From: Mytilus californianus | Taxonomy: Eukaryota | Reading direction: 5' to 3' | NCBI RefSeq assembly: GCF_021869535.1 | Contig: NW_026262668.1 | Location: 101,370,001 to 101,434,000, forward strand | DNA: 64,000 bases | Shown: positions 1-64,000 of the stretch, one piece after another | How positions within the stretch are numbered: position 1 is the first letter of the stretch | Layout of the letters: every line of letters begins with the position of its first letter | Translations under genes and position numbers: made by a program | The notes under the pieces: model-generated | Told to the model about the DNA's origin: nothing | Database searches by the model: none | The model's input: only the letters and a program-made list of their open reading frames with translations

Positions 1-504
1 CTTTATTACGCAAAATTAATATATGTCTGTTCCCTTCCTCTAGTCATAAAAAAAGGGTTGGTCATTCAGATTTTTTTGGACTTTAAAACTCCCAAGTCTG
101 ACCTGTTTTACACATCTACCAGTAACTTGTGCATGGTAAATCTAATTACAAATTTGACTGAATATTGCATAGGAAAAAAAAAAGAATTTTTCAATATTTC
201 TTTGATAATTTGTTTTTTCAAGAAATTTCTAACCAATATTTCAATATTTTTTAAATCAATGACAATGATTGGGATTTTAAAAAAAAAACTGATCTTTTAA
301 GCATCAGAGTTGAATTGCAGGGTAAAACAACATCTAAAATATAGGATTTATTTGTTCTTGTTAGGAAACAGGGCTATATAAAGTATTCATTCTTTTTGTT
401 TGTTTGTTTGTATGTATTTTCATTCATCTGCACATTATATACACTCTTCTTCTTAAACCAAGGGACACTAGTCTCTGACCAGCATGATACATGTACATTT
501 CTGA

Positions 505-632
505 ATACGTACGTCCTGAAATTGGTATCTGTTCTCGAACTTTAGTTTGCCTCAACCAAATGTTATGACTGTTATGAAACTTATACTCAATGCTTATATA
601 TATAACCACAAAACACAGACCAAATTTGTACA
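505..632 (+). mobile_element. Fragment of a HINE/DINE-like core repeat (same family as 44351-44752)
   Basis: Shares 'aactttagtttgcctcaaccaaatgttatga...aaacttata...aatgcttat...accacaaaacacaga' with the intact copy at 44351-44752. Confidence 0.7.
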
Positions 633-2346
633 ATGTGATTTTGTCATATTTTGTTTACATTTATTTATGTATTGTTTGTTTAGTTACAATGTAAATAAAA
701 ATTATGTAATCTGAACAACTGATAAAACATGGATGTTTCATTTTTGGACATAAAAGGTCATTTGAACTTTCTAATTTTAGCTAGGTCTATAGAATAGGGA
801 TAAAGTTGAACTGAATCATCCATGAAAGTCAACCTTAATATCTATACATTTTTTAAATCTCCGTTGAAATTCAGGTGAGCGAGGCATGCTTGATATTCTT
901 TTACCAAATTACATTTTCTAAGGTTATCCTGTTTTAATTCAGTACATTTGTACTTTAATTCCAGTTATCTGGCTTGACAGTGAGCTGAATAGATAAAGTG
1001 CTGGTACATGTCATCACTTAGTATGAGATAGACTATCATAACGAAATAATGTTAGTGTGCACCAATATTCTTGCACATGGTAAGTTGTATTTAATTTTAT
1101 GAAAAACTGTTTAAAAAATATCAGGAGCAATCTGTTTCAATAGCTGTTTCTAAATAAATGGAAAATTGACTTGATCGATTGCACGAACATCAGTTAAGTA
1201 TGTTAGTTATTAGTTTTTGTGTAATATTTTATTAGTGTGATGTGTAATCTTAGAGCTTAATAGTGAGTTACTTATGATATTATTTACATTTGAAATAAAT
1301 TGTAATTGAAATACCTTCACTGATTTACAATTACCATAAACTTAAAAGTCATATATGAGACGAGTTTCTTGTAATTATAATGTTATCGAAATGATTTAAA
1401 CCAATGAATGCATATATAACTAAACTAAGTCCTGTATGCACGTTTTTTACATTTATCATGTTTAATAAGAACCTACAACTTATAAGTCGACCAATAATAT
1501 TTCATTCAGTGATTGTTGATCGCACGCTAATTAACTTTCAAGTTTGTTGCCAAAGTTTACTGGATTGTGAAATTGATAAACAATCAACACAGAGCATGTT
1601 GAGTATGTGAAAAATAAATAAATTGATAGAGCCATGATGTTTTCCATGCATTCCCATTTGTTAAATACACTTTTCCTTAACAGTTGTTAAATGATTTGGT
1701 GTATATAATTTGTTCTTTGAGAATCAGTTATTACTATTTACCTTCAAGTGTACATTAGTTTACATATAATTATCACAGTTTTCCCTAGCATTTGCGCTGT
1801 GTGATGGCCGAAGTTCTAAAGAGAGGTCTGGTAGTTAAGGTCACTGCATATGGGGAAATATTGGTGAATTAAGAGTATGGGAAGACAATAATTAAATAGC
1901 AGTACATTTATGAATTTTTTTATTATGTAAAGGATTTTCTTTTACAATAAAGTCCACATGCACTTGTTTTATAGTAAAACTTAGACATTCAGTTTAAAAA
2001 AATATATTCATCTTTTTTTTTAAATTTGAAGTTTTATATGACTTTAACAGATTTTACTGTGGTTTTACTTTTTGAAATAGTTATTTCATATTTATTCAGA
2101 AGGGAAAAAAATTAAAGAATATTAATTGTCTCAGAAAATATAATGGACCATTAGGAAATGAGCAGCAGATTTTTACCACTCCTAAATGAGAGCCTTTTCT
2201 ATATGATTATAAATTATGATATGTACTAGGCCATATTATATATATAATCTCTGACATAAGGAGATGTTGGAAGGGTACTTGCATGGAAAGAGACTATATA
2301 GTAATCCCATATCCTGCTATTCCTAATATATTACACTATCCCAACT

Positions 2347-2486
2347 GGGGCAGATCCAGGATTTTTTATTAAGGGGTGGGGGGGGGGCATAATTACCAAT
2401 AATTAATACAAAAAATGTATAATATTGTGAAAAAACATGATTTTTTATATATTTTGGCAATCACCACCCTCTTGATCTGCCACTGC
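2347..2486. mobile_element. Short MITE-like element
   Basis: Imperfect terminal inverted repeats ggggcagatccagg ... cttgatctgccactg around a G-run and A-rich core; no convincing TSD. Confidence 0.45.
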
Positions 2487-4355
2487 CAACATAAGTCTCA
2501 TATTCTTTATTTTATTACCATCTGCTGATCAATTTGTCTTGCATTTCATTATAGACTAGCATGAATATATATATATATATATATATATTTTTTTTGTCTT
2601 TTTTTTCAGGATTTAAAAACAAGGAGGTTATTTTACAACTAAAGAATTTCATCTTTCCATAAGAAGAAAGTATTTCATATGTTTTCCTGCACTGAACAAA
2701 ATGGGATAGCCAATTCGTAATGTGTTCACTTGGTTAAATGTAATACTTCAATTTTATATTGAAGTGCTGTGTTTATTGTTGTACTAAACACTTCTTGTTA
2801 TTATTTGTTATTTGGTTAATTATGAATACTAATAAACAATATATACTCTGTTATATGTTATTTTTTTGTTAGAACTCTAAAATTCACTCACTATTAACAT
2901 TCAGGTTGTTATTTTATGTGGTCTATGCGGTCAATACTCTTGTTAATTCATGTTTTACCTTAACACAATACAATGTATTGTATGTCTCTGGTCATATCAA
3001 AAGGTATAGTGACTTCTTGATATATTAATTGTTACTTATGTTGTTAAGATTTGATATTTATGAAGTGCTTCCATTGTTAATATCAAGTTATAGTGACTTC
3101 TAGTCTAGGTGCTCTGCAATTATTTCTACATAATTATTTTTGCCAAATAATTTACATATGATAACATTTGGTTCATTTATAATCATGTTAATACTTTGTG
3201 CTAAAACATTAATGTATTAAGAAAAGTTGTTTGGTGGTAATTGTTAACCTTGGGGAAAGTTTTATTCTGTCCATGTTTATTCAGAAACTTTTTTGAGTGA
3301 AGTATTGAATTATTTATCAATAATTACATATTAAAGTGTTCATTTTTTGTTTTGCCTTTGACATTATGACTAGTGGAAGCAAGACTTAGGCCTGCTGTTT
3401 CTGGTGTTAGTGGTATCAGTTGTTAAAGGTAGTGATTAGCTTACAGGACATATCTATATATGTGTTCATATTTTATTAAATATGAATTAGTTGTTAATAC
3501 TCATTTACAATAATACTATATGTAATTATTAAATGTATATAGAAGTACATTGAATACTTGTTAATTGTATTTTAATGGAGGTCTTTATCTAGTCAAAAAA
3601 CTTTTTTTTACTGATTTCAGTCATTTCTTTATACAGTTTGAGGAAATTGACTATATTAATGTTATAAACAATAGTTGTGATTTATTGTACTCATACATTT
3701 TGTTGTTGTTGTAATTTGTTTGTAGGAGGATATTATTGTTTATTTTTTTCAAAAATTTTACATTATCAGCATTAAATTGACAACAATTAATTGAATTCTT
3801 AAAAGTCGTCAACATAATTAGCATTAGTAATAAAACGTCAATTACAATAATGCATTAATTCATTGTTTTCACTTTAAATTATTGTTAATTTAAAAAAAAA
3901 ATTGAATTTAAGAGGATTTACAGCTTAAAAATTATATATTGTAACAAGATCTAGTCTTAGTCTGCCTATTGGACCATGTATACCTTTTAGGGTAATTACT
4001 TGACAATTTATTTATTAAATGTTACAAGAACTAGTCAGTTGACAATTATTATTGTTGTTATTTAAATATAATACTGAGTTAATTTATTTGTTTTTGTGTG
4101 TGTATTTATCTTAGTTTTCAATGTATGAGTATTTTTATTACTGGTCATTAATATTGTAACCTTTTTTTACAGTTAACCTTTTGATGTAAATGGGGTTTAC
4201 TTTTTACATGTAATTTGTTTTGTAAAGTGAGTCTTTAACACAACAATGATTTATATCATGTAAGATAGAAGTTTTACTCAGTCTTGACTTTATCATACTT
4301 ATTTAGACTGGTTTCAGTATTTATAGCAATTATAGGAACTGTAACTTAACCTTAA

Positions 4356-5459
4356 ATGATGTTTGGTTTATGTACACCATGGTCAAGGTTTCCAATTAAT
4401 CCAAAGCAGTTCAATTTTAGACTTTCTGTCATGCTTTTCACAATGTTATTTTTCCTTTTCTTCATCAATTATGTAAATGAACTGCCATCAATATTATCTT
4501 TACCACAAGAAACTGAATCAATGAGAACACTGTATAAGGACTGTATAGTACATAAAGAAGAAGTCATGGGACATATCACTTTTACTGTTTTCACTTCATT
4601 TGATTATATTGAATCAAAGTTCATAGCAAATCAAAATGCTTTAAAGAACTGGAAGGCTATCGAAGGTGTCAAAAACTTTGTTCTTTTTACAAACTGTAGT
4701 AGAGCACGTAAACTTGGTAAATCAATGAATTTTGTAGTACTACCAGTTATGGATTCAGCAATCGAGGGAGTTCCTGTCTTAAAATCAATGTACTTGAAGG
4801 TTTTAGCCTTGTACCCTACATCATATATAATGTTTTCTAATGCTGATATAATGTATGAAATTGATTTGATGGAAACAGTCAGATTTGTGAACAGTTTTGT
4901 ACAGGATGAAGGATTAGCAAGGAAACCTGTACTAATTGTTGGAAAGCGAACAAACTTGGACATTGACAGTGGCAAAAATGAATCATGGAAAAGTCTGATT
5001 AAAAAATCTGCTACATTAGGAACAAAGTTTAATGCTGATGCACTGGATTATTTCATCGTTGATAGAAAGTTTCCTTGGAAGGCATTTCCGAAGTTGGTAA
5101 TTGGACGTGTTGGTTATGACAACTGGATTGTAGCATTTTCTCGTTATAAGAACTTCACAGTAGTAGATGCGACAGGTTCGATATTGGCAGTACATCAAAC
5201 TATCAATGGTGCAAACTTTGAAGGATTCTCACACCATCATTTCTCATACAACCGTGACTTAATAGCAGAATCACTGCCTTCATATCAGTATGCATTATGG
5301 GGTAGGACAGAATGTTGTTACTTAGCAACTGGCCATGACAGTTGTGGTCAGCTGTATGTCAAAAACAGAACTTTAGTGCCACCATATTGTTTTCATCATA
5401 ACTTTCTACATGATATTAAAAAGCTTTTCAAGACACTGTTCGGGTTAGGATGTACATGA
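4356..5459 (+). CDS. Intronless type II membrane protein, putative GT-A-fold glycosyltransferase of an uncharacterised family (367 aa)
   Basis: Uninterrupted ATG-to-TGA ORF in AT-rich DNA. N-terminal hydrophobic anchor (LSVMLFTMLFFLFFINYV), stem, then YIMFSNADIMY (DxD-like NxD), IVGKRTN, ALDYF, VIGRVGYDNW and LAVHQT motifs, and a Cys-containing C-terminus. Product assignment is inferred from motif layout. Confidence 0.8.
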   Translation: MMFGLCTPWSRFPINPKQFNFRLSVMLFTMLFFLFFINYVNELPSILSLPQETESMRTLYKDCIVHKEEVMGHITFTVFTSFDYIESKFIANQNALKNWKAIEGVKNFVLFTNCSRARKLGKSMNFVVLPVMDSAIEGVPVLKSMYLKVLALYPTSYIMFSNADIMYEIDLMETVRFVNSFVQDEGLARKPVLIVGKRTNLDIDSGKNESWKSLIKKSATLGTKFNADALDYFIVDRKFPWKAFPKLVIGRVGYDNWIVAFSRYKNFTVVDATGSILAVHQTINGANFEGFSHHHFSYNRDLIAESLPSYQYALWGRTECCYLATGHDSCGQLYVKNRTLVPPYCFHHNFLHDIKKLFKTLFGLGCT

Positions 5460-7254
5460 TGTTTAATTAGGCTTTTCAGCACAATTCATAATTAGTTAAT
5501 TTATTAAATGTCCGTCACCAACAGGTTGTCCCTTATATACAAACTATATTTTTTCATATAGTTTGGTGCAAAATCAATTTTCATCACAATCGTATCTAGT
5601 GTTTATTATTTTTACTGATTTCAGGTATTTATTTATACAGTTTTAGGGAATTGACTATATTGATTAATATATTATTTAAACAATTGTTGTGATATTTTGT
5701 ACCCATACATATCTGTTCATACATTTTTATGTTTTGATTGATTTTGCTTGTTTTAATTTATTTTGCTTGTTGATGTAATCAATAGAGGGCAGTTTTGTTT
5801 ATTCTTTTTATAAATACATATAGTTGATATGTTACCTTGATTGGGTAGTTGTTAATTTAGTTAATTATTTATTACTTTACATACCATTATATAATAATAG
5901 ATGTTCTCTTTTAGGAGTGATGTATTTACTGCAATAAGCAATCTTGTTATTTGAAATTGAATTCTGTCTTGTTAAATGAATTGAGATTACTTGTTTGTGT
6001 CTTTTGTTAACTTAATTTAGAGATTATTTTTTGTTTCTTTTGTTAACTGAATTTTGAGATAATTTTTTGTTTCTTTTGTTAACTAAAATTTTGATAACTT
6101 TTTAACTGAAATTTAAAAAAAAAAATAATACTCAATATACCATTTGCCAGATAGCTTTCTGACATGGTAGGATTATTTATCATCATATTCTTTTCACTCA
6201 CCAAACTATACAGTCATATTGATTTGACAACTTTTGCAATAGAAATGGTACTTTAACCATTTTTTTTTATTATTATTACATAATGACATCTTTTAAATGC
6301 AACTTCTTTGAGACTTTTTGACAAAAAGATTTCATACTTACACATACATAGGATTGTTTATCAGTATGTTTTGGTTGACCATACTCTGTTGTCATTTTGA
6401 TTTGACAATTTTGTAGGAGTATGGGGACTTTGACCATTTTTGTCCCTTGCTGCAATGCATTGTGGGGGATATAGAAAACCTGGTTTGAATCCTGTATCTG
6501 TTTGTCAGGTTTTGTAAGCACTCTCACAATTCATTTCTTGCCAGATTTTCATAAAACTTATATCAAATGTTTTAATCAGCAATGTCTTGGATGGAAAGGA
6601 AAATCATTGCTAATCAATTATTTTTAAAGAAGTAATGTCACTTAGAAATGTTACATTGCATTTTAAGTGCTCTCAAGCTTACCTTTCTAGTAAGATTTTT
6701 ATGATATTCATACTGAAAGTTTATATCAGCTATGTCCTGGAAAAGTTCAGAAGTCAGTGCGGATCAACTATTTTTATAGGAATTATGTCACTTTGAATTA
6801 TAATTAAAAAATAGCTTTGTCACCACTCTCAAACCTACATATCTTGGCCGATTTAGGAATTTGTATAAGCAAGGTCTTGGACGCGTTTGATAATCAGCAC
6901 TTGTAAGCTATATTTCACAGTAATCCTTGGTAGTCAAAATTATAGGGCAAATTGTGTGGTTTATAGTGACTTCAAGGCAAGGTTTCTTAAGGATATCTAT
7001 GAAAAAGTTTAAAAGAATCAAGAAAAAACTATATTGGAAGTATTGCCCTTGAACATAAAATATAAATATGGGTATCAGTGGTGGACATTAGAATGCTGTT
7101 CTTTTGTTACACTACATAATGACACCTTGTGTCCACAACTCTGAGACCATCTGACAGAAAGCTTTCATACTTGTTTGTAATCATGTGTAATTCACCATGC
7201 TATACCATTATTTTTATATGACAGTTTTTACGGGAGTTGTTGGACTTTCACCAT

Positions 7255-7760
7255 TTTTAGCTCACCTGGCCCAAAGGATAAAGTGAGCTTTTCTCATCAC
7301 TTTGCGTCTGTTGTCCGTTAACTTTTACTAAAATCTTCTCCTCTGAAACTACTAAGCTAAATTTAACCAAACTTTTCAACTATCATCATTTGGGTATCTA
7401 GTTTAAAAGTTGTGCAGATCAGCAAGACAAGATGTACAAAAAAATCCACATTGCCGAAATAATCCAAAAACTTATTGGAGTTAATGCCCTTTAATGATGA
7501 TTTTTACCATTTTTGTCTTATATCTTAAAAATAATAAAAGATAGATGGAAACTTCTAAAGTCAAAATTAGCAGCAAGACAAGATCTACAAACAAGTCGAC
7601 ACTATTTTGGAGTTATTGCTCTTTAATGACAATTTTTAGAGATATTGCCTATCAAAGTAAAATCTTGAAAACTATAATGGATAGATAGACACTTAACATA
7701 GCAAAACTGATCAGCAAGACAAGATGTGTATTGTCTCTGATTTGACTATTCTTGCTTCAG
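7255..7760 (+). mobile_element. 5'-intact, 3'-truncated HINE (Helentron-associated) element, family F1
   Basis: Begins tttttagctcacctggcccaaagg...aagtgagcttttctcatcactt, as at 8510; followed by degenerate cores (cagcaagacaagatctacaaa). Confidence 0.75.
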
Positions 7761-8509
7761 TTACAGAAAGTACCTATAAATTCACTGAAAAAATTTCTAA
7801 ATATGTTGTCTTCCCCTTTGTTATGTCTATTGAGTGGCTTTCACCTATATAAAAATTTGGTAGGCCCATGACTGTTACAAAAGAAAGGAGAAATAGAACT
7901 TTATTTTTAGTGATATTTTGAACAATGTTGTAGTGCTTACTTTGAATAAATGTGTATCCTGTTTTAACATTATGTTTATTGATGTATAGTTTATTGTCAT
8001 GATAAACTGATACAATTCTTTGTCATCATTTAAGGTTGTATTCTGTATTCTGTGATTGGTGCTAAATTAAGGTTCAAGCAAATATGTATGTTATTTATAT
8101 TTGAGATATATGCATTTGTTTTTTTATACAGCCAATCATTTTGTACCATTCTTCCTACCAAACAGATAACACCAGCTAAGTTAATTATTCCCATTTCATT
8201 AATGTAACATTGGCGTTGATACCATGGTACATGTCCTTTATTTTTTCATGATACTAATGAATTAGTTGATTTCTATAACATATTCTTTGGTAATTTACCT
8301 TAAGTTGTAAAGTAATTTGAATTTGAAAATAATAATCACTTTTTGTGATGGAGTTTTAAAGTTGATTTGTCTAAATAACTGTCTTTTCCAGATATATCAG
8401 CTACATATGGTTCTGTTTTTGCCATACATGCATTGCAAAAACATTAAAAGAATCCCTGAAATTCTAAGTTTAATAAAAATCAGGTAAGAGTAAAGATCGT
8501 TGATTTTTT

Positions 8510-9257
8510 TTAGCTTACCTGGCCCTTAAGTGAGCTTTTCTCATCACTTGGCGTCCGTCGTCGTCGTCCATTGTTGTTAACTTTTACAAAAATCTTCTTC
8601 TCTGAAACTACTGAGACAAATTTTACCAAACTTGGCCACAATCATCATTAGGGTATGTAGTTTAAAAATTGTGTCCGATGACCCCGCCTGCCAACCAACA
8701 TGGACGACATGGCTAAAAATAGAACATAGGGGTAAAATGCAGTTTTTGGCTTTTATTTCTGAAACTAAAGCATTTAGAGCAAATCTGATTCGGGTAAAAA
8801 TGTTTATCAGGTTAAGATCTATCTGCAGTGAAATTTGCAGACGAATCAGACAACCTGTTGTTGGGTTGCTGCTCCTGAATTGGTAATTTTAAGGAAATTC
8901 TGCAGTTTTTGGTTATTATCTTGAATATTATTATAGATAGAGATAAACTGTAAACAGCAATAATGTTCAGCAAAGTAACATCTACAAATAAGTCAACATG
9001 ACAAAAATTGTCAATTGACCCCTTAAGGAGTTATTGTCCTTTAAAGTCATTTTCTGCATTTTTTAGGTGATTTTTGTAAACTTTTTCAAAAATCTTCTGC
9101 TTTTAATTTAACTTCTGGGCCAAATTAAACCAAACTTGGCCTCAATCATCATTAGTGTATCTTATACTATTTATTATGATTTTAACCCTATTAAACATGA
9201 TTTCCAAAACCACAGTAGATGCAGGTGAGCGACACAGGCTCTTGAGAGCCTCTAGTT
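8510..9257 (+). mobile_element. Complete HINE/DINE-like non-autonomous element, family F1
   Basis: T-rich target, 5' subterminal repeat agcttacct, (gtc)n microsatellite, core, 3' inverted repeat aggtgagcga, terminal hairpin aggctcttgagagcct, then ctagttt. Matches the established Helentron/HINE layout. Confidence 0.85.
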
Positions 9258-10671
9258 TATTTTAAGAACAGGTTCAAATCAATCATGTAGAAATTAAGCT
9301 TAACAATGAAAAATTGTTCATGCTTTATAGCAGTTCATTTGACTATATCAAATTCCTATATATATTTTTTTTTAAAGTGTCAGATTTTTGCAACAAAAAT
9401 GATATCCATAAATCAAATGGTTAGCCCATACTTTGGATCACTATTATAACATTGAAAAAGTTTTTTTTTTTGGAAATGTGATATACAAATTGTTTTTAAC
9501 ACCAATTCAAAAAAATCACAATATTGACAAGAAAAAAATGTCCTTTGAACAATGCTACAGAATACAAAAAAATCTCCTTGAATGAATATTTTTATCTGTA
9601 AATTTATACCTGATTTTATTGATAAATATTACATAAAACTTGTAAGCTTAGACTTTAAGATCATTCCTATACAGAATTTGATGTATACCCCACATTTACT
9701 TTTATTCTGATCCTTTACCTAGCTGGTTATATCTGTTGACAGTTGGAAATTAGTACGGAGTTTGAGAACTGGAATAATTTCAGATGATTGCAATGGGATG
9801 TATGTTATTGTTCATTAAACTGGGTAATGATGTTAAAGTTGAATTTTGTTTGTTAATTATTGGCATATATATATATATAATACATATTTCAATTGCAATA
9901 GGGAACATATTTATACTACTAAAATAAGGAGGTCCAATTTGTTAGCAGGCATGACGTAAAAACGACAAATCAAATAATTCAACTTTATACATAACTAATA
10001 TAGGACAATGGTGTTGATAAAAAATTACACCACTCCAGGCCCTTTTGTTTTCCATATGATTAATATTATCAATAATTAACAAGTTCCGGGTCGAATCCGA
10101 TACCGATACCAAATAGTAAATGTATGTATGTTCTGTATCTCTCTCCTTTAATAGGACCACCACCATGGGTTATGGTGTAAAGGAGGACATTTAACAAACT
10201 GTATCGGTACAGATTTAATGTGAGCATTTGCCTACCCAGTTCCCCAGCCTGGCCATGACGGGTCTTACTACCAGAAAGTTAACCGTCCCCAAAACAATAA
10301 ATACAATGCAATAAAACATACGAACACACAATCACCTGATTCACTCATCCTCAATATATAAAAAATGTAAAACATAGAGACAATTATATACAAAATAAGG
10401 GATAAGATCACCCTGGATGCCACACAAATGCCATGGCAACGAATGGGAAACGACATACTTGGATTCCAAAATATGCCACATGTAGTTTCCGGTTGTAGTA
10501 AGAAGACCAGGAAGAATTCACACAGAAAGATTTTGAAAGCAGAGAAAATTGTGCACCTTATAATCAGCATAAATTTATCTCTCAGATGCCTATACGAATA
10601 CTACGAATACTAAAAATAAGGCGTAGGTACTTTAATTCAGTCATGGACGTGTTCTAGTTATAATATATAAA

Positions 10672-10990
10672 AATAAGGAGGTTTGGTATAATTGCCAATG
10701 AGATAACTATCCACCTGAGACCAAGGAAAGTATATGTAAACAGCTATAGGTCACCATACATCCTTCGACAGTGATCAAAACCCAAGCCATATATTACAAG
10801 CTTTTGACTTGGGACTGGTACATAAAGAATGTGGTAGGGTTAAACATGTTTCTGAGCTTTCAACCCTCCTGTTAACTTGGATAGTGGTGAAACAGCACAA
10901 CTTATGAACAAACTGTAAAAATCAGCAAAAGTGCTTGACTCACCAGATCAACACCAAGCACAAAAAAACAACTAACAAAATTGACAAAAG
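10672..10990 (+). repeat. Degenerate copy of an abundant dispersed repeat (family P, 'gtggtatgattgccaatgagacaactctcc')
   Basis: Similar to the copies at 14930, 21378, 36955, 54275 and 56120 in this window. Confidence 0.65.
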
Positions 10991-12689
10991 ACACAAAGAA
11001 CCAATCTTAGAGTGATCACTGTTACTGAAAGCTAGTTTAAAACAAATAACAAATAAATATTGTTTTCCAAGACTGAAATATCAATCTGTACACATCCAAT
11101 GGATTTAGTGTAAAGACATAATCAGTCCGAGAAAAGCATGACCTTGTGCAATGCCTAAATATAAGTATCGACATGATGAAGGACCATAAGTGTTCATAAC
11201 TTGATAGTAATGTTGTAAAGCTGCAGCCAGTACATATTAAGTTATGTTTTGATTTGTTAACAACATCAATTCTGATATCAATAAATACAATATTCTAAGA
11301 TTTTACTTGTGAGTGTTAAGTTAATAACCTCTAAGAATATTTGTATTTAAAGGATCAATAAATTTACATAGATAATTTCTAAATTTAAGGGCTTTACAAA
11401 CAACATCATCCTTAAAAAAAATGGATGTGTTATCCTGTTTGTAATAAGGATTCTACAAATACAGCCAAACTTACAGATAAAATCTATGTATCAATGAAAG
11501 AATTTTGTAAAGATTTAAAGTAAATTATGGTAACAAAATCCCTGAATTAATAATTTACCAGTTATACATAGATTACTTTAACTGAAATCTAAAACATGAC
11601 TTCAGACATGGGCAACGTACTGCTTGTTAGGATGCAATTAACAATTTCATATAAAATGTTTGGGGTTATTCCCAGAATGAAAATAGCTATGGACAGAATA
11701 TATATATTGGACAAGTACCTCCATGACCTGCAGGTTACCCAGCCAAGTTTTTGTCAAGGGAGGCAAATATAGTTTCTGTATATATATGTATAGCATGGTT
11801 CTCCAGCAAGCATAGTGAACAAGTGGCAGTTAAAAATAGATTAAAATTTCACCAGAATTTTGGTTTTAGGGAAGCATCCATTAATTTGTGGCTCGGGAAG
11901 CATAGATTGGCCATACTATTTTTCTACTTTTTTGTATTTGATAGTAAGAAGTAGATGATCGTAGATGACTAAATTTCAATTTTTCTTGGGGTTGTTTTGG
12001 TAGGGGAAAATGAGAATAGTTTGTCTACTTGCCCTTTTTGGAGCAACCAATGAACCCTGAAGTGAATTTTTCAAAAGATTAGTTAAAACAATGATATTGA
12101 TACAGTTTTTATTTATCATGCCTACAAAACCACCACTAAGATGTTACTTGAGCATAATCCCTTGTCGACGCCTACGCTCTATGTTTCCTGATCTTAATCT
12201 GGTTGAAATCAGGACGAATTTGTCAATTTTCTCAAAAATCTTTGGCCTATTTTGATCTATTTTGGATATAAAAATCAACGTTTTAAACTACAACTTGAAC
12301 AACAATAGTTCTATTTAACTTTCTCACATGTCTTTTCATCAGCTTATAACATTTTTTATCTTTAAAAATTGAACTTCATAATCGAGGCCAAATATGGCAC
12401 TTACCGAACTTTCTCTTTTATGGTAAGTTTCAGTGTTTTGATATGTCACTGGCTTGAAAGCTATATCTTCAAGACATCACCTCTACCTTTTAAAGTTCTA
12501 ACAACAACGTACAGTGGTGAGGTGAACATATTCAGATCCTACCATATGCCCATATCATGAAATTTATTAACAATACATACTAAGTTATTCATATCACAAG
12601 AGTGTATAATCATACTTGTCTAGAAAAATGTTTGATTAAATATTACGATGTTTGAATCTACAAATGAACAATGAATTATTGCCCATGGA

Positions 12690-14830
12690 ATGATAACTGG
12701 TTGTGCGAGACTTGGTACCTGCACAACTCCTTTTAAGGTTAGCCCTTGGGATGAATGTATCAGTTCTTGTATTCCATCATGCACTACTCTTCAATGCTTG
12801 TAGAAGGCTTTAGTTGCTATCTGTGCATTGCCTGTGCAAATCTTGTGAAATGGTCTGTCGTGACCAGGATTTATTGTTGACCTATGAATGGCTCAAATGT
12901 AAGGTAGTTCATATTCGTTATCCGCAGTGGTGTAATTGTTTAAATACTGAATAGCAGGACTATCTCGTTAGGAAGGGTCTTTCTTGGAATGCGTCTACAC
13001 AGTGTCATATCCATCATTCAATTTCCTTTGACCATGCTCAAATAACCTCTTAATGGTGGTTTTGTTTATAAAGATACTTGTATAAAACTAGATATGACGC
13101 GTCAGAATTTCTCAAGTTTATAATAAAATAATAAGTATATTATCGAAAATCAGTTCTGCACAAACGCAATGATAAACAACAATATGCAATTTCCCAACAT
13201 GAAAAACAGAGAGCAAGTCATGTAGAATATTTCTCAACAGTGACCAATTTCGTTTGACAAGGTGTCCCTTGTCGCTGCGTAGTGCTTGAACGGTTGTGAA
13301 CACGTGATGCTGGAAGTACTAGCTGTTGTCTAATTTCATCGTTGATAATGATGCCACATATTTGGCAGAAGTGAGAACGTAGGTCAAGGAATTATTGTCG
13401 GTCATCACTGTAAAATGAGCAGGTCCATACCAATAATCCTTGAACTTGTATGTGATTGCCCACTTTAAAGCTAAGAACTCCATCGTATGTGTCGGTAATT
13501 ACTCTCAGCCTTAGTAAGTCCTCTACTGGCCTACCATATGACGTGTTTTTCACCTTATTGTTCATGGTAAGTACCGCACCAAGTAGAAAACCTGACGCAC
13601 TTATATAAAGTTCACATTGCAAACTGCTGTCAGGGTACCTCAGTACCGGAGCTGATGTCAGTAGATTCTTCAGTTTCTTGAATACCCGATCTTGTACTCC
13701 TCGATGCCATTCTTTCTGTTATTTCGTCTTCTTTAGACCTTTTTTAACTGATGAAATTGGCATTAAATTTGACAATGGTCTGCTTTTTTTTATAAATTTC
13801 TTGATAAAGCGTCGGTAGTATCCAGGTAGTCCACGAAAACGTCAAACATCTAAAGGCGATGAAGGTGTAAGCCATGCCATGACTTTCACTGTCTTCTCTA
13901 TATCAGCTTTAACTCACTCCTCTAAAAAAATGTGTCCAAGGAACTTCACTCCTTGAAAAACTCCGTGGGTGCCGAATTCATGTTCGCTTTACCTATGCGG
14001 ATCCTTTCAAGTTTCAGGTTGTGAAGATGTTCCTCGTTAGTCTTCCCAAAAATGATCACATCGTCGATAAACACACAGCATATTGTAAGGTGGTATTTAG
14101 CCAGGCAATCTTACCTGAGTCTATTGTAGGTGGCGAAAATGTTGGTGAGTCCAAATTGCGATATGATATTCTAATAGAAGCCGAGAGGTCCTACCTTGAT
14201 GCAAGTCCTTTCCTTCGTGTGGTTCGCAGTGCTCTACCTGATGATACCTGGGCTTCATATCAACGACACTGAAAAGGGTACTTCCAGCAAAGCAATCAAA
14301 CAGATCCACAATCATCGGTAAACTATAACTATCCTTTTATATACGATTGTTGAGTTTACGACAATCAACACATTGACGTAGGCTATTGTTCTTTCGGACG
14401 AAAAACGGCATTGAAACAAATGGGCTCTTATAAGGTCTGATAATCCTCGTATCTGAAAGTCTCTTACTTCCTCATATATATGCTGATGGAGGAATTCTTC
14501 TATAGCGTTGCTTTAAAGGCTTGTCGTCTGTCATACCGATACGATGATTCACTATATCTGTATGACCTACGCACTCATCAGTATTTGAGATGATGTCCAT
14601 GTATGGAGCTTATAACTCTTTGATTTAGTTTCTCGTCTGTTGATGTGCTCTGTGTTATCTTTTTTCACTATGATGCCAGCCATTTCTTCTTCAGATTATA
14701 AACTTGGTGAAGGTTCTAGTTGGACTGGTTGTAATTCACATACTATGACCTTCTGTGGTAAACTCAGTGTTCTTGTGCTCAAGTTCTCTATGGTTACAGA
14801 GACTGGTTCATCCTGTTGGTGTTGATATGT
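12690..14830 (-). mobile_element. Decayed Ty3/Gypsy LTR-retrotransposon pol (RT, RNase H, integrase), many stops and frameshifts
   Basis: Minus-strand motifs in Gypsy order: IIRPYKSPF...CVDCRKLN and DLFDCFAGSTLFSVVDMKPRYHQV (RT), CCVFIDDVI (YxDD equivalent, about 14050-14075), ISASGFLLGAVL (RNase H), then integrase-like remnants at about 12700-13300. No LTRs found. Confidence 0.85.
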
Positions 14831-14929
14831 GATTATTCAACACCAAAGTCTTCAGAGTCTTTTGCTAAGTTACTAGGATGGATTAAAGCTTGTGTAGTTT
14901 GATATTAAACTTCCTTGTTAAAATATTAA

Positions 14930-15221
14930 TAGATATAAGAAGATGTGGTATGAGTGCCAATGAGACAACTCTCCATCCAAGTCACAATTTGTAAAAGTAA
15001 ACCATTATAGGTCAAAGTACGGCCTTCAACACGGAGTCTTGGCTCACACCGAACAACAAGCTATAAAGGGCCCCAACAATGACTAGTGTAAAACCATTCA
15101 AACAGGAAAACCAACGGTCTTATCTATATAAAAAACGAGAAACACTTATGAACCACATCAACAAACGACAACCACTGAATATCAGGTTCCTGACTTATGA
15201 CAGGTGCAAACAAATGCAGCA
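14930..15221 (+). repeat. Dispersed repeat, family P
   Basis: aagaagatgtggtatgagtgccaatgagacaactctccatccaag...gacaggtgcaaacaaatgcagc, highly similar to 54275-54690. Confidence 0.8.
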
Positions 15222-15404
15222 AACAAATAAGACAATGTAGTAGTAGTATTCGGTGTAATAATGGTCTTCCTGATTTCGGCTCTCTTTATAGTCTTTCTTC
15301 AGTAAACCCATGAAATATGATAACGTATTGATTCCTAGTAGAAGTTGAACATGCTGATTGTGTCGACTGTCCGGTATAACTAACATGATGTGATAGTCTG
15401 TAAC

Positions 15405-15660
15405 TTTCAAAACATACATGACATACCCTCTACTCCATCGTATGGCGCTTACATATCTCAATCGATACGCTACGCTCATGCATGTTCACACTATATTGAC
15501 TTCATTAACAGAGGTGTGTTCCTTATACAAAAACTGCTCCAACAGAGTTATGAGGAAGAACGATTGAAATCGACACTACATACGTTTGGCGGTCACCATC
15601 ATGAATTGGTTGACCGATACGATATGTCATTGTCTCATCTCACTAGCGACATGTTTTAGG
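15405..15660 (+). mobile_element. C-terminal fragment of a Penelope-like (Naiad-type) RT ORF
   Basis: IPSTPSYGAYISQSIRYAHACS...RLKSTLHTFGGHHHELVDRY...TSDMF* is homologous to the end of the ORF at about 30500-30600 (LKSSLRTFYGRHHELIDRY...TNMF). Confidence 0.8.
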
Positions 15661-15829
15661 AGAGGCTTACCCTGTCAACGTACTCGGTCTCACTGCTTTT
15701 TCATTTTAAACGATTCCTTCGGTTTTAGTATGTTACCTTGATTTTTCTAATTCAATTTATGAGGGTTGAACATCGGTTAACTACTGCTGCCTATATTTAC
15801 GCGATGTATCTGTCCATCTGGTAGGGTTC

Positions 15830-16119
15830 ATATGACATTGATTCTATAGTTATGGGTCATTGGTCAACACTAAGTTTTCGTTGTTATGTTTGTATTTCAG
15901 ATACTATCAGCAAAAGGTTACCTATTTTTTGGTGTATGTGGAATATTGTAAGGTGAACCTGTCCGTCTGGCAGGGTTCATCTGACCATGACCTCATTTAC
16001 ATGGATCATTGAAAAAGTTTTTGTACTTGTAGTAAAACATCTATCTTTAAAACTTTCAACAAAGACTCTAGGCATGATCAGTAAAGCAAGGGAGACATTT
16101 AAGCGTGTGCATTTTTGTT
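15830..16119 (-). mobile_element. Partial HINE element, family F2
   Basis: Reverse complement of the F2 head (aacaa..tgcacacgct.aaatgtctc) plus one core unit. Confidence 0.7.
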
Positions 16120-16139
16120 CAAGATAATTGCTCGCAAAA

Positions 16140-16450
16140 ACCCGCAAAAAATTGGTAAATTAGTCATGTTAGTCAACATCTTCTAAAAGCTGTCGCAACA
16201 TCTTCTAAAAGCTGTCGATTTACGATTTCGGTCACATGTTAAGACCTAGTCTTTTGCTGATCATCGTTGCTGTTTACAGTTTCTGTCTTATTAAGTTTTC
16301 ACGATAATTTAAAAAAAAACCATAAAAACAGGGTAAAAATAGTCATTAAAGGGATATAACTCCTATAAGGAATCGATCGACGATTCTTGAAATAAAATAT
16401 TACAACAGAGGCTTTGATTTTATCAAGATAAGTAGAATATTTAATGAATC
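16140..16450 (-). mobile_element. Internal core fragment of HINE family F1
   Basis: cgatttcggtca...gctgtttacagttt...aaaggg.tataactcctataagg is the reverse complement of the cores in 8510-9257. Confidence 0.65.
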
Positions 16451-17730
16451 TACTGTCCTTATATACTTTGATAGAATAGAACATCATATTATTGCGTTTA
16501 CATATAAAAATACCCAGTAGAAAATAAGTATACGTTAGTTACCTCAGAAATGGATGCCTTTGTTGAAAATAATTCACTTTAACACGAAATTGTGAAACAT
16601 AACAAAGGAACCCGACACCATCAATCCCAATAAGTTGGAAAGAGTGACGCCATGAAATTAAAGATGCTGATTCATACTATTCTTAAACATGGTTTAAACG
16701 GAAGAAAAATTGTGTCTAAATACCTCGATTCTCATTTCAATAAATGTAGTAAAATTGTAGATATTCGTACATCATCTACAGAAAATAATTTAGAAATAAC
16801 TAAAAAGGGTCAACAAAACTTTTGTTTTTAGGATTAAATATAAACTTGTATTACTCGGATACCGCTAATGTTCGTACAAGTCGTTACAACAGCCAACAAT
16901 AGGGGCAATTGTATCACGTTAATATGTTAATTCAAATTTTTCATGTTTTTGTAAAATATTTAGATCGAAGGACGCCTCAAAACCGGCGAAATAAATGAAT
17001 ATGTATCCGAATTTTAGACAGTATATGACTTAATTCCATTAAATTTTGGTCGTTGTTAAGGCTGTCCGTATATATTCATTGATAAACTTGGGACTCAAAA
17101 TTTGCCAAAATCTGTCCAAATTGCAGTTTTGAGCTATCTTTAGGCGTTTATACATGGTTGTCTGTTACGAAATAAGCCATGTTGTTGTTAGAACCTCAAA
17201 GTACACATGGAGAAGGATGTGTGATGAATAATTATTAAAATAGTTGAATTCTTTTGCAACAGAGTGTAAAAAATACAATTTTTGATGTTTAGATACATTA
17301 CATCCTTTTTCAATTGACCTTTCAATAATGTTTATGACTATGTCTGCACGACATTTTATACTATACTATACTTCAATACTTACCATACTATCAATTAGAA
17401 TTTTTCCTTTTTGTCTAATGGTTTTTTTCAAAATTTGTATAAATATCTTCTGTGATGAGATGATGAAATCTTTCAATTTTCTCCTTGACAACATTGTAAT
17501 CATTTTGCAGTTAAGCTTATCGCAGGTTGTGGGTTTCTATTGGTATCAATTGTGCACCTTTAATAGCATACTTGATTTTGTATTGTGTATAAAGCACAGT
17601 TTATGGCAAAATTTAATACAGATATTCCATACATTCTTTCAAAAAGCAACCCACCAATCTGCATTGTTTATGAAAAATTATAGCCATACTGAATATCCTA
17701 AAGCGTTTTTTTTGTTTTTGTTTGTTTTTT

Positions 17731-18352
17731 TAATGTCTCATATGCGACGATTTCGTCGCAGTATGCGAGACATAGGGATAACTATCCGGCGGTGGCTGCG
17801 GCGGTGTAAACTATTTGCATAAAGCTAAATATATTTCAGAAGGAAGAAGACCTTGATGCATCATACCTTGTATGTAGATACCTTATGTTACGAAGTTTCC
17901 GTCTGTCATATATCCATTGTCCTTGACCTCACTTTCATGGTTCAGCAACTGCTTGAAAAAATTATAGTTTTTTTCATGTGAATTTCTCACTTTTTATAAG
18001 TAATAAAATAACTATATTTGGTATGTGGGTTCCTTGCAATGACTACATGTCCGTCAGGCCGGGTTCACCTGACCTCGACCTCATTTCATGGATCAGTGAT
18101 CAAGGTTAAAGTTACATGATTATGTCCGTTTCTCAGATACTATAAGCAATATGTCAACTATATTTGGTGTATGGAATGATTGTAAGGTGTACATGTGTGT
18201 CAGACAGGATTCATCTGACTTTGACCTCATTGTCATGATTCTTTAAAAATGTTTATGGGATACTTATAGTAAAACCTTTATTTTTTAAGACTTTCAACAT
18301 AAAATCAACGACCAGTAAAGCAGGCGAGATATTTTAGCTTGTACAATCCTGT
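17731..18352 (-). mobile_element. Near-complete HINE element, family F2
   Basis: Terminal hairpin tgcgacgatttcgtcgca, (gcg)n-like tract, two cores, and reverse-complemented head gcaggcgagatattttagc. Confidence 0.8.
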
Positions 18353-19749
18353 TTTTTTTTTTTAAATCTCTTGGTAGCGTCAATGTGAGACGCTTTCCTT
18401 TGCTCTTTACTTATGTCTTGTTGTATATATTATGCTGTCATTATATATGTGTATTGCTAGAAGATTACTAAATAATAATTGTAATAACTTGTTTCCAGTC
18501 CTTTTGCTTTAAAAGTATTTCAATAAAATATTTTGAAACTACATGTATTTAAACTAATGCACTTCAAATTTACCTTGAGTAGCACAGTACGAGTCGATTC
18601 GGGTGTTTTACTTACTGGCATGCAGAAACGTAATCCTCCTAGTATGACAGTTGTTTATATTATTCGATGACATTTGTTGCTTTTGCTTTATTACTGGTAG
18701 TTTTTTATGTTTCATTGCGTTATTGTAGTATAAATTGTCAAGCAAAGTAAGTTTTGGGTTTATTACTTTTAACTGCTGAAGATTTGTTAACGGCTGTTTT
18801 CAGGGACATGGCGATTTTCTAGGTTGGAGACCTCGTTCTCTAAGCACCTGTCTGCAGCGAGATAATAATCGTAATTTAAATTTGTATATTATGAAGTCCA
18901 GGAAGACAGTTGAAGGAATTTAACCCTGCATTCCATTGCAGAATCATAATCTTATATCTTGGGTGTTTCAAAATATCATTCTTTTTTTATTTGATGATCC
19001 AATAAAATATTTTGGAAACTTGAGATAAGGATGAAAAGTTGCTTGGTTTACTTCGTGTAATGGTTATTCCCTTATATGCAATGAAATATTGTGTGAAATT
19101 TTCACGATAGTACTGGACAGGACAAAACTTTATCCATGCCAAGTATATCTTTATTTGAAACAAAGATAAATTCTGCAAATTTTTTTCGAAAAATGCCAAT
19201 TTAGCAAAGACTGATTGGGGAATACAATGGTGGTATTACCCCTTATAACACTAGAAATAGACATAAAACCCGAAACAGATGAAAAAGGACACCCGAAAAT
19301 CATTTTGTTTTCCGAATTTTTCCCCTTCTTACCAAAAATATACAATCATTAGGGAGGATTACAAACTACGGTTTGCATACTACCTTCGGGATTGAGAACA
19401 ATAGTGATTGGCTTGATCTGGAAGATGGATAGACGACACGAAAACAGGTCTCCTTATTTAGCACTATAAATACATAACTAAATATATTATAATTGTTACT
19501 CCCACTAGACGTTTTGCAAGCAACAATCAATATATTTATATCCATTTAAAAACACTTGTGTTCCTGTGTCCTGTCGATACCCAGATTCCGATCCAATACC
19601 ATCTGGTCGATACCAATATGTTGGCATAGCATAAGTTCGGGCTTGATGCTTTTTATGAGTTATGTTTCCACTATACCTGTTCGAGGGGTACTGGTTGATA
19701 ATGTTTGATATTTTTATCGGTTGAAATTCGGCTTTCCACAAGCTTTCAG

Positions 19750-20290
19750 TAACTACAGGTACTTGAAGACGGGTACGTTGAGTGTTTTATTTACGTCCGT
19801 TTTAAATCAACGTTTAATAGACTGGTCGGAAACGTTTGATATTGTGTCCGGTGACAAGTTCGGCTTTCGTCCCGGTCTTGCTACAGTAGATGCTATTTTT
19901 GCTCTTACATCATTAATTTTCAAATCTTTATCAGCCAAAAATCGTTTTTATTGTTGTTTTGTAGACTACACGAAAGCTTTTGACACTGTTCAAAGATTTT
20001 TGTTATGGTATAAACTATCAAAAATTGGTACTCAAGGTAAAATTTGTCACTGGTAATCAAATGAATGTGTTCTAATGTCAGTACTTGTGTGTGTTGATGG
20101 TTTAATTCTGATTATTTTACTAATATAGTAGGTTTAATGCAAGGTGAAGTATTATAACCAATATTTTTTTTTCAATGAATGTCAACGACTGTGAAATGGT
20201 TTTTATAGATAGTGACTCTATTCCCTATGAAGTAAAGGAGCTAACTTTATTTTTACTAATGTACGCTGACGATATGGTTACTTTTTCAGA
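19750..20290 (+). mobile_element. Non-LTR retrotransposon (LINE; RTE-X/CR1-like) RT, piece 1 of 4
   Basis: NYR...LFTSVLNQRL...KFGFRPGLATVDAIF...CCFVDYTKAFDTV...GLMQGEVL...LLMYADDMV. Confidence 0.9.
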
Positions 20291-20367
20291 ACTATTTATA
20301 TAATAGTTCTTCAATTACTATTATGTTTATTTCATAAATTCAAATTGTTCAAAGCAAACTCGAGTTA

Positions 20368-20650
20368 GGGAGCTACCATTTGATTTTTATGGGGGGGATA
20401 GGATGAAATTTGAAACAAATAGGCAGGACAGGAGTTTTGAATAAAAAAAAAGGCAGAATGAGATTATTTGCAAATAAAAAAAGGCAGGATGACAATTTAT
20501 GTAAAAAAAAAGTCAGGATAAACTAAAAAAAAAAAGGCAGGACCGAATAGAGTGAAAAATAAAAAGGCAGGACCGAATAGAGGGAAAAATAAAAAGGCAG
20601 GACAAAATTTTTCATCCTAGCCCCCCCATAAAAATCAAATGGTAGCTCCC
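20368..20650. mobile_element. PIF/Harbinger-type (Tourist-like) MITE, 283 bp
   Basis: TIR of about 28 bp (gggagctaccatttgatttttatgggggg), TTA target-site duplication at 20365-20367 and 20651-20653, and internal aaaaaggcaggac repeats. Confidence 0.85.
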
Positions 20651-21106
20651 TTATTGTACGATTTCTATAGGAAAGAGTTTTACGATTTCTATAGGAAAGA
20701 GTGAAGACCAGTCATAGTGATAACAGTCAATGCCATTCATGTAAGTGCAATTTTCAGTAGTTTTCTATAATTTTATAATTCTTGTTGCTGAGTAGTTTGT
20801 CTCTATCAGCATCAGAACGTACGGCAAAACGATCATTTGAGTCGTCTGTAGCAGACGTGCCTTCCAGTTCAGCCATGTTCCAAGCGTCTGAATCGCGATT
20901 GCGTTATATTAAAGGGACATCACTCTAAACAGAGAAACCACGCCCCACTGATCATTAACATGTAAAAGTCCGTTAACGACCGGTTTTCTGGTCCGTTTCT
21001 TTCTGTTAATGACCGATGGAATTTTTTACTAAAGAATAAAGAATGTCATGTGGCCCCTTTTTATCCAATAAGAGAAGCTAATTCTTAACCGATATGAAAT
21101 AAATCT

Positions 21107-21243
21107 GGTTTACAAACGTTACATGATACTGTGTATGATTACACCTCCAAATTGTCACTTAGTGTTGATATAGCAAAATCGAAAATTGTTGTTTTTAGAA
21201 AGGGTGGCAAAATACATGACAATGAAAAATGGTATTATAATAA
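21107..21243 (+). mobile_element. LINE RT, piece 2 of 4
   Basis: GLQTLHDTVYDYTSKLSLSVDIAKSKIVVFRKGGKIHDNEKWYYN continues the RT after YADD. Confidence 0.85.
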
Positions 21244-22410
21244 AAGAACGGAGTTCCAATGTCCCCCGCGTTGCACATATTTTATCTATCCAAGGCACAA
21301 GGGCAATAACTAAAAATAGCACTTTTTTTGTTCTATAAGACTTTTTATTAAAATCTTAAGAGAAATGAAGACTTCAGCTATGTGTGCCTGTCTCAAGTCA
21401 GGAGAATGTAGTTGAGTGGTTGTCGTTTTTTGCTGTTTCTCATATTTTCTTTTCGTTTATTGTTTTGCATAGTTCGCTCTTATGCTGTTCCGTTACACCA
21501 CTGTCCCAGGTTAGGGGGAGGGTTTGGCGCCAACAAACTAGTTTAACCCTGCAACATTCTGTATGTGCCTCTCCCAAGTCAGGAGCCTGTAATTCAGTGG
21601 TTGTCGTTTGTTGCTGTGTAACATATTAGTTTTTCGTTCTTTTTTTTTTGTACATAAATTAGGCCGTTAGTTTTCTCGTTTGAATTGTTTTACATTTGTC
21701 ATTTCGGGGCCTTTTATAGCTGACTATGCGGTATGGGCTTTGCTCATTGTTGAAGGCCGTACGGTGACCTATAGTTGTTAATTTCTGTGTCATTTGGTCT
21801 CTTTGTGGAGAGTTGTCTCATTGGCAATCATACCACATCTTCTTTTTATATTCAGAGCAAATGCAATGTGATTTCAATTATAATTAATATTTCCAAGGGG
21901 CATAACTCGTTTAAAATATTTGATCAGAACTTATTTTCGAAAGTGTCAAATACATTGCTGATATAAACCTATGATATAAGTTTCATACAATTCTGGCAAG
22001 AATTGATCCTATGAGAGCGCTTACTAACAATGCAATTTTCCGTATAATCAATATTCCCAAGGAGCATAACTCTTTTAAAATGATTGATTGGCACTGATTT
22101 TCGAACTCGTCCAAGACATTGCTGATATAAATCTATGATATAAGTTTCATAAAAATTTTGCAAGAATTGAACAAATGAGAGCGCTAACGATGCAATTTTC
22201 TATATAATTAATGCTTCCAAGGGACATAACTCTTTAAAAAATAATTGATCGGGACTGATTTTCAAACTCGTCCAAGATATTGCTGATATAAACCTATGAT
22301 ATAAGTTTCATAAAAATCTGGCAAGAATTGTACACGTGAGAGCGCTAACAAGACCGGACGGACGGACGCCCGGTATTTCTATGTCCCCCGCAACGCGTTG
22401 CGCGAGGGAC
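21244..22410. mobile_element. HINE-like element (family F6) inserted in the LINE
   Basis: Subterminal atgtccccc at both ends, about 3 cores of about 160 bp (ccaagg.gcataactc...gatataaacctatgatataagtttcata), (ggac)n, terminal hairpin cgcaacgcgttgcg. The LINE reads YYN|NQEIE across the junction. Confidence 0.8.
21378..21848 (-). repeat. Family P dispersed repeat nested inside the HINE element
   Basis: Reverse complement of the family P consensus (…ctcattggcaatcataccacatcttc). Confidence 0.8.
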
Positions 22411-22883
22411 AATAACCAGGAAATAGAAGTTGTAGATAAGTTTTGTTATCTTGGTATATTGGTAAATTTTAATGGTAAATATAATCTGCTACAGCAGAAA
22501 ATCTCTGAACAGGGTAGAAAAGCCTTTTTTGCCTTAAGGAGAACTATTAAAGATATTTATTAAAATTTTGTAACTTTACTTTCACTTTTTGATACTTATA
22601 TTAAAAGTGTACTTTGTTATGGCTGCGAAACATGGGCATTCATTAATCCCCAGCTATAGAGATAATACATCTGGGCTATTGTAAAAATATTATGAAAGTA
22701 TAAAGCTCTACTATTAATGTCATTGTGTATTATGAGCTAGGTAGATTGCCATTATTTGCACACCAGAAAATGTAGAATTTTCAAATACTAGTTTTAACTG
22801 TGTTTTGAAAAACTGTTACTGTTGTTTATATGATGATTTACAAAAATGTCCAATTAATAAGATAAATTGGTTGTATTTTATAA
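22411..22883 (+). mobile_element. LINE, piece 3 of 4
   Basis: NQEIEVVDKFCYLGILVNFNGK...QGRKAFFAL...LFDTYIKSVLCYGCETW...YYELGRLPL. Confidence 0.85.
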
Positions 22884-23862
22884 ATAAACTGTTATCACAG
22901 AGATATGTCTCGCTTTTTTGTAATTTTGATTATGCAAATGTTGAAATTAAAATGGCAATACTTAACAAGTTAGGCTAATATTTAAAGTCAATGAACCATG
23001 ACTGAGTTACATGGCTAAACCATCTCCATGTAAATGAGATGCGCCAATGCTAATACAACTGCATACCAAATATCATTGACTTATTTTGTTGTTCCCTTTA
23101 AACAAACCTAAACACAAACATTAACTTGTAAACTATGTAAAAGTTCAAAGTCAATGAACCATGAAGAGGGGGTGGAGCTATATGATCTCCATTGAAACGA
23201 TACATACAAATGCCAATAAATTTGCATACCAAATATCATTGACTTAACATTAGCAGTTCATCTTAAACTGATCTTATCACAAACTAATACATGTAAATTA
23301 AGCAAAAGTTTCAAAGTCAATAGGCCATGACAGAGGGGATGGGCCATATATTCTCCATTGAAATGAGATGTGCTAATGCTTATACAACTGAATATCAATT
23401 AACATTGGCCTACCACTAATGGTTCCCCTTGAACTGACCCTAATCACAAACTAATACATGTTAACTAAGCACAATTTTCAAAGTCAATAGACCATGACTA
23501 AGGGGGCTGAGCCAAATAATCTCCATGGAAATGAGATATGCCAATTCTTATACAACTGCATACCAAATATCATTGACCTACCACTTATGGTTCCTCATAA
23601 ACTGACCTAATCATAAACTAATACATGTAAAACAAGCAAAAGTTTCAAAGTCAATAGACCATGACTGAGGGGGCAGGGCCAAATAATCTCCATGGAAATG
23701 AGATGTGCCAGTGCTAAAACAACTGTATACCAAATACGATTGACCTACAACTTGTGGTTCACCACAAACAAGACCTAATCACAAACTGATACATTATTGA
23801 CGCCCTCCGCCGCCGGAAACAGCATACTTATGTCTCGCTTTTTGACTCCGTCAAGCGAGACA
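22884..23862 (+). mobile_element. HINE-like element (family F5) with about 5 tandem cores of about 165 bp, inserted in the LINE
   Basis: atgtctcgc subterminal motif at both ends, cores beginning aaagtcaat.gaccatgac near 22984, 23148, 23313, 23480 and 23646, (gcc)n, terminal hairpin tgtctcgctt...aagcgagaca. Confidence 0.85.
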
Positions 23863-24481
23863 AAAATGAGCTGCTAGGTATAGGTTTAGGTGATATTTGG
23901 TATAATCAAGCTTATTTTATAGATAGCAAGCGCTCCAGTGCTTTTTACTTAATAATTAAACAGCGCCTGTTTGATTGTCTGAAGCAAGATTTTGACAGCC
24001 AACTGAGTAATTTAGTTAAATGCTCAAGTTATAGATATATGGTTAAAAATTTTTGTTTACAATATTATAATAAGATATGTATTACCAAAATAAGACTTAG
24101 TAGTCATAATTTAGCTATAGAATGTGGACGTTACTCTGCAATTTCTAGAAGTAATAGACTGTAGTTTTTGTAAGGATGACATTGAGGATGAGATACATTT
24201 TATTTTAAAATGTCCCACTTATCATATTCTTAGATCTTATTTTATTAACCCTTTAATATTATTGGAGAAACCCTTCTATGTATAAATATATACAATCAAT
24301 GAGTTCGAATAATCTTAGCTATGTAATTTGGATAAATTAATATTTCGTGCACAAAAATTAAGATCTGACATGTTGTAATATGTTTCACACTACCTTCTGC
24401 TATTCTATGTATACTATGTGTAGTTTATATGTTGTATGCCTATAGTTGTTATGACTTTGGTAAATGAAGATTATTATTATT
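23863..24481 (+). mobile_element. LINE, piece 4 of 4 (C-terminal Cys/His domain, 3' UTR, (tta)n tail)
   Basis: NELLGIGLGDIW...ITKIRLSSHNLAIECGRY...DIEDEIHFILKCPTY, then a ttattattatt tail at about 24470-24481. Confidence 0.85.
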
Positions 24482-25144
24482 TCACTTTGTTCACTGTTCA
24501 GTTTTGTGATTGCAGATCTAATGAGTTAAGTTTTTTTCAGTTAGGGGAGGGTTTATGGATTGGAAAGTAAACATGTTTTCCTCCCCTTTCGATTATGAGT
24601 GTGCCTGTCGAAAACTACTATCCCATAGTGCAGTGGTTGTCGTCTTTTTTGAATGCCGTGTTGTGCTGGGTGGTTGTTTATCAATTTTTGTTCTATGGTT
24701 GATATACATCTCGTTGGCAATCGTGTCACATCCGCTTGTGTTTATATACAAACCAACTGGTTTTGGTAGGTACAAATATTTATATATCTTGAAGATGCAT
24801 CCTCATATATTTTACTGACATTTATTCTACGGAGTTCTGACAAAATTGTCCCTGCAAAAGAATTCTAAATAATCGGAAACCCGATGAAAGTTTCGTCAGA
24901 AGGAGTAGGTTACTTATACATCTTTAACATTCAATCGTGTTTGTGTCATCTGCTTTATCCATAAATTCTATCAAACATCCAATTTGGTATATCATCTCTA
25001 TTCCCATTAAATCAATTTTCACATCTAACATCTGACGCAACTTAAACAAAAAATCCCAATAGGAGAAGAACCAAAATTATAGCTCAAGGAAACGCAGGAA
25101 TGGTGAATGAGTCATCGTTACAGCTTGGGTATATTTGACTAGTA

Positions 25145-26199
25145 ATACAAAGTGTACATACTGAAACGTCTAAATGCGGCTTGATTTTATGTTGAAAGTC
25201 TTAAAAGATAAAGTTTTATTACAAGTATCCCATTAACTAACAATGATCCATGACAATGAGGTCAAGGTCAAATAAACACTGCCAGACAGACATGTATACC
25301 TAACAATCATGGCATGCACCAAATATAGTTGAACGTCTTGCTTACAGTATCTAACAAACAGACTTAGACAGGAAAACTAAACATTGACCAATGACCCATG
25401 AAAATGAGGTCATGGTCAGATAAACCCTGCCAGACAGACATGTACACCTTACAATCATTTTATACACCAAATATATTTTACGTATTTCTTAAATTTTCTG
25501 AGAACAGGACCAAACTACGAAAATTTAACATTGACCAATGAACCATGAACATGCCGGGGTCACTGAAAGATGATATTTACCAGATAGACATGTTCACCTT
25601 ACAATAATCATTCCATACACCAAATATAGTTGCCCTAATGCTTATAATATTAACAAAGCAGATCAAACACCCAAAAACGTAACATTGGACAATAATCAAG
25701 AAAAATAAGATCAATGTCAAATGAAATATGCCAGACAGACATGTACACCTTACAATCATCCCAGACACCACATATAGTTAACCTGCTACTTGTAGTATCT
25801 TAGAAACGGACCTAAGCACGTAACTTTAACCTTGAGCATTGGTCCATGAAATGAGGTCGAGGTCAGGTGTACCCTGTCCGACTGACATGTAGACCTGACA
25901 AGGAACCCATATACAAATAAAGTTATTCCATTAGTTACAATAAATTAGAGATTCACATGACCAAAAACAACTATACGATTTTAATAAGCAGTTGCTGAAC
26001 CATGAAAAGGAGCGCAAGGACACCGGACATATAACAGACGAAAACTTCGTAACATAAGGCACCTGTATACAAGGAATGAAGCATCCAGGTCTTTTCCCTC
26101 TGAACTAAAAACTTTATACAATAGCTTATATATGCCGACGCCGGATTGCATTCAATCCCTATGTCTCACATTCTGCTACTTTGGTCGCAGGCGAAACAA
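25145..26199 (+). mobile_element. HINE element, family F2, about 4 cores
   Basis: F2 head, repeated aacattgaccaatgaaccatg...cagacagacatgtacaccttacaatc units, and 3' end with gccgacgccg and a terminal hairpin. Confidence 0.85.
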
Positions 26200-27107
26200 A
26201 AGTAAAATAATTCCATACTACTAAAGGAAGCGAAAGATATGAAAAAAATATGGAATAACCTTCATCAATTTAATTATTACAATAAAGACCAAAATTTTAG
26301 AAAGAAATAAAAATTGAAAGCTTAGAATGAAAACTAGAGGCTCTAAAGAGCCTGTGTCGCTCACCTTCATCTTCAACAATGGCCTCTTTTTGAAAAAAAA
26401 ATCATCACGAAAGGGCAATAACTGCATAAAGAGTTATCTGACAATTTCAGTCATGTTGACATATTTGTAGATCTTGTCATGCTGATCATTTTTGCTTTTT
26501 AATGTTTCTATGTACATTTGTATCCATTCTACTTTTCAAGATGATAGGCAAATACTTTAATAAAATGGTAATAAACGGTTGACACAGAGATATATGTCTT
26601 GCCTGTCGGCATAAAATTCAGAAAAAGACAATCAGATGGACAGCAACATTGCTAATTAATTCACTCGCTGGACCATGAACTAGTGGGTAGGGCCTCGAAA
26701 TGGTCAACAAACTGAGATGTATGGACAGACTGAGATGTATGGACAGAAATGTAACTTTATAGAAAATATAATTGTCTTTTGTAAGTAGTTCCTATCAAAC
26801 TAACTAAAGCAGAAAACTTTACATTGAAAATTGGTAATTAATTCAAAGACAATGGCCATGACCTAAGGGACAGGGCCTCCAAATAGTCGTTAAACTGATA
26901 TGTACTGATAGTAATTCAACTTCATACAAAATATCATTGATCATATCACAAGTAGTTCCTATCAAACTAACTAAAGCAGAAAACTTAACATTTAAAATTG
27001 TTAATTAATTCAAAGTCACTGAACCTTGACCTAAGGGACAGGGCCACAAAATAGTCATTAAACTGATATGAACTGATGGTCTCACAATCCGAGAAAATCA
27101 CCTCTAA

Positions 27108-27723
27108 GGGCATACGATACAGTTACTGGGGAGGTAATGACATTGCTAATGTATATGTAATTTTCGCGACGTCAAACTATGACATATCGGGAAAAGATGC
27201 CTTTTTCGAGTGATTTTGATTATTAGCTTGAAAACGAGTACATGGACCCCTCTTTTTTAAATGACGATTGGCTTGATTATGTATGAAGATTATTTGTTCC
27301 AATTTTTTTTAAATCAGATAAATATACTGGAAAAAATGCCGGTATTTCTAAAATCATGAAAATTTAGTAAAAAATTAATTATTTCCACAGAATTTTAACA
27401 CAAATTTAGAGCATACTTTGGTAAAGAAGATATTTCATATCTTTTTACAAAAACCCGCATGTGTTTGTCTTTTAAAATAAAAAAAGTTAAGTATGTCTGT
27501 CCAAAGGAAAGAAACGTCAAAGAAGCCGAAATTTTGGGTAAATGTCTAAAATTTCAACCAAATTTATCTCGAAATGTAGCTCATGGAGGTATATTTTTTA
27601 TTACATATTTGTGAATGACGAGGTGAAAAATAGCTTGTATACATGCAACTTTTCGTTGAAAATAGCTTGTATGCAACTTTTCGTTAAAAAATCACCATGG
27701 GATCAAAACTGTATCGTATGTCC
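27108..27723. mobile_element. MITE with TTAA-like target (Kolobok-like), 616 bp
   Basis: TIR gg(g/a)catacgatacagtt, flanked by ctaa and ttaa. RR termini with TTAA target are the established Kolobok pattern. Confidence 0.7.
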
Positions 27724-28112
27724 TTAAAGGACAATAACTACAATAACGAGTCGACTGAAGATTTCAGCTATATGGCTTATTTGTAGATCTTGTCTTGCTG
27801 AATATTTTTGCTATTCAAAGTTGCTATCTATCTATTATAATTTTCAAGATAATAGGCAAAAATGCTAAAAAAAAATGGAAAAAAATCATTATTATAGGGC
27901 GATAACTTCAATAAGGAGTCGACTGACGGACGATTTCGGTCATGTTGACTTTTTGTAGTTCTTGTCTTGTTGACCATTTTGCTATATAAAGTTTCTATCT
28001 ATCTATTTTAGCTTCTAAGATATTAGGCAAAAATTATTTTGTAGATCTTGTCTTGCATATCACTTTTACTAATTAAAGATTCTTTCTATCTATTATATAT
28101 TATTGTTTTCAA

Positions 28113-28407
28113 AACAAGTGAAACTGTGAGCTACTGCTCACTGATGATACCCCCGCCCAAATATATCTGTAAACAGGAATTTGTTGAGTGATGAATCTGA
28201 AAACGCATCACATGGTATAGCTGACTCATATAAACCCTGAAACCAAATTTCAGAAATCTTTGAAATGTAGTTCCTGAGAAAAATGCGATGAAAATATTCA
28301 TGGGACGGACGGACGGATTGACGTATGGACTGACGGATGGACGCATGGGTGGACGGACGGACAGACAGAGGTAAAACAGTATACCCCCACTTTAAAGTGA
28401 GGGTATA
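28113..28407 (+). mobile_element. Short HINE-like element (family F7)
   Basis: Head aacaagtgaaactgtgagctactgctcactgatgataccccc, (ggac)n, terminal hairpin tatacccccactttaaagtgagggtata. Confidence 0.75.
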
Positions 28408-29102
28408 ATAATCAATAAAAACGAAAAAAAATGGTAAAATTTTACATTAAAGGGCAATAACTCCTATAAGAAGTCATCTGACAGTTTTGGCGTAAATGGA
28501 CAGAAGGTAGATCTCAATATTCTGAACATTTTTGCCCTATCAGATTTTCTCTATTCATAGCGTTTTCAAGATAGTAGACAAAACTTGCATTTAACCCTTA
28601 TGTTCTAATTTCAGCCATGTCGGTTATGTTGGTTGGCAGGCGGGGTCATCGGACTCATTTTTACTTCCAATAGAATTTGGATTTAGTTAAGAATGTCATT
28701 CTTATCCATTTTTACGATAGTTACTCAAAATTTGCCAAAATCAAGCAAAATTACAGTTTACAGTCATATCAAGAAATCTAGTTTAGATATTTGTTCAGAA
28801 GTATGCCAAAACGTTACTAGAATTAGATTACATTCGAATAGCTTGTATACCGTGATTTTCAGTGAAGATTTTGAGTTTTTGAAAATGGCCCTGGTGTGAA
28901 GTAAATTCAGGGAAAATTGGCCCTTCCTCTACACTTGTTCATTGCTTACTTACTTCTTTAGTAAATTATCATAGTAAAAGTAATGTCAATTAGTATCTAA
29001 TATTTGAAAATGTTCTTTGAAAAGAGAAGTCAGGTTAATACTGATAAGCGAAGATCAATAAAACTTTGAAATTTTTCTTGAAAAATAAGACTATAAATGT
29101 TC

Positions 29103-29515
29103 AACAAGAGTGTACACACTGAAATGTCTCGTCTGTTTTACTGATTATGATTGATTTTATGCTGAAAGTCTTTACGATAAAAGGTTTTAATACAAGCACC
29201 ACATAAACTTAACATTATCAATGATCCATGTAAATGGGGTCAATGTTAGAAGACCACTGCCAGACACCTAACAATCATTCCATACAACATACCTATCCAC
29301 GAAAACTTAATGTTGACCAATGAACCATGAAAATTAAGTCAAGGACAGATGAACCCTGTCAGACGGACATGTACACCTTTCAGTCTTCCATACAACAAAC
29401 ATAGTTGATATATTGCTTATAGTACTAGTATCTCAGGAACAGAAGACATCCTATATACAAGGTTTGAAACATGCAGTTCTTCTACTTTCTGAAATATAAA
29501 GCTTTGTAAAAATCG
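29103..29515 (+). mobile_element. Truncated HINE element, family F2
   Basis: Head aacaagagtgtacacactgaaatgtctcg, cores, partial 3' part. Confidence 0.75.
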
Positions 29516-29589
29516 TCGTTGCAGGATTAGTTTCCCTGTGTCTCGCATTTTACGACTTTTGTGTGAGACGAAAGATAAAAGACAAATTA

Positions 29590-30912
29590 CAAATTCTATG
29601 TTCCATTGGAATTTTAACCAAAGATGAAGAACTGGGTCTTCTTTCACTGTATTGGATACCTAAACTACATAAGTGTCCTTACAAACTACGTTATATTGCT
29701 GGGTCGTTCAAGTGCTCCACGAAACCTCTTTCTAAATTATTAACATCAATTTTATCAGCAATCAAAGTCGGGCTTCAAAGTTATTGTGAAACTACCTTTT
29801 CTGGAGGTGCATGGCGTGAATCAGATAAGGATACTAAAAAATTCCAAAGATCTTTTAGAGTACAAGCAATCTAAGACTCTTTCATCTTGCAATAGTATTA
29901 AAACATTTGACTTTTCTACACTTTACACAAGTATACCCCATTCCAAACTGAAAGACAAATTGAAAGAGTTGGTCCTGCTTTGTTTCATAAAAAAGAATGG
30001 CCTACGTAGATACAAGTTTCTTGTCTTAGGAAGGGATAAATCGTACTTTGTAAAAAATCACTCTGATTCAAACAAAAAATTCTCTGAAACTGACATTATC
30101 AAGATGCTCGATTTCTTGATTGACAATATATTTGTTACGTTTGGAGGACGTGTTTTTTAACAAACAATCGGCATTCCCGTGGAAACCAACTGTGCTTTTC
30201 TTCTTGCCGACTTGTTCTCTTATTCGTATGAGACTGACTTCATACAGGAACTTCTTAGGAAGAATGGAAAGAAGTTAGCAGTATCCTTAAACTTCACTTT
30301 CCGCTATATAGATGATGTTCTCTCACTAAATAATTCAAAATTTGGTGACTATGTTGAACGAATCTATCCCATCGAACTTGAGATAAAGGATACAACAGAT
30401 ACAGTCTGCATCATAGCTTGACTTACATCTAGAAATTGACAACGATGGTCGGTTGAAAACAAAACTTTACGACAAAAGAGATGATTTCAGCTATTAAACC
30501 AAGAGTTCCAAGTTGTGCAGTTGAAATCGTCCCTTCGTACATTTTACGGACGCCATCACGAGTTGATTGACCGTTATGGAGTATCCGTTACACAGATGAC
30601 AACGAATATGTTCCAATTGTCGTAACTACAATCCCGTCCCCTTTTCCCCGAATGTGACCTACCGAATTAGACTTATCACAGGGTGTGTAATAACATTAGC
30701 AACACGACGGGTGCCACATGTGGAGCAGGATCTACTTACCCTTCCGGAGCACCTGAGATCACCCTCAGTTTTTGGTGGGGTTCGTGTTGCTCAGTCTTTG
30801 GTTTTCTATGTTGTGTTTTGTGTACTGTTGTTTTTCTGTTTTTCTTTACCTTGTCAGTTTATTTTCGATTTATGAGTTCGAATGTCCCTTTGGTATCCTT
30901 CGCCTCTCTTTT
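29590..30912 (+). mobile_element. 5'-truncated, disrupted Penelope-like retroelement (Naiad-type RT plus 3' tail)
   Basis: LYWIPKLHKCPYK.RYIAGS, SIKTFDFSTLYTSIPH, QTIGIP.ETNCA..LADLF, FRYIDDVLSLNN, YLDLHLEID...KLYDKRDDFS, RHHELIDRY. Frameshifts near 29810 and 30410, TAA at 30158, internal deletion near 30490, no C-terminal GIY-YIG. Confidence 0.85.
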
Positions 30913-31163
30913 ACAACAGACTACTTGAAAGGATGCATGTTCAAGATCCACTTTAATCAGTCTGTCGCCATGGGAAATGAATAAAAGGAGATGTGAGGAA
31001 GACGAAACAGCAACATCAAGATTGAAGATACAAGTACTAATTGCATTAACTTTTGTATTCGAAAATTTTACATCAACAAATATTAAATATTAAAACAGAT
31101 TTAATTTGATGTCATGTAAAATAAATGTTCAATGATTTCATCGAAGAAGTCATCAAATTTACT

Positions 31164-32755
31164 TTAATATTTAAAAATGGCTTTGTCAAGATCTTTCGGC
31201 ATTGGCATGGTATATTTTACATGTGGCATAGAGTCTGTTCTCTGTGTTTTGTCTTCTTCGTCGGTGTTTTCATCAGCAAACATGTCACTGACCTTTTCTC
31301 CTGGGTTGATAGGTTTATTGTCGTGTTTCTTTAGTGTCATTGATATTTTCTTAACAATTGGTTTAATTTTGGTTTCAAGTACAGTTGTTTCCATGCATGT
31401 CTCTATTTTATGAGCTGATTCAACTGCTTTATCCTTCGAGGGTGCATTATCGTTTTTAACTTTTTTCACTAAAGCGATCAAATCAAAAGCGTCCTTTTTC
31501 CGTGAAGACAATAAACTTTTCTCTTCATCTGCTCTTTTTTCTGAATTAATATATTTTTCATGACTACGATATCTATCTCTGCTTTCTTTCCGGTCTCGGT
31601 ATTTATCACGCAATCGATCTCTATCACTACTCCTACTACGTTGCCTTCGACTGTGAGCCTGTCCATGTCGGTCAAAAGTATCTCTGCTTCTTCGCTGGTC
31701 CCTACTTCGATTTCGATATCGAGATCGTTCATCTCTGCTATTGGATCGAGAATGATGCCTGTCAAGTGATCGATCACGAGATTTATCATCTTTTCTATAA
31801 CTTGTTTTACCACTTTTCTGTGGAGAAACTTCAACGGATTTTGACATTGATCTGGATGATTTTAGAGATGAAGAAGAGGTTGATGATGAAGATGATTTTT
31901 TTGATCGGGAGCTAGATGATGATGATGACGATGATGACGAAGACGACGATGAACCAGAGCTACTTCTTGACCTTTTGCGAGAACGAGATAACGACTGCGT
32001 CTGTTTACTTCTGTTCCTATTGCTGGTATCCTGCTTTATATTTTCCTTTTCACAGAGTTTTGTTTCATGTTTCCTATCTTTGTTTTTTAAGTGCTCGTCA
32101 ACATACGCCTTCTCGTCATTTAAATGAATTCGGTCATCTTGACGATCACGATCATCGTATCGGTCACGGTCAATATGAGACTGGTATTGGTCGCGCTCAT
32201 TTATTTGTTTACTATGATCTAATGAATAACGATCATATTGGTTTCCCCTTGATAAATGTTCATCTCGATAACGGTAATCGGTTGGTGAGTATCTTCGAGG
32301 ATATTCGTATGTTTGGTATGTTTCCCGATTTCGATCAAACGGGTGTTTATAGTAGTCATACCGGTTTCGATCTAAATCACGATGTGGACCAAGGTCAAAT
32401 GATTCTAACGGTTGGTATGTTTGTACTGAACCAAAGGATCTGTCATCGATGGCTCTTCTATTCAGTTCTGGTAATGTAATTGAATTTTCATCGTATAAGA
32501 ATCTGTTTTCAGCATCAAAATCGCGATTAATTTCAGACTCATCGTCATTCGTCGTTTCTTCCGCGTGTTGTTCTGAATCCTGTGAAGTTAGATAATTGAA
32601 TGTTTTATGTTTCTCGGCATTTGCAGTGAAGTGTTGCATATAGACCCGCTCGAGATCACCATAAGAGAAGCTTGTCGTTGTGTCGGAGTCACCTATATTA
32701 TCGTAGCTATCTTTCAACATGTCCAAACCAGGAATAGATTCAGCTGGGGTCAACT
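31164..32755 (-). CDS. Large Arg/Ser-rich low-complexity exon (about 530 codons) of an unidentified gene; upstream exon(s) not located
   Basis: Open 1.59 kb frame preceded by a good acceptor (ttatttttctaatttcAG|AG TTG ACC; AG at 32757-32756). Contains RD/RY repeats, a Ser run and RS/SR dipeptides, and ends AIFKY*. The supplied ORF start is a TTG, so the true start lies upstream. Confidence 0.7.
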
Positions 32756-33269
32756 CTGAAATTAGAAAAATAATAACGCCGAGTTAAAACCACTTTTAAG
32801 ACTTCGTGCGATCCGAACATAAAACTTTTATTTTATCAAAAGTCAGTATGTATTTTGGGCTAGCAGTATTGCACACCTTTAGATTTTATTTGATCTTAAA
32901 TCATTGAGATAAAAAATTGTACTTATCATGGTAAAGTTATAGATGTACGCATGGAAATGCATTTCTCTCTTTCAATATAAAGTTGGTTCCTTCCTGTCAA
33001 TCTTTCTAACTGATATATTCTTGTTTTAAAGATTAAATGGAAGAAATCATTTCAACTTTCACTACTAACATTCATTCAATCTGATTGAAATACAAATCAT
33101 GTGTCAACACTTTCTGAAAAAAAAGTACAAGCGAGGAGTGATAATTCTATATATGTTCATGATGACAATAGGCAGGACGATGTTTGGCAAGGACATGATA
33201 ACTGAATACTAATTTCCATGGTTTATATCCATTTGTGTCTGTCCTCGTCCTATTCCAATAACATTTTTA

Positions 33270-35633
33270 ATAAAATGCTCCGCTGGGGCGCAGCTTGATA
33301 CGACCGCAGAGGACGAACCCTGAACAGTTGGGGCAAGTATGGACACAACATTCAAGCTTGATACAGCACTGAATTTGGATTGTAATTAAATATTTGACAC
33401 AGCATAGGTTTCTCACACAGAATGAAAGTGGTCTAAGAACTTAAAATTTTTTAATTTACCTATTCAAACCATATCGTTATTATTTGCTTTTATATATACA
33501 TCAGAAATAACCAATTTAAAATGGAAAATTTTAAATAAAAAAACATACATGTGATGGACTGTGAAACTCAGATCAGGAGATTGGAAAATTTTGGTCAGGA
33601 GATTAGGACTCAGATCAGGAGGTTTTTAATCGACATAAAGTTTGTCGTAAATGTAACCGTGTGCTGTAAAAATTGTCTTTTAAAGTGTGTTTTCTTCAAC
33701 TCTCAATTCGAATGTATTATGTATTATGTTTATAGTACCCTTGTACTTATAAAGTTTCTTTATCTTAATATTCTACATGTTCAATCTAAGATTCTTTTTT
33801 TTTAGTATGTTCTTTAAATTTTTCAATTCATATCTTTTATATCATTAGTCTATAGGACAAACATTGCAATCAGATCATTTGTTTACCTATCTGCATTTGC
33901 AGTTAGATTTTATTTGAATTATCAGAAACTCATTTAAATTTAAAACATGGGTCATAATTATTATATGAATTCAATTTAAGCCTTGAAAGAAAGTATAGAA
34001 CCCTCAAATAATTTTCAAATTATTATTTTTTGATTTGTCCTAAGACATTTAAAATCATTTAATTACCATCCTTTTATGATTATTTGTTCAATTTATATTT
34101 TATTTATATTCTTTTAAAAATTTACATTATTTAAAGGAAAGTAACTTAAAACAGGATAAATCAGGGGAAGTAACCCAATAAATACACTAAGTTTTTATTA
34201 CACAACGGCAGTTAGCCTGAGGTAAAAATCGTTGATTACCAGTATGTTTGACACCCAAGCTGATAAGTGAAGCCATATAATTATGCATGTTAATTGATTT
34301 ACAGGTAAAATATAACTTCAGGTGATGTCAGTTACACCAGATGTCTGAGATGATATGTTGGGCAGATTTCATACACAGGATTTTTTTCTCTTCAACGCGA
34401 GGTCGGGAGGAGACCCCTGAAAACGGGATTATTGTACTCCCGTCGGGAGGTTTACATGTATGAAAAAAAGAAAAAAAAATCCCCCAAATTTTTTTGAACC
34501 CCCTTATGATTCATCACCCCATTGGCCCAAACTCAATCCCAGCTTTCCCTTTGTGGTATGGTACCTTGCAGTACAATTTCAGAGAGATCCATACACTTGA
34601 ACACAAGTTATTGTCTTGAAACTAGAAAAATGCTTGTTTTTTGGCCCCTTTTTGGCCCCAAATTCCTAAATGTTTAGGGCAATTACCCCCAAACTCAAAC
34701 CCAGCTTTCCCTTTGTGATATGGAACCTTGCAGTACAATTTCATAAAGATCCATACACTTACAGTTATTGTCCTGAAACTAGAAAAATGCTTGTTTTTTG
34801 CCCTTTTATGGCCCCTAATTACTAAAATTTTGAGGGAATTACCCCCAAAAATCAATCCCAGCCTTCCCTTTGAGGTATGGTACCTTGCAGTACAATTTCA
34901 GAGAGATCCATACATTTGAACACAAGTTATTGTCTGGAAACTAGAAAAATGCTTATTTTTGGCCCCTTTTTGGCCCCTTATTCCTAAACTTTTTGGGCAA
35001 TTACCCCCAAACTCAATTCCAGCTTTCCCTTTGTGATATGGAACCTTGTAGTACAATTTCATAAAGATCCATACACTTACACACAAGTTATTGTCATGAA
35101 ACTAGAAAAATGCTTGTTTTTCGCCCCTTTTTGGCCCCTAATTCCTAAAATATGGAGGCAATTACCCCCAAAATCAATCCCAGCATTCCCTTTGTGATAT
35201 GGAACCTTGTGATACAATGTCAGAGAGATCCATACACTTACACACAAGTCATTGTCATGAAACTAGAAAAATGCTTGTTTTTTGCCCCTTTTTGGCCCCT
35301 TATTCCTAAAATTTGGAGGCAATTACCCCCAAAATCAATCCCAGCATTCCCTTTGTGATATGGAACCTTGTGGTACAATGTCAGAGAGATCCATACACTT
35401 ACACACAAGTTATGTCTGGAAGTTACAAAAATGCTTATTTTTGGCCCCTTTTTGGCCCCTAATTCCTTAACTGTGGGTACCATAACCCCCAAAATCAATC
35501 CCCACCTTCCTTTTGTGGTATTGAACCTTATGGTAAAATTTCATTGAGATTCATTCACTTAAACTAAAGTAAGAGTGCGAAAACTAATGTGTATTCGGAC
35601 GACGACGCTGGACGACGACGACGACGACGACGC

Positions 35634-35681
<48 letters not shown>

Positions 35682-35731
35682 CAACGTCATACCAATATAC
35701 GACCACAAAAATTTTTTTGCGGTCGTATAAA
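33270..35731 (+). mobile_element. HINE element, family F3, with about 6.5 tandem cores of about 161 bp
   Basis: 5' gatacgaccgc; cores at about 34526, 34689, 34846, 35007, 35168, 35329 and 35489; (gac)n; terminal hairpin tatacgaccacaaaaatttttttgcggtcgtata. Confidence 0.85.
35598..35681. repeat. (GAC)n microsatellite inside the HINE 3' region
   Basis: Direct reading of the sequence. Confidence 0.95.
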
Positions 35732-36021
35732 AATGAATCAATTTTTCACGAAAAATATAAATAAAAAGCGGTTCATATTCAAAACATAATAAAATTATCT
35801 AGACCATAATTCATCCAAATCTTATTTCCATCCGATGGAAGGTTCCAGGTATCCTCTGAAAATCGTTATTTTGCACACAAGTTTTAGACTATTTATTATT
35901 AACTATGGCCTTGATCATCCCCTTCGAAGTATTGACCTCAAAATTATTAGAAATCTTACATATATTTTTTAACAATGAATAATATTTATTTCACTTTTTG
36001 TTCTGTAAACAGTTAACTATA

Positions 36022-36230
36022 AAATTGAGAATGGAAACGGGGAATGTGTCAAAGAGACATCAACCCAACCAAAGAGCAGAAAACAGCCCAAGCCCACCAA
36101 AGGGTCTTCAACACAGCGAGGAAAACCCGCACCCGGAGGCGGGCTTCAGCTGGACCCTCAACAATAATGTATACTATAGTTCAGAGAAAATGGACGTCAC
36201 ACTAAACTCCGAAACATATACGCATACATC
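36022..36230 (+). repeat. Dispersed repeat (aattgagaatggaaacggggaatgtgtcaaagagac family)
   Basis: GC-richer block recognised from memory as a common mussel interspersed repeat; single copy in this window. Confidence 0.5.
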
Positions 36231-36954
36231 TTTTACTTAGTATTACTAAATAGCAATAGTTAAGTGACATCAATTGGTAAACGGTACTTGTATTCTTGTA
36301 ATTTGTTAAACAAAAAACAAAAGACACGTGAAATATGAGTAATATTGTCAGATTTGTTTTATATATTGAATTGAAAATACATTTTTACCATACTCAAATA
36401 TACGAGTTAGGTATCTGGAGTTATATATTAAAGTATATTAATAGGTAAAAATAATTCAGAGACAAGTGCCTGTGTCTAGATTGTATGAACAACCATCCTG
36501 TTGTGTAGAAACGTTCGCTAGACAATTTTTATTCGCTTTTAGTGACCATCTACCTAAGTTTTGTTCAAATATGGAGTAGTCACAAAGAAACTATGTTACA
36601 CACATGCAGATTCCTGTCTATTGTTTCAACTTTGTATCTGTGCCCTTGATCTCAATAAGTGTTGACCACAAAATCAATATGGCTCTGTCTATCATCACAT
36701 GTGACCACGTACCAAAGGTACAATCCGTGAGTTATTATCCAGAAAGCAATTTAGCACTTATTACATTCCATTTTAGTAACTGTGACCTGATCTTTAATGC
36801 ATTGACCCCACAATTTTCGCATTTTTTTGTTATTGTCATTATAATTCTAGTTCTAAAATAAGAATCACTCGGTAACCACTTTTATGTCTATTTTAGATTC
36901 TTGCCTTTTTTAGTTTCTTCCCTTTGGACGCGTTTAATCGTGACTCATTAGATA

Positions 36955-37225
36955 CCTGACCTTCAACAATGACTGAGCAAAACCCTTACCGCATAGCAAG
37001 CTATAAAAGGCCCCGAAATAACAGACGTAAATTCAAAAGAGAAAGCTAACAGCCTGATTTATAAACAAAACAATAAACGAAAAACAAATATGATATACAC
37101 CAACAAACGACAACCAGTGAATTACAGGTTTCTATCTTGGGACAGGCACATACAGAATGTAGCGGCGGGGTTAAACACGCGTACAGGCGCTCAGCCCTCC
37201 CGTAACCTGGGACAGTGGTTTAGCA
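36955..37225 (+). repeat. Family P dispersed repeat, 3' portion
   Basis: ccttcaacaatga...gctataaaaggccccgaaat...acaaacgacaaccagtgaattacagg...gggacaggcacatacagaatg, complementary to 21378-21848. Confidence 0.75.
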
Positions 37226-37254
37226 GCACACCATAAAAACAATCTACCGGTACA

Positions 37255-37740
37255 ATAAAATGCTTCGCTGAGCGCAGCCTGATACGACCGCAGTGGTCCA
37301 ACCCTGAACAGTTGGGGCAAATTTGGCCGGATACAATATTCAAGCTTGATACTGTCTGAATTTTGATTGTGATCAAAATTTTGACATAATAAAGGTTTCT
37401 GACACAAAATAAATGTGGTCAAAGATCTTACAAATCTATTGCCCAACACTGCGCAATTGAAAATTTCTTCTTTAAACTTTTCAAAAATTTGAAATTTGAA
37501 AATTTTTGAAAAAAAAATATGAATTCCTTAAAAAAATTTGAAAAAAAATTCCCCCACCCCCCCAAAAAAAAACCTTTTGGAAACCCCCCTTGGAGCAATT
37601 ACCCCAAGACTCAATCCCATCCTTCCCTTTGTAGTATGGAACCTTGTAGTACAATTTCAGAGAGATCCATACACTTAAACACAAGTTATTGTCTGGAAAC
37701 TAGAAAAATGCTTGTTTTTTGCCCTTTTTTGACCCCTAAT
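37255..37740 (+). mobile_element. 3'-truncated HINE element, family F3
   Basis: Head similar to 33270 (aaaatgc...gcgcagc.tgatacgaccgcag), A-rich spacer, one core. Confidence 0.8.
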
Positions 37741-37951
37741 TAATAAAATTATATATTCCCTCTTATCTGTTACACTTGGACTGATGTGATGTGTTGTGAT
37801 GTTTATGTTATGTTTTATGTGTGCTTTAATGTTGGTTGTGCTAATGTATTATTATTGTTGTACCTTCTGTGTGCTTAATAGTAACTTTTTATAATTCATG
37901 TCATGTGTGTGCTTTATTGTATTAAGCTGTCTATTTTGTGTGCTTTATTGT

Positions 37952-38159
37952 ATGAGGGTCTGGATAGGATGGGAGGGGGTGATAGGCCTTCATTTCTCTA
38001 TTCTTTAAGTTTTAGCCATTATATTTCAGCACCACATTATTCTCTATTATTTAATCTCTTTTTTTGCCTATTTTTCTCTATTCTTAATTTGTTTACCCAT
38101 ATTCCTGTAGTATTGGCTTATTATTCTCTATTCTGTAAACCCCACCCAGAAACCTCTTG
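37952..38159. mobile_element. Small MITE
   Basis: Imperfect TIR gagggtctggat ... acccagaaacctc; tgta on both sides. Confidence 0.5.
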
Positions 38160-38178
38160 TATCAAGCTGTCTATTATA

Positions 38179-38779
38179 GAGTGGGGTGCTCATTTTCGCC
38201 ATAATTTTCCATGTTTTCTGCAGTTTATGTTCATACCTTTAAGTTTTTGAAGTATACTGATATTTCTATATGAAGATAACATCAAAAGCAAAATATTCTT
38301 AGCTCGAAAACGTGTTTCTCTGAAAAAATTCATCTGAAAAGTTAGATTAAAGGCTATTTGAAATTTCCTGATGTTTTGTCATAGGGGGACACATATTCGC
38401 CGTTTTTACACATCTAGTTAAAACCAAATAACTACAGCTTTAAACAATATTGATCAAATCAATTTCATTATAGATGAATAGCAGACATTTCAAACGTGTA
38501 AAGAACTGAAATTTAGGGCAATCAGTCAAAGAATTACTAAGAAATACTTCTTTGAAATCTTTTTTTTCATTCAGGAAATTGGCCGAAAATCGTTGTCCGT
38601 TTTTCGGTCCTTTGCGGTAAGTGCCGAAATTTTTTCTAAGTTTAAAAAATAATCATATTTGTTATAAAAATATAATTTACCGGCATATTTCTTCCATTTC
38701 AGCAATCCTTTGAAGTTTCTACACCTCAAAATCATAAAACGGCGAAATTGTGTCCTCGGCGAATATGTGCGCTCCACTC
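38179..38779. mobile_element. MITE with TA target duplication, 601 bp
   Basis: TIR gagtgg(g/a)g(t/c)gc(t/a)cat(t/a)ttcgcc; TA at 38177-38178 and 38780-38781; internal repeat of cacatattcgcc. Confidence 0.7.
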
Positions 38780-39019
38780 TATGTGCTTTGTTGTAACTCT
38801 TTATTATACATTTATGCTTGATATGTGCTATTTCATGACTTGATATAATTATAATCTATGTTTGATGATACTTCAATTACACATTTTATGTGCAAAATAA
38901 AATATGTCAATATTATTATTTGTTTATGTTTATTTTATATTGTTTATAAGTTACATTGATTAAATAAATACCTGTAATTAACTGTTGTACTATTTCATAA
39001 CAATTAATCTCTGTCAAAA

Positions 39020-39143
39020 CAATTCCCGATTGTCCCACATTTAAACTTCCCAATTGTCCCACAAACATCTTCCCGATTGTCCCACAAAATTTCATTACTT
39101 TTTTACCTGTAATTTAAAAAAGTGGGACAATCGGGAAGACACC
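39020..39143. repeat. Transposon-end-like repeat cluster / hairpin
   Basis: Three direct copies of cttcccgattgtcccac (39023, 39046, 39068) and one inverted copy (39122-39139). Confidence 0.7.
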
Positions 39144-39381
39144 ATCTATGATGAGTTTATTTGGAAGTTGTCACGGTGATTTAAATAAAGCTTTAATTAA
39201 CAGGTCAAGACATCTCTTTTTCCATTAAAAATAAAAAAGCAAAAGGATAGCTTTATACAATAATAAAATATTTCTTACAAATATTAGAGATGTATGATAC
39301 AATATTATGTTTCTCCGTTTCTCGTGAATCAGAATACACCGTACACACCCTCTGTGGTGCGTTAACCTTTCTTTGTACGTT

Positions 39382-39490
39382 GTCACGTGACTAAAATCAA
39401 TCAACACGCCATGACACGGCTCACACATACACAGCACAACACTGTTGATTAGCGATTGATTTTGATTGATTAGACAATTCTGATTGGTTG
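39382..39490 (+). promoter_or_regulatory. Candidate promoter of the CUT-homeobox gene
   Basis: Perfect palindromic E-box GTCACGTGAC (39382-39391) and a reverse CCAAT box (gattgg, about 39482-39487), 170-270 bp upstream of the ATG. Function is inferred. Confidence 0.45.
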
Positions 39491-39655
39491 AAGAGAATCA
39501 CCCTGGAGGAATTACACAACAAAGACATTTTCTTTTTCGAGATAATCATTTTCTTGTTTGAATAACTGCCATACATTGTGAAAATGGATTTTAAATGTAA
39601 AACATGAAGTCGTCGAACGGGTTGTACACCTGGCAGAGTTTAAAGAAGAAATATA

Positions 39656-39769
39656 ATGGATGCTCACACATCGACCACATTAGAAGCTTTAGAAAGAACA
39701 GCAGCTTGGGTACAACAAGTTCAGAATAGAGTCGAAGAAATGAAAAATTCACCGAGCAGTTCTGCCCTG
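39656..39769 (+). CDS. CUT-class homeobox gene, coding exon 1 of 4
   Basis: ataATGG context; MDAHTSTTLEALERTAAWVQQVQNRVEEMKNSPSSSAL; donor CTG|gtaagg, phase 0, compatible with exon 2. Confidence 0.7.
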
Positions 39770-41264
39770 GTAAGGTTTTTGTTTGTATTTCTGAATGACG
39801 TATGTGTCTGCACGATTTCCGCAATGTAATCATTTTATTGAAGCATTCATGTTAATTATCTTTATTTAATATTTAAAAAAAATAAAACCTTCATTGATCC
39901 AGGCATTCGAGAGTTAGTCTAACATTAAAATGATCAATCAACAATGTACATACTGTTAGAAGTGCACAAAAGGGGGAGGGTTCCATTGTTTTCAATTTTT
40001 TTAGCAAGGACATTTGTACCTTACCTTCATGAGGCACAACAAATGCAGTAATACAATAAAAAAAATACTGAGAAGATTAAACTTAACCCCACCAATACCT
40101 AGAGCTTATTTTGGCGCCTACGGCCTTACCTCTGTGGTCTTTGAATTACAATGTTTGCATGCAATGGTTAGAATATTAAGCATTGCATTGGATGTTTATC
40201 AAATTTTGAGCATGTTTGGATTTTGGGTCATGAATTAAATAGTAATACAACAAGAACCATATCCAGATGTGGATCCAGGATTTTGAAAAAAGGGGTCGCA
40301 GGCCCCCCAAACTAGACAAAATTTGTAGTGGAACCAGTAAAAAGTCTGGATTAACCATAAATAAAGCTCCATAAGGGGCTCAGGGACCACCTAAATTTGC
40401 CCTTGATAACCCTTCTTTTCATTATTTTTATTCCGTATAAAGACATATAATATTATATGTCTCTGATCCTTATGAAATATAATCAAAATAAGGAAAATTG
40501 AGGTTTATATGTTATATTTCACTTTAGTAATAATATATTGTAGACATTTTCATACCAACAGTTATTTATTACATGAACAATAAATCATCTGCCAAACTAG
40601 TTACAATATCACATTATTTATGCATTCATGTACTAAGGAACAAGAAACTAATCCCAACAACTTACAGAAATTCATAATAATTGTTTTGTACTATTATTGG
40701 TGAACTGAGTTACATGACTTATATTCAGATTTATGGACTTAATATCAATAATAATAATCAATACTTTAATCAAAGGGGAGGATGGAGGGGAAATACTTTA
40801 GTTTTCATTTTGTTACTTACATGTACAAGCTAGAAAATAAGTTATTATAAACGTGTAGGATACAGTACTAGTAACCACATTCCAATTAAAAATTACAGGC
40901 AGTTCTTATATTTTTACATACAACAAAATAGCAAAGGTGCATTCATGTCGGGCCAAATTTAATATTTTACAACATGCAGTCAGTTTTTGGCTTATGCAAT
41001 TTCCCATCAACAAATTTATTATTACTGCCAAAATACTTTTATACATACCGGCACATGTAGATGTATAGTATATACATAATATATAAATATAATTTCTTAT
41101 CTACAAGTATTGAACCTGACTGTTTCGAACTGAAATGTGGTGTTCAAATAAATGCAAACTGATTTCTACCAGTTGTTAATATATGTACATATACATTGTA
41201 ATTAAGAGATACATAACATTATAGTCCCTCATTATAAAGAACTTCAGTATTAAATAATGTAAAA

Positions 41265-41521
41265 TTTCAAAGAAACCAAGAAGGCAATAATAGTGCTTGT
41301 ACATGTACAATAATAAATGTAGAATGTAGCATTTCAAAGAAACCAAGAAGGCAATAGTGCTTGTACATATACAATAATAAATGTAGAATGTAGCATCTCA
41401 AAGAAACCAAGAAGGCAATAGTGCTTGTACATGTACAATAATAAATGTAGAATGTAGCATCTCAAAGAAACCAAGAAGGCAATAATGCTTGTACATGTAC
41501 AATAAATGTAGAAAGTAGCAG
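41265..41521. repeat. Four tandem copies of a 64-bp unit in intron 1
   Basis: caaagaaaccaagaagg at 41268, 41335, 41399 and 41463. Confidence 0.9.
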
Positions 41522-42847
41522 CAGATATTGATTGTGCACAAAACTATCATTGATTATTTACCACTCCACACACACTTGATATTCTCCTTGCAATACAATT
41601 GTGCCATGGCAAGGTAAAGGATATTGAACATAAAAAAGTCTGTAAAAGAAAGTACATGGACAATTTTACCAAAATAGTATGTAAATGACCAGAGACCACA
41701 ATTAATGAGAGAAGGTTCAAAATTTTAAATACTTCACTCGTTCTTCAATCAATAATATCTCTTCCTTACTTTAAAAAATTGGAGTTTACATTATTCCTTC
41801 ACTGCAATTTCTTATTTTTTGGTTATAGATACATGTTTAAGAAATATTTTTGTCCTATTTGTTGGTTTTAGTTGTAAAGCCCCCAAAAAAAAAAACATAA
41901 TTGTGCTTCATTTCTCCCTACCAACAAAATGTGCCCTAATTTTTCATGTCTACATTTGATGGACATTTTTGAACAGGTAAAGTTGAAGTCTAGAACATGT
42001 CCATTAATTGTCGAAATAAAATATTTTAGAAAAATAAAATCATATTCACCAACCTTCATTTACCAACCTATGACATACCAGATAGAAATGTTGCATAGGT
42101 CAGACTAAAAAAACTATCTTCATAAAAAATCGTGTGTGCAAAAGATACATGTGTCAAACATTTCATAATAACTTGTGTGATAAAATTCAAATGTAATTTT
42201 TTTGTGAAACAAGAGCCACAGATCTTAGTACATACAATGTATGTATGTTAATTTAATCAGGTAACTAATAAATATATAATACATGTGTACATGTGTGTGT
42301 GTATATCATTAATAAGTAAAGAGCATAAAATTTATGTCTGAAGTAAACAATTAACTTGTTATATACATTCCTCAAAGGACATATGTATAGTACATTTGTC
42401 CATGTTAAGTAATTAATTACATTTGTATCAGATATACAGGGAGAGTATATAAAAGTTTTCCTTGAGTTTCAAATTACATTTTCTATTGTCCTACTTAAAG
42501 TCTTTAAGGTGTATAACTTTGTTTATATTTTTACAAGTCAATTATGTAAGGTTATGTAAATTTATGAGGCAAATGAGAATTAAAAACAATACATATATAC
42601 CCTATTTATGTATATGTGATTGATGAAATCCCAACTAAACTAGTCTAATTTAAATAATTTTTAATTAGATTCTTAAAATGCTCCTGTTCGATATGTTGAT
42701 ATGTTGCCCTAATCAGAACAGGAGCAATTAAAGGATCTAATTTTATCATGTTTATCAGATTGCAACTAAACTGAAATTCTTTTCGCACAGACACACTCAC
42801 ATAAATATTGTATGAAAACACACTGTTAATCTTTTAAATATTTACAG

Positions 42848-43015
42848 GAGAGTACAGTGGAGGAAATGAATATTGTTGATGAAGATGATGTTAAAATGGA
42901 ACCATGTGAAAAAGATGATAATAGTTTGACAGACCATCATGATGAAGCTCTCAAGATGGCACAAACTTTTCCTCCTTATATACCAAAGGGCAAGAATGGA
43001 AAATCCATAAATTAT
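42848..43015 (+). CDS. CUT-class homeobox gene, coding exon 2 of 4
   Basis: Acceptor tttacag|GAG, 56 open codons (ESTVEEMNIVDEDDVKMEP...GKSINY), donor TAT|gtaagc, phases 0/0. Confidence 0.8.
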
Positions 43016-44350
43016 GTAAGCATATTCAAGGGTTTAATTTATACTTGTTCCTGTTTCTGAAGATTTTTTTTTCTAGTGTGACTTTCCTTTTTCTTCTTCA
43101 ATAGAAGTTCTATATGTGTGTAATGTAATAATGTCAGAAACTTGAGGTTTATTATCGGTGAAAACAGAAATATTGTCATTTCAATAAAATCTCTGATTGA
43201 ATTCCTTTCTATTATTTTTTTTTAAATTGGAAAAATAAAATTCTGGTGATCAAATTTTGTCTTTCTTAAATCCAGATCTGTTTTGTTTATGATCATTTAA
43301 CACAACTTCAACTTAAACACCTGTCCAGGAATCTGTTCTGGACAGTCGACTTCAGTTTTTAAAAGTGCTTATTTGTCCCTTCAATTTCCAAATTCACTGA
43401 ATTTTTTTTTTTTAAATGTACGATATCATATTAGTTTGAAAGACTTCAAAAATGAACTCTTTTTAAAAACGTAAATGTTAGCTTGTGCATGATGACAAAC
43501 TTACAGTTTATTTTTCTTACACATCACAAATCATAATCTTATACATGTATTGCACTATTTAGTTTACTTACTGGTAAAAATGCTTTCTGTCATTTTCCTT
43601 TTTCAAATTGGGTCATGATTTATGGGCTGTATGCACTTTTTATTTGAACCTACTCATTGTCAACTGAAAGAAACAGGGTCTTCAATGGGAAATGTAGTAC
43701 TGTAACCATGGTAACATTTATTATTTTTATTTCTGCTGTTTCAAATAGGTAAAAATGGTCTCCGATATCTATTTGTAAAAAGTTCAAAACTCTGAAACTT
43801 CATGTACATGACAAAAATCAACTTTGACTGAAGATGATCTTCCCATATGAAATAGGATCCCTGTCCAGTACCAACAGATGAAGTCCCTTTATAAATCTAC
43901 CATCTTTTAAATGGGATATTGTACCGAGATGAAAATTATGTATAGATGCTTAAATTTGTAGTATATCTATAGGGTATTCATTAAACTTTCAACTTCTGTT
44001 AAATTTTAAGTGATTCTGAAATGTAGAGGGTGGATGATTGCCTGAGTAAATGTTCCAAATTTTATTTTTGATTTTAACCAGGAAGTTAATAAAATTACCC
44101 TATTACTACTCAAAATGTATTGCTCTCTTAAATGCCAGTCATGACCCTTCAAGAATTCTCCAAGAAACCATGAACATGATGAAGAGGGCTACTAGTAGAA
44201 GAAAGTATTTGAAATTTTGCAGTCTAATATATAGGGAATAAAAAATCTATCCCTCAATTTTGATGTAATTGCATTTAAGTAATGGGGGAAATAATTGGAT
44301 CCTGGTTCTAGTCAGTAGTTAAACTTGCACAATATATAATATTGATTTTG

Positions 44351-44752
44351 TTATGCCCCCGCCAGCATTAAGTTTTACCCTTGTCCGATTGTACGTCCCA
44401 AAATTGGTTTCCCTTCTTTAACTTTAGTTTGCCTCAACCAAATGTTATGAAACTTAAACTCAATGCTTATTATTACCACAAAACACAGATCAAGTTTGAA
44501 TTTTGGTGGCGTCACTTTTACCGTTCTAGAGTTATGCCCCTTTACAAATGGAAAAGTTGCGAAATTTTTCGTTTCCGTTCTCTAACTTTAGTTTGCCTCA
44601 ACCAAATGTTATGAAACTTATACACATTGCTTATTACCACAAAACACCGATCAATTTTGAATTTGGGTAGCGTCACTTTTACCCTTCTTGAGTTATGTCC
44701 CTTTATCACGTTATATGCAAGCGGGGGCATCATCTGTGTCCCATGGACACAT
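44351..44752 (+). mobile_element. Complete HINE-like element (family F4) in intron 2
   Basis: atgcccccgc ... gcgggggcat inverted repeats, two cores, terminal hairpin tgtgtcccatggacaca. Confidence 0.85.
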
Positions 44753-45004
44753 TCCCCATTTATTTACTAATTATTTATACTAGGGTCTAATAAAAATGTA
44801 CCTGAATCAAATTTCTCGTGAATTAAACCAGATCACTGCATTGTTAATTTCATACTATAAAACAATCTCATGTTAAAATATTCAGTATTTTTACAGACAG
44901 TGCGAGACTCTCAAGGATAGTCAAGGTTGTTTAACACCCTGTAGTAATATTAGTGGTCAAGTCATAGGGTGTTAAAGTCATTAACAATTTTATTTTTTTT
45001 TCAG

Positions 45005-45263
45005 TCTCACATTGATGTAAAACAGACTGTAAAAGACTTTAAAGAAGCTTTGGAAAAGTTTGGTATTTCACAAAGGTTTGCCTGTACACATATCATGGAA
45101 AACACTAGTCAAGGCAATCTAAGTTTCTTGTTAGATAAAGGAAAGAATAAACTTTGGTCAGAAATCAGCCCAAGGGGAAGAATACCTTACATTAGAATGA
45201 GACGTTGGCTAGATAGCCCAGATGAACAAAAAGCCACTATGGATTTATTACACAAGTCAAAAG
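45005..45263 (+). CDS. CUT-class homeobox gene, coding exon 3 of 4 (CUT domain)
   Basis: Acceptor ttttttcag|TCT. IDVKQ...ALEKFGISQ...SQGNLSFLL...KLWSEISPRGRIPYIRMRRWLDSPDEQK aligns by eye with the CUT consensus (INTKE...LKRYSIPQ...SQGTLSDLL...KPWSKL..GRE.F.RM..WL..PE). Donor G|gtaatt, phase 1. Confidence 0.9.
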
Positions 45264-45779
45264 GTAATTAATTGTATATCCATTGAGTTACTGGGAAACT
45301 CTTTTATTTGTGGATCATGATCGAAAAAACAAGGTAGCTGTAACACTACAGAATGCTTTTTCTTTACATAAATTTTATAGTATTGAAAATAAGCATCTTT
45401 TTCTTCATTTTTTTTAATAATAGCAATATTTATATTGAAACTGACCAAACATAAGTGAATTCCATACAAATTGTATACCAGATTTCATAAACAAAGCATT
45501 GTAATCCAATCTACACTTATAATTGTTTGAAAAATTTATTGTGCAATTTCTGATGTATCTTCATCCCACTTAGGCATTTATAGTAATATATGTTAAAGTT
45601 GTGTGTCTTCTAAAAATAATAGATACACATATCAATTTCATTTCTCTCTTGAAAAATGACATTCATCTTAAATTTTGTTTTATGTATGGTTATTTATGCA
45701 AAGAAGTTTTGATTTCAAAATGGACAGATCATACTCGCAGACAAATACAGGTATTGACTTTTTATTTTTACTTTTTCAG

Positions 45780-46570
45780 ATTATAAGAAAGGAACTAGAA
45801 TCAGTGGTGATACTGTATTGACAAAGAGAGAAAAGTTCTCTGTGTTTCAATTATTAGTGCTATGTCGAGTGTTTGAGGAAGACAATAATCCGAGTTTATC
45901 AACACGAGCTCTCCTTGCAGATAAACTAGAGGCTCCATTAGAGCGTATAACAATTTGGTTCCAGAACCAACGTGCAAGAGGTTTTCCAGCCAAAAAATTT
46001 CTAAAGGAGTCAAATATGGGTAAAGATCCTGTTGATATTCAGTCATTTTCAGGGTTATCTCCCAAAAAAGATCATGGAATGCGAAAGTCAAACACACCCT
46101 TATCTAATGGACCGTCAAGTAGCAATTCAAATTCACAGTTAACACCTCAGCAAGTGGAATCAAACAAACATGATGCATCAGTTCCTTTATCTCAGGAACA
46201 TGAGGCACAGATACAATCATGTATTAGTTCAGTTTTAGGATCATCAGTTTGTCAGAACTTGCCTACTACATCAAGTTCTCAAATGACCACTGCCCAGATG
46301 CCACCGTTTCCATTTCCGCTTCAACTTTTAAGTATGGCACAACAGCCAGTCAAATCGGAACAGTCAGCATTATCACTGTCAATGACAACAGGACAAACTT
46401 ATTCACCATTCTTGGGATTTCCACCAAGTATTTTTACATCAGCACCAACAAATGTTCCACAAAATACAGTAACTGATGCTGATGCACTAAACTTAATGAG
46501 GACATGTCGCCCAATGACTATCAAACAGGAGCCCCGTGACCCATCACCTTTTCCTGGAAATTCAGACTGA
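45780..46570 (+). CDS. CUT-class homeobox gene, coding exon 4 of 4 (homeodomain and S/T/Q/P-rich tail)
   Basis: Acceptor ctttttcag|AT completes GAT in frame. Gap-free homeodomain register: R5, F8, Q12, L13, L16, F20, P26, R31, L34, A35, W48, F49, Q50, N51, R53. TGA at 46568-46570; AATAAA at 46989 and 47262. Confidence 0.92.
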
Positions 46571-47776
46571 AATGTGAAAGACTTTATAAAGATAATTAAA
46601 TCCAATGAAATTACAATGTATGAATATTTAATTAATGTCAATTGTATGGTATATATGAATGTATTGTATTGTATGCACTTTTTTTTTTACATGTTTTGTG
46701 TTGCAGTGAATGACATTTAGAAATGGTTGTCTAGATTCTGCTGGGAGTGTGTGTTTGAAATGAAAATTTGATCATCCAAAAAGTGTCAATGGAAAGAGCT
46801 GGGAGAAAAAATATGACAGAAAAAAATTTTTTTTTCAGCTTAAGGTGACTTTACTACATTTGTATATCAATCAAAAAATTGTTAAAACATACTCTTTATA
46901 TTAAAGGATTATGAATTTGAGAAAGTCACTGGTTGATGCATTAATATGTGTATTATGTTTCTTAAGAATAATTAAATTGAAAAATGGTAATAAAATTTTG
47001 TGTCAGAGATACAATTTTGATTTTCTTCTTTTTTTAATTACATAATTGTAGGGTTATTGCATGAAAATTAAAATGGTGAATATTGTCAATGAGCTTGCAA
47101 GTACAATATATAGTCTAAAGGTATACATGTAATATTCATGCAATAACACTTTTATTGTATAGCAAAGATTGATAAACATTTCTTATGTTTTTGTCACTGA
47201 TAATTTGAATTTCTATTTATACTATCTAGTCATGCTAGTGGGAAATATTATGTCGCTTTACAATAAATATATATACATATCAATCAAGACTGGAAAAATT
47301 ACCTCAGCAAGCCTCTGTTACTCATTCTCTTACAGTTGTATGTATTAATGATGAACTAATTTCAATGAAATCAACAATAACAATTCTACTTTTGAAATAT
47401 CACAGATTAAGATTGTGTGTTTCTTACAAATCCATAGGAAAAATCCATAGGAAAACAAAAACAGAAGAGTATTTTCTTTGGAATTTTATAATAATGTTCC
47501 TCCAAATGTTTCCAATCTCCACCCATTCAGTGACAATATTAATTTGTGTATGAAATAGAGGCTCAAAGAGCCTAAATTACTGATCTAGTAAAAAAAATAT
47601 TCCGTATTTATATTAACATAAAAATCTGGACTGTAAAAATATTAACAAAGTTTTCCATTAATCTTTTATAGATCTTGAATTGCATTTTTGCTGTTGAAAG
47701 TTTTTTTTTTTTTCTATAATAGAATCCAAATAAAAGACAAAAACGCTAACATATGCCGAAAATAGTCATAATTACT

Positions 47777-48045
47777 CATATATCACCAGTCACAGTAGTC
47801 TGCACTTCTGTGTTGACATGTATTATCATTGATATGGTCATAATTTTAAATTAAATGTTAACAAAACTTTGAAGTTTTCGAAATACTAAGAATTTTCAGT
47901 ATTTTGGGTTCTCAATGGTCTTCAACTTCATACTTTATTTAGCCTTTTAAACTGTTTTATTCGAATGTCACTGATGAGTATTTTGTACACAAAGATGCTT
48001 CTGGCATACAATTTTAATCTTGAGTTAATGATGAGTTTATATGTT
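47777..48045 (+). mobile_element. Decayed hammerhead-bearing (retrozyme-like) dispersed repeat
   Basis: Matches a recalled mussel repeat ending in ...tcgagcgtcactgatgagtcttttgtagacgaaacgcgcgtctggcgtatac; this copy shows CpG-type decay. Confidence 0.6.
47965..48007 (+). ncRNA. Degenerate minimal type I hammerhead ribozyme motif (predicted inactive)
   Basis: atgtca-CTGATGA-gtat.tttgt.acac-aaag-atgcttc-tggcat. Stem I (atgtca/tggcat) pairs; the core GAAA is mutated. Confidence 0.55.
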
Positions 48046-48689
48046 AACAGAATTGACTGAGAAAGGCTTTGGTAAATGGTTTCAGTCATTCTTGCATTGC
48101 TTGAGATCTTGTAATGATGATTCTTTTTGAAACTTGTATTTTTTGGGAAAAATTGCATTCATGCAATCAAAACCCTTATGTGGCTGGCTTGGAAGTTATC
48201 AATTTTTTCCAGATTTTATCACTACTTTTCATATACACAAAACATAGTGCATTGAGCACACAACATTCTATACATCCAACCTATGAAAATTTCAAGAAAT
48301 TTATCAATGAAATATATATATGTATTCAGATACTCAAGTGTAAGTGTATGTATAACCATACTTGTCAAGAAAATTTCATAAATTGTGCATGGTGTATGAA
48401 TGTAGTATCTGTTTTAAAAATACCAATGATGTCATTGTTTAAGTATTATTTAAAATTGAAGATATCTTACTTTATACATAATTGTAGTTGAAACAAATAC
48501 AATGATATTTCAAATTCATAACAATGCCTTCCAATGCTTGATACATTGCAATGCTTAATTTTTAGTAAATTAGGCATTAAAATAGATTTTGTTTTGCTGA
48601 TTGCAGTCTCTGTTTATCTATTACAGATTTCAAGTTAATAAGCAAAATACTAAAATTTGTAAAAAAAAATGGGGGGTAAATTTTTTATT

Positions 48690-48970
48690 TTTTTTTGTGG
48701 GGGAGGGTGGTCAAATTCGCAACAGCAAAGTGTATTGCACAAAAGCACAAAATTGAATATAAATTCAAATCATATAACCAATTCTAAGTTCTTAGACTAC
48801 AGTTATTCTGTGTCCGAAATCTTTTATATGTCAAATATTTAATTACAATCCAAATTCAGACCTGTATCAAGCGCGAATATTGCGTCCATTTTTGCCCCAA
48901 CTTAGGGTTGGACCTCTGCGGGTTGGACCTCTACGGTCGTATCCAGCTGCGCTCGGCGAAGCAATTTATT
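48690..48970 (-). mobile_element. 5' part of HINE family F3
   Basis: Reverse complement of the 33270/37255 head (ggtcgtatccagctgcgctcggcgaagcaattt). Confidence 0.75.
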
Positions 48971-49101
48971 AAAAGAGAGGCAGAAGGTACCAAACAGATA
49001 GTCAAACTCAAGATACTAGACAATTACTTGCAATGTTATGCACCTTTGTTCAATTTTAAGCTATGGAGGCCATGTTGGTTGATGGGCTGTAATAAAATCA
49101 A

Positions 49102-50560
49102 ACAAGAGTGCACACACTGAAATGTGCCCCTGCTTTACTTGTGGTTGAATGTATGTTTAAAGACTGTAATATGAACTGCAAGTATCACATAAACTTAACA
49201 TTATCAGTGATCAATGAAAATGAGGTCAAGGTCAAATGAACCATACCAGACCGACATGTACACCTTACAATTATCCCATACACCAGATATAGTGGTCCTA
49301 TTGCTTATAGTACCTGGAAAACAGACTAAACCACATAAACTTAACATTGACCAAAGAACCATGAAAATGAGGTCGAGGTCATATGAACCCTGCCAGACAG
49401 ACCTTATAATCATAACATACACCAAATATAATTGACCTATTGCTTATATGATCTGATAAACCGAAAATTCTGAAAAATTAATATTGACCAAAAAACCAAG
49501 AAAATGAGGACTGTCATATGAAACTTGTAAGACAGATTTGTACACCTTACAATCATTCCATACACAAAATATATAGGCCCTATTGGTTATAGTATCTGAG
49601 AAATACACCAAACCACAACAAGAGTGCACACGCTGAAATGTCTCGCCTACTATACTGACCATTGATTTTATGTTGATAGTCCTACATATAACGTTTGATT
49701 ACAAGTACTACATTAACATTTATGATCCAAGAAAATGAGGTCAAGGTCAGATAAAACAAGCCAGAAATACATGTACACCTTTAATACAATCATTCCATAC
49801 ACAGAATATAGATGACCTATTGCTTATAGTATAAAAGAAACCGACCAAACCATGGAAATTCTATATAGACCAATTAACCATGAAAATGAAGTCAGGGTCA
49901 GATGAACCCTGCCAGACAGACATGCACACCTCAAAATCATTCCATGCATCAAATATAGTTGATCTATTGCTTACAGTATCCAAGAAACAAAATTAAACAG
50001 AAAAACTGAACATTGACCAATGAACCATGAAAATTAGGTGAAGGTCAGATGATACCTGCCAGACAGACATATACACTTTAAAATCATTCCATACACCAAA
50101 TACAGTTGACCTATTGCTTAAAATTTAAGAAAAACAGACCAAAACACAAAAACTTAACATAAGCAATGAACCATGAAATTGAGGTCAAGGTCAAGTAAAA
50201 CCTACCAGACTGACATGTACATCGTAAAATATTTCCATTCACCAAATATAGTTGACCTACTGCATACAGTATTAGAAAAAAAGACCAGAACACATAAACT
50301 TAACATTGAGCAATGAACCGCGAAAATGAGGTCAAGGTCAAATGAAACCTGCCAGACTGACATGTACATCGTAAAATATTTCCATACACCAAATATAGTT
50401 GACCTACTGCATACAGTATTAGAAAAAAAGACCAGAACACATAAACTTAACATTGAGCAATGAACCGCGAAAATGAGGTCAAGGTCAAATGAAACCTGCC
50501 AGACTGACAGTCAAGTTCAGATGACACCTGCCAGTTTGACATGTACACCTTACAATCATT
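49102..50560 (+). mobile_element. HINE family F2 array with a second F2 head nested at 49617
   Basis: Heads aacaagagtgcacac.ctgaaatg at 49102 and 49617; cores, three of them at 147-bp spacing (50181, 50328, 50475). Confidence 0.85.
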
Positions 50561-50565
50561 ACATG

Positions 50566-50687
50566 TATCCACCATGTGAAGTTTGGCTCGAATTGGTTCA
50601 GTAGTGTCGGAGGAGATTTAAAAAAGAATTTAGTACGAACGACAGAGATCTAAGGCTAAGTGGTGACAAAAGCTCACCAGGCTAAAA
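50566..50687 (-). mobile_element. 5' end of an F1-like HINE
   Basis: gctaagtggtgacaaaagctcaccaggctaaaa resembles the reverse complement of the F1 5' end. Confidence 0.55.
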
Positions 50688-50929
50688 TATTCACCCCATA
50701 TCAAACATACATACTATTTGGTCATATGCAGATTATAAGCTAAGTTTTAACTCCGATCTCTTAAAAAAGTCAAAGAAAAAAATGGGGAAAAGGGGGTGTG
50801 TGTCTATTCTAAAAGTAGTGAATATTTTCTTCATTAACCAATCATCTTGACCACCATTACTGCAAAAAGAACACAGTGGTACAACATAGAAGTAACAAAA
50901 AATTAAAGGCATGCTTACCCGGTAATAAG

Positions 50930-52787
50930 GAATACATGACTGTATGCACACCCTATTATCGACCACATAAATGATACATGACTGCATGACACCCTATTAT
51001 CAGCTACCTAAAGGATACATGACTGTATGACACCCTACTATCGGCTACCTAAAGGATACATGACTGTATGACACCCTACTATCGGCTACCTAAAGGATTC
51101 ATGACTGTATACACCCTATTATCGACATCCTAAAAGATACACGACTATATGCACACCCTATTATCGACTACCTAAATGATTCATGACTGTATGACACCCT
51201 ATTATCGGCCACCTTAAGGATACATGACTGTATGACACCCTATTATCAGCAACCTAATGGATACATGACTGTATGGTAACCTATTATCGGCTACCTAAAG
51301 GATACATGACTGTATGACACCCTATTATCGACTACCTAAAGGATACATGACTGTATGACACCCTATTATCGACCACCTTAAGGATACATGATTGTTTGAC
51401 ACCCTATTATCAGCTCCTAAAGGATACACGACTATATGCACACCCTATTATCGACTTCCTTAAGGATACATGACTGTGTGACACCCTATTATCGACCACC
51501 TTAAGGATACATGACTGTATGACACCATATTATCGGCTACCTAAAGGAAACATGATTGTATGACACCCTATTATCGGCTACCTTAAGGATACATGACTGT
51601 ATGATACCCTATTATCGACCACCTTAAGGATACATGACTGTATGACACCCTATTATCGGCTCCCTAAAGGATTCATGACTGTATGACACCCTATTATCGA
51701 CTACCTAAAGGATACACGACTATATGCACACCCTTTTATCGACTACCTTAAGGATACATGACTGTATGAAACCCTATTATCGACTACCTCAAGAATACAT
51801 GGCTGTATGACACCCTATTGTCGACTACATAAAGTATACATGACTGTATGACACCCTATTATGGACTACCTAAAGATTACATGACTGAATGCCACCCTAT
51901 TATCGACTACATAAAGGATACATGCCTGTTTGAAACCCTATTATGTACTACCTAAAAGGATGCATGGCTGTATGACACCCTATTATCGACTACCTAAAGG
52001 ATACATGACTGTATCCCACTCTATTATCGTCTACCTAAAGAATACATGACTGTATGCCACCCTATTATCGATTACCTAAAGGATACATGACTGTATGACA
52101 CCCTATTATCGACAACAAAAAGGATACATGGCTGTATGACACCCTATTATCGACCACCTAAATGATACATGACTGTATGACACCCTATTATCGGCTACCT
52201 AAAGGATACATTACTGTATACCACCCTATTATCGATTACCTAAAGGATACATGACTGTGTGACACACTTTTATCGACTACATAAAGTATACATGACTGTA
52301 TGACACCCTATTATGAACTACCTAAAGGATACATGACTGAATGCCACCGTATTATCGACTACATAAAGGATACATGCCTGTATAAAACCCTATTATGAAC
52401 TACCTAAAAGGATACATGGCTGTATGACACCCTATGATCGACTACCTAAAGGATACATGACTGTATCCCACTCTATTATCGTCTACCTAAAGAATACATG
52501 ACTGTATGCCACCCTATTATCGACTACCTAAAGGATACAAGACTGTATCCCATTCTATTATCGTCTACCTAAAGAATACATGACTGTATGCCACCCTATT
52601 ATCGACTACCTAAAGGATACATGACTGTATGCCACCCTATTATCGACTACCTAAAGGATACATGCCTGTATGACACACTATTATCGACTACCAAAAGAAT
52701 ACATGACTGTATGCCACCCTTTAATCGGCTACCTAAAGGATACATGAATGTATGCACACCCTATTATCGGATACTTCTACGACAGAT
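50930..52787. repeat. 41-bp minisatellite, about 45 copies
   Basis: Unit gacaccctattatcgactacctaaaggatacatgactgtat; period measured at 51301 and 51342. Confidence 0.95.
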
Positions 52788-53639
52788 ACAATACATATTC
52801 ATTTGCTGTACTGATAGCAGGTAACAAGGTGGGGTATGAAAAGTGCCGAACCGAAAATGGTTTACTTGTTCTCGGCAAAGAAAAGTGTGCTTGGTATTTA
52901 TTGCAGCACAAATTAACCATTTATTTGCATAGTTCAATCATTTGATTGCTTTGCATATTGACCATGAATCAACCGGTTCGCACTTTTGGAACATTAATAA
53001 GGAAAGTAAAATTGATTCTAAATGATTGATTAATTCTCGTGATGTTTGCTAAACGTCAAGCGGCTAATACTTCATTCATATTCAAGGAAATAAATCAAAT
53101 ATGTAGGTTGTAAACATTGGGTCATTCGGGATAAACAGGCGAATAATTTGATCAGCCACTGGAAAAAGAGGATAGAGACAAACGTTACAGGGTACATACG
53201 GAACCATCAAACTGATTGTTAATAGTTAGAAATTTTAACTCAGTTAAAACAAAAACTCACATTTACTGAAATAATGGCTTGAAAGCTACAACTTTAAGAT
53301 GTCAGATCAATCTTGGACTAATGGTCATGTAAATGGAATGAGTTCACAAACAAAATATTATCAACAAGCTATTGATAATTTCTGTGTACTACTAAGCTCT
53401 CCGTTTAAAAAAGTAAGCACGACTTAGGATTAGTTGTAGACATTAACAAACAAAACAAATTATTCAAGGTCTTTCTCAAAAATAATACAACTGCATATGT
53501 ATTCCCTATTTTATTCAATCTGAATATAGTTTTTCAACTTTAAAAAACAGCCAATCTCTGATACAAGTGTATATTTATACATGAACAATGTAATTATTGT
53601 ATTTTAATTTTTGCTCTACATTTGCTTCATTCTCGGCAA

Positions 53640-54138
53640 TTCAAACCCACTCATTTTAAAAATATTCCTTCTGAATGTTATCAATCCCACATACTCAGTG
53701 TCAAAAATATACATTTGAACAAACATACAAAAAGTCAATCTGTTCTTTTTTTTGGGTTAAGGATTCATATGGCCAAAAATGTTAAGGTCCTAGACGTCTT
53801 CCAAAACTGCACACATTTAAATGATGTTCATGGTCAAGATTATAAATTCTACCATGTATGAAAGCTTTTTGGAAAACGCTATCTCGAGTTACAATTTTTT
53901 ACTGCTCTTGTTTGGCACAGACGGAAAGACTATGTCCTTCGAATCACACGTGGCTGTGGTCAATAAAACTTATCAATAACCTTAAAACGAATATATCTGC
54001 CAACTTTTTTGAAAGTATCCATTTCTCACCTGGATTGTGCATGGAAAGACATTTTACAGGGAGTGTGATTGGTTGCAGCATTGTTGCACGTATAATTTCT
54101 TTTAGAATTTGAGTCATAATTTGTACATCTTCTTTTTT
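53640..54138 (-). pseudogene. Possible relic of a CACTA/EnSpm-like transposase
   Basis: Long frame with three internal stops, reading ...HGRIYNL[TMNI in an alternate frame]...RRLGP*HFWPYES. Resembles the recalled TxNxHxLxHL..xRxLGPL..(C/W)FPFES segment of CMC transposases. Confidence 0.4.
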
Positions 54139-54274
54139 CTGTTGTTATACACTGCTCATGAATGTTGATGAGCCTTTCTTATATATATTTTTTTTCCTTT
54201 TTCAAGCTATTGAGTTTTAAAAAATAAATAACCTGCAAAGATAATGACCGTCGACATATGTTGATGCATTTAAT

Positions 54275-54690
54275 ATAAATAAGAAGATGTGGTATGAGTG
54301 CCAATGAGACAACTCTCCATCCAAGTAAGAGTGTATAAAAAGTTAACAATTATAGGTCAAAGTACGGCCTTCAACACGGAGCCCTGGCTCACAACGGACA
54401 GCAAGCTATAAAGGGCCCCAAAATGACTAGTGAAAAACAATTCAAACAGGAAAACCAACGGTCTTACCTATATAAAAAAAGAGAAACAAGAAACTCCTAT
54501 GAACCACACCAACAAATAACAACCACTGAACAACAGGCTCCTGACTTAGGACAGGTGCATAAAAATGCAGCGGGTTTAAATGTTTTAACAGACGCCAACC
54601 TTCACCCTAACTTGAGACAGTAGTGTAACATTACAACATAAAAAGACACACTATAAAATATCTATTGAAATGGCTTAACTCGATCAAAAA
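54275..54690 (+). repeat. Family P dispersed repeat
   Basis: Highly similar to 14930-15221. Confidence 0.8.
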
Positions 54691-55164
54691 GACGTTTAAA
54701 CAAAAACAAGTAAACATACACTGAACTAATAAGTTTTATCTATGACACATTTATAAATACAATATTAAAACGTAGGTGCATATATAACATAGACGTTACA
54801 GGTAGTAATAAAAAAAAATGCAGGAAGAGTTTCATTAAGACAACTCTTACCTGGGACAAAATGGCGTTAAATAAAATAACGTACATAGGTAAATTTAAAT
54901 ATAATAATTTTGTTGTTAGGAGTACGGAAGTAAACATTTTTTACCAAATTAATAAATTTGTTGTTCAGAGTACGAGAACAGAAGTGAAAATTTATCGTAA
55001 TTCTAAATACTTATCAAAGGTGGTACATATATCTGGTACTTAAAATAAATTTTAAGACAACGATTGGCAGAATTAAATTTAACAAAAAATTCTAATGGGT
55101 AAAACTAAACCCTGATTTTTATGTTCTTAAACTTTGTATTTGATGTGACTTTCTTTGTTTTGAT

Positions 55165-55205
55165 TCATGTGCAACTGATGAGTCTTATGTAGCCAAAACG
55201 CCGAG
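55165..55205 (+). ncRNA. Second degenerate hammerhead-like motif (predicted inactive)
   Basis: CTGATGA-gtct.tatgt.agcc-aaaa-cgcc; same family as 47965, with G12 lost. Confidence 0.45.
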
Positions 55206-56119
55206 TTCATTATTGATCTACTCAGATTTTTAACAAAACAGGAATAATAAAAATTAAAAACATCTGATGATTACTTAAATTTTAAAAACATTTGATCAAC
55301 AGTGAGCAACAAGTGGTATGTAGTTTCTTAACGTTGATAATATGGAAGACTCCGTCTTGGATGAAGGGGTGTTCTACTTCTAACATTACGCTATGATGCA
55401 CATGATTTAAAATCATGCAACAACAATAACCATAAATAGCAGAGAGCCACAGAAAGGATCTCTTAAGTTGCAAAGCAATCAATGGAGTGGGGAATCCAGA
55501 GCAACCAATTAGACTGATACCCCTCCAGGTCAAGAAAACTACGCATGCGCTTAATCACGTAAACAAATCGTTAGAATTAGGTTTTGATTGAGGTCAATTG
55601 TGGCAAGGACGTATATTATATATGTTAGTTATATGTCCTTGATTGTGGTTCTCCATTTCTTTTTTTAAGTTCAATATCAAAGTTTCATAAAGGTAACATA
55701 ATAGGAACAACACCACTGTAGTACTTATCTGACAGAAATAGTTTTATTTGGAACCACTCTCGCATTTTTACAAAACAGCGGAATTCCCTCTTTGACGCTA
55801 AATATATAAAACCCTAAATATAGATACTGCTTATTTCTGATTTTCCGTATTGTAAAATAAACGCAAATAAAAAAGGGATATGTCAAAACATGAGAATTAT
55901 GAGAAGAAAATAAACGGAAAGGTGTTTAAATTCAACCTGCTTGTTTGTTTTACTCTTTATAACAAAATAATCTTAAGAATCTGAGTTGTTCCTAAATGTA
56001 AAGCACGAAACGGTTGACGTGAGAGTCTTGGAAAGGAGTCAATAGTAAAAGTCTACAGATTGATTGACAGCAATCGTATCCCAAAAATGAGCCGTTAGTG
56101 TTCACTTTTGTTTCACATT

Positions 56120-56275
56120 TTTCATGGCGGGGCTTTTAAATGCCGACTGCACAGTATTGATTTTTCTAGTTGTTGTAGGCTGTACGGTGGCATGTAATTG
56201 CTTATATCCACTTCATTTGAACTCGGATGGATAGTTGTCTCATTGGCAATCATACAACATCTCCTTATTTTCATA
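56120..56275 (-). repeat. Family P fragment
   Basis: gatagttgtctcattggcaatcatacaacatctccttattt. Confidence 0.7.
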
Positions 56276-57370
56276 CTGACCTAAACATCACAAAAATTAT
56301 ATTCCATACACGAAACAGATGTCAATTTCTCAAGTTAAACAAATCGACATACCAAATAGTCTTAAACTGATTCTGAGGTTGTCTTGGTTATTATTTATAG
56401 GAATTTGTATATATACATGGCAGATCTTAGTTTCCTTTGAATTGTAAGCGTGGCGATTTAGAGGTTGACATACTGTATAGATACTTTTTTAAATGTTGAA
56501 AATCGTCTGTTGACCTGAGTCCTCAAATGGTCTTTTGGGCTTTTAGATCATCGCGTTTCTGTCTCATTGACGTCAAAGACTTTGCAAAGGAGATGTAATA
56601 CTAATATTTCACTTTCTTCCAATTTACACGCGATATTTAATCGGTTGACCTTCGTGTATAAATTAACACTAAATTCCAGTTTTAATGTCAACAATTGCTA
56701 CTGTGCAGGAAAAAAAAGAGCAACAGAAAGTGTGCCAAACTAACAAAACACATCATGATTCTGTCCAGAAATTGTTGGGCAATCTTTTTTTTGGACACAA
56801 ATAAAATGCTTATTGAACACCTTTTTGTAACACTATTAAAAATTTGTCTAAGCCTCGACTTTTAATGAACATTTGGCATTAAAATATTGAACGTTACATG
56901 TACAAGTTTTGAACGCGTCCGTGATATTCTCAGTTAAGTTCTCTTAAAAAGGGATGTTGTGTTAAAAGTTGAAAACTTCACCAAAATTAGAAATAGCACA
57001 GTCAGTGGTTTTTCAGTTGGAAACCCCCTTAAATATATATCAATATGAACACAAATAAAAAAATAATTGAAGAACTACAAATAATATATAGTAACTATAT
57101 AGAGCGTTTTCATTCGAATGTAACATATTAGATATTCTGCTTTAACAAACTTTCCCATATGTAGTAATCATTATACGTCAATATAAAAATCAAGAGGATC
57201 AAATTAAAAATGAAGATACACATCGTGTGATGAAACATTGTTAGTTTCGTTCCTTTACTTTGCTAACCAATACGTTGAAAAACGTCATCACTTGTAGAAT
57301 TGTCCGTGTTTTTCTATGGGACCCCCACAATAACAATCTTATAAAAAATAAATGTGCCTGTCAAATATTT

Positions 57371-57712
57371 CGACCATGTTGGTGGTTTCGTAGTAGCGTG
57401 CTCGCCTCGAGTGTGGGAGGTCACGGGTTTGACGTCAAACAAAAGACTTAAAAATAGTAATATTTTTCTGCTCCTCCTCTAAGCAAACGAAATTTAGGGA
57501 AGAGAGCAAAGACAAGTTGGCTCGGAATCAGAATAATGTGTCCGAGTAGGATGACATGTCTTCCTGCCGACTGTTACTTTAAGAACAAGCATGCAGGCTA
57601 AATATACGAACTCAGCCGAGTGTTCATATTCATATTCATACCACATTAACATGATTAAAATGTTCTCGTCCTGATATGCATGTAATATTTACCACTGCAC
57701 GTTTAACATCAA
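57371..57712 (+). mobile_element. tRNA-headed SINE (bivalve type)
   Basis: tRNA-like head (agcgtgctcgcctcgagtg...gggtttgac) and central aagagcaaagac..gttggctcggaatcag.ataatgtgtccgagt domain; similar to 59031-59339. Confidence 0.75.
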
Positions 57713-57969
57713 TTTATTATAATCAAAGTTCGCCCAATTCCTATGGAATCTGTAGGAATGCAGCTCAATCCGATCAAAAGATAAATATGGAAGTGCATAA
57801 CTACACACAGAGGGTATTAATTGTCAAAGGTGATAAAAGATATGCCGGTACTAAGTTTAGTTATGTTCCATTCCTATGAATTTGAGTTGACAGAATTTAC
57901 GAAAGAGTCTATGCATCACCAAGTAAAATGAGAAATAAACTCAATAAAATCATTTCGAGGAAGGTTGTT

Positions 57970-58590
57970 GTACTCTCTTAAATGCATCTATACACCAAGC
58001 TAAACGATTGCAAGTAACTTACTCCATTATATGTAAACCATAATTAAGTCAATATTAAGCATAAGGTCAGAGTGGCCTACATTTTAAGGGAGCTTGCTAT
58101 ACTCTTACATCAAGTTATATAATTGTAGGTCATGCGCTTTGCATCTTGAGATCTAAACTCAGACATGAAACCTAATCAAAGTCATTGAAGTTTAAAGTAT
58201 AGATCGGTATGACCCAATTTTTTGGTGGGAAGCTGATATAATCCCTAAGATGCATCCTTACACCAAGTCATGACTTTAGGTAACTTAGAAATGAACTACG
58301 ATAATTAACTTAACCGAAGTCATCGAAGCTTTAAAGTTAAGTCAGAGTGATCTTTTTACAAGGACTGATTTTCTACCCAAGTTGCATCTTTAACCAAATT
58401 GTATGGTTGTTGGTCACCAAGTTTCTGAGATCTAAATTCAGACCTAAACATCTTATTTCAAGAAAACGTACTATATATCAGTGACCTAATTTTAACACGA
58501 AAATTACATATTATCCTAGTTGCATTCCTACACCAAATTATATGATTGTAGGTCACTTAGTACCGAGAACTAAGCTAGATTAAGAAAGTT
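57970..58590. repeat. Old degenerate tandem array, unit about 135 bp
   Basis: tgcat(c/t)...acaccaa near 57983, 58252, 58383 and 58522, plus repeated tgtaggtca and aagtttaaagt motifs. Confidence 0.5.
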
Positions 58591-59030
58591 TCACTAAAAT
58601 TAATTCTCCAATAAATAGCAGAAGAGAAAAATATAAGGCGACATGAAGTAGTGATTAGTCTTCACTCTGGGTATTTTTCTAAACTCGAAAAAGACCTGTC
58701 TCCATTTTTTTGTACCACATTGTATCGACACAAAAATAAAACCCCAAAAAGATTTATAGAGGTCAATATACAGATCTTCAACGACAGACACGTCTAACTT
58801 TCTTGGCGTCTGTAAAACATTTCAAGCCCTAACACACACTTCCACCTCCCCGGGACTTAATAATCTGTGACTAAACTGAACAGAAACAATCAAAGATCTA
58901 CCATCTTTACCTAGATGACAAAATTTTTAGTATAAAATAAGAACGTCTAGAAAATCGTGAACTTCTTTTAAGTTGAATTTGAATGTTGAGTCATATCTAC
59001 TAGTGATACTGCTGGTCTCTTCAAATAAAA

Positions 59031-59339
59031 GCCTCTGAGGTCTCATGGTAGAGTGCTCGCTTCGAGTGCCGGGGTGATAGGTTTAATACAAAGACTTGAA
59101 AATTGGAAGCTGCTGCATCTCCGTTTAACACGCCGCATTTAAAGCAAGAATAGTCTGCTAGGAGTAAAAACAATGTGTCCAGATCTTCTTGCGGACTGTT
59201 ACCTTGTGAAATAGCACGCTAAAAATCCAGATTAGCGTGTCGGTCTTGTTCAAAGCAGGGCTCATATTTGTATCACATTACTTACATATAAATGTTATAC
59301 TTGTCACTGGACGTTAAACACCAAATAATCATCATCATC
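59031..59339 (+). mobile_element. tRNA-headed SINE (same family as 57371)
   Basis: gagtgctcgcttcgagtg...aaagacttgaaaattgg...aatgtgtcc...ggacgttaaaca...(atc)n tail. Confidence 0.75.
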
Positions 59340-60199
59340 TCTATGTTGTCCATTTCAGCAGATTTTTAGTTGGCTGTACCATTGGTGAGAACTTTCAAAA
59401 AGTTAAATTTTATATAAAATTCATATGTATGTACCAAGCTACCAAGTCTGTATCCCAATCTTTGTCAGTGTCTTCGTGCTTTATTTTTCGTTTTTTATTA
59501 TTGACTTAAATTATGCTGGTGGTTTTCACTTTTTAATTTTTCGCATTATGTTTATCAAACCTTCAAATACCCACTGTGAGAAGTAGATGTGTATATAATA
59601 TATTTACTTTCCGGTCATTGAACTATGAAGACTACACCTAAATATTTGGGATTCAATCAACCCAGTAAAATGATGTCTAGGCTGCGTCATGTGTCAGACT
59701 GAACCTGATTTATAGCGAACCATCTACAGGTAAATTCTAAGGGTATATATATATTCTAATAAGATAATATAATAAGTTCAAGAACATTTCAGGAAGATTT
59801 TATGAAGCTATTGAATCGTAAAAGTTAGAGGCATCTGTAATATAAAAGAAACTCCAGTATACAGCATCGATTGGTCTACATCTTTAGGTTTCCCTATCTT
59901 GTTTACGCACGGGAATAGCCCATTTTTATGTCGCCTTCAGTGACATTCGTTTAGCATGCGATATACAAACAAAGGACTAATAGTGATTGCCGACACTGCT
60001 CTTACACGTCGCGTATGACGATCGCTTTATGGTTTGTATGATCCTTATAATATTTCACAAATATAATAGATCTGAATGAAATGATAAGGAGTATGGTTTT
60101 TGTATGCATATCTAAGATGACATAATAAAGTGTCACGTTCACATTGCTATCTTTCGTTTAACTATTTTGCCTTTTGCATTCATAAAGTATTTTAAGCAA

Positions 60200-60440
60200 T
60201 AACAAGAATAGTTGTTCAAAGAACTGCATATCCCAATAACACTATAACATCCTAATTTCCAATGAACCGCGAAATATATTTTAAAAGTTCACATCATAAT
60301 GAACATGTTTACTAAGATTCAAGTTGATGTGACTACATTTCATTGTAAACTACCTTTCACATAATACTTTAACATGATACAAGACGGACTAACAAATGGA
60401 TACACAAACAAGAAAATATAATGCTATCGTAGGCGGGACA
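60200..60440 (+). mobile_element. 3' part of a HINE-like element
   Basis: Core remnant, degenerate (ggac)n, and terminal aatgctatcgtaggcgggacataaaaa. Confidence 0.5.
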
Positions 60441-60669
60441 TAAAAAGGCCGAAGAAAAAACTAAGAAGTATTGGGGTGCAGGTGGCAACAAACTGGTGGT
60501 ATGAATAAAGCGAATATTTAGGAAGTGTGCTTTATTGTTATTCTTCTTATTCACAGGGTCCGAGTCTCGTTTGTCTAACTATTTCAGCGATAGTGATAAG
60601 AAGCCTGTCATTACTGAAGTTTTGAGTTAGAATTCCGTTTCGGCAATTGACTAGGATTTAGTTTTTCAT

Positions 60670-60784
60670 CCGAAGGTCGGTGGTTCTCTCCTGGCATTTC
60701 GGCTTCCATCAATAAAAAATTGCCAGCAAGATATAGCCAAGTGTATAAGAGTGGCGTTAAACATCAACAATCAATCAATCAATC
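60670..60784 (+). mobile_element. 3' end of a SINE with (aatc)n tail
   Basis: ggtcggtggttctctcctggca...gatatagcc...gtggcgttaaacatc(aatc)n. Confidence 0.65.
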
Positions 60785-61046
60785 TTGAAAACGGGCTATT
60801 TGCTACATAGAGATCGGTGTTCAATTGATGTCTTGCAAGCAAATAATTCGACCTCAACCTTTAATTTGATAAGTTGCGCATGTGTTGAGGATGTCCATTG
60901 ATTGAAACAATTGTCAGTTGAAAAGTGAATCCCGACAAGGCAGCAGCAGGAAGATTGATTCGATCCGCAAAGCCATAAGTCTTATACCTGTATTCAGGAT
61001 ATGAGTAAATGACTTGCATTTAGTTTGCATGTTTGAATCTATAATG

Positions 61047-62242
61047 ACAAGACTGCACACGCTAAAATGTCTCGCCTGTTTTACTTATGATTGAAATCAT
61101 GTTGAAAGTCTGTAAAATGAAGGTTTTACTACAAGCATCACATAAACGTAACATTATCAATGATCCATGAAAATGAAGTCACGGTCAGATGAACCATGCC
61201 AGACAGACATGTACACCTAACAATCAGTCCATACACCAAAAATAGCGGTCCGATCGCTTATAGTACCCGAGAAACAGATCAAACCAAAAAATCTTAACAT
61301 TGACCAATGAACCATGAAAATGAGGTGAAGAGAATAAAAACCCTGCCAGGCAGACATGTACACCTAACAATAATTCCATACACCACATACAGTTGACCTA
61401 TTGTTTATAGTAACTGATTAACTGACATAACAACAAAAACCTATCAATGCCCAATGAACCATGAAAATGAGGTCAAGGTCAAAAGAAACCTGCCAGACAG
61501 ACATGTACACCTTACAATCATTCCATAAACCAAATATAGTGGTCCTATTGATTACAGTATCGGAGAAATAGACAAACCCACAAAAAAACCAACTAAACAT
61601 TGTCCAATGAACCATGAAATTGAGGTTAAGGTCAGATGAAACCTGCCAGTCGGACATGTACACCTTACAATAATTCCATACACCAAATATAGTGGCCCTA
61701 TTGATTATAGTATCTGAGAAATAGACCAAACCACAAAAACTTAACATTGTCCAATGAACCATGAAATTGAGGTCAAGGTGAAATGAAACCTGCCAGACGG
61801 ACATGTACACCTTACAATCATTCCATACACCAAATATAGTGGCCCTATTGATTATAGTATCTGAGAAATAGACCAAACCACAAAAAAACTTAACAGTGTC
61901 CAATAGACCATGAAATTGAGGTCAAGGTTAGATGAAACCTGCCAGTCGGACATGTACACCTTACAATCATTCCACACACCAAATATAGTTATCCTATGAC
62001 TCATAATAAGAGAGTATTTCACTTTTCAAACAAAAACAGTAATTTTGTTCAAGCAGTCACTGAACCATGAAAATGAGGTCAAGAACAATAGACATATGAC
62101 AGACGGAAACTTCGTAACATAAGGTATCTGATCGAGGTCTTCTAGCTTCTGAAATATAAAGCTTTATACAAATAGTTTACGCCGCCGCCGCCGCTGGATT
62201 GTAATCTCTATGCCTCGCATTCTGCGACTTTCGTCGGCGAGA
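61047..62242 (+). mobile_element. Complete HINE element, family F2, with 5-6 cores of about 147-155 bp
   Basis: Head, tandem cores (gaggt.aagg near 61468, 61622, 61769, 61918 and 62076), (gcc)n, and 3' hairpin region. Confidence 0.88.
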
Positions 62243-63276
62243 AAAAACTAGGAAAATCGACAGTAAGCTGTTGTACGTGATTTCCTGTCTATTTGTATTT
62301 TTGTTGACCTTTCTGTGTTTAAGTTTATAATTATAACGGAATCAATGCCCATGCCCATCAACAATTTTCATAGGTCATGATGATAATTAATTAAATGGCG
62401 TCGAGTCAGGTTCTTCAAAATGAAAACAAATAACAGTTATAACCTTTGGAAATATTTCATTTTAATCTCGTTGCAGTAAGCACTTCTCGTAACACGAGAT
62501 TATCTAAAGTATCATGGCTGTATCCGTGAGCTGTCATTTCTTTCCAGACTTCAGCTGGTAGCAACAGCCACCGAATCTCTTCCTAATCCAGATAATTTCT
62601 TTCGGCATTTATATAGGACGTACTAGCTTGTGCAAACCATTCGGATTCTGGGGACCAAACAAGAGGTTATTCTCCCGTGATAATTGCTGGACAGTTCAAT
62701 CAAAAACAATATTTTGTGTTTATTTTTACTGTGCAACCCTTTTAATGTTTACATTTATAGAGATTGTATTTTGCAGCACTTGTGGACATATCTACTCGTG
62801 AAAGCAAATAATAAACTGTCAATATTTTGTTAAGAATAATGTTGCATACTTGACGCCATCTTTAAATTTCTCATTTACATAAAAAATAAGTTCCTTCGAC
62901 TTGAAGACAATATTTAGAAATTATTTACGTCATACTCTTTGACGGTGTGCTGCAGAATGGTTATCGGTCGTCAACGCCGTTGTCGTAGACGCCAGTAGAT
63001 ACATGTTCGACGGTTTTGTTAAGTTTAGAATTTTCCTTCTCTAATTTTTTCACTATTTTCACATTTCGCAACCGATTGTGAAAAATTGTTCTCCTCACTA
63101 GTGAAATAACCGTTCTCGGCAAATGATTGGTCAAAGTTTAAATATGACGTCAAATTTGCTTGGTTTCTTCTAAATTTTCTATTGTGACGTCATGAAAAAG
63201 GCGACCATGCCGGATGACGTCACATATATAGAACACAACTTTCTGCAAATCTTTGAAAAGGAAGGATAAAAATCAA

Positions 63277-63455
63277 TAGAGAAACAGATTCCACCTCTAT
63301 AACTCGTGTATTACGATATTTCTCCACTATCAACAGTTACATTTTAATCATTTATAAAGCTCGGCAAGCCTCGCGCTTTAAATATTAAAATTTAACTGTC
63401 TCGAGTGGAGAAATATCGTAACACACTTGGTGCAGTGGTGGAATCTATATTTCTA
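63277..63455. repeat. Long imperfect inverted repeat (about 180 bp hairpin)
   Basis: tagagaaacagattccacc...acgatatttctccact...acagtta pairs with taactgt...agtggagaaatatcgt...ggtggaatctatatttcta; central ctcggcaagcctcg. Confidence 0.8.
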
Positions 63456-63498
63456 ATTCAAAAACCTTCAAGGAACATGTACTGATCTCTTAGCAAGG

Positions 63499-64000
63499 AA
63501 AGAAGACGGCACACGCTGAGATGTCTCGACATCAAATAATGGCTGAACTAGATGTGGAAAGTCTTTAAGTTTACGGATTTTCACATAAACTTAACATTAT
63601 CAAGATCAATGAATAGTATCAAGATCAATGAATATTAGGTCAATATCATAGGAACCCTGCCAGATGGCCAAGTTCACATACTACCATTCCATACACCAAG
63701 CCACATGATTATAGCAGGAGAAAAAACGTAACAAGAAAACTTATTATTTACCTATGAACCATAAAAATGAGGTTAAGATCAGATGAACCCTGCCAGACAA
63801 ACACATAAACTTAAAATTATTCCATAAGCAAAATACTAGTATATTGATCTACTGCTTACAGTATTTGAGAAATCGACCTTATCACGTAAACTTATCATCG
63901 ATCGATGAACCATTATAATGAGGAAAGGTCAGATAAACCCTGCCAGACAGACATGCACACTTTACAATCATTCCCTACTCCAAATATAGTTGACTTACTA
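63499..64000 (+). mobile_element. Degenerate HINE family F2, runs off the window end
   Basis: Head ggcacacgctgagatgtctcg and about 3 diverged cores. Confidence 0.75.

Follow-up and report, generated by a model that had tools for sequence, protein, structure and literature searches.

Within the window, i.e. the whole 64-kb stretch of Mytilus californianus DNA that was analysed, one locus encodes a protein combining a CUT domain with a homeodomain. Is it a functional gene and, if so, does it represent one of the known CUT-class families or a family of its own? We consider it very probable that this gene, labeled here CUT1, is functional and expressed, that it encodes a 443-aa nuclear transcription factor orthologous to oyster Cgi_CUT1, and that its family, conserved in every major lineage of bivalves, is without a comparable named relative in other organisms.

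Structure, expression and selective constraint of the Mytilus gene

Joined on the plus strand, the four exons form an open reading frame (ORF) of 1332 nt (443 codons plus stop) without an internal stop. The ORF list splits the gene into four pieces (57, 67, 100 and 250 aa), which the initial annotation had put together into a single gene. This reconstruction holds: all donors are GT, all acceptors are AG and the intron phases are 0, 0 and 1. Exon 1 comprises an untranslated part of at least 39395..39655 and a coding part (39656..39769, residues 1-38), whose N-terminal motif, LEALERTAAWVQQV, is conserved among pteriomorph bivalves. Exon 1 is followed by intron 1 (39770..42847, phase 0), exon 2 (42848..43015; residues 39-94, an acidic region), intron 2 (43016..45004, phase 0), exon 3 (45005..45263; residues 95-180, the CUT domain), intron 3 (45264..45779, phase 1, within the interdomain linker) and the coding part of exon 4 (45780..46570; residues 181-443 and the stop), which covers the linker, the homeodomain and a tail rich in S, T, Q and P. 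The 3' untranslated region spans at least 46571..47121. Intron 1 contains a tandem repeat (4.1 copies of 64 nt at 41256-41520), and intron 2 contains a MITE-like element of very high copy number (~44350-44765).

The layout obtained by ORF joining was compared with RNA data. An independently assembled transcript contig of 2131 nt (L001) aligns in four blocks, 39395-39770, 42847-43015, 45005-45263 and 45778-47121, the outer ends of which give the minimum extents of the untranslated regions. All three junctions are present in assembled transcripts, and two of them were also recovered from raw stranded RNA reads: the joint 39768>42847 in 18 reads (15 different starts) and the joint 43015>45005 in 13 reads (10 starts). 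Two further RNA runs yielded contigs that contain both of these joints with zero mismatches and whose loose end at 45263 continues 30 bases into exon 4. Thus, of the junctions proposed initially, 39769/42848 and 43015/45005 are seen in raw reads, and 45263/45780 is established through transcript contigs rather than raw-read joints. Neither of the first two joints occurs in a DNA run of ~45x coverage, in which the introns are covered. Stranded spliced transcripts were found in many RNA runs, and the M. galloprovincialis orthologue has an identical four-exon layout with the same GT-AG sites. The locus is therefore a real, spliced and expressed four-exon gene. A tblastn search within the 64-kb window did not find a second CUT or homeobox gene.

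The DNA-binding region of CUT1 is under very strong purifying constraint. In the comparison with M. galloprovincialis, dN/dS is 0.034 for the whole protein and 0.009 for the CUT-homeodomain region (dS 0.25), far from the value of about 1 that the initial annotation, together with the lack of a spliced transcript, had named as refuting its proposal. Against a transcript contig the ratio is 0.046. For the pair with a more distant mytilid transcript it is given only for the tail, because dS is saturated. Even with the protobranch Solemya, the orthologues share 61% identity over the DNA-binding region.

Domains, predicted fold and possible function

As the initial annotation had it, the protein carries one CUT domain and one homeodomain. 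Pfam assigns a single CUT domain (3.8e-15) to exon 3 and a single Homeodomain (5.7e-12) to exon 4. The CUT domain bears the signature SQGNLSFLLDKG plus RGRIPYIRMRRWL; it is also recognized by a structure profile and in the predicted model, where it forms five helices with pLDDT of about 90. The homeodomain together with an invariant extension occupies residues 194-257 (45818..46009), as delimited by Pfam, alignments and model helices, and reads W48 F49 Q50 N51 followed by RARGFPAK. The predicted CUT-homeodomain model has a mean pLDDT of 85.6 and a disordered linker. Its closest structures are the DNA complexes of the ONECUT2 and HNF6 CUT-homeodomain regions. Searching the ESM Atlas with the homeodomain produced no usable lead, with scores below 0.8.

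Outside the two domains, a motif search returned the same three SUMO-type consensus sites that had been noticed initially: VKME at residue 53 in exon 2 (42890-42901), VKSE at residues 371-374 (46349..46360, also read directly) and IKQE at residues 428-431 (46520..46531). Near the C terminus, an [IV]KxE site recurs throughout the family. A candidate CtBP-type motif (consensus PxDLS) is distributed less evenly. It reads PLDLS in nine of ten heterodont sequences (PLDFS in the remaining one) and PLNFS, PINFS or PLNFC in members from scallops, pearl oysters and ark clams; by pattern it is absent from oyster, Solemya and unionid members.

These features suggest how CUT1 might work. The DNA-binding part would act as a tethered pair, in which a short flexible linker connects one CUT domain to a homeodomain of 60 residues in an ONECUT-like manner. 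Such a pair would probably bind a composite site, consisting of a CUT half-site and a TAAT-type core read by the Q50 homeodomain. CUT1 is probably a developmental regulator and possibly a repressor, and the putative psi-K-x-E sites may modulate its activity. Repressor action is, however, weakly founded for the Mytilus protein, since its CtBP-type motif is degenerate (only ALNLM) and oysters, Solemya and the unionid lack the pattern.

The CUT1 family in bivalves

We used a full-length CUT1 profile in an exhaustive search to delineate the family. Among named sequences, matches at 233-330 bits come from bivalves only: Mytilus, scallops, Pinctada, Tegillarca, Solemya, Saccostrea, Ostrea, Sinanodonta, Mercenaria, Mactra and Mya. 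Every major bivalve lineage is thereby represented (protobranch, mussels, scallops, oysters, ark clams, unionids and heterodonts), and the gene is usually single-copy. The next matches, at 112 bits or below, are three-repeat CUX proteins, and no comparable named non-bivalve protein was found among the best 150 matches. The bivalve restriction applies to the protein collections searched. Mammalian DUX arrays, which appear as high scorers with multiple homeodomains, were rejected as relatives; their scores are summed across many homeodomains. Public annotations of the orthologues vary and include "cut-like 1/2", "One cut domain family member" and "DUXA-like".

The family is also coherent at the residue level. 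In the alignment of 12 members from all bivalve subclasses, the columns of the CUT signature SQGNLSFLL(D/E)KG plus RGR.PY(I/V)(R/K)M, present in Mytilus CUT1, are invariant or nearly so, and those of the homeodomain end, WFQNQRARGFPA in Mytilus, are invariant across the family. In a CUT-domain tree, which has one ONECUT anchor (HNF6) and no SATB or CMP sequence, the family forms one side of a branch with support of 97/84 and a stem of ~3 changes per site; with the Mytilus paralogue included, the support is 100/96. Judged by sequence, CUT1 is a conserved family that among named sequences is confined to bivalves. The lineage-specific character proposed initially is thus borne out by the named members, and no evidence was seen for the wider, spiralian range that had been considered possible.

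The suggestion that the family is undescribed did not stand in that form, as one member had already been catalogued. Paps et al. 2015 (PMC5322547) place oyster Cgi_CUT1 (CGI_10006727) under "CUT Clade I", a clade without a support value. The Cgi_CUT1 homeodomain occurs letter for letter inside oyster CUT1 family members and scores 119.9 bits against the family profile. Both Cgi_CUT1 and the Mytilus protein contain a homeodomain as well as a CUT domain; their homeodomains agree at 42 of 58 residues and share the WFQNQRARGFP end. On sequence grounds, the Mytilus gene is the orthologue of Cgi_CUT1. The family thus formally falls under an already named clade, yet its other members (Lottia, Capitella, Echinococcus and Pinctada homeodomains) lack the family signature, and Cgi_CUT2, placed there as well, has no CUT domain. 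Since these other members have unrelated-looking homeodomains, the bivalve-wide CUT1 orthology group had not been defined before; in Paps et al. 2015, neither such a group nor the CUT-domain signature and the motifs are described. We found no other paper mentioning Cgi_CUT1, and the gene is not mentioned in the supplements of a revised spiralian classification (PMC6118893).

Possible origins and comparison with known families

Among known CUT domains, that of CUT1 is closest to the CUX repeats, in line with the likeness remarked on initially (RGRIPYIRMRRWL vs KGREPFIRMQLWL in CUX). It scores 40.6, 36.1 and 32.2 bits with the three CUX2 repeats vs 24-26 bits with ONECUT. Membership in CUX was nevertheless rejected: CUX proteins have three CUT repeats where CUT1 has one, and most have H50 in the homeodomain (matching WFHN[HY]R) instead of Q50. 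A separate canonical Cux gene is present in oyster. Features of CMP/SATB proteins, defined here by a COMPASS/ULD domain and a 10-residue insertion between homeodomain helices 1 and 2, were not found in Mytilus CUT1, as its homeodomain of 60 residues is uninterrupted and Pfam detects no further domain.

One possible, if rather unlikely, origin is partial duplication of Cux, in which one repeat and the homeodomain split off as an independent gene in the bivalve stem lineage and then diverged, with H50 changing to Q50. CUX1 itself has short CR3-HD isoforms, an analogue of such a copy. The higher scores with all three CUX2 repeats than with ONECUT agree with this origin, as does the position of CUX proteins directly after the CUT1 family in the exhaustive search, the best-scoring one being collinear over its last repeat and homeodomain. 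However, high CUX totals are partly the sum of three repeats, and the placement of the CUT1 CUT domain among CUX repeats is unsupported (15/0, 19/88, 4/0). The homeodomain also speaks against it: it reaches only 11.7-23.1 bits with CUX homeodomains, and in the homeodomain tree, where ONECUT is represented by the beetle sequence only, CUX and ONECUT group together with the CUT1 family outside (95/98).

It is this homeodomain that makes a chimeric origin worth weighing, in which an exon coding for a CUT domain was combined with one coding for a paired-like Q50 homeodomain, so that CUT1 would belong to the CUT class through its CUT domain alone. The best matches of the homeodomain-only profile are paired-like (platypus sDUX 53 bits, HESX1 45, PHOX2B 43, Paired 43 and the second DUX4 homeodomain 38), and none of the best 60 is of the CUT class. 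Among oyster homeodomains scored on the family profile, Otp (37.6 bits) precedes Cux (25.5) and Onecut (21.9). The phase-1 intron falls precisely at the boundary of the two domains. In addition, Paps et al. group Cgi_CUT1 with paired-like-looking orphan homeodomains. Yet a little-derived homeodomain by default fits consensus profiles of paired-like and ANTP type, and homeodomain identity differs little (18/57 vs 15/57). In ONECUT genes, too, an intron separates the two domains, which makes the intron position less telling. No paired-like donor gene was identified, and we regard a chimeric origin as unlikely. The paired-like Q50 proteins (sDUX/DUX4, HESX1, PHOX2B, Otp) share the ..ERI.IWFQN.RAR pattern with CUT1, but they have no CUT domain, read YP rather than NP at positions 25-26, and differ from CUT1 with its invariant GFPA extension after position 55. 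A more far-reaching proposal, that exon shuffling in the bivalve stem joined a CUX-type repeat to a paired-like Q50 homeodomain, that no other animal group has this combination, and that the product has been strongly constrained for almost the whole of crown-bivalve history and regulates a bivalve-specific developmental feature, is quite doubtful as a whole.

That CUT1 is simply the mussels' own fast-evolving ONECUT is highly improbable, as the initial annotation had already argued. The two share the arrangement of one CUT domain and one homeodomain, HNF6 and ONECUT2 follow the same collinear domain spacing across profile positions 2-151, and these two proteins are the best structural matches of the model. 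Nevertheless, identity to the solved ONECUT2 and HNF6 domains is 25%, and CUT1 has W48/Q50 where beetle, amphioxus and oyster ONECUT all have F48/M50 (NFFMNARRR). In the helix-3 region of the CUT domain, CUT1 has two residues more (DKGKNKLW vs NPKPW), and the conservation that ONECUT shows across bilaterians is not matched by CUT1. Oyster carries a separate canonical Onecut gene, the homeodomain of which is identical to that of Mytilus CUT1 at 15/57 positions and scores far below Cgi_CUT1 on the family profile. No ONECUT protein is among the best 150 matches listed in the exhaustive search. ONECUT orthology was rejected on these diagnostic residues, scores and the separate oyster gene. Finally, a pseudogene or an unconstrained lineage-specific duplicate, for which divergence from known families is the sole point, has next to no probability given the intact ORF, the spliced stranded transcripts in many runs, dN/dS of 0.03 and the 61% identity of the DNA-binding region to that of the Solemya orthologue.

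The reading of CUT1 as a conserved bivalve transcription factor is of interest because homeobox genes restricted to one lineage are candidates for the body-plan features peculiar to it. CUT1 is an unusually clean case, being usually single-copy, present in every bivalve subclass sampled and very strongly constrained in its DNA-binding region, and neither ONECUT nor CUX shares its pairing of CUT domain and Q50 homeodomain. In the literature, the oyster gene is only a table entry within an unsupported mixed clade; a defined orthology group corrects annotation names and supplies a testable candidate regulator. CUT1 does not represent a new kind of system, since many spiralian-specific homeobox genes of such type are already known; it is an ordinary lineage-specific transcription factor. 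A counterpart may be seen in amphioxus Acut, reportedly described by Takatori and Saiga in 2008 as a lineage-restricted CUT-class gene beyond ONECUT, CUX and CMP. By description, the two are alike in being lineage-restricted members of the CUT class that stand outside these three families.

Gene structure, transcription and surroundings

The coding exons of the window gene (39656-39769, 42848-43015, 45005-45263 and 45780-46570, + strand), when joined by script, give 1332 nt, i.e. 443 codons and a stop, with no internal stops. All introns are GT...AG, with phases 0, 0 and 1. In a mechanical ORF list the gene is broken into four separate ORFs of 57, 67, 100 and 250 aa. With Pfam, the product of exon 3 matches CUT (3.8e-15; 56 bits against a cut-off of 24.4) and that of exon 4 matches Homeodomain (5.7e-12; 45.7 bits against 22.9). 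The four-exon gene with a single CUT domain and a homeodomain proposed in the initial annotation is fully confirmed, and the three psi-K-x-E sites claimed there were located at residues 53, 371 and 428.

Transcription is supported by several lines of data. A database protein of 443 aa matches the exon 4 product at 99% identity; a 2131-nt contig from the assembly of a public run encodes this protein without a break. On the window the contig falls into four blocks, whose edges coincide exactly with the predicted splice sites, and it extends the gene by a 5' UTR of at least 261 nt (from 39395) and a 3' UTR of at least 551 nt (to 47121). About 20 RNA runs contain roughly the exonic fraction of words sampled from the gene. 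Among raw stranded RNA reads placed on the stretch 39650-45649, the joint 39768>42847 is crossed by 18 reads (15 starts) and 43015>45005 by 13 (10 starts), almost all in the same orientation. Both joints recur with zero mismatches in contigs from two more RNA runs, in which the overhang past 45263 equals the first 30 bases of exon 4. Of the proposed junctions, 39769/42848 and 43015/45005 are therefore present in raw reads, and all three in the assembled 2131-nt contig. Since the joints 39768>42847 and 43015>45005 are absent from a DNA run with ~45x depth over the introns, a processed DNA copy is ruled out as their source. The M. galloprovincialis orthologue likewise has four exons, with identical splice dinucleotides.

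A lack of spliced transcripts and a dN/dS of about 1 had been named beforehand as arguments against the gene; spliced transcripts are present, and omega against M. galloprovincialis is 0.034 (dN 0.0087, dS 0.252). By region, this value is 0.027 for the N terminus, 0.009 for the CUT-homeodomain part and 0.063 for the tail. The comparison with the transcript contig gives 0.046.

The 64-kb window contains no CUT or homeobox gene besides this one. Upstream, the closest feature is an ORF of 529 aa (31164-32753, - strand) that shows 85-88% nucleotide identity in M. galloprovincialis, where its counterpart lies upstream of the orthologous gene and is annotated as a 407-aa gene. Neither this ORF nor those of 367 aa (4356-5459, +) and 164 aa (17328-17822, +) have Pfam matches. 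The introns contain repeats. Intron 1 carries a tandem repeat (41256-41520; 64-nt unit, 4.1 copies, 93% matches), and two dispersed repeats inside the introns, 40250-40449 and 43850-44249, reach DNA depths of ~6,700 and ~13,000 vs a baseline of ~50. Intron 2 holds a MITE-like element (44350-44765) whose terminal inverted repeats are 10 nt long (ATGCCCCCGC / GCGGGGGCAT) and whose interior contains 1.8 copies of a 161-nt unit; the element's summed word depth in the DNA run is ~3.9 million vs a baseline of ~50, and it is abundant in RNA runs too. We take it to resemble the satellite-bearing MITEs of bivalves.

The bivalve CUT1 orthology group

A sharply delimited family emerged both from a word-indexed search and from an exhaustive HMMER search with a CUT-homeodomain profile. 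Full-length matches with a named source (233-330 bits) come from Mytilus, three scallops, Pinctada, Tegillarca, Solemya, Saccostrea, Ostrea, Sinanodonta, Mercenaria, Mactra and Mya, and the remaining family matches show identical lineage-typical motifs. The next-best matches, long three-repeat CUX proteins and mammalian DUX arrays, score at most 112 bits, totals that are sums across several domains. Of the matches listed in the exhaustive search (>63 bits), none is an ONECUT, and none with a single CUT domain and a single homeodomain comes from a named organism outside the bivalves. The proposed lineage specificity is borne out: judged by sequence, the family is bivalve-specific as far as the named sequences reach. 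Its members are 50-90% identical to the window protein in the DNA-binding region, with 33 invariant columns in the CUT domain and 25 in the homeodomain.

The family is not undescribed, as had been suggested, because its oyster member was already named in 2015. For the oyster, Paps et al. (PMC5322547) recorded six members of the CUT class: Cmp1, Cmp2, Cux, Onecut, Cgi_CUT1 (CGI_10006727) and Cgi_CUT2; of the last two, only Cgi_CUT1 has a CUT domain. Taken from the alignment in their supplement, the homeodomain of Cgi_CUT1 scores 119.9 bits with the family profile, is present letter for letter in oyster family members and matches that of the window gene at 42 of 58 positions. By these sequence comparisons, the window gene is the Mytilus orthologue of Cgi_CUT1. 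The CUT Clade I of that study, which holds Cgi_CUT1 and Cgi_CUT2, was described as lophotrochozoan-wide, with no support value given (PMC5322547). The homeodomains of its other members (four Lottia, two Capitella, four Echinococcus, two Pinctada and Cgi_CUT2) look paired-like or aberrant and lack the family signature. Our literature search found no further paper mentioning CUT Clade I or Cgi_CUT1, and the gene is not treated in the 2018 revision of spiralian homeobox genes (PMC6118893). Public databases label the orthologues inconsistently, as "homeobox protein cut-like 1/2", "One cut domain family member", "DUXA-like protein" or "uncharacterized". New here are the definition of the orthology group, its bivalve-wide range, the residues and motifs that mark it, and the observation that its two domains most resemble different families.

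A Mytilus-only tandem pair of far more divergent paralogues was found only in M. coruscus (DNA piece L005, 10001-13493) and M. edulis (proteins of the pair: P0036, P0173, P0233, P0234). Identity in the DNA-binding region is 36%; the paralogues carry N in place of Q at homeodomain position 50 and retain the RAR.FPA extension. The CUT tree joins the pair to the family (100/96 support); the homeodomain tree nests them among pteriomorph members. As a separate observation, many assembled oyster transcripts (protein P0017 and its cluster, 139 members) retain the intron separating the CUT domain and the homeodomain, with in-frame read-through into a 107-residue hydrophobic linker. They represent either a common intron-retention isoform or unspliced RNA.

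Motifs and predicted DNA binding

The homeodomain has R5, W48, Q50, N51 and R53. From established homeodomain knowledge, we infer that it would read a TAAT-type core adjacent to a CUT half-site, the predicted target of the window protein. Outside the DNA-binding region, an N-terminal LE(A/T)LERTAAWV motif is common to pteriomorph members, and [IV]KxE sites occur in the tail of almost every member. PLDLS, the classical CtBP-binding motif, occurs in nine of ten heterodont sequences and PLDFS in the tenth; scallop, pearl-oyster and ark-clam members have PLNFS, PINFS or PLNFC, and Mytilus only ALNLM. A connection to a co-repressor is plausible at the level of the family but weak for the window gene. 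Heterodonts (P0012, P0052, P0086-P0088, P0096, P0172, P0188) also show motifs missing from Mytilus, a basic GAAKRKRG.KPQQI stretch (seen in P0012, P0052, P0086-P0088 and P0096) and a C-terminal EP(D/E)LD end. The unionid member ends in IPDLD.

Relationship to other CUT-class proteins

CMP/SATB identity is rejected, as the homeodomain has no insertion and there is no additional domain. CUX identity fails on the single CUT domain, on Q50 vs H50 and on the scores of CUX homeodomains (11.7-23.1 bits). The initial annotation was right that the protein is neither ONECUT nor CUX (W48/Q50, one CUT domain, low homeodomain scores), and also that the CUT C-terminus is more CUX-like: the CUT profile scores the three solved CUX2 repeats at 40.6, 36.1 and 32.2 bits, above HNF6 and ONECUT2 (24-26 bits).

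The homeodomain points elsewhere. The best matches of a homeodomain-only profile are paired-like (platypus sDUX, 53 bits; HESX1, 45; PHOX2B, 43; Paired, 43), with no CUT-class homeodomain in the best 60. Oyster homeodomains score 37.6 (Otp), 28.9 (Dbx), 25.5 (Cux) and 21.9 bits (Onecut) on the family profile. A small homeodomain tree unites CUX with ONECUT and leaves the family outside (95/98). The family's stem in the CUT tree spans ~3 changes per site, and its placement there is without support. Possible origins of the family are a partial duplication of Cux, the fusion of a CUT domain with a homeodomain of paired-like type, and descent from an ancient gene of the CUT class whose homeodomain has changed little.

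Oyster, beetle and amphioxus ONECUT homeodomains are near-identical among themselves and have F48/M50, whereas the window homeodomain has W48/Q50, which rejects ONECUT identity; only 15 of 57 residues agree with those of oyster Onecut. In the AlphaFold model of residues 94-257 (mean pLDDT 85.6), the CUT domain consists of five helices and the homeodomain of three; the linker (model residues 92-103) is disordered, and the invariant GFPAKK extension forms a short extra helix. The model's top structural matches are the DNA-bound two-domain modules of ONECUT2 and HNF6, whose solved DNA-binding domains are 25% identical to the window protein and lack the two additional residues that follow the SQG helix in the family CUT domain. 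Next come POU proteins, which have the tethered-module logic in common with the ONECUT2 and HNF6 modules.

Follow-up and report, generated by a model that had tools for sequence, protein, structure and literature searches.

The 64,000-nucleotide window of the Mytilus californianus genome analysed here (contig NW_026262668.1, positions 101,370,001 to 101,434,000) contains a gene of four exons on the forward strand, at window positions 39656-46570, which encodes a 443-aa protein with a CUT domain followed by a homeodomain (Table 1). The translation of 45005-45262 (+) matched Pfam PF02376 with 56.1 bits (E 3.8e-15), and the translation of 45782-46570 (+) matched PF00046 with 45.7 bits (E 5.7e-12). 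On the spliced protein, Pfam places the CUT domain at residues 94-172 (54-56 bits) and the homeodomain at residues 196-247 (45-46 bits). Two neighbouring open reading frames, 4356-5459 and 31164-32753, were without a Pfam match.

Table 1. Features of the CUT-homeodomain gene, in window coordinates
Feature	Position	Strand	Content	Evidence
Coding exon 1	39656..39769	+	M1-L38; phase 0 end	tblastn, 100% identical to P0001
Coding exon 2	42848..43015	+	E39-Y94; acidic linker region; phase 0 both sides	tblastn
Coding exon 3	45005..45263	+	Complete CUT domain, S95-K180 plus first base of D181	
CUT recognition helix (helix 3), SQGNLSFLL	45107..45133	+		Sequence; CUX2/ONECUT alignments
Intron, GT..AG	45264..45779	+	Phase 1; splits the CUT domain from the homeodomain	Sequence and RNA joint
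Coding exon 4	45780..46570	+	Linker, homeodomain, Ser/Pro/Gln-rich C-terminus	ORF; tblastn, 99% identical to P0001
Homeodomain, VLTKREKF...ERITIWFQNQRARGFPAK	45815..45994	+	60 residues, no insertion	Pfam; model
Recognition helix ITIWFQNQRAR and family signature GFPA	45947..45991	+	Helix itself 45947-45979	
C-terminal short motifs DALNLM and TIKQEP	46481..46534	+		Motif scan over orthologues

Exon 1 starts at its ATG and ends in the donor ctg/gtaagg (the slash marks the exon border), and its N-terminal motif LEALERTAAWV is conserved in the pteriomorph orthologues. RNA supports the splice between exons 1 and 2 only indirectly, through a loose end of the transcript contigs at 42847 that equals the final 30 bases of exon 1. 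Exon 2 is bordered by the acceptor acag/gag and the donor tat/gtaagc. Both downstream junctions were seen in stranded raw RNA reads and in spliced transcript contigs, with four studies combined: the 43015>45005 joint (GT..AG) in three contigs and 13 raw reads, and the joint between the CUT domain and the homeodomain (listed as 45261>45778, 'cut +2', GT..AG) in three contigs from three studies and nine raw RNA-seq reads. Exon 3 is supported by RNA depth as well as by these joints, while RNA coverage is even across exon 4, which closes with the stop codon at 46568-46570. Exon 3 ends after the first base of codon 181, its donor GT lies at 45264, and exon 4 is preceded by ttttcag. The exon borders in the sequence and the RNA joint agree that this intron is in phase 1, as a first-pass annotation made from the sequence had stated. 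The position of the intron is common to other bivalves, and three intron-retaining predictions, P0025 (oyster-type), P0044 (Mytilus), and P0052, are all interrupted at this point. The CUT helix of P0052 is heterodont-like, SQGNLSFLMEKG.

That annotation had also described an unusual DNA-recognition code in the two domains. The residues on which it relied can be read directly from the window sequence, namely the CUT helix SQGNLSFLL and R5, I47, W48, Q50, and N51 of the homeodomain, which further carries F8, L16, F20, F49, R53, A54, and R55 (W48 codon 45956-58; Q50 codon 45962-64). ONECUT and SATB homeodomains have F48. The homeodomains in a set of 48 multi-CUT CUX proteins read WFHN, and the CUT helices of the same set have S/T and D/E where the mussel helix has N and F (128 of the matched helices). 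ONECUT has SQGTLSDLL. Both mussel residues are off the CUT-helix consensus, as had been claimed. The comparison at homeodomain position 50, with H in CUX, M in ONECUT, and Q in SATB, likewise agrees with the literature (PMC4901127, Table 1; His in CUX also in PMC5322547). When the CUT helix is aligned to ONECUT2, N occupies the T367 position and F the D370 position, Asp or Glu takes the place of Arg373 in the bivalve family, and the Ser-Gln pair, base-contacting in this alignment, is conserved. In ONECUT2, S364, Q365, and D370 make base-specific contacts, D370 by a direct hydrogen bond, T367, S369, and R373 contact the backbone, and the homeodomain contacts involve N476 and R479/R480 (PMC11490551). 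The combination of residues in the mussel protein is atypical for the CUT class.

An AlphaFold2 model of the two domains (mean pLDDT 84) shows five helices in the CUT domain and three in the homeodomain, with a disordered linker. All five helices of the CUT domain are modelled with pLDDT >90, and the third of the three homeodomain helices stops at residue 152, which is homeodomain position 55. By fold, the model matches best the DNA-bound structures of the ONECUT2 and HNF-6 DNA-binding domains, followed by POU domains. Near the C-terminus, DALNLM is the Mytilus form of QPLNFST/QPLDLST, a PxDLS-like motif of the CtBP type that is degenerate in Mytilus (ALNLM, with the proline absent), and TIKQEP is a putative SUMO-type psi-K-x-E site. 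A PLDLS/PLNFS-type motif together with a psi-KxE site weakly suggests that the protein may work with a CtBP-type co-repressor.

Full-length relatives were found in Mytilidae (Mytilus coruscus, M. californianus, and M. galloprovincialis), in scallops, Pinctada, Tegillarca, Saccostrea, and Crassostrea, and in Solemya, Sinanodonta, Mercenaria, Mactra, Mya, and Ruditapes. In the CUT helix, N and F are unchanged throughout 35 family sequences, and all 57 family homeodomains carry WFQNQRAR(G/Y)FPA with W48/Q50. From Solemya to Mya, the CUT-linker-homeodomain block has 58 invariant columns, with every recognition residue among them. The first-pass annotation had named free variation of these residues among orthologues as a result that would refute its reading; since they are invariant across all major bivalve lineages, that refutation fails. 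A HMMER profile search of 1.84 billion representatives returned only bivalves among the named matches of at least 190 bits, and the next complete CUT-plus-homeodomain matches were three-repeat CUX proteins at 100-123 bits. Neither this search nor word-based searches found a non-bivalve orthologue. Within the protein libraries, we find the family only in bivalves, and unannotated or very divergent mollusc or annelid orthologues would be missed. Fast-evolving paralogues of the P0057 type were found in Mytilus only, as a search for relatives beyond Mytilus returned none. An AU test of a P0057 origin inside Mytilidae was borderline (p = 0.050).

The family had already been catalogued in oyster. 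In the searched passages of the survey by Paps et al. (2015, PMC5322547), the oyster gene Cgi_CUT1 (CGI_10006727) is assigned to 'CUT Clade I' and listed as a lineage-specific CUT-class gene. Its homeodomain string in fig. S7 of that survey is, apart from OCR noise, the one found in Crassostrea P0014/P0036/P0184. The Crassostrea members and the mussel protein form one family, with 65% identity over the CUT-homeodomain block, and, judged by sequence, the mussel gene is the orthologue of Cgi_CUT1. According to the same passages, CUT Clade I was dated to the lophotrochozoan ancestor without statistical support, and it also holds the unlike Cgi_CUT2 (without a CUT domain), an Echinococcus protein, and Pinctada proteins; our results indicate that it includes one well-defined orthology group that extends across the bivalves. 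These passages of the text and supplement take up neither the recognition residues and their invariance nor the PRD-like nature of the homeodomain, and we found no paper on the recognition residues of the bivalve family. Novelty is modest because the family is already catalogued. The first-pass annotation was correct in calling the residues atypical, while it was unaware of the oyster entry.

With a CUT domain N-terminal to the homeodomain in the Pfam results, the protein belongs to the CUT class, and it has one CUT domain and then one homeodomain, as ONECUT does. Membership in ONECUT was rejected because W48/Q50 replaces F48/M50 and because the CUT domain did not group with ONECUT (one sequence used), and membership in CUX because there is one CUT domain instead of three and Q50 instead of H50. 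SATB and COMPASS were rejected as well: Pfam recognised only CUT and Homeodomain, with no COMPASS (ULD) domain and no insertion in the homeodomain, and SATB chains gave no match to the CUT profile even at E<=10. A further candidate, Lopx (Barton-Owen et al. 2018), was set aside because its homeodomains (…YPN…KIWFQNRRRKD) differ throughout and because Lopx is Cgi_Hbx2, not Cgi_CUT1.

Each domain was then compared with known families in its own right. Against the CUT profile, the CUX2 repeats scored 39.9, 35.8, and 31.0 bits and ONECUT scored 24.8 bits. The best solved relatives of the homeodomain were DUX4, PHOX2B, Paired, Pax6, and Aristaless, with Goosecoid also matched, and the homeodomain-only search found no CUT-class homeodomain among solved relatives at E<=1e-3. 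Under the family homeodomain HMM, scores ranged over 12-26 bits for CUX homeodomains and over 30-50 bits for DUX and other typical domains. Fungal multi-homeodomain proteins scored equal to PRD-like domains, which indicates that the similarity reflects the general homeodomain consensus and no particular PRD family; as consensus-like matches, these fungal proteins and the mammalian DUX arrays, the highest-scoring homeodomains outside the family, were rejected as the donor family. The family profile aligned with the ONECUT2/HNF6 chains over 149 residues without a gap (2-150 to 4-152, 51-53 bits), with roughly 27 of the ~51 bits coming from the linker and homeodomain, and single PRD-like homeodomains scored 34-39 bits with the same profile. 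CUX repeat 3 and its homeodomain aligned over 2-154 with nearly the same length and spacing.

In a tree of CUT domains, the family and the Mytilus paralogues formed one clade (96/92) that lay outside all CUX repeats (92/78) and outside ONECUT. ONECUT, represented by a single sequence (the 73-residue HNF-6 CUT domain), fell outside the family-plus-CUX grouping (90/69). The stem branch of the family is long, at 1.5-2.1 changes per column. Two further CUT genes lie outside the known families. In Nematostella P0105, a true CUT domain (Pfam 55.3 bits) precedes two homeodomains that have W48/Q50 and read IWFQNKRR; under the family HMMs the CUT domain of P0105 scored 12 bits and its homeodomains 28-31 bits, and its branch is very long. 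The other is Acut, an additional orphan CUT gene of amphioxus (PMC10515288).

The gene would date to the bivalve stem or earlier, and would combine a CUX-like CUT domain with an ordinary Q50-type homeodomain. One route to this combination, raised in the first-pass annotation, is exon shuffling in the bivalve stem, by which a CUX-type CUT exon was joined through the phase-1 intron to a PRD-like or typical Q50 homeodomain exon. It predicts that the two domains have different nearest relatives, and they do: the CUT profile favours the CUX2 repeats over ONECUT, and both the homeodomain-only search and the family HMM lead to PRD, PRD-like, or typical domains ahead of CUT-class ones. Each domain is confined to a separate exon, and the phase-1 intron that divides them is conserved, which also fits. 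However, no CUT-less donor homeodomain gene with RARGFPA was found, the homeodomain-only matches resemble last-exon fragments of the family itself, and the 'typical' top scorers include the fungal proteins. With phases 0-1, the CUT exon lacks phase symmetry, and the domains are spaced exactly as in ONECUT, an outcome not expected of a random graft. The proposal is partly supported by the separate affinities of its two domains and weakened by the gap-free, ONECUT-like spacing and by the occurrence of a CUT domain with W48/Q50 homeodomains in Nematostella; we regard shuffling as plausible, while leaning against it. A second route, the reversion raised in the first-pass annotation, is that the gene is a divergent duplicate of ONECUT, or of the repeat-3-plus-homeodomain end of CUX, whose homeodomain drifted back to the common W48/Q50 state under new selection. 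The single CUT domain and single homeodomain, the alignment with ONECUT2/HNF6 in one stretch with no net indel, and the nearly equal length of the CUX end all agree with such a history, as does the fact that CUT domains are otherwise known in the CUT class only; the long stem branch would then reflect fast early divergence. Yet the CUT domain nests neither inside any CUX repeat nor with ONECUT, many parallel changes of the homeodomain towards the consensus would be needed beyond positions 48 and 50, and the linker and homeodomain contribute fewer bits to the ONECUT match than PRD-like homeodomains score alone. Duplication is, in our judgement, a credible but somewhat doubtful origin.

We consider it unlikely that the gene is a relic of an old CUT-class lineage that had a typical Q50 homeodomain from the start, lost or unrecognisable outside bivalves, which would make the ONECUT and CUX states the derived ones. 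Nematostella P0105, the orphan Acut of amphioxus, the position of the family outside all CUX repeats, and the dating of CUT Clade I to the lophotrochozoan ancestor in the passages of Paps et al. are in its favour, but the search of 1.84 billion representatives yielded no non-bivalve member, P0105 has no special affinity to the family, and the dated clade is statistically unsupported and brings together unlike sequences. It is extremely improbable that the unusual residues reflect neutral drift in a lineage-specific gene that is decaying or without function. Many lineage-specific homeobox genes do evolve fast, the Mytilus-only P0057-type paralogues among them, but here the frame is intact, splicing is correct, transcripts occur in several studies, and the invariant columns span Solemya to Mya with every recognition residue included. 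A more specific history, in which a natural chimera of a CUX-type CUT domain and a Q50 homeodomain later fixed the Asp-to-Phe change and so gained a bipartite code that is present in no characterised CUT protein and unchanged across bivalves, is offered as a tentative and rather doubtful proposal.

Whatever its origin, the locus holds an intact, transcribed gene, the orthologue of Cgi_CUT1, whose product is very probably a sequence-specific transcription factor with two DNA-reading modules. The protein is predicted to bind DNA as a pair of tethered helix-turn-helix modules, with the CUT domain and the homeodomain arranged as in ONECUT and POU factors and connected by about 17-20 residues of flexible linker. 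The contact set R5/I(V)47/Q50/N51/A54 would be that of Engrailed- and PRD-like homeodomains, so a TAAT-type half-site is expected and not the mode of ONECUT (F48/M50) or CUX (H50). The CUT helix keeps the base-contacting Ser-Gln, while the base-contacting Asp is replaced by an invariant Phe and Arg373 by Asp/Glu. These changes probably shift the CUT half-site away from ATCGAT/ATTGAT, perhaps so that a thymine methyl is favoured where the Asp of ONECUT2 reads cytosine. DNA-contact residues that are unusual and fixed in all bivalves point to a DNA site that probably differs from that of the known relatives; from homology to ONECUT2 and the general rules of homeodomain recognition, we infer an altered specificity and a composite site that should differ from those of known CUT proteins.

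CUT-homeodomain factors are a classic example of DNA recognition by two tethered domains, and to our knowledge, structural and biochemical study has so far covered ONECUT, CUX, and SATB only. The bivalve family has an ONECUT-like layout in which the base-touching residues are swapped in both modules and the new set is fixed in every sampled lineage. It is a natural test case for the way in which the composite site is determined by helix 3 of the CUT domain and by position 50 of the homeodomain, and it is a candidate lineage-specific regulator in economically important molluscs.

Among known systems, ONECUT (HNF-6/ONECUT1 and ONECUT2; 2D5V, 8T0F) is the best overall fold match and has identical CUT-homeodomain spacing, the same Ser-Gln pair in CUT helix 3, and N51. 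It differs in having F48/M50 and R54/R55 where the mussel protein has W48/Q50 and A54/R55, SQGTLSDLLR in place of SQGNLSFLLD, and a CUT domain that is more distant by score and without the extra loop residues. The CUT repeats of CUX (Drosophila cut, CUX1/2) are the closest solved relatives of the mussel CUT domain, in the order repeat 2 > 3 > 1. CUX shares the loop pattern near KGR/RGR, a similar spacing between repeat 3 and the homeodomain, and W48, whereas its three CUT repeats, long N-terminal region, and H50 set it apart. PRD-like Q50 proteins (DUX4 HD2, PHOX2B, Aristaless, HESX1) and Engrailed give the best homeodomain sequence matches, at about 40-43% identity, with the same contact residues at 47, 50, 51, and 54, but they have neither a CUT domain nor the GFPA helix stop after position 55. 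Amphioxus Acut and Nematostella P0105 resemble the mussel gene as orphan CUT-plus-homeodomain genes outside ONECUT, CUX, and SATB; P0105 shows no specific sequence affinity to the bivalve family, although W48/Q50 is common to both. The closest counterpart is oyster Cgi_CUT1, which belongs to the same orthology group and has one CUT domain and the same homeodomain (…LERITIWFQNQRARGF…); the passages of Paps et al. (PMC5322547) assign it to Lophotrochozoa, whereas the family recognisable here is bivalve-only.

The coding sequence at 45005-45980 was found to be part of a four-exon gene on the + strand when we searched with tblastn using P0001, a near-identical Mytilus protein of 443 aa. All splice donors and acceptors of this model are canonical, the exons total 1332 nt (443 codons plus a stop), and the phase-1 intron that the first-pass annotation had placed between the CUT exon and the homeodomain exon was confirmed in the sequence. 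The gene is real and used. In three separate studies, transcript contigs span the 43015>45005 and 45263>45780 joints exactly, both GT..AG, and their unaligned 5' ends are the end of the exon 1 sequence. A stranded RNA-seq run from 2026 (~6% of the run) contained 13 and 9 reads at these two junctions, respectively, with a first-mate orientation consistent with + strand RNA. Coverage was even across exons and zero in introns except for one repeat in intron 2, and differences within the two domain exons were synonymous only (45028 T>A, 45931 G>A). The exon 1 motif LEALERTAAWV is kept in mytilids, scallops, Pinctada, Tegillarca, and oysters and is not conserved in the Solemya, Sinanodonta, and heterodont proteins.

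Features of the gene and of the surrounding window
Feature	Position	Strand	Remarks
Exon 1	39656-39769	+	tblastn with P0001
Exon 2	42848-43015	+	tblastn with P0001
Exon 3	45005-45263	+	complete CUT domain (Pfam PF02376, 56.1 bits)
Exon 4	45780-46570	+	short linker, 60-residue homeodomain (PF00046, 45.7 bits), Ser/Pro/Gln-rich tail
CUT helix	45107-45133		SQGNLSFLL
Homeodomain helix	45947-45979		ITIWFQNQRAR
C-terminal motif	46481-46534		DALNLM
Tandem repeat, intron 2	44404-44770		two copies of a ~162-bp unit, 91% identical
Long single-exon ORF	4356-5459	+	367 aa, hydrophobic N-terminus
Long single-exon ORF	31164-32753	-	529 aa, very rich in Arg/Ser/Asp repeats, SR-type-like
Retroelement ORF fragment	19721-20056	+	weak RVT_1 match (21 bits, under the Pfam cut-off)
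Retroelement ORF fragment	29563-30160	+	

The tandem repeat reaches a summed word depth of 1,000-20,000x in transcriptome contigs and ~100x in raw RNA reads, with numerous variant joints and loose ends. It has the appearance of a SINE- or satellite-like mussel repeat, dispersed and heavily transcribed, with no connection to the exons of the gene. Neither long single-exon ORF had a Pfam match.

Both recognition motifs described in the first-pass annotation are present, including homeodomain residues R5, I47, W48, Q50, and N51, and the observation of an unusual combination is correct and well above chance. Across ten orthologues covering every major bivalve lineage that was sampled, 58 of the 160 columns of the CUT-linker-homeodomain block were invariant, among them S-Q-G-N-L-S-F-L of the CUT helix, R5 of the homeodomain, and W-F-Q-N-Q-R-A-R-G-F-P-A, which extends from homeodomain helix 3 past its end. 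Since the CUT-helix N and F were invariant in all 35 retrieved family CUT helices, and WFQNQRAR(G/Y)FPA in all 57 retrieved homeodomains, these contact residues do not vary freely among orthologues, the outcome named beforehand as counting against the claim. Position 47 is I or V. Among 48 CUX proteins, by contrast, 128 of the matched CUT helices carry S/T and D/E where the family has N and F, and the homeodomain has WFHN; the ONECUT helix is SQGTLSDLL.

The window derives from a Mytilus species: P0001 is 99% identical to the window gene, M. coruscus and M. californianus proteins (annotated 'homeobox protein cut-like 1') fall in the 90% cluster of P0001, and a M. galloprovincialis relative is 97% identical. 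Full-length relatives with the same layout were found in scallops (Mizuhopecten, Ylistrum, Argopecten), Pinctada, Tegillarca, oysters (Saccostrea, Crassostrea), the protobranch Solemya, the unionid Sinanodonta, and heterodonts (Mercenaria, Mactra, Mya, Ruditapes). When 1.84 billion representatives were searched by HMMER with the block profile (A2), named matches of at least 190 bits were bivalves without exception. Family fragments followed below these, and the next full CUT-plus-homeodomain proteins were three-repeat CUX at about 100-123 bits, e.g., from a rotifer and a crinoid. On these scores, the recognisable family can be read as bivalve-wide and, within the libraries searched, bivalve-only.

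The family is already known as a catalogue entry, Cgi_CUT1, from an oyster survey. Paps et al. 2015 placed its CUT Clade I in Lophotrochozoa without support, and the clade as published also includes unlike sequences (PMC5322547). As machine-read from a supplementary figure, the Cgi_CUT1 homeodomain equals that of the Crassostrea members P0014/P0036 save for OCR noise (PMC5322547). Within the literature searched, CUT Clade I is mentioned by Paps et al. alone, and no discussion of the family's recognition residues was found. Lopx, another spiralian orphan that had earlier been mixed up with the CUT class, was rejected as its homeodomains differ. Newly added here are the orthology group and its apparent bivalve restriction, evidence of expression, the fixation of the non-canonical contact residues, and a mismatch between the affinities of the CUT domain and the homeodomain.

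This mismatch bears on the suggestion that a CUT domain was shuffled onto another homeodomain, which stands in part. At the level of nearest relatives, the domains do tell different stories. The CUT-only family profile scored 39.9, 35.8, and 31.0 bits against CUX2 repeats 2, 3, and 1, and 24.8 bits against ONECUT, with no SATB chain even at E<=10. The homeodomain alone matched solely PRD, PRD-like, and ANTP-type domains at E<=1e-3, with no CUT-class homeodomain among them, and the family homeodomain HMM gave CUX homeodomains 12-26 bits and DUX and other typical domains 30-50. Shuffling is a tentative explanation of this pattern, but three facts restrain it. The whole block aligns to ONECUT2/HNF6 as one 149-residue stretch without net indel (51-53 bits), and the spacing in CUX repeat 3 plus homeodomain is almost equal, so the layout is the classical one. 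The best-scoring 'typical' homeodomains include fungal proteins, so the domain resembles the general homeodomain consensus and points to no particular donor family; genes carrying RARGFPA but lacking a CUT domain did not turn up. Finally, the Nematostella vectensis protein P0105 (LOC5508153), the product of another orphan CUT-plus-typical-homeodomain gene, combines one genuine CUT domain (Pfam 55.3 bits; helix GQPTLNALL) with two downstream homeodomains of the W48/Q50 type, the layout being internally duplicated. Bivalves are therefore not alone in pairing a CUT domain with a typical homeodomain, and the pairing could be ancient, though we regard origin as an old lineage as unlikely.

Divergence of a duplicate is an explanation of the origin that we hold as tentatively as shuffling. 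In the CUT-domain tree, the family and three Mytilus-only paralogues form a clade (96/92) that lies outside all CUX repeats (92/78) on a long stem and also outside ONECUT, represented by a single sequence. The shorter relatives of this kind, from M. coruscus (P0057 and P0178, same contig) and M. edulis (P0198, P0199), share 34% identity with the family protein over the collinear block (E 2e-22). Their CUT helix, SQSTISELY, has the canonical T and E, and their homeodomain, TWFNNQRARNFPAG, carries N50, a very unusual residue for that position. They are apparently tandem and lie outside the window. Since they share the 'RAR-x-FPA' helix stop with the family, the CUT-plus-typical-homeodomain fusion is older than the split between them. 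They branch outside the bivalve crown (94/89), and their origin within the Mytilus lineage was rejected only at the borderline (AU p = 0.050).

A motif scan over orthologues (P0032, P0034, P0177, P0007, and P0015 compared) identified the conserved short C-terminal motif. Heterodonts have its canonical PxDLS CtBP-binding form, QPLDLST; the scallop, Pinctada, and Tegillarca proteins have QPLNFST, and those of Mytilus have DALNLM. With the (I/V)KxE(P) SUMO-type site adjoining it, the motif points to possible co-repressor recruitment, weakly for Mytilus. Heterodont and unionid proteins end in E-P-(E/D)-L-D.

In the AlphaFold2 model of the block (mean pLDDT 84), five CUT helices and three homeodomain helices flank a linker that is disordered (residues 90-101, pLDDT below 50), and the third homeodomain helix ends at position 55, immediately before the invariant GFPA. 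Foldseek ranked DNA-bound two-domain ONECUT2 and HNF-6 chains first and POU domains second for the block, and returned DUX4 HD2, Aristaless, and platypus sDUX (40-43% identity) for the homeodomain alone. The mussel protein would be a bipartite DNA reader, for which altered specificity is a reasonable reading. In the ONECUT2-DNA crystal structure, base-specific hydrogen bonds come from S364 and Q365 of CUT helix 3, D370 reads a cytosine through a direct base-specific bond and adds a water-mediated one, and T367, S369, and R373 contact the backbone, while homeodomain base contacts come from N476 (N51) and R479/R480 (positions 54/55) (PMC11490551). By alignment, the mussel helix keeps the S and Q and has T367->N, D370->F, and R373->D; its homeodomain has N51, A54, and R55. 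The core Ser-Gln contacts would thus be retained and the Asp-cytosine contact impossible, and the Phe may pack on a thymine methyl instead. ONECUT carries M at position 50, CUX carries H, and SATB, ANTP, and PRD-like domains carry Q (PMC4901127). With the contact set R5, I/V47, Q50, N51, and A54 that it shares with Engrailed-/PRD-like domains, the mussel homeodomain would be expected to read a TAAT-type half-site, and, with the Asp-cytosine contact lost, the composite site should be unlike the ATCGAT/ATTGAT-type sites that ONECUT and CUX bind.
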